Of a stretch of 64,000 nucleotides of DNA, positions 1 to 64,000 are shown one piece after another; positions within the stretch are counted from its first letter, which is position 1; each line of letters opens with the position of its first letter. The translations under genes and the position numbers were made by a program. The stretch comes from Tricharina praecox. Lineage: Eukaryota. A model generated the notes under the pieces. The model saw nothing but the letters and a program-made list of their open reading frames with translations, ran no database searches and was not told the origin of the DNA. The stretch covers positions 744,001 to 808,000 of the forward strand of contig NW_026250418.1 of the NCBI RefSeq assembly GCF_024521635.1. The letters run 5' to 3'.

Positions 1-1084
1 CTTTGGGTGCATTCGGATGAAAGAGGCGGCCGGGAACGAGACCGGTGGCAGGGCCTTTTGCATTCGGAGATCGAAAAGCTTGACGAGAGGATCGACGATA
101 AAATTTCCGTGTCTAATACCAGCCCACACACATCAGCATCCGCCACCACCACCACCACCACCACCACCATCATCCCCATAGATAATCACCTCAAATTATA
201 GCCGCATGTAATGAGAACATTATCGTGTGTATCCATATCCAATATTGTTCCGTTATGGACGTGATCGAACTGCTTGACGACTTTGAACGAGTTCATATCC
301 AGCAAGCGGATATGGCCTTTCGACGAACCGGTGATGATGTGCCTCGAGCTTCGCTTCATGACTTTCACGTCCTCGTCCGACGATATCTACACAGCCAGTC
401 AGCATCTACACACACTCACACCCGTCCATCGCGCACACACACACACACACCTCCGTTCCCACAGTCCCTCTCTCCAGATTAATCGTATACATCTGGAGCT
501 GACCGCCTCCAACCAAGATCTCGGACGTCCCCCGACTCGTAAACGCCATGCTCGTCAAATTCATAAACCTTTCATCTCTTGCGCGCACAATCACCATCAG
601 CAACCGTGCACCCGTAGCCCTCCAGGAAAGAAAGACTGACTGTAGATGCCACGACGCCGGGCCACCACGCGTCGACATATGCAGACTCTTCGCCGCGAGC
701 GATACGACACCGCGGTCGGCGAATAGTAGCTGTCTGACGGGGCGCTCGGCGGGAATCAAAGAGTTGTGACCGCGATAGCTCGTGTATCGTCGCAGCTCGA
801 CACCATTGAACGACGAGACATAGCCCTGCTCTACTCAGCACTCCACATCCCGCAGATACTCCCCCATGTCCTAGTGTACCTGATCGGTCCCCAACCAAAG
901 TAACTCCGCGTTCGTGTCGAAGGCAAGTGCCGTCGCCTGGAGGGGCACTTGCCCGAGCTGTTGGAGCGGGGCAGCCCGGTGAATCTATATACGCGCACAC
1001 ACACATCAGGACACGGTTAGGAATCGCAAGCAAGCTCAAGGGAGGGGATAGGAAGGTACGAACCTCCTGCCAGTCGGTTTCCAT
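1..1084 (-). CDS. PAN2: PAN2 poly(A) nuclease catalytic subunit, 5' part (WD40 region); gene continues beyond the window start
   Basis: Spliced reading METDWQE|IHRAAP..ALAFDTNAELLWLGTDQ|GYVSSFNGVELRRYTSYRGH..VRQLLFADRGVVSL..|..HIITGSSKGHIRLLD..HNGTILDMDTHDNVLITCGY..|..VDPLVKLFDLRMQKALPPVSFPAASFIRMHPK matches the fungal Pan2 N-terminus; five GT-AG introns are visible. Confidence 0.92.
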
Positions 1085-1392
1085 CAAGCTATGACCGAGT
1101 CGAGTCCATGGAGGTCTTGACGGTGAATGAGAAGCTTTTGTGAAACACCAGAGATGCGGCTCGGTTGGATAAGCTACGCTAGCCGTGTGGGGGATGATGT
1201 CACGTGGAGGGAGCGGATCGGATCCCGAGAGGTTAAATTAAAGTGGAAGAGTCCAATGGACCAATTTCATGGAGATATCTGGGTATAAGACGAAGGCCAG
1301 GATAACAGAGTCAACAGTACAAAAGAATCCAACTATTTCCGAAAACGCCGCAATACAAAATACAAAGTGTTATGCTGTAGTTACTCATGCTC

Positions 1393-2791
1393 TCAATCCT
1401 TCTCTGAAGATGGTGTCGTTGGCACCGTCTCCGCCTCCTTCTCCTTCTCCTTGTCAACCTTCTTGACCTCCCTCTTCTTCTTGCCAAAGTACAAAGTCTT
1501 AAGCCGCCGTAGTTTCTGTAGCTTGCTGTTATCCTCGGCGTCCCGTTCTTCATTGGTCAGTTCGTGAGAGTGGGTGGAGGCAACCGAGGCTACACTATAG
1601 ACACTCGCCGCTCCGGAAACTCCTCTTGATGGTTGTTTGAGGACACGCAGCATCGTGCACCATCCGGGCTCTTTACCTTGTGAAGCGGCGTTGACCCACG
1701 GACAATACTTCGCCCATTAGCTTCCCTTCCGGCCAAGCAATGCTCGAGGACTTACATCACGATGTTCCCCGACCAAGTCCAACCTGCAGACACTCGCCTC
1801 GTCCTCCTCCGTGCCATTCTCCGCGGTCTTCTTTCTAAAAAGCCACAGCCCAAGGCGTCGGAAGCATGCCGAGCACGACACCAGACTTGGAATCCCCGGA
1901 TCGTCGTTCCTCCAACCAAACAGCGCTAGCATCGCTGCAGTCTCGAAAATTGGGCCCTCTTCCATGCATTCCGAGGGATAATGTAGCGCCGCCGGTTCGA
2001 CATCCTCGGGGTATGAGATAGACGGCGGAATCTCATTCCTGATCTTGACCAACGTAGTATACCTCGCCGCAAACGCCGGTCGCGCAATCGACGCTTTCGA
2101 GAGGTTCAACCTATAAATAGTATCTGCGACCGATCAGCACCGCGCTCTCCCATAATCGAATCCCGCTATCAAACCTACCATCACACCCCTTCCTCCTCCA
2201 TAAACAGCTCTCATCATGCTCCTCGACCACCATAGCGCCGTAGCGATCCACCAGCGCCCGGCCATCTTCAGTTTGCTCATCGTCGAGCTCGACGGCGACC
2301 AGCAGTTCCGCACGGCAGGTATTACATCTCACGCGGTTCTTATCGAAGCAGACCCATCCGCGGCGGGCCCACGCCACCTCATTCACCACCGTCGGTTTCG
2401 CACTCCACTTATCGACGAAGCGGTATGATTTCAGGCGGTCCAGGAATGCGTCGCGGTCCCACGGCGCGTACGTCCCATGCGCTTTGCTGTCTGTTGTGGT
2501 CGTGAGAACGGTCGAGCGTGTGGAGCGCACGGAGCCCGAGGGTGAGACTGCGCGGATACTGAATTTCGTGGGCGAGGTGATTTCGGCTTCGTCGACGCGC
2601 CGCTTTTTGGGGTCCACTGGGATGCGAGAGGATGTCCGTACAGTGAGCGTTGAGGAGGGAGTGGGCGAGATTGGTTCGGAGGTGGTATTGGCTGCCACCG
2701 CTGTTGCGGTAGTAGTGGTGGTCACGGTCGGCGCCGGCTTCGGCGCGGCATTCATGAGCTTGTCCCATTTTCGTTTGGTCGAGAATAGCAT
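1393..2791 (-). CDS. C3HC zinc-finger protein, Rsm1/Pml39/NIPA family
   Basis: YAPWDRDAFLDRLKSY, WARRGWVC..VRCNTC, EHDESCLWRRKGC, LALFGW, LVSCSACFRRLGLWLF and HRD|YCPWVN motifs; two introns join ORFs 2111-3118, 1717-2109 and 1393-1653; ATG at 2791. Confidence 0.88.
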
Positions 2792-3175
2792 TATGATGTC
2801 GGGAACGAAGAGGTTGTAAAAATTACGGAGAAGAGTAACGCAGGGCTGAAGACGATATAGCAGGAGGCGCCGGGAGAAGGGGCTGAGCTGCGTGTGTTGG
2901 CTGCGGAATGGTGTGTTGACATTTCCGTGTGTCTCAAGCGAAGAACGAACTTCTTTTGGTTTCCCATTGTTGTTGTGGTGGCTGTGATGTCGGATAGATA
3001 AGGGTGATTGATTGATAAGATGGATTAGATAGAAAGTTTCATCTGATAGCGGGTCCTTGTCTGCAGAAGAATCCCCCGCCATAAACAACCCCGCCATTGT
3101 GCCAATTCCATAGCCCAATCACCCACCATACGTCTACTCCGTCTTCTCCGCCGGTTTCCTAGCTTCGCCAGATCA

Positions 3176-4334
3176 ATGTCATTCTACGCCCACGAACGCC
3201 GAATCGCCGAGCTGGCATGCCGGCGCGCATCTCTTCTCACCGACAGTGTCTACCACTCGCAGGTTAAGGGCACCGTCACCAAGGAGGACAAATCTCCCGT
3301 AACCAGTCTGTGAGCCCAATGTACGGCTAGCCTTACCGCATTCCTTACTAACCACTCGCAGTCGCGGACTTTGGCGCACAATCCATCGTAATTGGCGCCG
3401 TCCTGCACGCCTTCCCCAACGATGTCGTAGTCGGCGAAGAAGACGCCGACGTGCTACGACAAGACTCGCATACCCGTGACCTCGTCTGGAATCTTGCGCG
3501 GAAAGCGGTCGAGGACAGCACGGAGCTCTCGGGCGACATCGGCAGTATCAAGGATGCTGAGGAGATGATGTCGCTGATTGACCGCGGCAACAGCATGGGA
3601 GGGAACAAGGGCCGTTTGTGACCCTCTTCCCCAGACCAGAGCGGGGGTGAATACTGATACCTAGATGGGCTGCAGGCATCTGGGCGCTGGATCCTATAGA
3701 CGGGACCAAGGGCTTCCTCCGCGGTGACCAGTACGCCGTGTGTCTGGCACTAATGGTGGATGGGGAGGTAGTAACCGGGGCGCTGGCGTGTCCCAACCTT
3801 CTCGTGGACCCGTCCAACCCCTCGGGCCCCCGGGGCGTCCTCTTCTCCGTCACCAAGGGCGAGGGCTCAACGATGAAGCCCCTCTCCTCACCGCTCTCCG
3901 CCGAGGGTGTACCCGTGCACATGAACGCGCTCACAGACATCACCGCCGCCAGCACGTGCGAGGGCGTCGAGGCGGGGCACTCGTCGCACAGCCAGCAGGC
4001 GAACATAGTTGCGGCGCTCGGGATCACGAAACCCAGCGTGCGAATGGATTCGCAGGCGAAGTATGGCAGCATCGCGCGCGGCGATGGCGATGTCTACCTG
4101 CGCCTGCCCACCTCGAAGACGTATCAGGAGAAGATCTGGGATCATGCCGTGGGCAAGCTGCTGGTTGAGGAGGCCGGCGGAATTGTCACGGATGCGTACG
4201 GCAAGCCACTGGATTTCTCGATTGGACGCACGCTGTCGGCGAATAAAGGGGTTGTTGCCGCGCCGAAGGGGTTGCATGCCGTTGTGATCAAGGCGGTGAG
4301 GGGGGAGTTGGAGAAGGCTGAGGCGGCGTTGTAA
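3176..4334 (+). CDS. MET22: 3'(2'),5'-bisphosphate nucleotidase (PAP phosphatase, HAL2/MET22)
   Basis: TKEDKSPVT|IADFGAQ, VVGEEDA, R|IWALDPIDGTKGFLRGDQYAVCLAL, SVRMDSQAKYGSIARGDGDVYLRLP, YQEKIWDHA; introns 3306-3361 and 3614-3675. Confidence 0.95.
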
Positions 4335-4696
4335 TCGAATGACTAGGTGTGTATGTACATATCTACCTATTCATGACGAGAGGATAAGTATCCAATACTA
4401 TCCAGACAAGGAAAGCTTCCGGTCGTCTTGCAAGGAGGAAATCGCGACATCATGAAGGCTAGATACTCATGCTAGATCACTCGAGGTTTGAGTGACACCC
4501 CGCGACATCGCGTAAAAATACCCGGGCTTGCCCCTCGCTTACCAGCTTAACCGAAGACAACCTTAAACCAGGCTCACACATTCACGATTCACAATTCACG
4601 AAGAAGATTCCATCTGTAGAAGACAAGTCACAAGTTCCATTGCTCCTAATCCCTAGCTACAGTCAAGTACAGACAGGCAGGCAGAGAAACCCCATT

Positions 4697-5795
4697 TTAC
4701 TTCAGCGGGTGCGAATTAGCGTACTCGTCGCTGGCAGTCACGAGCTCCTCCTCCTTGTGCAGGTCAAACACATCGTAGCCCCACTCGATGGGGTCGTTGT
4801 ACCGCTGGTTCTTGTCGAGACTGTCCAGCTTCTTCTTTGCCTCTTCTGAGAGCACGATTGCTATTCTTCCGTCAGTATTTGAAGTAGAGGTAATGGGGAT
4901 GGAAATCGTACGCTTGAAGTTGCTGGCGATTCTGTCGGCGTGTACACTCTTCGGCACAACACTTGTCCCCCTAGCCACAGCCCACGCAATCAACACCTGC
5001 GCCACACTCGTGCCCGCCTCCTCGGCGATAGCCTTGATAGCCGGATCGTCCAGGACTCTAGCCTTGCCGTAGATGTTGTTTCCCAGCGGCGAGTAGGCAG
5101 TAACATGAATACCCTTCTCCTTGAGGTACGCCATAAGCTCGTGCTGCTGCAGCCAGGGATGAGCCTCGATCTGGTTGACGGCAGGCGTGACCTTCGCGGT
5201 CTGCAGCAGCTCCTCGATGCGCCTCTTATTAAAGTTACTGATCCCAATAGCCTTGACCTTGCCCGTCGCCAGGAGGTCCTCCATGGCCTTCCACGTCTCA
5301 GCGATGGGGATATCGGCCAGCGCGATCTTGCCCGTGGCGTCCTGCGGGAACCGGTTCGCGCCCGACGCGAAGTTCACCGGCCAGTGGATCAGGTACAGGT
5401 CTAGGTAGGACGTGCCGAGGTTCTTGAGCGACTCCTCGAGCGCCAGCGGAACGTCCGCTGCTAGTCGGCTGTTGTTCCATAGCTTGCTCGTGAGGAATAT
5501 CTCCTCCCGCGGAACGCCGGAGTCTTTGATTCCGGCGCCGACTTCGGCTTCGTTCTCGTAGATGGCGGCGGCGTCGCTGGTGGGGTGTCAGTTTGTGCTT
5601 GTTTATGGCTGGTGGAAATGGGGGAGAGGGGGGGAGGGGGGAGGAGGGGCAATACATGTGGCGGTATCCAGCCAGCAGAGCGGCCTTGACGGCCTCCCGG
5701 ACCTCTCCGGGAGCACTGAGCCAGGTGCCGAGTCCCACGGCGGGGATCTTCGCACCGGTGTTGAGGGTGATGGAGGCGGAGTAAGTCGAAGCCAT
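4697..5795 (-). CDS. NADPH-dependent aldo-keto reductase (Gcy1/Ypr1-like)
   Basis: [72 protein letters not shown]; two introns; TATA-like TATATAAAG near 5873-5883 on the minus strand. Confidence 0.95.
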
Positions 5796-6846
5796 TGCTA
5801 ACTATGCGGTATTGTGTTTCTGTTCGCTGAACTGTAGAATAGAATATGAATCCATCTCCGCTCGATGGGGCACTTTATATATAGCGATGGATGGCGGGGC
5901 GAGGGGTTGCAAGTTGCAACTTAGGCTTGCCTGCCCCGCGCCGCAGGCTGCAAGTCTGTTTAGCCGGTGCGGTGCTCGCTCGGTGTAAGTGCCACCGGCA
6001 CTACTGCGTGTCGGAGCAATATGCGACGGGGATAGGTAGGAACCTTGTGCGAGCACGGCGCGGAAAAACGTGCGGCCGGCTGCGGGCCGGGCCAGAGATC
6101 AGCGAGAACCTTGGTTGTCGCTTTGTCGCTGCTGCGGTCTTCGGCGTCTCCGTTTGTACATATGTGTCTGTACAAGACGGGGATCAGTGCTCCGCCCTTG
6201 CGATGAGGCACTTCCGTGGGGTATGTTCTTGGATCGCGGTTCTGAATGGGAATATCTGCAACATTGTTCCGGTGTGGTGTGGGAGCTCGGGAGTGCCGCA
6301 GAGGCCGTCCTGCTTGGCGAGTGGATCAGAAACCTCTGGGAATTGGAACATCTTCCAGCGTTTCCAGCCACTTGGCGATGAGTTGCTGCAGAATTTTTCC
6401 GATGGACACCGGGCGGTAGGAATACCCAGGGCGTGGGTGAAGATCGTCCTGCATGGGATGCTCCGAAAGTGCAAATATCACTCACCACTGGCCAGTGGGG
6501 ATCTATGCCGTCACTGCCCATTAGGACACGATTGCCACGGCTAAGTACGGATAAACCAAAGTACGTAGCAGCAGGACGACACAAGTTGGATTGATACCGG
6601 TATGAGCACGCCAAACGGCATTTCAGAATTCCATTCACCAGCAACAACCAAGTTACGCGAACCAATTGACACGTATGTAATCGTAAACCCATTCATTTCA
6701 CCAAACCAGTAATCCTGTACAAAACCCCAGAAATCTAGAAGCAAACCACACGCAACCACACGCATCCACAGAATCCAATCCGATACCAATACAAATCTCC
6801 GGAACAACACAAAACAAAACAAAAAAAACAGACCCAAACACTGCAC

Positions 6847-9800
6847 TTAGTACACCTCCAAAACGTACCTGCCATCCTCCTTCAGCTGCTCCATAGCGTG
6901 TCCAACATCGACCTTCTGTCCCTTGGCCACAGCGTGCTCTTTGATCGCCTCCTCCAGGACGGCGGCAACATCAGGAACGGGCCAGGTAGGACCACACAGG
7001 TAGAAGCTACCCTCCTGCTCGAGGTACGCCTCACGGATCTCGACCAGGTTTTGCCGCATGCGATCCTGGATGTAGATCTTCTCCTTCTGGTCACGTGAGA
7101 ACGCGCAGCCCAGGAGGGTGACAACACCAGCGTCGACGTACGCCTCCCACTCCTCTCCGTACAGGTACTCCTGGCTCTTGTGGCGCGAACCCATGTACAG
7201 CAGGGCGGGGCCGATCTCGAGACCCTGCTCCTGCTGCCAGGCACGGTGCTGGACGAAGGCGCGGAAGGGCGCAAGACCAGTTCCCAGTCCGGCCATGATC
7301 AGGGGTGCGGTCGACTGTGTGGGGAGCTTCATCACCGAGGGCTTGACGGAGACGACAATCTCGGCGCCGATAGAAAGGCGGGAGAGGAAGCGGGTGGCGT
7401 GTCCCCAACGGTCGCGGCCGCGGGGGTCGGTCCAGTTCACGGCAACGATCAGGAGGTGGACGGCGTTGGGGTGGGCCTTCTGCGAGGAGGCGATAGAGTA
7501 TTCGCGGCGCTTGAGGGGTGCAACGATCTTAACGAGGTCGGGGAACGCGGGGTGTGCGGAGGGGTGGTCGAGGAGGAGGTCGGCGAAGGTGACGAAGTCC
7601 ACTTCGGCGTTGCGCTTGAAGTCGGCGGCGCCCTCGGGGGCGGCGACAGCAAGGAGAGCCTTCTTCTCGTCGGCATCGGTGGCGAACTCAGCGAGAGCTT
7701 CGTAGAACTTCTTCGGAGGCTTACCGAAGATGTCTACGTTCTGCTGCAGCGCCTGGAACACGGTGCGGACCTCAAGGATCTCAGGGTCGTCACGGGAAGG
7801 AACCTCAACCAGGTCGTCAGCGTTGAGACCGTAGGCCGCGATGAACTCGTTGACGTCGCCGGTGTCGTTTTGGGAATGGATTCCGAGAGCCTCTCCGATA
7901 TCGTAGGTGAGACCGGTTCCAGTGAGGTCGAACTCAATGTGGAAGATGTTGCGGTCGTACGAGGCGGGAGTGAGACGCTTGTTCTCTTGGACCTTGACGA
8001 TGAAGTTGTTGACGCCGAGGTCGGGGCGGAGGGAGGACTTGACGCTGTAGGCCTCCTTGAAGGAGAGTGCCTGGGCGGCAGACTGAGTTGACTTGAGAAT
8101 CGATGGGGGCTCCTCATAGTGCTTCTCATCGTTGACGGTGAAGGAGTTGGCCTTGGGGATGGTTGCGAGGACAGCAACCTCACCTTCGGCGACAAAGTCG
8201 GCCCACTCCTTAGCGACCTCGACCTTAATCAGAGCTTTCTCGACGGCAGCAGCAGCGGCGTGAACAGCCTCCGAATCCTGGTTGAAGGTGGAGAGCTTTA
8301 TGAGGGAGGCATGGATGCCCGCGGCCTTCAAGAAGGCGAGCTGCACCAACGCATTCTCGACGGCAGGAGAGACGGACTCGCCGGCAGCCTCAACATCGAG
8401 GAGAAGCAGGTTAATGTTCTTCTTGACGATCTGCTTGCGGAAAGGTGCCGGGAGCTTCTTCTCGATGTCCTCGGTCTTGATGGTAGCCTTGACGATGACA
8501 GTTCCTCCAATCTTGGTGGTGGCCGCGACATCGTAACTCTTCAGGAGCTGGAGGTCACCGACAAACGAGAGATCAGCACCCTCGACGTGGAAAGGCGCGT
8601 CAACAGCCTTGTTGCTGATGCGGATCTCGCTCTGTAATGTGCCGGCGATGGCAAAGTTGTCGTACACCGCTGAGTAGGAAACAGAGCTGTTTCCGCCGGC
8701 AAGGACCTTGGCGACGACGGCCGCCGCGGGGGCTGATGACGCGTCGTCACCGTTCCAGAAAGTGTACTGGCGAGCGGTGGAGTCCTCTGCCAAAGTCACG
8801 AACGAGTCCAGGGTGGTGGCCTCGGCGGTCAAAGCATCCTCGGGAATAGCGATCGAGACGGTGGGCTTGCGCGCAATCTGGTCGAAGATCCAGGCGAACT
8901 CCTTTGGCGACCAGGTGTGCTCGCGGGCGTACTTGACGTCGACGATCGGGGGAGCAAGGTTCCATACATCGGACATGGTGATGGCGGCAACGACATCGGT
9001 GAAGAGTGCTGAGCTCACGGTGGTATCGTTGACTGCAAGCTCGTTGAGGACTTGGCCCAAGACGGCGACACGCTTGACGCTCTTGGGGAGCACCTCGAGG
9101 AACGCGGTCTCGCAGAAGGGCCTGTAAACACGGACAGCAATCACACCAACCTTCTCACCGCCCTTGGCCAGAGAAGCCGCGATCTGGGTGGCCAGGGAAG
9201 ACTCGACGGATCCGAAAACAACCAAAACCGCATCCGGCTCCTCGTGTCCCTCGTACTCGAAGAAGCTGTAGGCGGTTCCAAGCTCCGCATTGAGACTGCG
9301 GAGGATCTTGTTCATCCTGGTGGCCTGGTCCTTCTTGCCGTCCTGCTTCTCGCCAGAGATGGACTCGAACACACCCTGGAGTCCGGTCTGGTCGAGAACG
9401 TCCACAACCTTGGTGGTCTCCCGGGCAACCCTGACACCGTCGTAAATGTGGACGGTAGGAAGCACAGTTGCGGCCAAAGTCGCGAACAGGGCCATGTGCT
9501 GCGCCTCGTAGGGGGAGAAGCTCGAGATCAATCCCGCGCCGGTCTCCTGGGCAACAGTGACAGCGGTAACGTAGTCGGAAACCAGCTTTCCGGAAGAGAC
9601 CTCGTAGTCGACGGCGGCTACGTGCGCCACAAACGGCGAGGACATGGAATAGATCAGCGCAAGCTGGTCGATGGCCGAGCGCATCGAGGTCAGGGTCGCG
9701 CTCGACGCAATGATGCTCTGCGCAACCTCCTTCTTCGCCGTAGTGTCCGAGCCGAAGATGTAACCCAAGAGCACATTGGCAGCGCCTAACCGGGTCTCCA

Positions 9801-10131
9801 TGGGCTCGACAGATGTGACATTTCCGCGTCCGTTGGCCTGGCCCTTGGAAGACCACAGCTTCACGGCATCGTCGAGGTTGAAGGTCTCGGGGGAGTAGGT
9901 GAAGAGGCGGTCAGAGAGGGTGTAGGCAACCTGCTCGACGAGAGTCTGTGCCGTCGTGTATCCGGTGCCGTTTATGCTGCCGATGCTCGCGGGAATGCCG
10001 AAGGGAAAGACCGACGAGATCTTCTCTACCGGTGTCTCGACGCCATTGGGGTGCTTCTCGGTCTCCTTCAGTGCCTCCTCTTGCAGCTGAAACTGAGATA
10101 CTGGTGGAGTTCCGGCTTCTGAGTGAGGCAT
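6847..10131 (-). CDS. MET10: Assimilatory sulfite reductase [NADPH] flavoprotein (alpha) subunit
   Basis: Single uninterrupted ORF from the ATG at 10131 (1094 aa). PFOR-like N-terminal domains precede an FNR module: RNIFHIEFDL, YDIGEALGI, RREYSIASS, MAGLGTGLAPFRAF, AFSRDQKEKIYIQD, FYLCGPTWPVPDV, C-terminal RYVLEVY. Confidence 0.96.
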   Translation of the reverse strand: MPHSEAGTPPVSQFQLQEEALKETEKHPNGVETPVEKISSVFPFGIPASIGSINGTGYTTAQTLVEQVAYTLSDRLFTYSPETFNLDDAVKLWSSKGQANGRGNVTSVEPMETRLGAANVLLGYIFGSDTTAKKEVAQSIIASSATLTSMRSAIDQLALIYSMSSPFVAHVAAVDYEVSSGKLVSDYVTAVTVAQETGAGLISSFSPYEAQHMALFATLAATVLPTVHIYDGVRVARETTKVVDVLDQTGLQGVFESISGEKQDGKKDQATRMNKILRSLNAELGTAYSFFEYEGHEEPDAVLVVFGSVESSLATQIAASLAKGGEKVGVIAVRVYRPFCETAFLEVLPKSVKRVAVLGQVLNELAVNDTTVSSALFTDVVAAITMSDVWNLAPPIVDVKYAREHTWSPKEFAWIFDQIARKPTVSIAIPEDALTAEATTLDSFVTLAEDSTARQYTFWNGDDASSAPAAAVVAKVLAGGNSSVSYSAVYDNFAIAGTLQSEIRISNKAVDAPFHVEGADLSFVGDLQLLKSYDVAATTKIGGTVIVKATIKTEDIEKKLPAPFRKQIVKKNINLLLLDVEAAGESVSPAVENALVQLAFLKAAGIHASLIKLSTFNQDSEAVHAAAAAVEKALIKVEVAKEWADFVAEGEVAVLATIPKANSFTVNDEKHYEEPPSILKSTQSAAQALSFKEAYSVKSSLRPDLGVNNFIVKVQENKRLTPASYDRNIFHIEFDLTGTGLTYDIGEALGIHSQNDTGDVNEFIAAYGLNADDLVEVPSRDDPEILEVRTVFQALQQNVDIFGKPPKKFYEALAEFATDADEKKALLAVAAPEGAADFKRNAEVDFVTFADLLLDHPSAHPAFPDLVKIVAPLKRREYSIASSQKAHPNAVHLLIVAVNWTDPRGRDRWGHATRFLSRLSIGAEIVVSVKPSVMKLPTQSTAPLIMAGLGTGLAPFRAFVQHRAWQQEQGLEIGPALLYMGSRHKSQEYLYGEEWEAYVDAGVVTLLGCAFSRDQKEKIYIQDRMRQNLVEIREAYLEQEGSFYLCGPTWPVPDVAAVLEEAIKEHAVAKGQKVDVGHAMEQLKEDGRYVLEVY

Positions 10132-10754
10132 GACGTCTTGAAAGAGAATGTGGGAGGGAGGATTCAAGGCGGCGAGGGAGGTGAAAGAGGAGGAGCGGTA
10201 GAGAGGAGGAGGGGGAGGGAGGGAGTCTACACCGGAGGGAGCCAGCTTAAGGAGGAGGAGAGAGCTTAGCAGGCGTACGGGGAGAGGGATTGAATATGTT
10301 TTTCTGGGACCTAAAACCACGTCCTTAAGAAAAAGTTTGCTAGGCTCCGGCGGCGGCGCGTTGTCCAGTTTTTTTTTTTTTCTTTGCCGCAGAAGCAGAA
10401 GCTGTATGTGTATGTAGGGGGGAGAAGAGTGCAGATGAGCTTAGCCATCTCCCAGAGGTCATTTTGTTTTGCTTTTGCCGAAGATTCCCCTTCCCCAGAG
10501 TCGATCTTCGTTTGCTTTGTAAAGCTGTTATGTCAAAGCTGGAGAAAAAATGGCGAGATCCCGGCCGTGGTTGAGCACGCCATCGCCCCCTACAAAAACG
10601 CAACTTCAGCGCGCATCTGATTGGCGGGTAAACGCCGGTTAAATGGCGTGCAGCGGATGGTCAGGGTCCTTGCCGAACTCCGATGTGGTTGTCCCGAGGA
10701 ATAAGCGCAGGCCTCTTAGCGACGCTGACAACGCTGCGAGTGATTGAAATACTT

Positions 10755-11120
10755 ACTCGTCTGTTGTCAGGTTTGAGATGGAACTTCTTTCTCGGTATGC
10801 ACCCGTTCGTGATACCCCATTCGCGTCTCGAACTGTCTTACTGTCTTAGGATCGCAGGCATAGCCCATTTCAATACAGATTCCTCCCAGCTGAGACGACG
10901 AGTAGGTACGGGAGCCGCGGGTAACAAAGGCATCGAGACGTGCTTTCTCTGCGGCGTCGAAGATCGAGGGTATACCGGATCTTTTTAGATTCGAAGGAGC
11001 AGTGCCGTACTGGTGAGAACGCTGATAAATTCTTGAGGCGGGCTTTTCTCTACTCGTTCGTCCCGAGTCGTTTCTTGGTGACTGACACCTTCCGGTATTG
11101 ATACCGGATCGTGGACTCTG
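10755..11120 (-). mobile_element. Degenerate Tc1/mariner transposase fragment (N-terminal HTH region)
   Basis: Frameshifted reading KRSGIPSIFDAAEKARLDAFVTR..TRRLSWEE/ICIEMGYACDPKTVRQFETRMGYHERV/PRKKFHLKPDNRR resembles the GRP..HTH..GYxxRVxRKK segment of fungal Tc1-like transposases; no DDE domain or TIRs found. Confidence 0.65.
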
Positions 11121-11934
11121 CTTTCGTGCAACGGATGGACTTCGTATGTATAACGACCAAATGTTCGAATAACAGACTTCACAGCGCCAGAATCCGCACG
11201 ACGACGATGGCGGGTGGCGGTGTTGAATTCGCCTTCTGTACGACACATACAAGCCGAATATGTATTCGAGAATGTCACCATTACATCATCAACCCGACCA
11301 CCCGGCCACGCATCCACCCAGCCATGGCGCTTAAGGAGGTGCACCACTTATGTAATTCTAGGTATTCGATACCCGCCGCGGCAGATTAGTTACCTGCTTG
11401 AGGCGTCAGACGAGCCAACGTCAGTTACTTGAGAGGACATATGTAATACTCGAACTAAGTAGCTGCAGGACGGGCCGGGACCCCAAGTTCCAACGTGCTG
11501 ATTAAAGGGCTACCTATGCGGCGAGCTGGCGGTTCTAGTCGTTTAGCTCGCTATCAAGACCACTGCTATGTACCTACCACCTATGCAAATCGATCTCCAA
11601 GATCGATCACTCGAGTTAGCTCTTTCGCCGGATTTTTTGAAGAGTGAATACGGCATGTACATCCATCTGGAGGAGGGCGTACGGCTTCCCCAGACGTGTA
11701 TACGGTACTACATAGTGCCATATACTATTCCCAGCCACGGCTCAGCAATATGCGCTCAAAGGCAACTCGATCATTGTTTTGTCACTCGTATTTAGCCGTA
11801 ACCTCAGGTTTGGCCGAATCCCGATTTATTCAGATGTCTGACGTTCTAGGTAGCAAATGACCCGCTATAGATAATTGCTTTCAGATAAGCTAGATAATAA
11901 GTAGGTATCCCACATCCATCCCCAGCGTCCCCCA

Positions 11935-13855
11935 CTACCCCTCACGAATCCACTCAACATATCTCTCATGGCCCGACAAATGTGCCAACTCCTGGAGCCC
12001 CAGCTGTTTCAGCACCTGATCCTTTCCCCTCTTCGTATCCAACTTGAACGGGGTAGCCTCCACGATCCTCCCCGCATCGCGCATTTGCATACCCGCGCGC
12101 GCAGCCGCCTCGCGGAACTCATGTTTGCGTATGTACGCTGCCCACAGCTTGTCGTTGTCCCGGAACAGGCTTTGCTGGGCCGTGTACCGCACCACTTGCG
12201 GATCGTACCTGCCGCGCAGGGGGCGCATGGTGTCGCGGAGCAGATTCCTGGCGGCACGGGCCTCGGCGGCGTTGAGCTGCGTGTTTATTGCGCTGGCGTG
12301 GTAGTTGAGGAAGAGGCTTAGGAGTGTGGCGTGGGGGTTTTCGGAGGGGAGTTTTAGTAGTGGGCCGAGGAGGGAAAGTGTGTCCGGGAGCCCAACCCAG
12401 CAGAGGTCGGTGATGTTCGAGACGTCGATGCGGTCGAAGCGCGTGAGGCCGTGCTTTTTGCGAGAATCAGCGAGGGCGGGTGGGAGCTTGCGCGCATCGA
12501 CGGTGAGGAGCGTGAAGTTGATGGTGCCCTGCTGCAGCCGCGTCGAGAAGGTCGTGAAGTGATCCAGCAGGTGGAAGAATAGCGCTCCGTACGTGTCGTT
12601 CTTCGGAACATCGTGGGCGGCGCCGGTGGCGAGGACAGAGGGGACGTCCCAGCTGCTCAGGGGTTCCATGCAGTCGTTGAGGAGCCAGCCGCTGCCGTGG
12701 ATGTCATGGAGAGTTCTGATCAGCTCCGTTAGTTGGAGTTCGTCAGTAGATCAGGAAGCGACAGACATATTGGTCTCCGTAAACTTGCTCTTATCCGCCC
12801 CAAAGGGGAGTAACAAGCCATCCGTACGAGCCCGCATCATCGGCAATCTCGAATGCGGAGGAATAACAACAAGATGTCTCTCACGGTTATCAAGCCGATC
12901 CGAACTCATCATGACAGCATTCCTGCTCCTCTCAGCCTCCTCTGGTCCCAGCCGAAACTCCAAGATACCGAACAACTCGCTCCAGTACGACCTCGGCATC
13001 ACGGCATGCAGCTTCGATTTTTTGCCCAACGTGAGCGTCGTAGAGAGCAGCACTGTTCCCGCAGCCCCGGGCGCTTTAGACATGTGTGTTTTGATTTTCT
13101 GGAGCTGCTCGGAAAAGCAGTGAAGCAGTGATTCGAGGGCCACGGCTGGCAGCTTGGCGGAATACCAGAGGTGGATTGCCATCTCTGCCGACTCGGCGGG
13201 GGAGAAGGCCGCGAACGTGAGTAGCAACAGGAGATTCCGCAGCGTGATGTGCATGTCGCGGTCGTTGATCACAACATTGATCGGCTTCGGGTAGGCCTCG
13301 GGCAGGCTGTTGATGGTGACGATGACGTTCCTGAGATCTCCAGACGCTGCATCCGTCAGTGAAGCACTCGCACCACCACCACCAAACCAGCCGCTGCTTG
13401 CTCACCAGCGAACATTAGATCCAAGGGCTTCCCCCACTGCGTCCCCTCGTTCTTCTCGAGCTTTACATGATCGAAAGCCGGCGTATTGCCCCAAAGGTAT
13501 TTGTTCAACCCGCATGTTTCATGTATCGATTCATTCTCACCCACGATAAACGTGGGCGTACGACCGCTAGTAAACCATTCAGGATCCCAGGAATCCTTGT
13601 GGAGCTTCGACTTGCAGTCGGGCTTGTGGGTTGGCCAGTGCGCGGTTTGGCAGGGCTTGCCACAGTACTGTTGGAAACAGTCAGCACCGGATAATGTTTC
13701 TGCGAGGGGGTTGTGCCAATGAGGGGGGCATGGAATACCTTTACGAGCTGACATCCCCCGCAGGCACTCTTTGCGCGGTTGCTGCAGGAAGCAGTGTTGG
13801 CGCACAGCAGGGCGACGCTGGGTCCGGGGAGATCCAGAGGAGTTGGTGAGGCCAT
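11935..13855 (-). CDS. MYND-type zinc finger protein with DUF4470-like domain
   Basis: CANTASC..ACGGCQLVK|YCGKPCQTAHWPTHKPDC (MYND), YLWGNTPAFD, LMFA|ASGDLRNVIVT, INDRDMHITLRNLLLL, HLWYSA, FDRIDVSNITD, NPHATLLSLFLN; three introns. Confidence 0.85.
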
Positions 13856-15494
13856 GGCGGGTAGATTTGTGTAGTATGTAGATACTGGGACGACGGTTGG
13901 AGATTGGGTGTGTACTTATAGCAGGCAGGTTACTTTACCCCTCTCGGTGGTAGTGATTGCTTCCGCATTCCGCAGCCTTTGTTGACCAATAAGCAGTGAT
14001 TGGATAGTTGCAGCATACTGCACTCCCAATGTGTAGTATCCAGCAGATTTTCTTTGTACGGGAAGCGGTGGCGTAGACGCGCATACAGCTCCCAGCCGGG
14101 AGCTGGACCGCAGTTATGTATAGTACATTCTCCGCAGCGACGTTCCGCAGCTGGAGGCGCCGGCCCACTGCATCATGCCAGAAGTGAAACATCCGCTGGC
14201 AGTGACTAGCGGCTTGCAGTGTTGCACAAACGATCTACCCGCATGACGGTCCGCTCCAATTGGAGATCGATGTTTGTTTTTCGGACCGGCGAAGGGCGGC
14301 GGTGTCGAGAACGGAAGGTGAGAAGACCCTGAGGGCACTAGCGTTGGGCGAGTGCGAGAGGCAGTAATCGAGATGTGTATGTAGAGGTGTGGATGGCTTG
14401 GGAGGAAATGGAGGCCGGAATTAATGTGAGGTCAAGTTGTAAGGCTGCGCGTGGCGGGTCAAATGTAGAACTGGAGACGGGTGACCGATGCTGACTACCA
14501 TATCGAATGATAGCAGCATGTAAAGATGAGGTACGGTAAGAGGAATAATATAAGTACTGAGTTGGGAATGGAGATTGATACAATACAGATCAAGCAACAG
14601 GGAATAGTTAGCAGAAACAACCACCAAAAGACGTATTCCGTTTCCAATGACCCCATGTAGCAATCAGCTCGCCGTATCGAATTCGCCCGTCTCGTCCAAT
14701 CGATCGAATTCAACAGTCCCATGGCCATTTGAACGGTAAGCCGAAGGACGAAGGCCGTGACCTGGGGTGGCCGTCGAGGGCCAATTCTATGGGCCGATAT
14801 GTTAAGTGAGTGAAGGAAGGTAGATGTGACAGTGTGGTTGCTATCATTGCCCTCACGACAGTGAATGGATTGTTGTAGGTAGACGGCCACTCTGCTGCAA
14901 TCATAGATAATCACCCGCATCTAGCCCCATGTGCAATTTTGTCAACTGAGAATTGTTAAGCTAGATATAGAAGCTGAACGCCTCCGGTGAGGGGTTGCAC
15001 CAGGCATAGATGCAAGCAATAGTCATGAAACTACTGCCCAGTAGTCAGTAACTTACCGTACTCCATTGAGCTCCGGGCATAGTTACAGCGGTCGTTGGAA
15101 GAGAGCTGAAGCCTGGAGAAGGTGGGCTTGCTTGTGTAGTTGGATTTGGAAAGACTGGGTGAAAAGAGGACAATGAAGGGTACTGTACGATGGAGAGTAG
15201 AGGGTATAGGAATTGTGAGGGCAAGGCGGAAGGAGGTAGGGGATGGGCTAGGGAAGCTAAGTAAATGATACGGTGAGTCCGGTGGTGGAGCGGGGTTTGA
15301 AGTGCAGCACGCGAAGTGAAGATGAAGATATATGAACTCCTACAAATTTTATACATAAACTCATGTCAGCCATAACATACACACACCATAACATCATACC
15401 AAATCCATAACATCATACCAAATCCATAACATCATCGATCACGCCGCAACCATAACTCCAAGCTCCATCTTACAGCAAAATAACCCTCACAATC

Positions 15495-16584
15495 TCACAC
15501 AGGACTCTGTTCGACCTTGCACTTCTCGCCGCTACTCGATCCTCCCGTGGTAAGATGCAACTGCCCGAAATCCTCCGTCTCCGTCTCCCCCTCCTCCTCC
15601 TCGGGTGGACCTCCCTGCATCCCCGGCTCAACGATCGGATCCTCATCACGGTACCACTTATACACCAGGGAGATGAAATCAAACACCGGGCCGAGCAGGG
15701 TCGCAATGGCGAGCATCTGGCCAAAGGTCCAATCGGCCTCCCCGGCGGTGACCTTCGACTTGGACTTCGTGATAATGCTCTCGATCCAGACGACAAAGTA
15801 CGCCCAGAACGCAAAGATGAGGAGCATGAGCGCCCTATCGATGCCAGTCTTGAACGCCTGCCGCTTCTCCCACAAATTCTTTGTGCATTTAGCGCGGGGG
15901 AAGGCGACGTATAGGAGCGTGAGCACGCTGAACACCATGAGCGTGATCGTGACGCCCATGAGCCCGCCGCGATCGATCCCGCGGCCGTTATACTGCGCGG
16001 TGGCTGCCCAGACCTCGGCATTGCACGCGCCGCCGAACGTATCCGCGTTCAGCACGAAGTAGAGCATCCACCCTTCGCAGGCGAGGCTCGCGATGACATA
16101 CAGGGCCATCGTGGCGCGCTCGCTCGGGTTGCGCAGACAGCCGAAGAAGAACGGGACGAAGATCAGGAGGATGTAGAACATGAGGCAGATTGCGTGGAAC
16201 AGCGAGAGCTGCTGCAGCCCGGACTGCACGATCGCTGTCATCACCATCGTTATCCCCGATATTCCCAGCGTGTTGCGGAATGAGTCGTGCAAAGCTTTGT
16301 AGTCGTCTCGCAAACGGTTCTTGCCGATCAGCCGCTTGAACAGCCGTGTGCGCATCCATGTCTGAAGCTGCTCGTCGCCGAGCATGTCGAGGAGGATCGC
16401 GAAAAGTGTCATCACGTATACTGAGATTCGAACCTATTCACCAAAACAGTACATCATCAGCATTTTTTTATTTCCTCTCTCTCTCTCTCTCTCTCTCTGC
16501 AAAGAAGGGGAGAAGGAAGGAACAAACCCCGATACCGGACACGTCCGGATTGCTGGTAATAACGCAAGGCTGTGTCGTCGACAT
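15495..16584 (-). CDS. Uncharacterised fungal multi-pass membrane protein (NPDxxGIGVR..WTFGQ type)
   Basis: Exon 1 16584-16528 (MSTTQPCVITSNPDVSGIG), intron 16434-16527, then VRISVYVMTL..; several hydrophobic segments and a WTFGQMLAIATLLGP motif; acidic C-terminal tail. Confidence 0.8.
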
Positions 16585-18259
16585 TTCGAATATGTATATA
16601 GGATATTGGATGTGGATTTCTTTCGCTCGGTCGAACTGGCGGCCTTTGTGTGATAATATACCCCTCCAGTGTCTCGCTCGCGTGTATGTCGTGGTGCGCT
16701 GGTTGGCTGGCAGCCAGGCCGGCTCCGCGTCAACAAAACCTCGCATTGGTCCGTTGGTTGACATGCAGCCCACTACCGTACTCTAGTTGTCTAACTAACC
16801 AGAGACAATTTTTGGTGGCTGGTACTCCTCATCTACATACTCTACGCGATTCTGATATGATAACTATCGCGGTGTGCGGGGCAAGAGAAATCTTCCAGCT
16901 GAAGGGTCTCGGATGAACGCCAGCTTTGGGAAGGCACGCCGTGATGGGGTCTCAGATCTGCATATAATTCGCTGTGCTTCTGAGATACTGTACACACCTA
17001 CATGGAGATACAGATGCCGATACGTTGGATTAAGGCTGTCGTTTGGACGTGCAGGGTGGGTAGGTGGGTAGGTGGGTGGCGATCGCATGATCGGCTCAAG
17101 GCAAGAGGGTGAGTGGACGACGACGAATCGACGCAGACATCCAAATTTCATCCGGCTTGTGTTATGGGGAGAGGGAGAGGGAGAGGTCGGCCCTGTGTGG
17201 GCGTCCCGGAGTCCGCCGATACGATACGGAACGCATGACGGCTGCTTTTCGCCGATCATGTGTTGTCACTCTGATCTTCAGTCCGAGCTCAAAGTGGTGT
17301 CGAAGAACTCTCGCGATTGGTGTAGGTATTTCTCCTTGGTACCAGGTGAGCTCTAGTTAGAGTACATCGTGCCGGTGCCCAGGCGGAGGGCGGGTGAAGT
17401 AGGTCATAGCTTGCTGCATCGAGCCAGTCATCTAGACTGTAGACAGGATGCCGTACGGAACCGGGACAGTGCGCTTCGCAATGGTCCCGATAGGCTCACG
17501 CGAATACCGGTAATGAAGAAGCGGCAAAAAGAACTTCCCGCGATCAAAATTTATTCTCACATAGCAGCCAAGTTCGCAGAAGAGCTCTCATTTTCAATAT
17601 GGAGATCAGGAGAAAGAGAAACGCTAGGTAGAGCCACTACACAGGCGAGATCCACCACTTTGGTGGAAACAGCCTTGATGACAGGGTTTACCTCTGCATT
17701 GGGGATTCCTGAAACCGGATCATGCTTATTTGCTGGCGCTGGCGCTTGCTCGTACACACAAAGACAACAGCCACACACTCAACATGCCGCCACACCCGTA
17801 GTGCTCTAGAGGTTATCCGAGCCGAGTCGGTGACGTAGAATGCTCGCACGCAGACAGCTGTCGTCCTAACTGCGTCCCGAGTTCTCTGCAAAGCGTCATC
17901 GAGCTCATCGAGCTCAACAAGCCCCGACGCAGAAGACAGGTACACATTGAAGTAATTATTTTCTTACCCAGGGGACTTTCTTAATCTCCATGTAAAAGAG
18001 GCAAGTCGCAACAGATTCGAAACCGTTCATTCTATGTATATCGGGACGAGCATGAGCTAGGTTATTACATGTTGGCATCCATCGTGGCTTAGATGTGGCC
18101 GCTGACGACGCCTCGTTATGACCTTGGCCGACATGAACAAGCAAGCAAGATATATTTCCATCCAGCTTCCCTCCCTCCATCTCCACCCCGTCACATACAC
18201 ACACTTTACACCACAACCGCACTCCACCACCACCTCCTAATAACCACACGAACGAAACC

Positions 18260-18499
18260 ATGTGCACCCCTTCCAGCACCGCCGCCTCGACCGCGCTCGT
18301 CAACCACAACGGAGAGAAGACACCGCTCACGGGCGCCACGAGCGTACTCGTTGGAAAGCCGCCGACGGCGGGCTGCTGGTGCGGCGACGATTGCAGCTGC
18401 TGCGTGTAACTACTCCCTCTCCGCACTCCTTCCATTCAACTCGAAGACATGTGCTGACTGCGACTTGCGCGCTGTAGGATTCCTTGTACCATCATGTAG
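18260..18499 (+). CDS. 55-aa cysteine-rich microprotein ending in a CaaX box (CTIM)
   Basis: ATG in ACCATG context at 18260; exon 1 18260-18405; 72-nt intron 18406-18477 (GTAACT..GCTGAC..TAG); exon 2 18478-18499. Product MCTPSSTAASTALVNHNGEKTPLTGATSVLVGKPPTAGCWCGDDCSCCVIPCTIM*. TATA-like GATATATT lies about 110 nt upstream, followed by a C/A-rich leader. Confidence 0.72.
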
Positions 18500-19595
18500 C
18501 CGCGAATCGGAAGATTGGCTGAGGATGGAGGATGGTGAATCGGATGATTTGTCTTGTGATTTCTGGCCGGAGTTTTGTCATTTGATTTACTGTACAATGA
18601 ATGGAGCAAGCGAGGTTTCTGTCTGTTTGATGCGATCCGGTGACGGTGTGAAATATGATGCGCGTTGTGCTCTGTGGACTACACATGGAATTCCTCTAGA
18701 AACGGGACGTGAACTTTCGCTGTAGACACCACATCCGTGACGGAAGTTGGACCCGCCCGTGATGATGATGCATATGGTTGGAGCAGCGATTCGCGCTGGC
18801 TCGCTATGTGGCGCTACTTCTGGCGGCGGTGAGGGGCCGTCCGCCTCGGTCGCACGGGACCGAATCGACAGGTGAACATCTCTAAAGCTTCCTCATTGAC
18901 ACTTCTGTTTCCTGCAGCTGCCGTGTCCGGCCCGCCTTGTCCGCCCCATACGCCACAGCGCCACACCAGTGATGACGCCACAGTGACGCCTCTCCAATTA
19001 CTTTCCGGCCTTCGCTCTCCAGGGTTAGCCAGCCTGCGGCCTGCGGCGGTCGAAGCTCGCGCACGGGAGCTCCGAGCTCCATCCTCGTGACGGATCTGAG
19101 TCCGCACGAAGACACCAGTAGTGTAGAATAGCTACCATAGAAGAACCCGTGAATGCCCTCCAGAGTCCACACGCTTGTTTTTCAAAGCCCATACTGCACT
19201 TTGCCCGTCGGCAGTTGTGTGTAAAGCCTGTCCTCCGTTCCACCCCTCACGCCTCTTGATCTCTCCTGCCAAGGGATACTACATCCGTTACTCTACACGT
19301 CATCCATCCATCTCAACCCACGTTTCGGTGCGTCCAGAGAGTGCATGCAAGCAGAAAGAAGCGGCAGACTGACTGACACAGACAGAACCCACGACCAGCC
19401 CTCCCTCTTTCCTTCTGTCGGCCACTTCGTTTCCCATTTCCAACAGAGTCCATCGCGAGCGACGCCGACCGACCGACCGACCGACTGACCGATCTCCTTG
19501 TACCCCTTCAACTCGCGCACTCGTTCGAAAGACCTCCTCACACGCGCGTCGGCTACCCCAACCACCTCCAGCTGCTGTACGGGCGATCTCCCGCG

Positions 19596-22500
19596 ATGTC
19601 GCCGAAGCGCCCCCCAGCGCGCTTTCGGAATCCGTTCTTTTCGATATCATCATCACTACTACTGCTGTTCTGCTTTGCGCTCGCGATAACGAGTGTCGCT
19701 GCGACGAAGCCGCCCGAAAACGACGATGGTTCGGTTACAAAGACTCACAAGGCGGGATACTGCGCAATGCGGGGACAGGTACGGACAATCTCCACCGCAA
19801 ACAACGAACTACAGCGACAATCACGTGTGCGAGCAGTTCAGCTAACTATTTGTTTCGTTTGCACTTGCAGGAGAAGAAATCCTTCTTTGGAGGACAGCTC
19901 CCGGTCTCGTACAACGGTCCTGCGGAGCCGCCGACGGCAGCGGTGAGGCAACAGCTGGTGGATCTGTGTGGAGCCAAGTGGAGCGAAGGAAACGTCTGTT
20001 GTGACGGCGATCAGGTAACGTTTCACGCCCATAGGTGATTTTGCGACACCGATCGACTGACCAATCTCACCACAGATTTCGAACCTCGGGTCGAACCTCA
20101 GGCGTGCCGAAGCTCTGATCGCCTCTTGCCCCGCCTGCAAGGTCAACTTCTTCGATCTGTTCTGCACGTTCACCTGCTCGCCCGACCAGTCGCTGTTCTT
20201 GAACATCACGGAAACGGATACCGCGAGCTCCGGGAAGAAGCTGGTGTCGGAGATCGACTACTTCGTCTCGCCGACGTTTGGCGAGGGCTTTTACGACTCG
20301 TGCAAGGACCTCAAGTTCTCGGCGACCAATGGCAACGTGATGGATCTGATTGGCGGCGGCGCAAAGAACTGGGGCGACTTCCTCAAGTTTTTGGGAAAGA
20401 AGAATCCGCCTTTTGGATCACCGTTTCAGATCAACTTCCCGCCGAAGAATGAGACTGGTAGGGACATGAAGGTCATGCATAATGTTCCGAAGAAGTGCAA
20501 CGATGAGGATGTTGCCTACCGCTGCGCCTGCATGGACTGTCCCGCCGTCTGTCCCATCCTACCAGATGTCGACGAGATCAAGGTGTGCAAGGTTGGCGCG
20601 CTTCCGTGCTGGAGCTTCGCGGTTATCATCATCTACTGTGTCGGCTTGATGCTCCTTGGAGTCTACTTGGCCTTCACTGAGGGTGTCCGGTACCGCAACA
20701 GGAGGAGAGAAAACCAGAGGCTGTTGCGAGATTCGGATCCCGAGCTCAGCGATGACGACGATGAAGGCGGAGTGTCTGGTGCCGGCTTGTCGCCGGAACG
20801 CTACCGCAGGAGATATGCCCTTGATGTGTACCTGGAGTCGATATTCTCGCGCATTGGAGGCTGCAGCGCGAAATTCCCTGCCGCGACCATCGGCATCTCG
20901 ATCCTCATTGTCGGTTTGCTCAGCTTGGGCTGGCTCAACTTTAGCGTGGAGACGGACCCAGTGCGTCTCTGGGTAAGCCCGAGCTCGGATGCCGCGAAGG
21001 AGAAACAGTTTTTTGACGACAATTTTGGACCGTTTTTCCGAACGCAACAAGCGTTCTTGATCAACGATACGACGGAGGCTGGATCTTCGCCTGTTCTGAG
21101 TTATGAGACTCTAGGCTGGTGGTTCGATGTGGAGCAGAGAGTGCGGCGGCTCAAGAGTCTGGAGCATGGCGTCACCCTGGAGGATGTCTGTCTCAATCCG
21201 ACCGGCGAGGCGTGCGTCGTCCAGAGTGTTACGGCGTACTTCCACGGCAACTTTTGGGAGCTGAAGCAGAGTACCTGGAAGGAGCAGATTCGCATGTGCG
21301 CGGAACAGCCCGGCCAGTGTCTTCCCGACTTCGGCCAGCCGGTGAAGAAGCAGCTCGTTTTTGGCGGTTATGAGAAGAGCGGCGATGTGGTCGACTCCGC
21401 CGCGTTGATGACTACGTGGGTGCTGGGAAATCATGCGGAAGGCAGTGAGGCTGTCATACGCAGCATGGATTGGGAGCAGAGCTTGAAGAATACGCTTCTT
21501 GCCGTCAAGGAGGAGGCCAGAGAGCGCGGATTGAGGCTGAGCTTTTCGACCGAGATCAGCTTGGAGGAGGAGCTCAATAAGAGCACCAACACCGACGCCA
21601 AGATTGTCGTCATCAGCTACATCGCCATGTTCTTCTACGCCAGTATCGCGCTCGGGAGCACGACGTTGGCACTAAAGAACATGCTGCGCCAGCCGGCGAA
21701 GACATTCGTCGACAGCAAGTTCACGCTCGGTGTGTTTGGCATCATCATCGTGCTGATGAGTGTTTCGGCGTCCGTTGGTCTCTTCTCGGCGATGGGCGTC
21801 AAGGTCACTCTGATCATTGCCGAAGTCATTCCGTTCTTGGTGTTGGCTGTCGGTGTCGATAACATATTTCTGATCGTGCACGAGTTCGAGAGGGCTGATG
21901 CCGAGCATCCTGATGACGAGATCGAGGAAAATATCCGGCGCGCCATGGGACGGATGGGTCCCAGCATCCTGCTCTCTGCAACTTGTGAGACTTTGGCGTT
22001 CGCCCTGGGTGCTGTCGTCACTATGCCGGCGGTCCGGAACTTTGCCATCTACGCTGCGGGAGCGGTTTTCATCAATGCGATCCTGCAGATCACCATGTTC
22101 GTTTCCGTTCTCGCTTTGAACAAGAAGAGGGTGGACTCCAACAGGATCGACTGTTTCCCTTGCTTGAAGGCACCCAACTACGACGCAAATTGCGAGGAAC
22201 ACGAGGGAGGCCTCGTCGGTGAGGTTGAAGAAGGTCTCATTCAGAAGGTTATCCGCAAGAACTATGCCCCTGCTCTCCTCCAGAAACATACCAAGGTTGC
22301 GGTCGTCGCCGTGTTTTTTGGAATTTTCGCTGCGGCTTTGGCACTCCTTCCTTCGGTGGAGCTTGGACTCGACCAGAGAATCGCGATTCCCCGCGGATCA
22401 TACCTCATCGAGTACTTTGATGATCTGTACGATTACTTTGCGGTCGGCCCTCCAGTGTACTTTGTGACCAAGGAGTTTAACGTCACGGATCGCGAAATAC

Positions 22501-23801
22501 AGCAAGAACTTTGTGGCAGGTTTTCGACTTGCAGCTCGTTGTCGCTGTCCAATATCATCGAGCAGGAACGCAAGCGGCCAGAGGTCTCGTACATCTCTGA
22601 GCCTGCCGCAAGCTGGATCGACGACTTCATGCTCTGGCTCAACCCTTCGCTCGAGGGATGCTGCCGCGTCAAGAAGGATGATGGCAGCGAGTTGTGTGGT
22701 CCCTACGACTTTCAGTGCAAAGTGTGCTTTGAGGACAGAAATCCAGGCTGGAACATCACACTCGATGGGATGCCGCAAGGACAAGAGTTCATGGACTACC
22801 TCAAGATGTGGGTCGATGCACCGACCGGCGAAGAATGCCCTCTTGCCGGTAAAGCGGCCTACTCGACTGCTATAGTCCCCGACTACGAAAAGACCACCAT
22901 CTCCGCGAGTCACTTCAGAACGTCGCATAAGCCGCTCACCAGCCAGGCTGATTTCATCGCCGCCTACGCTGCCGCCCGCCGGATCGCAAAGGAAGTCTCG
23001 CGAACCGCAGGAACCGAGATCTTCCCGTACTCCAAGTTCTACATCTTCTTCGACCAGTACTCGACCATTGTCCGGCTCACAGCGGGCCTCATTATTGCGG
23101 CTCTCACGGTAATCTTTGTGGTCTCGGCAACGCTGCTGGGGAGCATCAAAACCGGCGCCGTGGTCACCGCAACCGTTGGCATGATTGTCGTGGATATCAT
23201 GGGTGTCATGGCTCTGTGGGGCATCAGCCTCAACGCTGTCTCGCTAGTCAACCTCGTTATCTGCGTTGGCATCGGTGTCGAGTTCTGCGCTCACATCGCG
23301 CGCGCATTCATGTTCCCCGCCGCATCGGTGGTGGAACGCGCAAGAGTCAAGTTCCGCGGTAGAGACGCAAGAGCGTGGAGTGCGCTCGTGAACGTCGGCG
23401 GCTCGGTATGCTCCCCCCGCATTCCATCATCCATTCTCATGGCTAACCAATAACCATAGGTCTTCTCGGGCATCACAATCACCAAGCTGATCGGCGTCAG
23501 CGTCCTCGCGTTCACGCGCAGCAAGATCTTTGAAGTATACTACTTCCGCATCTGGCTTGCGCTCGTTGTCGTCGCTGCAACGCACGCGCTCATTTTCCTG
23601 CCCGTGGCCCTGAGCTACTGCGGTGGCGAGGGCTGGCTCCCTGTCGATGGCGAGGGCGGCCTTGAGAGCGATCTCCTGTATCGTCGCCTCCCGCCCGGCG
23701 TCGAGGAGGAGTTCTTTAGCTCCGATGAGGAGGAGGAGGAGGTTAGGGCTGGAAGGACACAGGCGGTGGCGAAGAATAATGGACAGGGAAACGGGCGATA
23801 A
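19596..23801 (+). CDS. NCR1: Niemann-Pick C1-like sterol transporter
   Basis: [55 protein letters not shown], sterol-sensing domain [62 protein letters not shown]; three introns. Confidence 0.96.
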
Positions 23802-23929
23802 GGGGCAGGGAAGTTGTCTGACGTCTAGATAACCAAACTACCTACTACTGCTATGCTATGATGGGTTATTATTCACTATGAGACGATGATTGTTTGTTGG
23901 AGGCTGAATGGGTTTGAAATGACATGACT

Positions 23930-23989
23930 AGATTGGATTGGATTGACCGGATTGGATTGGTTTGGATTGGTTTGGATTGGTTTGGATGG
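23930..23989. repeat. Pentanucleotide microsatellite (GATTG/GTTTG)n
   Basis: About 12 imperfect units directly visible downstream of NCR1. Confidence 0.85.
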
Positions 23990-24130
23990 TTGTTGCGTTT
24001 GCATTTGCATGGAGGTGTGGAGGTTTGGAGGTGGAGGTGTGGAGTTTGGAGGGGCGACGAATGAAGATTTTACATTGCGCTTGAAGATTTGTGTGATATC
24101 CGCGTTCTGGATCGCTGTTGGTGAGTCGGA

Positions 24131-24192
24131 TGTGAGCTGTCGGGTGTGAGCTGTCGGGTGTGAGATGTCGCGTGTGAGATGTCGCGTGTGAG
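24131..24192. repeat. 14-bp tandem repeat TGTGAG(C/A)TGTCG(G/C)G, about 4.5 copies
   Basis: tgtgagctgtcggg x2 then tgtgagatgtcgcg x2 plus a partial copy. Confidence 0.85.
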
Positions 24193-27100
24193 TACTGGAT
24201 GCCGACTGCTGCTTGCTGGTTTCCAGTTCCCTATCATCGCTGTCACTCGGGAAAGCCACAATCTGGCGAATCACGTGGCTGTATTTGATCTCCAATTCCA
24301 CAATCTGGAGTGCTCACGGAAAAAGTGCCACGGGATAAATCTCGAAAGTGCGACTGTCGTCAGTGATAGCGATAGTGTATGACTCCTGGGAAGCCCATTC
24401 CAATTCCCACAACGATAACTGTGAGTCTGCAACTATTCATCCTTTCTGGGACAATACAACACAACACTATGGGAACGAGTGTGTTCCTGTGAGTGAGTAG
24501 CCCACTAGCCGTTCGGAGGACCGGTGACGGTAGCGGTAGCGGGTTGAAGTTCGGTTTTCTTTCTTTCTTTCTCTCTCTCTCTTGTAGCTGTAGCTCCTAG
24601 ACCAGAACACATCACTATACTTCTTCCCATCTCGATCGTTCTAGTGATCTCCACCACGGGTCCTTCCAACAAACACAACGCACAATAAACAATAAACATC
24701 GTTTCAGCTCTCGGTAGTGTGTACTGCTCGTGGTAGGCTAACTACGGGGCGGAGTTTCCGTCGTTTCGGTTCCGTCTTTTCGGCTCCGTTATTTCGGTTC
24801 TGCCTCTTTGAGGAATCACTCGCATCGTCCGCCTCTTCATACCTATTATCGAGGATTTGCTTGGCCCTACTGCCCCAGTTGAAGACTTGTAGTACAACCA
24901 GCTGGGAGGAGCATTCCGAGCAGACGCCCAGGCCGTGGCGAAGCTTCAGCCTTCAAGTGCGCTTACATACATAGAGTACATGTGCGTACCCGCGTTGTAG
25001 ACGGCTCAGCCCTCAACCCCGGGGCTGTTTCCCCGGCCGCACATGAGTAAATACCCGCATGCGTCTTTACTGTGAGGTCCTTACTCCGCCTGCTACCTGT
25101 ACTTGTACTGCCAGCTCTGACCAGTGAGCACCCCCATCCCCCAGTTCCCCCATACAGCATACGGGGCGATCACTCGGCCTTGGGTGCGCCCAGTTGCATT
25201 TGCATTTCTGCATTCCTTCTGCCCCGCCCTCACGAACTGCTATCCGCCACACCTATTATACCTAATACGTTCTTCGGCTATCGCGGATACCGTTCCTGAC
25301 GGCTGAGACGTGGTTTCGCCAACTCGAAGCCTCGGACAGTTCCACGACTTCCTGTGGATGAAACGTCGAGTGCGCAGTACAGTTTCAACCCCGTAGCAGC
25401 TAGTTCGGCGAGGTAAGCTATTGCCTTGCCGGGTGTTGGAGACTACAAGGCAACCACCAACGGCTTCGGTCTTAACGGGCCGGTAGCTACGGGCCTTCGG
25501 CCGACAGAGACGTTTCGGACTTGGAACCGTTTTTTGAGGGGGTGGGTGGGTGAGTGACGGACCATGATCGCGGCGAGAACTCCGCGAGAATTCCGCGAGA
25601 ATTCCGCGGACGCCGGTGAGGCGTAGGCAAGCGGGTAGGCACTCTAGGTAGTCTAGGTAAGATACGTAGGAGGTACGTATCGGCCCAGGATTTGATTCCT
25701 ACATAGCACCGGGGGGCCGGAAGGGACTGGGTACTAGTATCTACCAGTCCTCTAGCGAATCTCACGGGCCACCGGCCACCGCAAGGTGCTCGGTACCGAG
25801 GATGTGCACTTTGAAGCAGTGGTTTCTTAGAATAGCGGAGTACTCTACTATGTACCCAGAATACCGTGCTAGGTGGCGGAGACGATTGGAGCGGGGTGTT
25901 TCGGTTCCTGCTGGAAAACGGGTTTATCTCGTAGCCAGTGACCAGTGGCCACTGACGAGTCACGACTGATGATAAGGCCGTCTAGAAAATACGGTATGTA
26001 GATGCCTCAACTCTCGAGGCTGAGGCTGAGGCGGAGGCGGAGGCTGAAGAGAAGTATGGAGGCAAGATATGTGCTAGCCCGCGTGCGAGCACAGACAAAC
26101 GCCAATCACGAAGGAGACGCTCTACTACTCTAGTTATTAGTAGTATTCTACATACAAGCGGACAAGTGCCTACTCGCATCACCAATCGGCAGCACCAAAC
26201 TCCACAGCACGCCACGCGACTTCGGCATCGGATGCTCGGCAGCCATCGCATCGACGTTCACCGGGAACACCTCCTTGCTACGGTGGGATCACGAACGCTG
26301 GATACTCCACAGTACCAAACTCCTGCGTTAACTGATATCCAGAATCCCCCAGCACACGTAGGCAGCAGTAGATTAGAGTAGGAGGGTGGAGTGCGAGTCG
26401 GCTGCGGCCGGCTCCAAGTCATAACTTGTTGATCCAGCTAGTAGTCACTCCAGTTAACCGTAGACGAGGCGAGTCGATCCACAGTCCAGTCCAGCCCAGT
26501 CCAGGCGCTCGCGAGTCGCGCCGTCGAAAACGAGGGAAGGTTCAAGGGAAAAGCCTACGTAGCCATGTAAGCACTTGTAAGTGCAAGTTGCCGAAGGGAG
26601 GGATCGATTCATGCGTTGTGTTGCGGCTGGGGCCGGGGGGGGGGGGGGTTCATGCTAACGACGGTATTAGCCGTCACTAATATGTAGACCTCGAGGCTCG
26701 AAGCCACCGTACATAGACTCGCAGAGTGGCGCTTGAATATTACTCACTCTACATACTTTTCGATCTCGGGGAAGTCCCGTCCGCCCCCCGCCCCCCGCCC
26801 CCCGCCCGCCCCGCCGTCAATGGCGTTCCATCCCGCGTCTCGACGTGCTCGGCGCGTTTCGTCTCGTTCCGGGCGCGCTTGGGGGTTTATATTTGCTGAG
26901 GAAAGGATGCAGGATAAGCATCGAGTACTAATAGTAGTAGTAGCTTCACATGTTCGCTCACTGATTCCTACGATACATACCACTGTTAGCGGTGGTGGTG
27001 GTGATGATGGTGGTGGGGATGGTGTGTTGGTGCTAGAGAGTGGGTACGGGGCGTGGAGCGGCTACCACGCACGTTCTTCCTGAATCCTCGCTGTCATAAC

Positions 27101-29366
27101 CACGAAGCGATCATTCCGAGCGCTGTGGCTTCAGCCTTTGAGTTCGACACCGATAACTCGCGACTCGCGACTCTCAACGCACGATTCGATTCCGCACCCG
27201 TTCCTCCAGTACTCTACCGGTAGGCATGTAGGCACCAAGTGAGTTGAGTAAGCTGGCCATCTCGCACCAAACTTCGATGCGGACAATCATGTCACCGCCG
27301 ACCGGCAATCTCCTTCCCTCATGGCCTGAGCGCGGCGCCTTCTAGCCGAGCTGTCTAGCCAGTAACGGCTCAGCCCTATTCACCGTCCGCCACTACCGGG
27401 GAGCTAGTTCACCGAGGATTCTGGAGGTGGTGGTGGCGTGCTATCGAGTGCCTACATAGAGCAGGTAGAGTAAAGTATGTAGAGTGCTGGCGGGCGGGCG
27501 GGCATAAAGGGGGATCAGTTTGGGAGTGGGCGAATGGGCGAGTGAGTGAGGAGTGATTTGGGGGCACTGGCACTGGGCAGAGTGTATCGCGCCTTCCGAC
27601 ACTTTCGTTCGATGGGGTTGTTTGGGAGGAATTACGGGGATATGGTTATATTTGGAACCCGACGCGCTGCACCCAACTTGGCTGGCCGCTGACATGCAGG
27701 CACGCGAGAAAAGAAGAAGAAAAAACAAAAAGCAGATGGGCGCTGCACCGTGGAGTGTGCAGACTTCCTCCTCGATGACGGATGACATCTTGTTCCAGAA
27801 TGCCTACTATTAGTAGGGTTGTGAGGTCGCACTGCCGCAGAGTCGAACGGCGATGGCGAACAGTCGTTGACCCGCACGGCGCACGCCCCTGTGGCTGTGG
27901 CTCAGCTGCTCCTCGACCAGTGGATCAGCAACTGAGCCACGGATCGCAGCAGGGGGCGGTCGGACTTTTCGCCGTCGCGAGTACTCTGGAGTCTACTCTC
28001 GTCTACCACCACCATGTGGAGCACATGTAGGATAAATAGAGGATCAGATAAGATGGGAGAAGGAGGAGAGGCTAGCTGAATCGAGTGTAGCGAACGTTGT
28101 AGGCTGCGGAGACTGGATGGCTCTTCGAAGTTGAATACAACCTCAACTTTTTCATCATCCTTCATCTTCGCCGTCTCCATTCGGGGTTACGTCATCTACC
28201 AGTACAGCATCCACGGCGCCGCCAGTACTCTCGAGTCCGGAGTACAGCACCCACCGATTCGCCTTGCGGCAAATCCAAATCCAAACGAATATCGCGGTGC
28301 ATCGGGTGCGCACTGGGAAATTGCTTCTTTTCCAACTCCTACATATGGTTCGCCTGCGCGGGGGCGTCACACCGCTCGTATTGATACCTGTAACCACCCG
28401 TGTAGCACAGCCAGTGGTCTCATGCTGATCTCTTTCCAGTTGCCAAGTTGGATGAATCGCCGTCGCCCTCTGCAACTGTTTCTCCTGTGTCTTTCAGCTT
28501 GTCACTGCAGCTCTCGTATGCTCTCCGGCGTCTTTCAGCACTGGCACTGCCTGCATACCACGGCAGCTCTCGTGCGCCCGCACGGAATACTCTCGCTAAG
28601 CCGAGTGACAGGCGTGATCCCTCGATCCTGTCCGCTCAAGCGACTTCAGTTCCAACCCCCCTTCCCCGGTGGGGAATGGAGCGGTCTTTATATGTGCTCC
28701 AGAGTTCCTTCCAAAAATGGTTCCTGATGGGAAGAAGCGCTCAACGCTGTCATATCGGGTCCACTCCGGTGTGGGTATCTCCGACCAGGCAGCAGCCCCC
28801 CCCCTCCCCCCGTGCAAAAAAAGGGCGCCTATGTTGTTTCGGAACTGCAGAGAGTGGCTGCGCACGCAAGAACTATGCAAGTAGTTACCTATAGTAGCGG
28901 ACTCTTCACGCGTCGTGCGATGGGGCTACGTACATACATACCGACGTCGGACCTGCGCAGTGAGAGAGGGTGTGGGTAAATATCCTGCTCTATCTTAGGA
29001 TGAACACTAACCACCTCAGCTATACCCGCCCCGCCCCCTGCACGTCCGGTGAGAGCTTAATAACTGTTGTCCGGGTCCGTAGTAGAGTGGTTAATAGTCA
29101 GCTACCAGTCAACTAACCATTAACATCCAAATCAATAGTAAGCTGCTGCATCCAACTCTTGCCGACACGGAATATCGGATCTCGCACACCGGGTTGATGG
29201 CTGCTTGATATCCCTTCCGCCCCCCCTCCCGCCTTCTTGTCCCCTTCTTCTTCCTTTTCTTCTTCTTCTCCCTGTTTGCTTCTCGTACCGATTGATACAC
29301 GGCTTCACTCTTTCGCCTGACCCATTCTTTTTTTTGGCTTCCTCGGCGACTCGACAAGATTCAACG

Positions 29367-31388
29367 ATGAAGTTCACATTGCTCGCCGCTGCTGCGGCCG
29401 TGGCACTGGTGCGTGCCCAGACTACCGAACCCGACCCTGTGACGGAATTCTGCACCATGGGAGGATCGTCGAGTATGTATTTCCGAATCGCTTCCGGTGT
29501 GATGGATGCTGGGGACTGACGGGTGGGGATCGCAACAGTCGCGATTTCAAACAATATTGCATATATTTTCGGAGGTTGGGCAACTTACGATGGCTACAAC
29601 TCGTCGTTCATTGGATCCAGTAAGTGGTTTTTTTCTCTTCTTTTTCGCTGCACGGAATCGAGCAGTGGGCGAGGGGGACCAGTTATTGATTGGCATGATA
29701 GACGACTTCCTTCGAGTGATCGACTTCACCAAATCCTTCCGAACCGGAGCTGATGTCGCCGACTACGTTGAGATGATCGAGATGCCTGATATCGTGCCGC
29801 GGGGCACGTTCGTGTCGTTCTGGCCGACCGACAACAACACACTGGACATGTTCCACGGCTTCCACGAACCGACCGGCATTCAGGTGGCCGAAAACGACAC
29901 GGCGGCACTGAAGGTATGGCCGCTGAATGCGAAGCACGCCTTCGATATTGCGACCGAAACATGGTCGGCCAAGACCGTGGCCAGCGCCGACCTCTCGATG
30001 ATGGACATCCCGGCGGACAATAATGGTGCGGTGCAAAAGCTGGCGACGAGGACCCAGGTGTGGGTCCCCGGCGCGAAGAAGGGCTTCGAGCTCGGTGGTG
30101 AATCGTACATGGATAGCAACCATACGAATTGGCTGAATTCGAGAGAATTCTCGAATCACAATGGCCTGCTGGTGTACGATCAGGCGACGGACTCGTGGAC
30201 CAACGAGACCATGCCTCTCAAGTACATGCGGAACGGAGTTCTGGCCCAGCTTCAGACCGCCGATGATAACATCCTGATTGCGTTTGGAGGATTCACCAGC
30301 GAACGTGGGACAACAAATAAAATGGTTTGCCCCCCTCCTTTTAGGATTATATCCGTTTCCCCCGCCATGGCTGACATGATAAACGTTAGCGGAGTATGCG
30401 CGAATTCAGCATCTACAGCACCAACCAGGCGCGTTGGTACTCTTTCGTTGTCCCGGAAGGCAGTACGATCCCCGATACCCTCGCTTCCAGCTGCTGGACA
30501 GTTGTCAGCTCACAGGACAACACCTCCCATCAAATAATCACCTTCGGGGGTGAGCGCACACTGGATGCCATATCCAACAACGAGGTCTGGGCGCTCACCA
30601 TCCCATCGTTCGACTGGGTCCAGCTCGAAGGCAACGCCACCGATCCTACCCGCGACCCTGGAGCGCGAACGCAGCCCATCTGCGCCACCGTCGGTAACAG
30701 ATACATGCTCACCTACGGTGGACGTGGTTCCGGCTGCGATAAGGACGGCAACGCCGTATTCCTCCTCGACATCAGCCAGGGCAAATGGGTGGACGACTTC
30801 AAGACCAACCAGGAGTATCTTGTCCCCGACGCGGTTGTCGCCGTCATCGGTGGAACGTATGCATCCCCCCATCCGTTTTTTTATACATCAGTCAACTGAG
30901 CAATATCCATTTTTTATAGTGGCAAAGGTGGCGCAACCAAACTCGCGCCCTCCGGCGGCTTCAACGACGCCGGCCTCGAAAAGCTGCTGACATTCAACAC
31001 GACGACGACGGGCTCGGCCAACGGGACCACATCGTCGACATCCGACTCCGGCAGCAGCGGCAGCTCCAGCAGCAGCTCCAACACAGGTGCGATCGCGGGT
31101 GGCGTAGTCGGCGGTCTCGCTGCAATCGCCATCGTCGCGGGCATATTCTTCATGATCCGCCGCCGCCGGCAAAAAAACGAATTAGCAGCGCAGCAGCAGC
31201 TGCCGCCAGGTCAGCACTCGTCCCCAATCGTCGAGTTGAAGGCGCCGCTCCATGCTCAGGATTATCACCACCAGCAGCATACGCAGCCAGTGGAGATGTA
31301 TATGAACACCCCTATAGACCCTCCCGTGGAGTTGAGCGCTGGTGACGCCCACGCCAGGGGATTCCACGAGGCGCCGGCTTATAAGTAG
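29367..31388 (+). CDS. Type-I membrane protein with extracellular Kelch/galactose-oxidase-like beta-propeller
   Basis: Signal peptide MKFTLLAAAAAVALVRA; Kelch-like blades (AYIFGG, GFELGG, LIAFGG, IITFGG, VWALTIPSFDWVQL, MLTYGG); S/G/T-rich stalk; TM AIAGGVVGGLAAIAIVAGIFFMI followed by RRRRQK; four introns. Confidence 0.85.
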
Positions 31389-31807
31389 ATTCATTCATGT
31401 ACTCTATGTAGAGGACGACTGTCGAGTGGATGGGGGAGGGAGGGGGTTTGTATATTTTAGGATTTAATGTAATTCGGTTCGCAATGTCAAAACGAGTGAT
31501 TCATGCCGGTCGAATATGGAATTGTGCAACAAAAAAACAACAAAAACTCTTGCCTGCGGATTCAAGATGAAATACTGGTACTGGGGCATGGGTGACCGTC
31601 TGTGAGATTGGCTGCCAGTCCGGTAATGAGATGATTACGGGTGGTTTCCGCACAGTGATCCGAATCATCCACCGTGTTTCAATGTCGCTGGAAGAATATA
31701 CACGGAAGCCTCTTCTTCCCACCCTCCTTCTCGACGGAATTCACCGCCCGAGATTCGAACCAATTCGCCCATTATATAATCGAGTATACGTGTATCTGCA
31801 CAACTCT

Positions 31808-33373
31808 CTAATCGAACGTAATCTTCTTCCCCACCGGCTTCGCCATAGCCGCCGCCACAACGGCCTGCTTCTCCTTCGCCTTCCTCGCCGCCTCCCAAGA
31901 CGGATGCAAGGGGCCCTCCGCGATCTTCTCCTTGTGCCCTCCACCCGTCCTTGCCGCCTCCCTCATCTCTCGCTTCGCCTGTTTCTCAGCGTCCTTCTCG
32001 GCGCGCTGCTGCACGTGACTCGCGCGCTGCCCATACATCTTCTCCCACAGCGCGCGGCGCGCCTGCTGGCCCATCCGGTTCTTGCGCTCTTTCTTCTCTG
32101 GCGGCCCCCGCTTCGCGGTGCTGTTGTTGGCGTACCACTCCGCGTCTGCGTCCGAGTCGCCGCCGGAGACGTAGCCGGCCATTAGTGAGGGGAGGAATTG
32201 TGAGGTTTCTGGCGGCGCGGGGGTTCGGGTTTTGGTGGCGGGTTTTTTGGTGGGTGCTGCTGGCTTTGGTGGGGCGGCGGAGGCGGCTTTGGTCGTGGGT
32301 TTCTTGGAGGGTGCCGAGTCTTCGTCTGAGACGGCGTCCGAGTCGACGTCCGAGCCACCGGACCACTCGTCATCTGTCCGTGCGAGCTCGTTGGCGGCAT
32401 TAGTGGCATCCTCGTCCTCGTCCTCCTCGTCGTCATCTTCCTCGTCAGAAGCTCCGATGCGCTCTTCGAATTCGTCAAAGTCTTTGGCGTTGGGATCCAT
32501 CAGCCGTTCCCATATTGTATCTTCAGTCATATCCTCGACGGCGGAAGGATTCGTGCGCGCCTTCTTCGCTGCTGGCTGAGCGGGTTCCTCATCCGAGAAA
32601 CCCGCAAACTCCTCGGTCTCTTCGACAAGACGGGCTTTACCGCTCGGCTTAACTGCGAGCCCCTCCTCCTCCTCCGCTTCCGCCTGCTCCTCCACCACAG
32701 CCCTCTCCACCTTCTTCTTCGGCGCCTCCTCTTCCTGCAGCCCCATGGCGACCTCGACCTGGTCGACCACAACCGCCATCACCTCCTTAACCGTCGCGCT
32801 ACCAAACAGCCTGGCCACAACATTCGCACGGGCCTTATCGCTTGCATCGGGAGCGTCGGGAATAACCAGCGCCTTCGGCCATAGCAGCGACGCAACCACG
32901 CGCTTCCGCTTCCCAAACGTGCGCAGGATATGTTCCGTCGCGAGCGCGTTCAGCTCCGCCGCAGAGAGCGACTTGCACACGCCCAGCTCCGGTTCGAGTT
33001 TGGCTGTTAGGGCGGCGTCGTTCGCTGTGCTGCCCACCACCACCAATTTAGCCCCCACCCCCCTCCACTCCCGACCAACGAGGGGAACCTACCGCGCAAC
33101 CTTGATCCGCCTCAACAGCTTTCTATTCTCGAAGCCGCGCGCCTTCTTGAGCGCGCGGAAGACGTTTTTCTTTCCCGTGTCGATGCATGCGAGCACGCTG
33201 CGGTGGATCCCGTCGACTGCGCGTGGTGGGAGCAGTGTTGGGTCGGCGAGAGAGCGCGCGTGCGTGTATGTCCGCTTCTTTTTGGAGGAGCCGTTGCTGC
33301 TGCGGCCGCCGCTGCTGGTCGAGGGGTTGGGATTGGAGGGGTTCGAGAAGGGGTTTTTGCGTTTGGGCGGCAT
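31808..33373 (-). CDS. BUD22: Bud22/SRFB1-family ribosome biogenesis factor
   Basis: ALKKARGFENRKLLRR, FLPSLMAGYVSGGDSD, KERKNRMGQQARRALWEKMYG..ASHV, LHPSWEAARKAKEK, PVGKKITFD; one intron. Confidence 0.93.
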
Positions 33374-34063
33374 CGTGGGGACGTGGTACTGTGGGAGAAC
33401 GTGGAGAACGTGGAGAACGGTGGTGCTGCTGGTGCTGGTGGGCCGGTGGAGTTGGGTTTTTTTTGACAGGGTTCGTTTCGTGGGATGCGTAGTGGCGGGG
33501 TGCGCCGTGTGGCGGTGGCTGATGTGGCGGTCGAGTGATTGTACATGGTGGTTCACACGGTTGAGCAAGGAGAGCGAATAGAGGCCCCAGATGGTTGTGC
33601 GATAAAGAGCTCACCGTTTGGTGGTAGTTTGGGCAAAGACTGGGCCCTTCCATCTACGGAGCAACACAGGAGGCTCATATGCCGTAGACCATCTTACCAT
33701 CATCCAGAGCCAGTCTCCATCCCTCACTCATCCCGTGACAGTGACAGCTCACATGTGAAAGTCCCAACCCAACCCATCCCATCCCATCCGCATTCCCTTT
33801 GCCGCACTGGGCAGGGACCAGCGACGTCACACCTGTCATAGAATCATAGTGTCAAACTAACTCTAAAAAAACGACCCCGCATCACCGAACCACGGTCCAC
33901 GGTCCACGGTCGGTCCACCCCACCTCGCCAAAAAAGCGAACCAACTTACCGTACCGTACCAAGGTCCAACCACCACAACGCGTCTCCCGTAATTAAGCCC
34001 GGCCCACGCGCCACCACGGACCTCCGCCTTCCCCGCCATAACTACAACGACATCCGCGCAAGC

Positions 34064-36255
34064 ATGGAGATATTCCTCAATAAGGTCTCGCAGCAAGCCG
34101 GTATGTACCTTCCATCCGCCCATTCATCTGCCTACCAAAAGTATACCTTGCCTGACACTCCACCCCCATCGCAGTTTCGTTCGCGATCAGGTACATACTC
34201 TACACACCTACGTCCCACTGCCCGCGCATTGGTGCACGCACACAGTACTATGGTTGCTGACCCCGCGCGACCCGTGAAGATCCGGGATAATAGTCACAAG
34301 CCAGTTTGCGATTCGTCAGTGCGGGCGGTACATCTCGGTTCGTTCCCCTTTTCCCTGCGGGGGTCGGTCGGAGGGGTGGAAGGGTGTAAGGATGGAAGGT
34401 GGCTTACGGGTGTTGAGGTGGTAGTCGATAAAAGGGAAGGATAGGAAGGAGTTACAACGGCTGCAGGAGAGGCTGGAGACGAAGATCAAGGTAGGTGCCT
34501 AGGATGAAGCGGGATTGGGCATTGGCGGTACAGGCTGACGCGGGTAGATTGTTTCCCCTGCGATCGATCTCGTGGAGATATTGTACGTTTACTCCGCGTA
34601 GCTCTTCGATCGGATGGAATGGTGGGCTAACGGAGCTACCTAGATCGGCGCGAGGCAACACGTCGCTCGAGAGCGCGCTCACGTTAACGAAAGACATCCG
34701 GCATGGCATCGAGAAGCTCGGGAAGCGCATGGAGGCGTTGTCGGACCAGAATGCGAAGCGCCGGACTAATCCTGAGGAGGTGAAAGGGGTCATGGAGGAT
34801 ATCAAGAGTTTGCTGATGAAGATTGAGGAGGTTGGTGGCGGCAGTTTCTGTCGTAGGGGCAAATCGCTGACGCTTGCCTAGGCCGTGCCGTTCATCAGTC
34901 TTGCGGTTACCACCTCCGGCGTCAACATTTCAGCGTCGATACCGCAGAATGTCTCGCCGTCGAGATTACTACAGGCCTCCGGAATGCTGTCTGCTGGGGA
35001 CACGGCGTACTGCTACGACCCGTTCAAGCCCGCGCAGATCGGACAGACGTTTTGGCTGTCGCTATACATGCTATTCTCGTCACACTCGCATAGACAGGAA
35101 CAGGTCTCGGCGAAGGATCTGACATGGCAGGAAGTAATGTACAAATGTCGTGTCAACCTTCAACGCGTACCGCTGTTCTACGACGAGGAGGAGGGCGAAA
35201 CTACGGGGGATATGCATTTCCGGGCGCAGAATAAGATACAGGAATACTGCTACGAGCTGCTGTTGGTGGAAGACTTGGATGATGGGAGGGTGCACGAGAA
35301 GGATTACGGGCCATATGAGGATGTCGCTAGGTCAGGACTGAGGACGCGCATACCAGTTCATCAGATCGCGAAGATGTTTTATACCACATCTGGCAAGCTT
35401 CTTGGCATTGAGGAGAGCAACTCCCCGATCCTACTGATCAAGCGAGACAAAAATGCTCAGGCTCCAAGGAAGGTGCTCGACAAGGTCAGGGGATATTTTT
35501 ACAGCGATGACGAGGGCTCAGACACTGACGAGCGGCATGGAAACGACCATCACCACTCTCCAACCGATCATCACGAGGAGGAGGACGGTGAAGACCACCT
35601 CGACCTTCCCAAACACCTCGACCCAGAATGGCTCGCCTTCGAAATCTACACCGACGACCCGGACGACGCAAGCTCCGCTACGATATCTCCCGTCTCTTCG
35701 GCCGAATCTTCACGGCCAGGCTCACCAACCCCTGATCGGACCCCACCGCCCGCGTCCCTCGCCAACGCCCTAACCAACCTAACGCTCACCTCGTCGCCTA
35801 CCACCGCCACCCCGCGTCTCAACGCAATCCGCAGCGACCTCAGCATCCTCGAATGTCTCCTGCGCCTCACGATCCTCCAAAACTTCCAGCAGGCGCAACA
35901 CACCACAGTGCACGACGAACTTCTCAACCTCTTTCTCTCGGACGCCGTCTGGGGCGGTAGCAAAGAGGACCGCCGCGTGGAGCGCGAACAGGCGCGCAAA
36001 AAACTCGGCTTCGATCCCTTCGAGGCCACGCCGGGCATAAACCGTACCATCAGACCGCCCGGCGGCACCCCCCGGAGTACCACTGGCACGCCGAAGAGGA
36101 TCGATGCGCACCCGATTACGCCAAGGAGCGATATGGAGCGCCAGAGGGGTAGGTGGGTCAGGTGGGATACGCAGACGCCGAGAGAGCAGTGGACGCCGCC
36201 GGAGAGGCGGCCGGAATGGGAGGGCGAGGAGCCGTCGAGTCCGCTTGGGCGGTAG
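34064..36255 (+). CDS. YRB30: RanGTP-binding protein (Yrb30 family)
   Basis: Spliced MEIFLNKVSQQAVSFAIRSGIIVTSQFAIRQC, KIKIVSPAIDLVEILSARGNTSLESAL, IEEAVPFISLAVTTSG, VSPSRLLQAS, TWQEVMYK, LSILECLLRLTILQNFQQ..HDELLNLFL; six introns. Confidence 0.88.
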
Positions 36256-36589
36256 ACGTTTTAAATTCTGAGTTGTAACTGCGTGCTAGATTGTTGGAGT
36301 TTGTGGGCTCGGGCGTTGGGACTGTTGCTCGCCTGCACGGCCGGCTTTGAGTGTAAATGGTGTTCCTTTTCTGTACGAGAGGTGGTCACTGGTCACTGGT
36401 GTGAAGAATCTCAATGGGAATCACTACTATCCTCCTGCTGGATGGATGAATCTCATCTCTTATTTCAAGAATCTCTAACGCTCCGAGTAGGTTATAGGTT
36501 GTAGATACTGCCTCTGTCTGTGGTGTAAATCGGTTTTTCTTTTTCCATCGTTCCATAAGATGTATTTGACGTTTGCAACGAGGAAAGAT

Positions 36590-39500
36590 AGGTAGACCAG
36601 ACCGGTCGGGATAAAATTAAGTACACCCGACCTAGGAGTAGGTCGGGATATATTCCGACCGACCATACCTAGGCTTTAGTAGGTCGGGATACCTATATCC
36701 CGACCAGACCTTGCTTGCCAGGCACGATCGGCGCAGGTCGGCCGACGTCGGGATAACAGATAAGCTTATGTATCAGCCGCAAAATTTTCTGTCATAGTTG
36801 TGCGTCTGGAATGTGTCGAAGACGACCGCGCGCAGCAATGCTGGAAGTGTTGGAACTTGGGCGTCCGGAATGTTACTATAGTTGTCGCAGAACTGCTGGC
36901 AGACCACAGCAGCAATGCTGGCAGCCTAGCAGCCTGGCGGAGAAAGCATTAGCACGCTGCATTCGTCATCGGTATGCTATAGAGTACCATGGCCAGTGGG
37001 AGGGGCGAGGGGCGAGAGGGGCGAGAGATTATGTATATAGATATAGAGCCCGAGGGCCTCCGCTATCGCTACGTCCACCATCGCTACGTCCACCATCGCT
37101 ACGTCCACCTCCACAGGTTCCTGTCGCACCCATCACCCATCCCACCTTACAACCCTACAGCATGCCACGTCCTCGGGGTAAACAACCTGCCATCCCAGAT
37201 AGCAGCCAACCTTCGAGTTCTCAGGTAGCTAATCACCCTCCCGAAGTGTACACGGACGCGCGAGAGCCGAACGACAACGACGACGCCGAGTCGATTGAAG
37301 AGGTGGCCGACTATGAATCTGTTCCAGATGCGTTCAAGAAGCGGAAGCGACGCATACGGTTGAGTCATATCTGGTTACCTGAGAATGGCGTCGAGCATGT
37401 TGCAGAAGATGGGGTAATACAGTGGAAGTGTCAACGATGTAGGCAATGGCTTCCGTCCGAACAGAGTCCAAAAACTGTGCTAATAAAATTTTCAGGCCCG
37501 CTTTCGGGGCCGAAGATGGTGGTGTTTTCAACGAGGACAACGAAGAACGCAATCGTGCATCTGAAGTCAAAGCATCGTATCGGACCCGATGGGGGAATGG
37601 TGGCCGGCAGCAGCATCACAGCACCACAGCAAACCATTGAAGCAGCTTTCGGCCGTTCGACGCCCAAGATTTTCTTCAACAAGGATCGTTTCAAGGAGCT
37701 CCTACTCCTGTGGATTGTGGATGCCAATGTTAGCTTCCGGATGTGTGAACAAGAGAGCTTCCGGACCTTTTGCACCTACATGACCGCATGTCAGCCCGAC
37801 TATTCCGGGATCTATCGGGCTCTCCCGCAGAGTGTCGACGCAATCAAGCGGTACCTGCTGGCTTGGTATGAAGCTATGCGAGATGAGGTGAAGTCAAAAC
37901 TCCGTTCTGCAGCCGCCAAGATTCATTTCTCCTTCGACATGTGGAGTGGGCCGAACCAGCACTCCTATCAAGTGATCGTGGCCCACTGGTTAGACGGCAG
38001 CGGTACCCTGCATGCGGCCCTGCTCTCACTGCATCGTTTTGAAGGAGCTCACTCCGGTGTCAACCAAGCTGACCAGCTATGGCAAACTCTTGAACTCTAC
38101 GATATCCTACCCATGGTGGGAATGTTCAACGTCGATAATGCTGCCTACAACGACACCGCACTGGTCGAGATCGCACGGCGTTTAGGCGGGGCTGGCTACG
38201 CAACTTTCGACCCCGTTCAGGCAAGGGTTCGCTGTTTTGGCCATGTGCTGAACCTCGTCGTGAAGGCAATTCTTTGGGATAGTAAGGCCGTTGAAGCATT
38301 CGATTTGAACCAGATGGATGCGGAAGCAGAGCTGGGACCTATCCGTGATTGGCAGCGCAAAGGACCTTTGAAGAAACTTCATAACTGGCTGACCTTTATA
38401 CACAAAACACCACAACGACAGGACACGTTTGTAGCAGTTGTCAGGCGTGTCTACCCCGACGAGACTGTTCACGTCGTCTTGCTTGGAAACACTACCAGAT
38501 GGTCGAGCGATTACGACAGTATTATCCGGGCGATCCGGCTTCGTGACGCCATTGACGACTACATACGACTGGCTGTGCGACAGAATCTCAATGGTGAGAA
38601 TCAGCGGGATGATCCTTTGGCTCTGGTTAACGACGAACTCCTACCGGACGACTGGGACTACCTGAAGCGCATCAAGGAAATCCTCGAGCCTTTCAAGAAG
38701 TGGAAACTACGACTCCAGACGAGATACAGTAACGGTTGTGTCAGCGACATTCTTCCCGCTATGGATGAACTTCGTAGCCATCTCGAGGGTATGAGAGTTC
38801 AATTCGGCAATGAACAGGCTGGCCCGTTGGGAAGGATGATAGATCGGGGTTGGTCTTTTCTCAATAAGTACGTCGCCCCCCTCATTTCTTTTTCTACCGT
38901 CATTTTAAGTTGGCTCTACTAACTCTCGCACAGATACTACACAAAGACTGAACTCTCACCAGCCTATGTGATTGCCGTGGCTCTACATCCGAATATGAAG
39001 TTTCAATACTTCCAGGAGGAGTGGAAGGAGAGGCCGGAGTGGATCGCATTTGCGGAGGAAACGGTGCAGAATGTATGGGAGACCGCATACAAAGGGTATA
39101 CTAATGGCGGCGCCGGTGAACGGCGTCCATTGGAGGAGGAGGAGGAGCGGGACGTGGATGCAGAGGAGGACCTGACCAGGTGGGAGCGCAAGCTTCTAGC
39201 TGCTGCACAGGTAGCAGCGGGTCTGGACATGTTGCAGCGCTTTCAGCAGGAGAAGCAGGTTGTCTGGGTACGTGATGTGGTTGGGTGGTGGCATGAAAGG
39301 TTGTTGGATCCTCAATGGAAGGACCTTGCGCGGATGGCGTTAACGTACCTGACTCTGCCGGCGATGAGTGCCGAGCCGGAACGGGTGTTCGGCGCTGCGA
39401 AGCAAACACTCTCGGATCGCCGCTGTCGTGTGGGCGATGATGTACTAGAGGCGGTCGAATGTTTGAAAAGATGGCAGAGGGATGGGATAGTTGCGCCGAC

Positions 39501-39679
39501 TCAGCCGGATGCGATGGAAATTGGGGAGATGTTGGCCGCGCTATCCGAGGAGGATCGGGTGTAGAATAAATGATTGTAAAGAGTACAAATTGCAACGTGT
39601 ATACTTTATTGGCCCGACTTATCCCGACCCGACCAAACCATACCCAAATTTGGTCGGAACTGGCCTATGTAGAACACTG
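36590..39679 (+). mobile_element. hAT DNA transposon; right end defined, left end approximate
   Basis: Contains a transposase gene. Subterminal GTCGGGATA/TATCCCGAC repeats cluster at 36605-36755 and 39612-39660. The right terminus reads CAGTGTTCTACATAGG on the minus strand. No matching left TIR or 8-bp TSD was found. Confidence 0.8.
37162..39564 (+). CDS. hAT-family transposase with BED zinc finger (759 aa as spliced)
   Basis: WKCQRC..HLKSKH (BED), FSFDMWS (D), VDNAAYN (D), RCFGHVLNL (CxxH), TRWSS, PAMSAEPERVF (E) and C-terminal dimerisation region; introns 37439-37495 and 38868-38933; no stops or frameshifts. Confidence 0.92.
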
Positions 39680-40529
39680 GTTTCACTCGGGGGCCAAAGT
39701 TCCACGTGGGGCGGGACTGTGCCGCGGCAGTTCTGTCGGTCGGAAACCGGAGTATCCCTTCGGCACCCTGTGGTACTCAGCTCTCGCAAACGGTTCGAAC
39801 TTCGCGGGACCAGCTGTTTCTTGCAGGCCGACCAGAAGCACCGGAAAACACCAGACGGAACGGATAGAACGGATAGAACGGATACCAGCCGATACCAGCT
39901 GATACTAGCAGGCTGCTTCGTGGTCTCCGCTCCACGTGATCAGTTAGGACTCGGTAGAGTGCTCAGTACTCAATACTCTCGTGGCGATGTACCTACTTTC
40001 CAAGCTTCTAGATAAGAAAGTAGACGGGAATAAGGCGCAATGGAGTCTACGAGGCTTTGATCTCAGACCATGTGAGTGGTCTAGACCTACATCTACTATC
40101 ACATGTAATACCGACACCGATTCACGACTGACAATGGGCCCTGCTTGCACACGAAGCCAATCCCTAGTGCATCTTCACCTCATCACCTCAGATACGGAGA
40201 ACGAGGAGCCATCTAGATTCAGGAGGCATGCGCATTCACCACTGCTAGCATAACGATAGTACATTTCTCAGGCCCACATGAAATCTGCACGTAAAGTAAA
40301 GCAAGTCCGCAACAGCAAGAAAACCCCGAAAGAAGAGATCAAAGCCAATCTCACCTTCACACCCAGCCATCTTGAGAATTCGACAGACTATCGCAGACAC
40401 ATTGTAATCAGAACCAGTATTCACCTGCAAGAGAAAAAAAAAGAAAGAAAAAAGGGCCCCATGGCTTTCCCGAGAATCCACAGGAAGAAAAAAAAACGTA
40501 GAATATTCTGCAGATCAACAAGGACCAGC

Positions 40530-41791
40530 TTAAGCGGACTCAATCTTCTTCAGTGTCTCACGGAGCGCAGCCAATTCCTTCTTCATTGCGGCTGCTTCTG
40601 TGTCGTGAACGGCGTACTTCTCAGCAAGCCTGTCGAGCCTCTCATGGAGGGCCTTGATCGTATCATCCTTCTCTCCGATATCGGACATGTCCTCCTCGTC
40701 CTTGGGCTCGACAGCCTTGCTGTTTCCTCCATCGGAATAGGCAAGCCTCTGCTGCTCCAGCATCATCTCGACATCACGGATCAGGTCGGCTCTCTCGCGA
40801 CAGGCGCTGAGCAGCAGCAGCCTCGGTTCAGTATCGTAGCTGCTGAGAACGCGGTAGTTGAGGCTGGGAAGGGTGGCTTGAACCAGGTTGTGGGCGGGGA
40901 AACCGACGCGTTCGAGGTCCAAGGTAGTGAGATAGATGACGACGTCCGCGGTGAGGACATTGTTGGTATGGTGGCGAGCCGGGAGCTGGTGACCCTTGTA
41001 GTACCTCAGCGTCAACTTCTGGCGAGTCACAAGGAGATGCCACAAGTCGTACAGAACGCCACGGATGATCTCCTCGGCGTACTGCTGGTACAACGTGATA
41101 TCTGCCTCATCGAAACCGATCGAGGGGCCGGGAGCGAGCCTTGCGCCGACGAGGGCCGCGCAGCGGTTGACGACTTTGGCTATCTTCACGACGGCCTCGA
41201 TGCCCGGGAAACCGGCAGAGGCGAGTGAATACTTATTCTCCTCCTCGTCAGACTCAACTGACTTGCGAACAGCCTTCTTGGTGGCGGGAAAAGCAGCAGC
41301 TGTATCATCCTCGTCCTCGTCCTCGTCCATTTCATCCATTTCTCCCTCATCTTCGTCCATGTCGCTCTCGTCACCAGCGGGCTCCGGGAGCCTAGCAGCA
41401 AGCAAGGCAACTGTAAACTTTGATCAGCACTGTAACATTTTCTCACAAACTTAGTGACGACAGGTAACAAACGTTTCCTCTTCTCCTCCTCCTGTGCAGT
41501 GACCTTCCTCTGGGCCTCGTAGACGGCAATGGCCTGATCAGCAAACGAGGCGAAGCGGGAGGCACCGTTGAAGAGCGGGTCGCACGGAAGGATGGCGAGG
41601 TAGATGACAGGCTTCTGATGCGCGAAGATCGAGTGCATGAACGAGGAAGTGCAGGCGAGCTTCACCGCGGTGTCGAAGCTGTCCAGAGACTTGTAGACAT
41701 TCTCCACCAACTCGACGGGGAGCGCGAGAAGGGGGAAGGTCGGCTCTGGGCGGGTTCCGGTGAAGGCGAGCATCTTGTTGATTGGCGGCAT
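40530..41791 (-). CDS. Uncharacterised protein with N-terminal F-box-like motif and C-terminal coiled coil
   Basis: LLALPVELVENVYKSLDSFDTAVKLACTSSFMHSI resembles an F-box; intron 41411-41472 joins ORFs 41186-41791 and 40530-41405 in frame; acidic linker. Confidence 0.72.
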
Positions 41792-42295
41792 TGCAACGGG
41801 AGATGTCTCTGGTAGATCGTGAAAGAGTATGGAGGAAGTTGGGGACCACGGTGTCAGTGTGTGCGGGGGGTGATGAGAGGGAGGGAAGCGTATCGAAGGG
41901 ATGGTCGAAGTGTATGTGCCGCTAGAATTGCTGGCGTACTTCGAGCTTCCCGGTCACGAACCCTATCATCGGATCAGCGCGCTTGCCTCTTCTGCTTTGC
42001 CAAGCTGGAGAGGGTGACAGCCATAGAAGAGTACATCAAACATGCACATTTATGCAGTGTCCCGCAAATGGACCAAACATTTCTCGGCCAATCAGGCTTC
42101 CGTCCATCGAATCAGGACAAGCACCACGTAGCCATGGCCGCAGTTGCTGCTCACACTGCGAACGAGATATGTGTGGACTCCAGGCTGCTTCTGCATAGCA
42201 GACGTCACCTCGCCCGTGTCGTGAACCATTGAATGTTATGCCATGCTACAAGTACATTATCAACACTGCCCCTTCTCGTGTGTACACATGTCAGA

Positions 42296-43708
42296 TCACC
42301 GCTTACCCCAAACAACCCCAAGGGCATCCACCTCGCTCCCTGTCCATCCCTGAAAGCCCACCAGTGTCCAGGTTCCTCCCGAAGGCGGAGTCCACACCTC
42401 GCACTCGCCCGTCCCACTGCCGGTCCTGACACTTCGCCCTCGATCGGTATCCACGGTGACCGAGAACACACCTCGCGACCCACCACTCCTGACACCGATG
42501 CAGACCTCGACACGGTTGATATTCTCCCCAGCGTCCAGCTTCAACGTCCGATCCCCGCCGCCGCTCCCTCCGTGCGGGATCTTCCTTCCGTCCGACATCG
42601 TGTACGCCACCTTATCCACCCGGCTCCCGCCGCGGAGAGTAATCGAGCTCACCACCGCCCTCGCCGTAGCATCCCCCCACGAGCCCACACTCCCACCCGT
42701 CGCATCGTTGAACCACGTACTATGCGTCCCGCCAACGATCCTTGGCCCCGCCCTCATCGACGGCGAAAGCTCGTAATCAAACACCGCCTGATTCGGAAAG
42801 TGATCGCTGAGCGGGCCACCGCTCGCCGTCAGGAACGCCGTATTCTGGTTGATGAAGTCCGTTGCTGCCAGCCTCAGGAGGCGGTTCCCGCGGTAGTGGA
42901 CCTTATCGATCTGCTCGCAATCCATCCTCTCCTGCCCGGCGGGCACCGGGAAGCGACACTCGATGCTGCCGCCATGGCCGGGCGGATTCCCGCCGCGGAA
43001 CAGCTCGACCCACACATCCGCTAGCCCGTTCTTCTCCTTCAGCAATCTCGCCGGGTCCTGAGACGATGTGTACCGCGTATTCGTATCCCCCGCGACAACA
43101 ACCGCGTTGCCGAGCGAATACGTGCCGATGAAGTTACTCATCTGTTGGAACCCCACGGTCCGCGCCTGGAAATCGAGCTTGTCGTCGCCTGCCTCCGCAT
43201 GCAGGTTGTAGAAGTCCACTACGACGCCGTCGTCGAGTTGGATTCGCATCGCCGTGAAGCCTTTGGCTGCCAGGCAGTCGCCGCTGTTGGGCCAGCAGGC
43301 GGCCCACGTGCGCCGTTGGTGGTCGGACCATGGGTACGAGGATAGGGCGTTGAGACCGTTGCCGAGCGGGACATTACCGCTGTGGGATGTCCGGTAGAAG
43401 TGTGTATCGGATGATAGCAGCTCGGAGTGGTAGCCGAAGTCTTCCTGGACGTGGACGATGGAGTAGTTACTCAGACGTTGCGAGATGAGGGGGGTGTTGA
43501 CTGCAGGGTCGCTGCCGGAGATGGGTTCTGGCGAAATCAGCATTGGAACCATGGGGACAGAATAAAATGTGGCTTGTTTGTACATACCGGGCAGTCCAGC
43601 GACGTTGTAGGTCAGTATATCGAACGATCCGCTGAGTGCCTGGCCACTCGCCCAACCGCTCATGGCTCCCGCCGCCAAAATCGTACATATCGTTCGTATC
43701 GAAAACAT
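42296..43708 (-). CDS. Secreted endonuclease/exonuclease/phosphatase (EEP) protein with C-terminal jacalin-like lectin domain
   Basis: Signal peptide; ILTYNVAGLP, VHVQEDFGYH, KGF, YNLHAEAG, VVAGDTNTRY, IDKVHYRG, LSDH; C-terminal ITLRGGSRVD..HGGSGG..LVGFQGWTGSEVDALG; one in-frame intron after GLP. Confidence 0.88.
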   Translation of the reverse strand: MFSIRTICTILAAGAMSGWASGQALSGSFDILTYNVAGLPGMYKQATFYSVPMVPMLISPEPISGSDPAVNTPLISQRLSNYSIVHVQEDFGYHSELLSSDTHFYRTSHSGNVPLGNGLNALSSYPWSDHQRRTWAACWPNSGDCLAAKGFTAMRIQLDDGVVVDFYNLHAEAGDDKLDFQARTVGFQQMSNFIGTYSLGNAVVVAGDTNTRYTSSQDPARLLKEKNGLADVWVELFRGGNPPGHGGSIECRFPVPAGQERMDCEQIDKVHYRGNRLLRLAATDFINQNTAFLTASGGPLSDHFPNQAVFDYELSPSMRAGPRIVGGTHSTWFNDATGGSVGSWGDATARAVVSSITLRGGSRVDKVAYTMSDGRKIPHGGSGGGDRTLKLDAGENINRVEVCIGVRSGGSRGVFSVTVDTDRGRSVRTGSGTGECEVWTPPSGGTWTLVGFQGWTGSEVDALGVVWGKR

Positions 43709-45304
43709 CTTCGCTGTAACTAAGTGTCTTCACTTTTTCTCCTCGCCGTTTCACCGCTGGGGGAGGATACACTTTATACCCCCATAGTCGAGATTAAATC
43801 TTCGCCTGGCCCCGCCATGTGCCCAATCCGAATCCGTGGCCATGGGATCGCTACCCCTCAATTATTACAGTTACAGAGTTGCAGTTACAGCGTAGCAGAA
43901 TGAGGTACATACCCGCAATCACTCGCGCGCTGGGAACGGACGCCCTATGACCATCCCTGTCGCGCGCTGATTGGCTCGCCACAGCATTCAGGACGGGGGC
44001 TCTAATAGAGTAAATTTCTTCCGACGAGTTGAGTCGCTACTCTTCTGCTCGAGGGGCAGAAAGGAGGAGGAGGAGGCGAAGGGGTTCAGTAGTGCCTACG
44101 CTGCGTAGGTAGGCGGGAGAGATCGCGTAGGGTGGGTGGGTGGGAGATTGGCTCTTTCGAGCAGAACATCACGTAGCGGGGGTTTGAGTTTGTAGATAAA
44201 CTGTACTTGGACCTAGGTGAGGATTGCCGTTGGAAGGACTGGGTGACGAGAGGACTGGCCTCTAGGTATGATACGGGGCTCGAATACTTCGATGCTCGAT
44301 GTACATTCCTAGTTCGGTGTTGTGTCTGGAGTACGATAGGTGCGCATGACGAAGTCATCCCCAGCTTTCACGGTCCACACTGCCACTCCTGACGACTTCC
44401 GAGTCCCGACACGGCAGGCGTCAGGGACGACCATATTCCAGCAGCCGAGACACCGGTATGTGAAGAAGTATCACAAGTTACAAGCGTCCTGCATATCTGT
44501 GGCCCGGATGATGAGCTCTTCGCGTGAGACCGTGGCGTGGCCTTGACTGTGGGCGTGGGAGTGGGTTAGGTTTTGTGCGGGGCATCAACGTCGTGTCGCA
44601 CAAACCCGCCACTACCACGAGCCACGAACCACGGGTCACGGTAGGATTTTGTCGGCAGGAGTGGAGGGGAAGAGACGGGTTAATGCGAGGTAGGAGATGA
44701 GCTGCTGGACCTTTTTTATTTTCTTTCTGGCACGGCTGAGATGAGTAAGTAGGCCACTCACGTATGGTACACAACCACCCTGGCCGCTGTATGTAGTAAA
44801 AAGGGCCCCGTGTGAGTCGGTAGCACAGCATGTCGCAATAGGCCATATTGAGGAGGATCAGAGACCATCGCGACCGACACGGTGACGAGCAGCAGCTGCG
44901 AGAAATGGGCAAATGTGAGTACCGCCATATTGGTCTGCCGGAGTCCCCCGCAGAGGCCCTTATATGTCCGGAATGCGACGACTTGCAGCCTAATATTGTC
45001 TCCCCTCCCCGATTAGCTCGGGTGCATCCATCTGCAGCGCTCGAAACGAGTGAGGCGGCGTGCATACGCTGTCACATTCGATTCACGCCCCGTCTCTGTC
45101 GTCACCACCACCATCAAAACGGCGCTACCTACCACCTCGAACCCAGCCAGCAAATCTTGCCGTCTCAATCCCTTACTTCTCCCCTCACCTCCTATACCGC
45201 TCGTTCTCCTCGTATCTCGGGACTCGCACATCCGCCTTGCATTTCGTCTTAGCTCATTATTCTTCGACTCGCTCCTCCACCGCTGATCGCCCGATCGCCG
45301 TACA

Positions 45305-48300
45305 ATGTCGTCTCTACCACACAGGCAGTTCGCAATCGACGCTTCCCAGTCGACGCCGCCCGTTCGAGACCAGCAGCAAGGCTTCCGATTCCCCCCGAGA
45401 GAGACCGACTCCCATGTACCAACCTCTCCGCCCGAGTTCGAATCGCCCCCTCCTCCGCGAAGGCGTGAGCCCGGTCGCTTCGATCCGACGCCCCACTCAA
45501 GAGTTCCGCAACCAATGTCGAACGAGAATTATCCGGGAGCGAGCTCGCATCAACTACCTTCGCGGGGTAATTCGCTCGAGATCACACCCAGATATTTGCA
45601 AGATGCGCTCGACAACAGGCTCATCGACAGAACGGGTCGGATCAACACCGAAGGAACGGGAGTAAGCTCGCCATCGGATGTGTCGTCGCTCAGCCCGAGT
45701 GAACCGGAGAGGATGGACGTACTGTCTATGGACGCAAGGGAGCAACGTGCTAGTCAGTACAGAATGATGCTGGGTGTACTCTCTCCTCTGGAGGAGGAGC
45801 AGAGGTTGAGTAATGTGCCGACAATATTCGACGTTGCTTCGAGACAGCGCGAAAGCCGTACGACAAGTGGAACCGAGCCTTCGTACGAAGTTCCGGGTTC
45901 TCATTCGACATCCACTCGCGCCGACGGTCCGCTGGCTTCCCAGTCGGGGAGACTTCTTGGCTCTGCGCCGATTCTTTCACAGACCGCTGGTGCTGCCGTC
46001 GGAACTGAGGTAATCTCCGGCAACCGGACGTTGGAGATTTCATCCTATGGCTCGGAGGACACCGCTCCAAGGAAGCGGCATTACGAGGGATGTATGCTGT
46101 GTGATCCTCTCCCATCACCTTCCTCGAGCGTGTCTTCTGCCGTTCCCGATTTCGACCCTCGAAGTCCCAGCCGCAGTGGCCCGCCTCCAAATGTTCCCTT
46201 GCCGGACTTGATTCTGGGGAACGTCAATCAGCCTTCTGACGGAACGTCAACATCAAACATAATCAACACGTTCAGACCGTACCTCGAGGGAGAAGTTGCT
46301 CCGGCTTATCCAGCCCCTGCCCCCACTCTGCAGGCGGTAATCAGCGACTCTGCTCCTCCGGATTACTTCAACTACCCAAGACAGGGTACGCAGCTATATG
46401 CGCTTCCTGACCACCGAGGGTCTCTTTCAACCTTGATGGAAGGAGACGAGGAATCTCATCAGGCAAGCCACACAGGTCGCCAATCTTCCCAAGATGCCGC
46501 GCGTATTCACAGTCTTTCAAGTGATCAGCACCGGCCTCACACTGCGACCACGACCGGAACGGCCTCTCATATAGCAAATCTGAGTCAGAGTTCGTTGATT
46601 GCTGGTGTTCCTCATTCCGATCCAGTACCTCCGATTCCAACCCGCCTTCATCCGTTCAGAGGAAAAGGGATCAACCCATTCAAGGCATCTCCCCTCCGCC
46701 TGTCTTCGATCGATGAAACGAGGCCTCAAGGATCGAGAAAGCCATCATGGCGAGGACTCTTCGGGAGGGAGGAAACTTTGTCGAAGGACGTTGTTGGGGC
46801 TAGCTCTGCGGACATAGAGCTTCGGTCGGTTCCCACGGACGCTTCTGGCACAAGACCGGCACCATTTTCTGCCGACAGCAACCGTGCCGAACATTCTCTA
46901 GCTGATCAGGATTCTCATGGCAGACCTGACCGTACCGGTGGCGATGCTGCATACGAGAACGTCGATCTCGAGAATCGATCTGCCGTCCCAGCAGCTCCGC
47001 CGATGCCCTGGTGGAAGAGATCGCTCACTCTAGCCGGAACGCCATTCAGCGGAATCAAAATGCAGAAACCAGGGAAGTGGGTGAAGTGGGGTCTGATTAT
47101 GATCGGTATCATCGGGGCCTTGTTGATGGTTGTGCTTCCCATTCTCTTCATCGGATTTCCGGCAATGGCCCAGGCAGCGGTCGACAATGCCGCAGTTGAT
47201 ATCTCGTCGATATCGATCACTGGCGTCGAGGAGTCATCATTGAGGTTGGCCATGGAGCTCAGGCTCAACCCGTCGGAACCTATGAACGTGTTTCTAGGAC
47301 CCGAGAATCTTCGGTTGACGACAAGAAGCTACAATAAGGGCGACTATCTGCCGACCAGGCGTATCAGAAGAAACCATCTTGCAGGACATTACTCCAACGA
47401 TGAGACAGGGATATTGGGATACCTGAAGTTAGCCGAGGAGGAGACTCGAGGTAACGATGTCTCTGCTGGTGTGATCTTAAAGGGCAACAACAACGGTCGA
47501 TTTGTCATTGGCGATGTCCGAAGCTGGGGCGAGATTCTTGAGCAACTCATCTTTCGTGAGAAGGAAGTGGAGGTTCAGCTTCAAGGAAAGGTGCAGGTGA
47601 AAACCGGTGGGCTGAAGGCGAGTTGTCAGTTGAAGAAGGACATCAAGTTACCTGGTGGGTTTATTCGGCACCTTATGACGGGAAAGTAGCTGAATCCGTT
47701 AGGAATTGGCGGTCTGAACATCGTTGTGACCGAATACGACATTCTGAAAACGGGCCAGGAAAATTTCACAGCGGTTTTCGAGCTAGGAAGCAAGTCAAAG
47801 ATAGAAATGGATTTTGTGAGTCAAGACTCCCCTCCTCTCCTTCTCTACAAAACATTTCAGCAATCTAACAACCCAACAGGGCACGGTTAACTTCCAATTA
47901 CTATACGGCGACACTGCCATCGGAACAGCCATGGTTGAAGACTTCAAGATCTTCAACGGCACCAGCAAGATGACCGCTCGAGGCTCTTTGAGCCAGGACG
48001 TCATCGAGAAGGATCCAAATCTTCTTGGTCGGTTCTTGTCGTCTCTTTTCTTGGAGACGAATCACAAGAAAGCGAATATTCTGTCTCTGCAGGGTGTGAG
48101 CGCCAGCGTTGGAGGCACCGAGATTGAGTGGCTTACACCAGCCATTCGAAGACTGCAGATTCCTCTTCCCGCAGTCGCTGGAGAAGCGCAAAAGATCATT
48201 CTTGAGGACTTCGATCTCGGGTTCTCTTTGGTGCTCAGCATTTCAATGACTCCGCGCGCGACGGACGGCTTTATTTCTAGCCGAATTAAGCTGCCATTCC

Positions 48301-49482
48301 CAGCTGGCGACTTGAACCCAGTGATCAAGGGAGTCAGTCACCGGATCCAACTGCATGATCCGAAGGGGAAATTATTTGCCCATCTTCTTCTGCCGGTTTA
48401 TCCCGCTGCCGTCACCTTCGACAAAGAGGTTGTCGATTTCAAAGATGTCGGGATTCGGGTGTTCGACGAGAGGGCTTGGAGCGACTTCTTTTTGAAGTCC
48501 CTGTTCCGTGAAAAGAACTTTAAAGTTTCCGTCACCAGTAATATTACTGTCAACGTGGACACGAGAATCGGGAACGCTTCGGTTGAGAATGTCAAGATTG
48601 CTGGTACGACGTGGAACCTCGATGGATATGGCGGATTCACAAATGGCGGCCAACAACGCGTCGAGCTTACTGTGCGCGAGTTTGTGGATGCGCCGAAGGG
48701 ATTTCTGAAGATGAGGGTCAACACGGAGATATTTGGAGCAGCGACTTTGCCCATTAAGGTATGCACCCCTTCAAATCGGCGGAGATGAATTTTAACAGCT
48801 TGAGCAGTTGGGTCCGATCAAGTTCCGGATGTTCTACAACTCGACTTCCGACCCTATGGGTCAGTTGGATATTCGCGCCTTTTCGCTTGCCAATGGAAGG
48901 AACAATCTCGAGGGATACCTATACATCGACGGCGCACGCGGACAGTTTGACAATTTCATGACGTCGTACTTCGCTGGCGGCGGTGTCCCCCTCTTGCTCG
49001 ATCCACCCGATGCTTCGGCTCTCCCGGCCGTTACTAACGCACTTCGAGGACTCAATATCTCGTCCACGATCAATTCCCCTGGCTACTCTGGCTTTCTTCG
49101 TGGGGCCGACTTCATGATGTTCACCGATACTGGCAAGGGATTGATCACGCAACGAGTCGCGGTTGTTATTATGAATCCGCTATTAGTTTCTATGGCAGTG
49201 GAAACCATCGATTTATCCATGCGCGATAAAGGAAGCAACAAGTTGGTCGCCGAAGTCAGTACTATCGCGTTCACCAAGACGTGGATCAATCCGGGCGATA
49301 ATATCACCGTGCATCTTAGTATCTACGGCGGCTATACGATTGCTGAGTTGTTCGACTTCTTTGAGACGGGATCTAAGCAGATGGAGCTCGACGGGATCAT
49401 CGGTATCGGCATCGGAACCGTCAGCGCCAAGATTCGTGTCAACGTCGGCCGTGTTGTCGGACTGAATAATATGCACAGTTAA
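45305..49482 (+). CDS. Tag1/DUF3712-like type-II membrane protein
   Basis: Long S/P-rich low-complexity N-terminus, a single TM (WGLIMIGIIGALLMVVLPILFIGFPAMAQAAVD), then repeated beta-rich domains (LKKDIKLP|GIGGL, WNLDGYGGF, MNPLLVSMAV); three introns join ORFs 45305-47689, 47931-48788 and 48808-49482. Confidence 0.75.
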
Positions 49483-50180
49483 TTGGTTTGTTGGTACATT
49501 TGTGCGGGTTCGGTCTGTTTGTCCCATGCGATCTTGCCGAGTTGAGTGGAGTACATACCTGGTTACAGATAATAGAGGCGGATACCTAGATCAACAATCT
49601 GAGCAACAAGCGTGCTTTTTCTGTGTTTTTTCGCGGGGGTTCTTTCGTCTCCACTCAGCAGCTTTTTTCTTTTGGAATTCTATTTTGTTTCCTGCATATT
49701 CTTTTCTTTTACAGATACATCGCTTCGATTCCGGCTGAATGATGGCGCAGGAGTAGGGAGTATTTCAAATGTGTGTGGTCAGATATGGTACATACAGCTG
49801 CGGACCTGCGGTGGTTCATACGGAATGGTTCATACGGAATAGGTGCGGAATAGGAGTGGGGCTCATGATGGATTTATTGTACTTGGATAGGGCTGTTCAT
49901 GGCGCGGCATTAATGGTAATACTACTTGTTGGATCCACTACATTGTACTATGGTCAATGAATTTTAGATAATACATGATACTAGAGAATCCACGTGCGGC
50001 AGGAGGAATGGGATACCGGTATCGATGATAGTTACCGATGATCGAATACGTTGACTCGTTTCGAGTCAAGTCGGACGAAGCTCCAGCCAAGTTTTCGAGT
50101 ACCATACCTCTCGGCGCCCGGCCATGCGTCTCCCGCCGGCCAGAGTGCCAGACGTAGACCGACGCGGACCGACTAACTAT

Positions 50181-50836
50181 GGGCCCGTTTGGATGCCCTC
50201 ACTTTTCAGTTCCATTTTTGGAGCTACCTTCAGTTCCCCGCCGGGGCACCGAATACTGTCCAGTTTCAGTTTCCTGAGAACTGTGAGGGGAACAGAGTGT
50301 TTGACAGTTCTCAGATTACTCAGCCATAAGTCTGAATAATAGGCTTCACCAGAACTTTAATAGTGGACACATTGTGGCCCCGCTTTTTTCTCATGGTTGA
50401 AGTTAAAATGCGATACTGAGTGGCGGCAAAGAAATGACCTCTCGAGGTCAGTACCAGTTTCGTCACTGGAGCCGCACAGTTTCAGTTTTTTTTTATTCAA
50501 GTTTTTGTGCCATCCAAACGGGGTCTCAGTTTTGTTTCCTCAGTTTCTCGAAAAACTGAGGCCATCCAAACGGGCCCTTAAGAGTAGACACATTATACAT
50601 TATGTTGCCCCGCTTTTTTCTCTTCCCTGTAAATGAAGTCCATGGTTGAAGTTAAAATGCGGTACTGAGTGCTGGTGGTGAAGAAAAGACCTCTCGAGGT
50701 CAGTACCAGTTTGTTTCATCGCTGGAACCGCACGGTTTCGGGTTTTTTCCCTCAGTTTTTGTGCCCATCCAAACAGGGTCACGGTTTTGTTTGCTCGGTT
50801 TCTCGAAAAACTGAGGCTATATATCCAATCGGGCCC
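50181..50836. mobile_element. PIF/Harbinger (Tourist-like) MITE with tandemly duplicated right arm
   Basis: Left TIR GGGCCCGTTTGGATGCCCTCA at 50181; inverted copies end at 50577 (near-perfect) and 50836 (degenerate); the outer ends are flanked by identical TAT; no coding capacity. Confidence 0.75.
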
Positions 50837-51016
50837 TATGTACTTCGTTCAACGTACAGTAGTTTCCGAATTATCTGTAGTTAACTCGGAGACACCGCTT
50901 GTCTAGACCCAGTACTAGTACCTGCCCATCACAGGGGTGCGCAAGGGACTGCTCGGCTCCCGTATCCCAACATCAAGAAGGTTCGGACACCCGAAGCGGG
51001 GGGAGCGAGAAGAGTT

Positions 51017-51080
51017 GGGAAAGCGGGGCGAGCCGGGAAAGCGGGGCGAGCCGGGAAAGCGGGGCGAGCCGGGAAAGCGG
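51017..51080. repeat. 18-bp tandem repeat GGGAAAGCGGGGCGAGCC x3.5
   Basis: Three perfect units plus a partial unit. Confidence 0.9.
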
Positions 51081-52789
51081 AGTTCGCTTTTCCCAGGCGC
51101 GGAAAGGAGGATACATATGGGGCGAGCAGCCAGAGCAAGAACCATAGCAATCTCAAGTAGCAGTTCGGGCTCGTATACCTTTGTTCAGTTTATGGGCCCG
51201 GTGGGCACTCCGATGCGCATCGATCATGTTTTTCACTACTTTCGTCTGCCGATGAATGGCCTTCCACCTTCATCCGCCGATGAATTGCCTCCACCTCCAC
51301 CTTCGCCGCCGCCGACGAATGGCCTTCCACCTTCGTCCACCGGCGAATACCGCACATTGTTCGCGCGCCGACGAACCTGTCAGAATAACGTCCGGCGATG
51401 ACGAGATTCGTAGCGGGGTATTCGAGCGCGCGTGATGTACCTTCTGAAGGGCTCGCTGCTGACGATATCATTGCTGTACCGAATTCATTACCTTCTTCTA
51501 TCTATCACGTTCGATGCCACTCAAAGACGGCGAAAACTCACCAATCCCATCCACGGCAGAGAATAACGTTTTGAAATGGTAACGAGCCAACAACCAGGCT
51601 CTCGCGTTCATGGTGCACAACATCGCGTCGCGAACCGAGAACCCCACCTACCAAATCATAACGGTACAACTCCGTGACAGCACGTCGGCCGAGTACTACA
51701 CCTTGTCACTGGCAAATAAGACAACACCGACAATCATGCCACGGAGGTTCTTGTTATAACGATGAGTGAGAGATTCGACAAGCTCGCAGAGGAGAACCGG
51801 GAGCTCCGGGAGCTCCGGGCGCAAGCCTGCATCGACACCACCTAAGCGGTCAAAACGGAAACTGACGGGGCCTTAAACACCCCATCGGCCGGCGAAGCAG
51901 CTAAGGAGCACTTCCCCGACATCGACTCTCATGCACTCGGAGCATAGGCAATCAGAGTCCGATTCCGTACGACCTGAACCACCAACACCTGCCGTGTGTG
52001 CGGGGCCTGCACCTCGCGACACTGAGATAGATGGGGCATGGAAGAAGGTTGAGAGGAAGCGAAAAGGGAAAGGGAAAGCGGAGAAGAGAGGGGCAGGACT
52101 TGGAAGAGAGGGAGGCGTCCCGTCGTGGGTTGATACTGCCCGCGGCAGGGGCGGCGTATATGTGACCGTCTTCAGTGGGAAAATCGCCATTCTCCTAAAC
52201 CCCCACCCTCTCCTTCCCCTCCCTGACGGTTCCCCCACTTGCCCTCCCTTTGAGCCAGGCCCGCTGTTCTACGCTGCGCTTTCGGTTTTCCCATATCCCA
52301 CACGGTTCAGAAGTTAGCCTTTTCCGAAACAAAACAACGGTGGGAGCAGGAACGCCAGGCCGCCAAAGGCACGCAAGCCCCATTTAGAGGAAGTGCCATC
52401 AACCCTTATCTGCAGACGGTGGCGAACTGTGCAAACGGCCGGATTGGAAGGATTGAAATTCACGTACTCTCCACCTTTTTTCGAGTGGGAGCACTACGAG
52501 GTGGCAACTGGTTCGGAAACTCTTCAAACGAAGGGACAGAGGAGAGGTGTGAAGGGGCGGGCATGCAGGCTCATTTTAGTCTTTACCGTGTATCTACATC
52601 GCTGGGACAGGCCGGGGCGGAGGGCAGGGAAAGCCACATCATGCTGCTCGGTGAAAGTCGGGTTGGACAGTGGCGTGGAAACGGGGGGTGTATGGGTTGA
52701 TATTGCCATGATCTAGACAGGTCACATGCAATTACTGATTAAACAAAAAAAAAGCCGAGTACTACACTGCCATTCGATATATCGCCACA

Positions 52790-53670
52790 CGAGTGGCCAC
52801 ATGCGGAATCGAACTCGACGAAACCACCATTGCATTCTTCATGATCTACAGCCTTCCTGACACGGACGAATGGACGACGTTCGCAAGCAATTTGAACATG
52901 AACGGGAAGGACAAAGAGCCGGAGACGATCCTGCTGCACATGGTTCTACCGAGCTTCTCAACTCGAACAACTACCACATGTGGAAGGCGGACATGATGGT
53001 ATACCTCAGCTGCGAAAATGCACTCCAGATAGTGCTGGGAAACGAAAATCTCCCAGCAGCGAACGCCTCCTTCCCGATGAGAGAAGGCTACCAGAAGAGA
53101 CTTGGTCTCGCCACCGGAATGTTATAATCATCGGTCGAACCGAGTAGTATCCGGGCGGTGATCAACAAACTCCCCGACCAAGAACCGGCTAGCGTTTGGG
53201 TAGCCCTCACCGCAAAGTTCGATACAGCATCGTCCCGAACCGGCCGCCTCGCTGCCTGGAGCCTTGCCCGCCTACGCCCCGTTACACTTTGTTGCGTCGC
53301 CTATCTCCACCTAGCGAACGGACACTTTCACCATGGCATCTCCTGGCCCCGAACCCGAAGTTCCGGAAATCCATGTCCGATGGCACCCGCGATAAACTGG
53401 AAGGTTTCGTCGCACAGCTCCGCCTGAAGCTATTCAGCGGCCCCGCCCACTACCCCACTCCCAACCTACGAATGGCATACGCCTTCAACCACCTCGAAGG
53501 ACGAGCACAGGCCCACCGCCGTGTGTATAGACAAGTCAAGTAATCCAGACGATATATTTGACACACCTCACGGACGCGGACGAAATCATCACCTTCCTAA
53601 GTAACACCTTTGGTGACCCGGACCCAGCCGCCACCGCTCGTGCAAAACTCCAAAAGAACTCGACAGGGCC
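52790..53670 (+). mobile_element. Degenerate LTR-retrotransposon gag relics (Copia-type followed by Ty3/Gypsy-type)
   Basis: Copia-like: ELLNSNNYHMWKADMMVYLSCENALQIVLG, PASVWVALTAKFD, IAFFMIYSLPDTDEWTTF. Gypsy-like: DGTRDKLEGFVAQLRLKL..YPTPNLRMAYAFNHLEGRAQA, LSNTFGDPDPAATARAKL. Stops and frameshifts present; no pol or LTR seen. Confidence 0.7.
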
Positions 53671-55018
53671 GGGGTGTAGTCCGTGTTGCGGTGGTCTTGA
53701 AGGGAACCTCTATCGATAACCCTCCTCAAGGCAGTGCTCGACACAAAGCTCATCGACGGTAGTTCCCTGAAAGACCACCTCAACGCGAACTGCACTCCTG
53801 CCCTGTCGAGTTCTTTTCTACCCCTAAGTATGCCTCCCTCGTCCAGCACCAGACGAAGAGCGGATATTTCTATGCGTGCGGAATTCGGGGCTTGTGCATT
53901 CATTGCCTTGTGGGGTCGCGGGCAGTGGTGGTGAGTCATGATGAGTGTTTCGGTTCGGGCAGCAAGGATATTGTAGAGTATGATGTATACACCACAGTAG
54001 ATAATGTCTTTCTTTCTGTCTTTCTTTCTGCCGGGTTTGAGATGAGCGGGGAGGGAGCGGGGAGGGAGTAGGGAGGATGGACCCGTGTCGGACTCGTCGG
54101 CACCGGGGTTTCTTCATACCTCGACTGGCGCGGGCGGGCAGGAAAATGAGTGCGTTGGTTTGCCATAGTTGAGACAGGCAGTATGCGAAATTAAATTGAT
54201 GTTCTCTCTCTCTCGCTTTTTATGTACAATACAGTAAAACGCTACATAGTGCTTGGAGCCTTGGAGTAGAGTAAGGACCCCTTGATATGCGGCCGGGGTC
54301 CGGTAACGTAGGTACTCTATATCCCAGTGGTGCGGTACGGATTCGCGTGATCCGTACGCTCACCGACGCGCTGTCGGAGACAGGTGAAGAGATTTGAAAA
54401 CTGGGAGACTCCTGTGCGGATTTTCGTTGTTTCTCGGTATGCACTCTCTGGGAACAAATGCGGCTTCCCCCGCAACATGTACGGGAAGGTAGTACTGATT
54501 GGTGGGCTACCTAGGGGATCACCACGTGCTTGCGTGAAGAGTCGCGTGTGTTCGGGGGTGATCTGGACGATGTATCTGTTTGGGGCGCAGTTGTGAGCCC
54601 GATATGATACTATCTACTAGATATGTAAGCAGCATGCTGGATCTGAAGGGCCGAACCTCTTGAGACTTGTCCAGCCATGTCCACAACGAAATTCGAATTC
54701 CCGGTCAATGGCCATGCCGTATCTATTTGTATTACGCTAACGCGCTACAGTTACCAAGGATCTACAACTGTGCTATCGTTCCTGCATATAAGGCGAGCAG
54801 TTCCCACCGGACATTTCAAGCAATATCCCTTCACCGGCCGCGGTCGGCAGGCTGATGCCAGCACTTGGGGGGGCCAACGCTTGCTACTCTGCGCCGCCCA
54901 GAGGGGGCATATAAAGTGGCAGCGCAGTCTCGCTGGGTAGCAGGTGCCCACTGCTCAGCTGAAAGGCGCCATTCTTTCACCGTCTCCATTCTTTTTTGAT
55001 CTCGATCTCGCTCACACA

Positions 55019-56025
55019 ATGATTCTCTCCTTGGTCCTCCTCGGCTCGATGTTGGCCTCAGTCGCGTCCGCGGCGCCAGCCTGCAAAGCGCAAGCACCAA
55101 ACGTCTTCACCCTCCCCGGCAACGCGAGCTCGCCCGAAGGCGTCGTGGTGCAGCACGGCACGCCGTACTTCTACACGACCTCTGCGGTCGACGGGACGAT
55201 CTACCAGGGCAGTCTCCACTCCTCGGTGATGACACCGTTCATCTCCGGAGCGGAGTACAACATGACGGGCGGCCTGGGCATGAAGATCTACGGCGACCAC
55301 CTGTTCGTCGCCGGCGGCACCAACGGCGCGCTATTCGACTTCTCGCTGTCGTCGAAGACGCTGCTGCACAGGTTCTCTGGCATCACCAACGGCTCGTCGC
55401 TGCTCAACGACCTCGCCGTCGTCTCCGGCTCCGGCGACGTCTACGTTACCGACTCGTTCCTACCGATTCTGTGGAAGGCCGGCGGGCGCAGTGTCCGCCG
55501 GGACAAGTGCGAGCAAAAGCTAAAGCCGTGGCTGGATCTGAGCGCAACGGTCGACTACCAGCCCGGGAAGGTCAGTGGCAACGGCATCGTCGTCATGCCA
55601 GGGAAGAGGTTCGTCGTGTTGGCGGATACGAACGATAGTAAGCTCTACCGCGTGTGCTTGCTCACCAAGGAGGTGGTCGAGATCGGACTGAACGGCACCG
55701 TAAGCCCCCCCTCTCCCGCACATCGACGGCCGTGCCACCTACTGACCAGACGCAGATCGGCTCACCCGACGGAATCCTCTACGACGCGCCGCACTTGTAC
55801 GCCGTCAACGGCGCATCAATCGACGTGATCGAACTCAGCGCGCCGTATCTGAACGGCACGGTTGTCGGAAAGATCGCGAACGACCTGCTGTTGAAGCCCA
55901 GTACTATCGACTTCGTGCAGGGACCCGGCGTGGCAAAGAAGGAGCTCCTTGCCGCTAACTTCCAGGCGAATGCGGTGGAGCCGGTGCTGCCGTACTCGTT
56001 GGTTAGGGTGCCGATTGAGTATTAG
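55019..56025 (+). CDS. Secreted six-bladed beta-propeller, SMP-30/gluconolactonase/LRE-like
   Basis: Signal peptide MILSLVLLGSMLASVASA; SPEGVV, GTIYQG, GLGMK, LFVAGG, LLNDLAV..GDVYVTDSF, GNGIVV, SPDGIL; one intron; TATAAA at about 54910. Confidence 0.85.
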
Positions 56026-56327
56026 GAGGAGGGATGCGTACTTGGTTTTCGGGAGGGAATCGGGCGCGTCCAGGCAGGGTAAAAGGTGGATTCCGTGATG
56101 GAATACCTAGTGCGGGCCCAGGCAGGGCGAAAGGTGGAAAGACTCGCCGATCAGCTAATAGAGTACTCTGCTCGAGTCGGATCACCGTAATATACATATT
56201 CTATTCTCCGGCGACGGCACAATCTTCCTTCTCCCGTGCCCCAGCAGGACCACCTCCTATCGTGAACTGTGGCGTTAATTCCGTCGTTTCTCGGTCTCCC
56301 CGCCGCCGGTGGCCCCCAGCGCTCGGG

Positions 56328-56409
56328 GATCGATCTAGTCAATGGTGGAGCTATGTACTACTAGTTCTAGGCCTTAGTAACTAAGAAGAGTTCGATTCCT
56401 TATCGATTG
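56328..56409 (+). pseudogene. Degenerate tRNA-like sequence (tRNA pseudogene, SINE head or organellar relic)
   Basis: GATCGAT..ATCGATT acceptor-like stem, TAGTCAATGGTGGAGC D-arm/A-box-like segment and GAGTTCGATTCC B-box; the stems are imperfect and the anticodon is ambiguous. Confidence 0.35.
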
Positions 56410-56612
56410 AGCTACGAGAGTGCTACAGTGTTACAATGCGCTGCGTAATTACATCAAGCGTGCAGTTGCAGGTTCGTCCTATAAGCAAGACTGCAAATTT
56501 GGTCAACTTCGGTAGTAACTACTACCTACGTGATCTTCGACCGGCGGACGGCTGCAGTATCACTACTGAAAGACTTCCGTGCTTGCAAAAACCGGTGCTC
56601 ACTAGTACTTTA

Positions 56613-57082
56613 CAGTGTTCTCTATCGTTTAGTCCGAACGGTCGTTCGGACGTGATGGACGGACAAAATACTAGACGGTCCGAGCCTAGGACGGACGGAC
56701 GGTTCAGTCCCCATCCGACGGGTTGGTCCCCGTCCAAGTCACGTGAACATGACTCGGCTGATTGCTGATTTCCGAGCCCTGATATCCTACGCGCCACCGC
56801 GTCAGCTCATCCCTCATCGCTCCACAAGCTGTAAAAAGTAGCAGTGTTTTGACTCGGACGCCTGAGGTGCGGCGCCCGACCCCTTTCACGGCGCTCTAGG
56901 CACCATATCTCACTCGGCTACATAAGGATGACATCGAAATCAGGGTTTTACACAAGGCTTGGTGGACGGCCGTCCACTGAAAAAACCTTGGTCGTCACGT
57001 CATAGGCTTGGACGGACGGGAGGCACGCCGTCCGTCCTCGTCCGAGGCTCAGGACGGATGGACCGGACGATAGAGAACACTG
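56613..57082. mobile_element. Non-autonomous hAT-type MITE (470 bp)
   Basis: Perfect 16-bp TIRs CAGTGTTCTCTATCGT (56613-56628 and 57067-57082); many subterminal GGACGG/CCGTCC motifs at both ends; the flanking 8-mers do not match. Confidence 0.78.
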
Positions 57083-57506
57083 GATGCAATGAGATGAGAT
57101 CTGGCTAGTTGGACAGGATAGGGTCCTTTTATGTGAGATCCTAGCCGCCTAATAGGAGAGCAAACATGAACGACTAGAACATGAGATAAAGAGTAAGCCA
57201 CAAGTCGGCCATGTAGAAAGACTAAACACGTGACACACATCGAATAAGCGAGTGACCAACCATGTAGGTAGGCACAATCAACCAACCACGTGACAATCAA
57301 CACCGGGTAGATAGCGAGTGCTCACGAATTTTTATCGTACTGCGGCCTGCGTCCGTTCAGATCACTCGACGATCGCTTACGTATCACTCGGTACTTACCA
57401 TCCGAGGCCGATCCCGAAGCCTCTCGAAGCACCCCGAAGCCTCCCGCACCGACACTCTGACGGAGTAGGTAGTCGGTCCATGCCGGCCCGCGTCGGGAGC
57501 TCTGGC

Positions 57507-57528
57507 GGGGGGGGGGGGGGGGGGGGGG
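57507..57528 (+). repeat. Poly-G tract (22 nt)
   Basis: Directly visible homopolymer. Confidence 0.9.
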
Positions 57529-58603
57529 TTGACCGTGGGAGATGCGTGGCCGTGGCCGAGCGCCGAATACATACGGTATGAATACTCGGCATCTCGGCTG
57601 GGGCATCGTCCGGCTCGACTCGACTCGAAACGATTACGCGGTGCGGTCACCGGTTTCATCGGTACCGATATCCTATTTAATACCCTCGAGCTCTAGTAGT
57701 AATTGCTCCGTCGGGCTGGGTGGGGAGAAGTATTCCTCCCCGGGGAGGGCGTATGTCGCTCACATTCCGTTAGGCATTGCGTGTTTCAGCCGTCAGCCTG
57801 TCAGCCTGTCAGGCGGTACTTAGAGCTATATGTAGCTGCAAATATCCCGCGGCATTGTCGTTGGGATGCAATTGCGGGATAGTAACCATACAGCCGCCAA
57901 GCGGCCAAGGTATGATCATTGCTATGTACTCTATATATGCTCATTGCTATGATAGTAGCCGGGGAGACTGGCTAGAAGGTACTTTAGTTGGTAGTCTTGA
58001 ATGCCAACTACAAACTACAGTGACCCTTCAAGTGGAGACTCGCTTCGATGCCACACACGAGCTCGGAGCTGTATGGCGGGGCCGGAGAATTCCGTGGATC
58101 CGAAACGGTCATGACAGCAGGACTTCCCCATCCCACCTGCACGCTCCGTAAGACGGCCGGGGCCTGGCATGTTGCATTATGCATACAGGTACTGCTATGT
58201 AGGTATATAGACTGTATTATGTAGTATGTATTGCACAGGACTCGCGACTTGACAAGCGCACCGGCAGTCAGGTACGGCGAGTTTTCACCGATCGTACAGC
58301 GTGGCAGCTTGACACTCCCGGCCGGTCGGCAGTTCTGTCGACGTCGGTGCTGTACGCTAGGTATGTGACATGTGTGACATGTGCCGACGGCGCGGACCGT
58401 TGTTAGCGCAAGTCTCCACGTGGAATATCTACGGCAATGCGGGGTCCGCGTGGCTGCCATGTGGAGTGCGGGAATTCGTGCGGATGTAACATGACACATG
58501 TACTGTACCGTACCATGCACACGTCTTTTCCCGGCACTAGGCAGTGCTATATACAAAGACGGGGACATACGCGGAGTTCCTGCAGTGGGGTGGTGGTGGT
58601 GAA

Positions 58604-58669
58604 GGACTGTGGACTGTGGGCTGTGGACTGTGGGCTGTGGACTGTGGGTTGTGGACTGTGGAATGTGGA
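58604..58669. repeat. Heptamer tandem repeat (GGACTGT/GGGCTGT), about 9 copies
   Basis: Directly visible imperfect array. Confidence 0.85.
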
Positions 58670-60742
58670 ACCACTCACGTGCGTGTCAATCTCGCAACCG
58701 CTGCTGTAAGTACTGTAGAGTGATGGAATGAAGTCCGAGGTCGGTGGTCCTATCACTTACGACTGTGAAGCCTCGCCTCGCCTTTGATGATGGTGATGAT
58801 GATTTATTCGCCGCCAGGAGTCTATGGCCCGAAGCTTCCATCCCTAATTTGATCGAAGACTTACCAAGCGGACCACCACCCCTCTCCGCCAGCTGCAGAT
58901 GCAGCTGCAGAGTGGTGGCACGGACAATCCTCCGAAGCAATCGCTTGCCAACGTCGTGCTGGTGCTGGAGCTGCATGCATGAGGATGTCGTTCGAGAAGG
59001 AGAAGAAGATTCTGGGGTGGCGAACTGTGGAGGCGGAGATTGCGATGGTCTCATCTCGTTTAAATAGTGAGTGCTCGTATCGAACCGCCCCTACCTGCCA
59101 AGCCAGGTAGAATAACTGCTAGTACGCGATCGTCGGAGATCGCGGACATTCTGCGTGGTCGGAACACCAAGTTCCAAGTTCCAACGCTCCTTCCAGAGCC
59201 TTCTTCGAGCGGGAGCGGATGGCGGGGGCGGAACACCACTCGGGGCGATTGCTTGTCACCCAGAGTAGGTACAGTACATACGGCTTCGAAAACCACGACT
59301 TTCAACTGCGTACCACGTGCAGTGAAAAAACGCATATCGTCGATCCGACGACATTAACTTTTACCTAGCGAAGCCTCCGCATTCTCCAACCTCCCTATCC
59401 TCGCTCGCGTGTGGCGGCAAAGTCGGTCCCGCTGGAGCCTGGGTGACAGGACGTTGCCGGTCCCGTAGCTAGGACTGTATTCCCTTCCGTAGGCCCGGCA
59501 ACCGAAGATATGGGGTAGATATTAAATGCCTGAGGCCTTGTGTGGGCCGACTGCGCTCGGCGAGATGTCCGATGGCGTGGACGGGAACAGGCTGTGTGCA
59601 GAGTTTTTACGGTGCGGTGTCGTTCGCAAGTTACCGGTAGAGCGATGGCAGGCGTAGGGAGTGTGACAGCGTAGGCTCACCAAGTGCACACACCAGGTAC
59701 ATATCCAATATATCTCCGACCCCGGATCATCCATCCATCCATCCAATACTCTAGTTAGGCGGCACCTCCTACTGCGTGCATAACGCACCCCGGAATATAG
59801 CCTGTGTAGGCTCGTTATACCCAGTAATTTCTCCATAGTATGTATTCCATAATATGTACTCCATAATGTGTACTCCACCCCCGGATTCCGACTTCAGCCG
59901 CGGGACGGTGGATGTAGGACGTACTTGTGTGTGTAGGACGACAAACACATGGCTTGCATGGTAGTCAACGGAGAGTATATGTAGTACGCGCATTGAAGCG
60001 GGGCGCGACGACATCAGCGTAAGCTGATGCCAATGGCGATATAGCGTTGCATTCCCTTCGTGCTTGCAGTTGCCAGTAACTACGGAGTTCTTCTAGGACT
60101 TCCGACTCACGCGGGGTACGTACAGATTTATGGAGGAGTAGACCCAGGATAGAGAGAGAGGAAAGCCGGGCAGACGTCTCGCTGAGTCGCTGTTGGCGAA
60201 GGTGGAGAGGAAAGGACTTGAGCACCCGCCTGCGATATCGATAACCCAACGAATCGAGGCGCTGTGCGGTATTCCATGCTACTCTAGAGCAGAGTACCCT
60301 AATTATCAAAGTGTATACCCCGCTCCAAGCTACTCTACCACTCTACTCTACCGTAGCCCGCTTCCCACCAATTGCGCCCCAGCTTTCAAACATACGACAA
60401 TGCGACATCGGCACGAGCCAGAAATCTCGTCGAGTCATCAGGACGCTTCATGCTTACATACGACCTCATTCCTTCCCGGTCCTTCTTGTCGACTCCCTCT
60501 ACGTCTGTATAGCTGAGGGAAGGGGGCAGGGCATCACGGCACTCGGGCTTGGAAGTTGAGGATCATTCACGGACAAGCGATAGGACATTTTCATCGCGAA
60601 ACGTGAAATAATTCTTCATTCATTCGCGCGCGAGTATAAATTTCAACCATAGTCCCCTGCCGCCCCGCTACATACAACAAACTGTTCGCCACACACGCCG
60701 ATCGTGTCCAAGTTCCGGTTTTCTGAGCCACAAGGACACTAC

Positions 60743-61350
60743 CTAGCTCTGGATGGTAACCGTCGTCGTAACGGTGCACTGCGGGGCCGTCGTCACGGGG
60801 GTGGTGGTGGTGGTGATCTGGTAGTTGACGCTATTGCCAGGATCGTAGTATCTGTAGTATCGCAGCGCAGTGGCTCCTCCGTCAGCTCCGCCCATTGCCA
60901 TGGCTTCTCTAGCAGTATCTATGCAAGTACTCACGTAACCCCGCTCACGACGTATTTGATATAGAACTGTGTAGCGCCGGTAGCGGTACCAGAGAACGTC
61001 CAGGTCTCATAGCCATCCGAGGCAGGGCCCGAGGCGTACGCCGCCGCGAACGCCTGCGCCGTGGTCCACGAGCTGCCCACGGCGTACACGACCGTCACGG
61101 CTTTGGAGTAGGCGATGTTTTGGATCTTTTCGACGGCGTATATTAGCACGAGACGAAGGAACGGGAGAACGGGGGACAGATGAATACGAGGACGGACCTT
61201 GATGGATCCCGCGAGCACATTGTTGCTAAACGTGTAGGATATCAGCGACACCTGTGTGGCGCGCTTCTCGAGGGGTGTGGATGCATCGGCACCCGTTGAG
61301 AAGGACAGCAGTAGGACGAATAGAAAGGAATAGAGCTTTAGGAGATGCAT
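60743..61350 (-). CDS. Small secreted protein consisting of a CBM21 starch-binding domain and a Thr-rich tail (150 aa)
   Basis: Signal peptide, EKR Kex2-like site, VSLISYTFSNNVLAGSIK|IQNIAYSKAVTVVYA..GYETWTFS..QFYIKYVVSGVT|YYDPGNSVNYQI; introns 61126-61197 and 60852-60934; TAG at 60743-60745. Confidence 0.8.
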
Positions 61351-61778
61351 TTTTCTTCTTCTTCTTTTTCTTTCTGGGTCGCCGAGGGATACGGTATCGG
61401 TTCGAGGGGAGTGCTAGCAAGCAGAGTTCCGGGTTGGAGTTTTATTGTCTTTATGTTATGTTACGGGGACGAGGACGGACATGCGTTGGGGAGGGGAGGG
61501 GGGCAGCCAATTCACATCCCCCACACGGGAGGAGGAGGAGGTCATAAGCCGCTCGTGTGTAGATGGAAACATGAGCATAATGAAGGGCTGTGAACATGGA
61601 TACCACCTTGCCCGAGGCCCCGGTAGTACAAGGCCGGTTCGAAGGTGCAATCAAGGGCTACTACCGTAGTAACTAGGATGGCACGAGGGGCATTATGCGC
61701 GTCAGCTCGATCATATAAAACGTTTACAACGTTGATGGTTGTGTCGGACAGATGTCCTGGCATCTCGTCAGGTCTCGG

Positions 61779-61920
61779 GAGATGGGCGTACAGAAGAACA
61801 TTCCTCCACGCGAGGAGTCCACTACTGAGTCTTCTACAGAGATGGGAGTACAAACGAATTCTCCACGCGAGGATTCTGCTACTATACAGATGGGCGTACA
61901 GAAAGAATCTTCCACGCGGG
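61779..61920. repeat. Three diverged direct repeats (GATGGG(C/A)GTACA..TCCACGCG), spaced 60 and 48 nt
   Basis: GATGGG units start at 61781, 61841 and 61889. Confidence 0.8.
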
Positions 61921-62393
61921 GTCCACGTGGAATCTGGATGCATGACATGCAGGAACTCTTACTACATATTGCCATTGCTTACCCACAGCGCAATACTATA
62001 TACGCAATATACCTACGCAATATATGCACCCACACCATCTACGGAGCGGGATTGCGCTTCCAGAACACTTCGCACTGCCACCGCTCGCATCTATCGTGCA
62101 ACCAGGTCGGTATGCATAACTAGGAAGCGCAACTGCAATATGGTTGAATGCCGCCGCTCACATGGCGCTCACATGGCGCTCACATGTCCGTCCTTCTCGG
62201 CCCGCATGCATGGCGCATGGCGAGACAAATACAGAAGCTTGGGCAATACGATCGATGTCTGTGGCTTCGCTCCGCCCCATCTCGACGCCGGTAAAAGTGC
62301 TCCTCAAAAACGGAAAATCACGCAGAGATCATCATCGTCATGTGGTATGCGCTGACATGACGGGCCTAATTACGGTGCCGAGGGCTGTGAAAT

Positions 62394-62441
62394 GGAACGG
62401 TGAGACGGAACGGTGAGACGGAACGGTGAGACGGAACGGTG
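62394..62441. repeat. 13-bp tandem repeat GGAACGGTGAGAC x3.7
   Basis: Three perfect units plus a partial unit. Confidence 0.9.
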
Positions 62442-64000
62442 TTGTAGGTATCATACGGTGGGATGATGACGGGTAGGTTTGTAGTAAGTCCTACATACCT
62501 CATACCTGTAGGATAACCATTGTACCAAGTCAATCGAGCGTTTGGGGATGAGCCTGCTTTCGCTATGTGGGCGTTTCTGCGTGCGGAGAAGAGCAGTCTC
62601 CGAGCTGGCAACCCAGCCGGAAAACGACTGAAGACAAGGGTGCATGTTGTTTGTATTTAGATACAGGCATTTTTTGTAGGCATACCTATAACCATGTCCG
62701 GTCCGGTGACACCTGGAGCACTATGAATCGCGCGTTATTGCGATACAATACGCACGTGTGTGGGTACATATCAGAACTCATCAGAGGAGGGAGATAACTA
62801 CCGGTATACTTGCGGATATATAGTCGGTACGACGAGATCTGCTGGTTAGTTACCGAGAAAGTGCAGTTCTCGAGAGCAGAATCCGAACGGAACCCACCCC
62901 CGCAGTCTACTCCCCACCCCCGCAAAATAGATTGGAAGGCGGGGAAAGCATGCAAGCAGCAGGAGCGGTCGCGGGGTGTGGAGTGTTTAGCGCGAAAAGA
63001 ATACTCCGCGGCTATCGGTTGATTGTGTCGTGTACCGTACCTGCCTATCCGTGTGCAGCCGCAGGAGACAGACAGACAGGGGCAGGCAAAGTGCAGGCAC
63101 AATGCACACACAAACACGTGTCACAGAACATTCCATGCGTGCGGTCCAAGAACCCATTGCATGCAAGGCACCGATAACGTCACCGCAAACACCCAGCATC
63201 ACGAGCAGGTGGAACCACCTGGCAGACATGGACAGTTACCAGTAGCACATAGGTCGATACGTGGAATTCCAGTACCAGCTGCTGGGGTCGGGCCGAGCGC
63301 GGTCGCGGTCGCGGGAAATCGTGGCGCCTCGATTGGGCGGCCCTGCGAGGGTTCATCCCAGTGACACACGCTAGCCGGTCGCGGCCACGCGAATAACCCG
63401 AGCGGATAGGCGGACTGTACCACACTGGACTACTAGTATAGAGTACCATACCGCAGAGTCCGCAACTCAAACGGTTGTAGATTCGTAAGGCACATGGCCT
63501 TTTCCCCTGATCCTTCCATCCACCCACCTACTCACACACACCCGACTGTCGCTTCGCCTCAAACGTGGCCGAACCGACAGATGGCTGACTGGATGGCTGA
63601 CAGCCTGACTGGATGGATGGCCTGCCGGTCGCTCCTGCTAATTTCGTCAGAACATGGTGCTGCAAAGTCGGGAGCTCCTGAATCTTCATGCATGCCGGCG
63701 GTGGGTGGAGAGATATGCCGTGATGGGTGAGCTGGGAGATGAGGGGGGTGAGGGAGGGGCATGGTGAGGGGAGGAAGAGGGGGAGGGCATTCTAGGACCG
63801 CAACCATGCGCTGCTTCATATCGCACCTCATCTTGCACCTCAGGAGTCGGACAGTACTCCGGTCCCAATGGTGTCCCGCAACCCAGTACCAGCACACGCT
63901 ACATCCCAGCGTGCTGGACGACAGCCTGCGCAGTGGTGTATCCGGACTCATTGCAGGAAGGCAGGTCTTCTCATATCCTGGCAGTCCGGCTTGCAACTTT

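Follow-up and report, generated by a model that had tools for sequence, protein, structure and literature searches.

A spliced cysteine-rich CaaX microprotein of Tricharina praecox, and whether it is a mating pheromone

Does a short spliced gene of Tricharina praecox, whose product joins a cluster of cysteines to a C-terminal CaaX box, encode a mating pheromone, a metal-binding peptide or something else? The gene lies in a stretch of 64,000 nucleotides (contig NW_026250418.1, positions 744,001 to 808,000), called the window below. No a-type pheromone of Pezizomycetes, the class of truffles, morels and Pyronema, is reported in the P. confluens genome study, as far as the available part of that source shows (PMC3778014), and the only published candidate from Leotiomycetes is a putative one; a matching gene can now be named in a lab-grown Pezizomycete, PCON_09686. 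Either outcome, the missing pheromone or a separate and deeply conserved lipopeptide, corrects or completes the literature. The window protein is probably not a mating-type pheromone; an everyday membrane-bound peptide is the more likely reading than a mating signal.

Gene structure, transcription and neighbourhood

The gene encodes 55 amino acids, with cysteines at positions 2, 39, 41, 45, 47, 48 and 52 and the C-terminus CTIM (Table 1). The unspliced reading frame terminates after V49, so the CaaX box depends on splicing, just as the earlier note had claimed. Parts of the stretch occur in seven public runs; four were examined, two of them RNA on record and two guessed to be RNA. The splice joint 18405/18478 is present in all four, which come from three studies. 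Removal of the 72-nt intron in vivo is thereby established by the very RNA-seq check that had been proposed for it. No contig in the four runs covers the intron, and contigs show presence only, so that a small retained-intron fraction would escape them.

Table 1. Coordinates of the microprotein gene, its promoter elements and its downstream neighbour in the window
Feature	Position	Strand	Remarks
12-nt upstream element with TGACG	18101..18112	+	identical in L001, L002 and both L003/L004 copies
TATA-like element ATATATTT	18150-18157	+	conserved in 4/4 aligned promoters
Exon 1 CDS	18260..18405 (146 nt)	+	MCT start, Ser/Thr-rich leader, LVNHNG motif (18296-18313), start of Cys tail
Five-cysteine cluster C39-W-C41-G-D-D-C45-x-C47-C48	18374..18405	+	opens the conserved 17-residue tail
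Intron	18406..18477 (72 nt, GT-AG)	+	phase 2, within codon 49; GTAACT donor, TAG acceptor
Branch site GCTGAC	18453-18458	+	inside the 72-nt intron
Exon 2 CDS	18478..18499 (22 nt)	+	CaaX box CTIM at 18485-18496, then stop
3' UTR	18500..18625	+	probable end near 18625; contigs of runs X1 and X2 (two studies)
NCR1/NPC1 sterol transporter gene	19596..23453, runs on past ORF	+	Pfam NPC1_N, NPC1_MLD, Sterol-sensing; neighbour, synteny marker

Deep RNA contigs start at 18211-18214 (runs X1 and X3), and one X2 contig starts at 18112. That the X1 and X2 contigs both stop at the same downstream position is a weak hint that the transcript ends there. Contig depth over the gene is 1634-7446 in X1 and X2, a poor gauge of expression level. 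One further X1 contig (depth 241) spans the promoter, covering 17900-18242 (+) and beginning before 17900; it represents either upstream transcription or DNA in the library.

The TATA-like element and the good ATG context noticed earlier are both conserved in relatives. The TGACG of the 12-nt upstream element is a putative CRE/ATF-like half site. When both strands of the 64 kb were searched for one-intron CaaX reading frames (ATG start, one intron, 20-100 aa, common donor, branch site, CaaX end), with no shuffled control, the microprotein gene itself was the one match. Its core motif likewise occurs once within the window.

The gene had been described as isolated. Instead, it sits 1.1 kb upstream of NCR1/NPC1, and this linkage is conserved in relatives. 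The best named relatives of the NCR1 product are those of Sphaerosporella (82%), Trichophaea (80%) and Pyronema (78%), i.e. Pyronemataceae (Pezizomycetes). Among the 17 other long ORFs scanned in the window, none is a mating-type, pheromone-receptor or pheromone-processing gene. An ORF for a 305-aa multi-pass membrane protein (15495-16412, minus strand) lies upstream of the microprotein gene; it has no Pfam match above threshold and is 79-82% identical in a relative. Farther away, at 42296-43729 (minus strand), an ORF fuses an endonuclease/exonuclease/phosphatase domain with a jacalin-like lectin domain.

Homologues and conservation of the tail

A phmmer search with exon 1 gave three matches, one of them Pyronema omphalodes CCX10093.1 (P0123), a protein of 45 aa ending in CVIM, whose tail is identical by eye to the window tail at 16 of 17 positions. 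A scan of metagenomes confirmed 8 of 274 pattern matches (L001-L008). Seven are true homologues; L008, which has no Cys tail, was dropped. L002-L004 share one sequence and were counted as one organism, and P0121 is a read-through of L001. Both L001 and L002-L004 retain the intron position and the exon-2 residues, and in L003/L004 the gene again lies upstream of NCR1.

Exon 2 of L001 and of the first L003 copy encodes the same residues as in the window, the stop codon being TAA vs TAG in the window. Over tail codons 39-55, compared by eye, L001 differs by three synonymous changes and the first L003 copy by four, with no replacement in either; leader indels between the window gene and its relatives are in frame. 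Such changes, together with conservation at the protein level across classes, make it hardly credible that the spliced transcript is non-coding and its ORF incidental.

L003/L004 carry two tandem copies of the microprotein gene. In the second copy C41 has become Ser and exon 2 is altered, having gained a Cys, while the product still ends in CTIM. L001 and both tandem copies use an AAG splice acceptor. At 3490-14310 of L004, and also in L003, the microprotein gene and the gene for the 305-aa membrane protein are both duplicated, the latter as an inverted pair.

Intron retention had been suggested as a possible switch. Unspliced read-throughs of the relatives end differently (59 and 67 codons) and L005-L007 are microprotein homologues without the intron, so that such a switch is not conserved; nor does any contig keep the intron, and the idea finds no support. 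In P0122, P0124 and P0128 the predicted read-through diverges directly after G-D-D, which, judged from the proteins, suggests an intron at a different position in another Pezizomycete lineage.

We take the names Pyronema omphalodes and P. confluens to stand for one strain. From the lengths and the scaffold (genes to 35,540 vs 35,582 bp), we infer that CCX10093.1 is PCON_09686. This gene adjoins NCR1 (PCON_09687) directly upstream on the same strand, has a CDS of 138 nt split into 116 + 22 nt, and is annotated only as 'protein of unknown function' in the part of the genome study available to us (Traeger et al. 2013, PMC3778014). Judged from the annotated lengths, its intron phase and its 22-nt last coding exon match those of the window gene; the protein differs from the window protein in its length of 45 aa and its shorter leader.

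A profile built from eight sequences was searched against 402 word-filtered candidates. It returned seven proteins: P0123, two further Pezizomycete-like read-throughs, three proteins of Dothideomycetes (Cercospora, P0127; Pseudocercospora; Myriangium, P0129, with an E value of 0.38) and PROFUN_15513 (PRP78427.1, P0125) of the amoebozoan Planoprotostelium fungivorum (E 7e-7). No Leotiomycete protein was returned from these candidates. Over the last 17 residues (C39-M55), identity to the window protein, counted by eye, is 13/17 in Cercospora and 12/17 in the amoeba. The nine tail positions of C-W-C-G-D-D-C-x-C-C are invariant in 10/10 aligned sequences, and all seven complete ones end in C-x-x-[ML] with Pro before the Cys, which bears out the expectation that homologues keep the CaaX box. 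Leader length ranges from about 23 to 46 residues. Evidently, selection fixes the last 17 residues, whereas both the length and the sequence of the Ser/Thr-rich leader have drifted. The earlier idea of a prenylated membrane peptide can be counted as likely.

P0125 deserves a closer look. It comprises 85 aa with a ubiquitin-like domain (Pfam E 1e-4, below cut-off) in place of the Ser/Thr leader. It shares with the window protein all six tail cysteines, W-C-G-D-D and the Pro before the CaaX Cys, but its CaaX box ends in Leu, presumably the geranylgeranyl type. In the alignment its residues 67-68 correspond to ubiquitin G75-G76, directly followed by C69, the first residue of the conserved tail. 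Ubiquitin fusions are cut by deubiquitinases directly after Gly-Gly. The intact Gly-Gly before C69 suggests that this tail may be cut free, and the position of the tail directly behind it is independent evidence that a module starts at C39. We regard the architecture as reminiscent of membrane-anchored ubiquitin-fold proteins (MUB/UBL3), which to our knowledge lack Gly-Gly. Only one predicted protein, encoded on a contig of 17.5 kb, represents P0125. It might be mis-annotated or be a contaminant that stems from fungal prey; inheritance, transfer and contamination are possible alternatives for its origin. An AlphaFold2 model of it is of low confidence (pLDDT 49, tail <50).

Other searches added little. 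A word search with exon 1 alone gave no candidate, and no PDB relative of the family profile was found. The Atlas returned nothing usable for exon 1; all leads for P0123 were <0.9, the top one being a 56-aa Ascomycota cluster (0.82), and an 85-aa virus cluster reached 0.78. In viral contigs, 0 of 22 pattern matches were confirmed and two strict patterns gave none. A loose viral pattern gave 69 stretches, of which five were translated (four from giant-virus contigs and one fitting a CaaX-stop pattern) and proved to be the reverse strand of Gln/Pro-rich genes, the other 64 being screened by the CaaX-stop pattern only. Two pattern matches in prokaryote genomes were both discarded: each overlaps other ORFs in a frame that is not used and is bounded by stop codons.

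The pheromone reading

By filtering for small CAAX proteins, Wilson et al. 2023 (PMC10569646) arrived at the BCIN_13g03330 family, which they put forward as a putative a-factor. Its homologues occur in at least 111 Leotiomycetes, are 45-64 aa long with a Ser/Thr-rich leader and mostly end in CTVM; 87 of the at least 111 members contain Gly-Tyr, the trait that links the family to Sordariomycete a-factors. The size filter of that family (at most 100 aa, terminal CAAX or CPAX) admits the window protein with its 55 aa and CTIM. By eye, the entries of S10 File share with it the MCT start, the Ser/Thr-rich leader and the motif LVN[RH]NG, the exact LVNHNG being found in two of them (PMC10569646). Both have five cysteines before I-P-C-x-x-M, with shifted spacing: the cluster reads C-W-C-G-D-D-C-x-C-C in the window protein vs C-x-x-C-D-G-x-x-C-C-C in the Leotiomycetes. 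Four Leotiomycete entries with a short CCC-IP-C form align gaplessly by eye to the window tail, and Myriangium P0129 bridges the two tail types, its W-C-G-D-D cluster being joined to a longer CCC-IPIP-C end. The window protein differs in having no Gly-Tyr (it has no Tyr at all) and in a mid-leader unrelated to that of the Leotiomycete family. Cys2 (18263-18265), right after the start Met, is common to most Leotiomycete look-alikes and not to the Dothideomycete homologues; speculatively, it could serve as an extra acylation or N-degron site.

By eye, the window gene thus looks like a Pezizomycete member of this family. It would then be a real gene in an already described putative family, and what is new would be the range, which takes in Pezizomycetes, Dothideomycetes and an amoebozoan ubiquitin fusion, together with a mature peptide predicted to start at C39 and findings that make the pheromone label less secure. 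In the open-access literature we found no paper linking a Pezizomycete, Dothideomycete or amoebozoan gene to the family and nothing on ubiquitin-CaaX fusions; among the family gene ids sought there, BCIN_13g03330 alone appears (Wilson et al. 2023). The literature on a-factors of Pezizales and Dothideomycetes, including the available parts of PMC13037118 and PMC11787670, gave nothing on the microprotein family.

Expression data exist for both groups. In P. confluens, PCON_09686 has counts of 1937/1902 in DD, 1497/1637 in sexual and 2033/2517 in vegetative samples; the ratios are 0.70 (sex/veg) and 0.82 (sex/DD), and the gene is not differential (Traeger et al. 2013, PMC3778014). The receptor gene Ste3 (PCON_08875) has counts of 15/14, 400/531 and 10/7 in DD, sexual and vegetative samples, respectively, and both Ste3 and Ste2 rise about 50-fold in sexual development (PMC3778014). 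Expression at the sexual stage, which the earlier note had wanted checked, is therefore not raised in this species. The flat profile is not decisive, since most P. confluens mating and pheromone genes other than the receptors are likewise weakly or not regulated (PMC3778014), and the comparison is weakened by the homothallic host and the pooled time points. In B. cinerea, transcripts of the look-alike occur in MAT1-1 and throughout the four data sets, at RPKM 46-198 and not according to mating type, and Wilson et al. themselves doubt its mating role; the M. fructicola copy shows no expression (PMC10569646).

Could the gene nevertheless encode the true a-factor of Pezizomycetes, Leotiomycetes and Dothideomycetes, a constitutive ligand of Ste3 with control exerted at the receptor? 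Several facts speak for it. The traits by which Wilson et al. chose their candidates fit the protein: it is <100 aa long, has a CaaX box and a Ser/Thr-rich leader and lacks a signal peptide, reading of its sequence having revealed no hydrophobic leader. According to the available part of the genome study, P. confluens possesses Ste2, Ste3 and the processing enzymes and no precursor was found (PMC3778014); being homothallic, it is not expected to express one by mating type. In one relative, moreover, a second copy whose tail is altered stands in tandem with the first. Processing and evolution speak against it. Srikant et al. (10.1101/2021.09.28.462209) filtered for an Axl1 site, Asn 5-20 residues before the CaaX Cys, and the window protein, with Asn only at N15 and N17 and none within 5-20 residues of C52, fails this yeast-derived rule. 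The Gly-Tyr motif that ties the Leotiomycete family to Sordariomycete a-factors is missing, and PCON_09686 is not induced in sexual development. The tail is near-identical across classes and in an amoeba, unlike yeast mature pheromones, which have no detectable homology beyond the Saccharomyces-Kluyveromyces split (10.1101/2021.09.28.462209). Finally, the ppgB of Aspergillus fumigatus, as citing papers report it, looks different. We consider this explanation quite unlikely. Of the pheromone proposal it stands that the gene is a fair precursor candidate and that a look-alike family bears the name; the flat expression, the lacking Asn site and the near-fixed tail tell against the role itself.

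Membrane anchor, released peptide or metal ligand

The reading we prefer, tentatively and at somewhat less than an even chance, is a constitutively made, lipid-anchored Cys microprotein of the membrane. From its sequence, the protein would be made in the cytosol without a signal peptide. C47 and C48, four and five residues upstream of C52, stand at the palmitoylation position of Ras-type tails and are probably palmitoylated. By analogy with CaaX biochemistry, C52 would be farnesylated, TIM trimmed off and the new end carboxyl-methylated (in part after 10.1101/2021.09.28.462209). In the weakest steps of the model, the protein would stay on the cytosolic face of a membrane, present C39-x-C41-G-D-D-C45 as a thiol/carboxylate site acting as metal or redox ligand or as docking site, and have a role in housekeeping or stress physiology. 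The splice joint in 4/4 runs, the synonymous-only change of the tail and the flat profile of PCON_09686 vs that of Ste3 argue for the anchor model. So may P0125, in which this tail is joined to an unrelated folded domain, much as one would expect of a portable module. The invariant W-C-G-D-D suggests a specific partner, beyond lipid anchoring alone.

The Gly-Gly of P0125, on the other hand, would fit a released peptide better than a fixed tether. The gene may be viewed as encoding the precursor of a lipopeptide of 14 residues, running from C39 to the methyl ester of farnesyl-C52, that is released and exported without being a mating-type pheromone. We hold this to be unlikely, if still a serious competitor, and give the same rating to its supposed function as a species-unspecific signal or surface/adhesion factor, produced by a-factor-like processing in fungi and from a ubiquitin fusion in the amoeba. 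The amoebal tail begins exactly where a deubiquitinase would cut, conservation in fungi likewise starts sharply at C39, and 14 residues fall within the 5-20 of mature a-type peptides (10.1101/2021.09.28.462209); non-mating roles of a-factor in Neurospora are cited by Wilson et al. (PMC10569646). However, the residues before C39 vary (AG, KP, VP, LP, QP, SG, NG), so no cleavage motif is shared among the fungi, P0125 is a lone and possibly spurious prediction, and five free cysteines, an odd number, would be awkward outside the cell. A bolder version, to which we give slightly less credence, sees in the prenylated five-Cys 14-mer an old class of free-standing lipopeptides. Three or more fungal classes would cut it from a Ser/Thr-rich leader, and a fungus-eating amoeba from a ubiquitin fusion; the amoeba would either have inherited the peptide or have acquired it so as to imitate or sense a signal of fungi. 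If true, fungi would possess a widespread lipopeptide messenger apart from mating pheromones, and the Leotiomycete 'a-factor' would be a misnamed member.

The metallothionein-like motif emphasized in the earlier note does not amount to family membership. Metallothioneins are generally high in Cys and free of aromatic residues; the window protein, with 7/55 Cys (13%) and an invariant Trp40, departs from both. Neither exon 1 nor any of the ten members of the family alignment matches a metallothionein Pfam profile, and none of them contains an HMA domain match. A membrane-tethered, metal-induced detoxifying peptide of metallothionein type is thus very unlikely. The spacing C-x-C-G-x-x-C-x-C-C does resemble metallothionein motifs, five Cys and two Asp stand within ten residues, and the pairing of a metal site with CaaX is known from HIPPs. 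Besides the lacking Pfam and PDB matches and the residue composition, the C-x-x-C spacing of the Leotiomycete look-alikes and a high expression without known metal stress contradict it, as does, in a weak test with an animal-type motif, the absence of a TGCRCNC element between 16355 and 18262.

Further known systems can be set beside the window protein. S. cerevisiae Mfa1 and Sordariomycete a-pheromones resemble it, as far as our sources describe them, in being short cytosolic CaaX precursors in which the leader varies and the C-terminal peptide is conserved. Unlike them, the window protein has five extra cysteines and no Asn-X site near its tail, its P. confluens counterpart is not induced in sexual development, and its conservation reaches far deeper. 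Metallothioneins, plant HIPPs and the small palmitoylated CYSTM/CYSPD proteins are, like it, small and Cys-clustered; it has no Pfam match to any of these families, and CYSTM proteins are not known to carry a CaaX box. The closest analogy for how the window protein may work comes from HIPPs and CYSTM proteins, which have a lipid anchor and are linked to tolerance of metals or stress.
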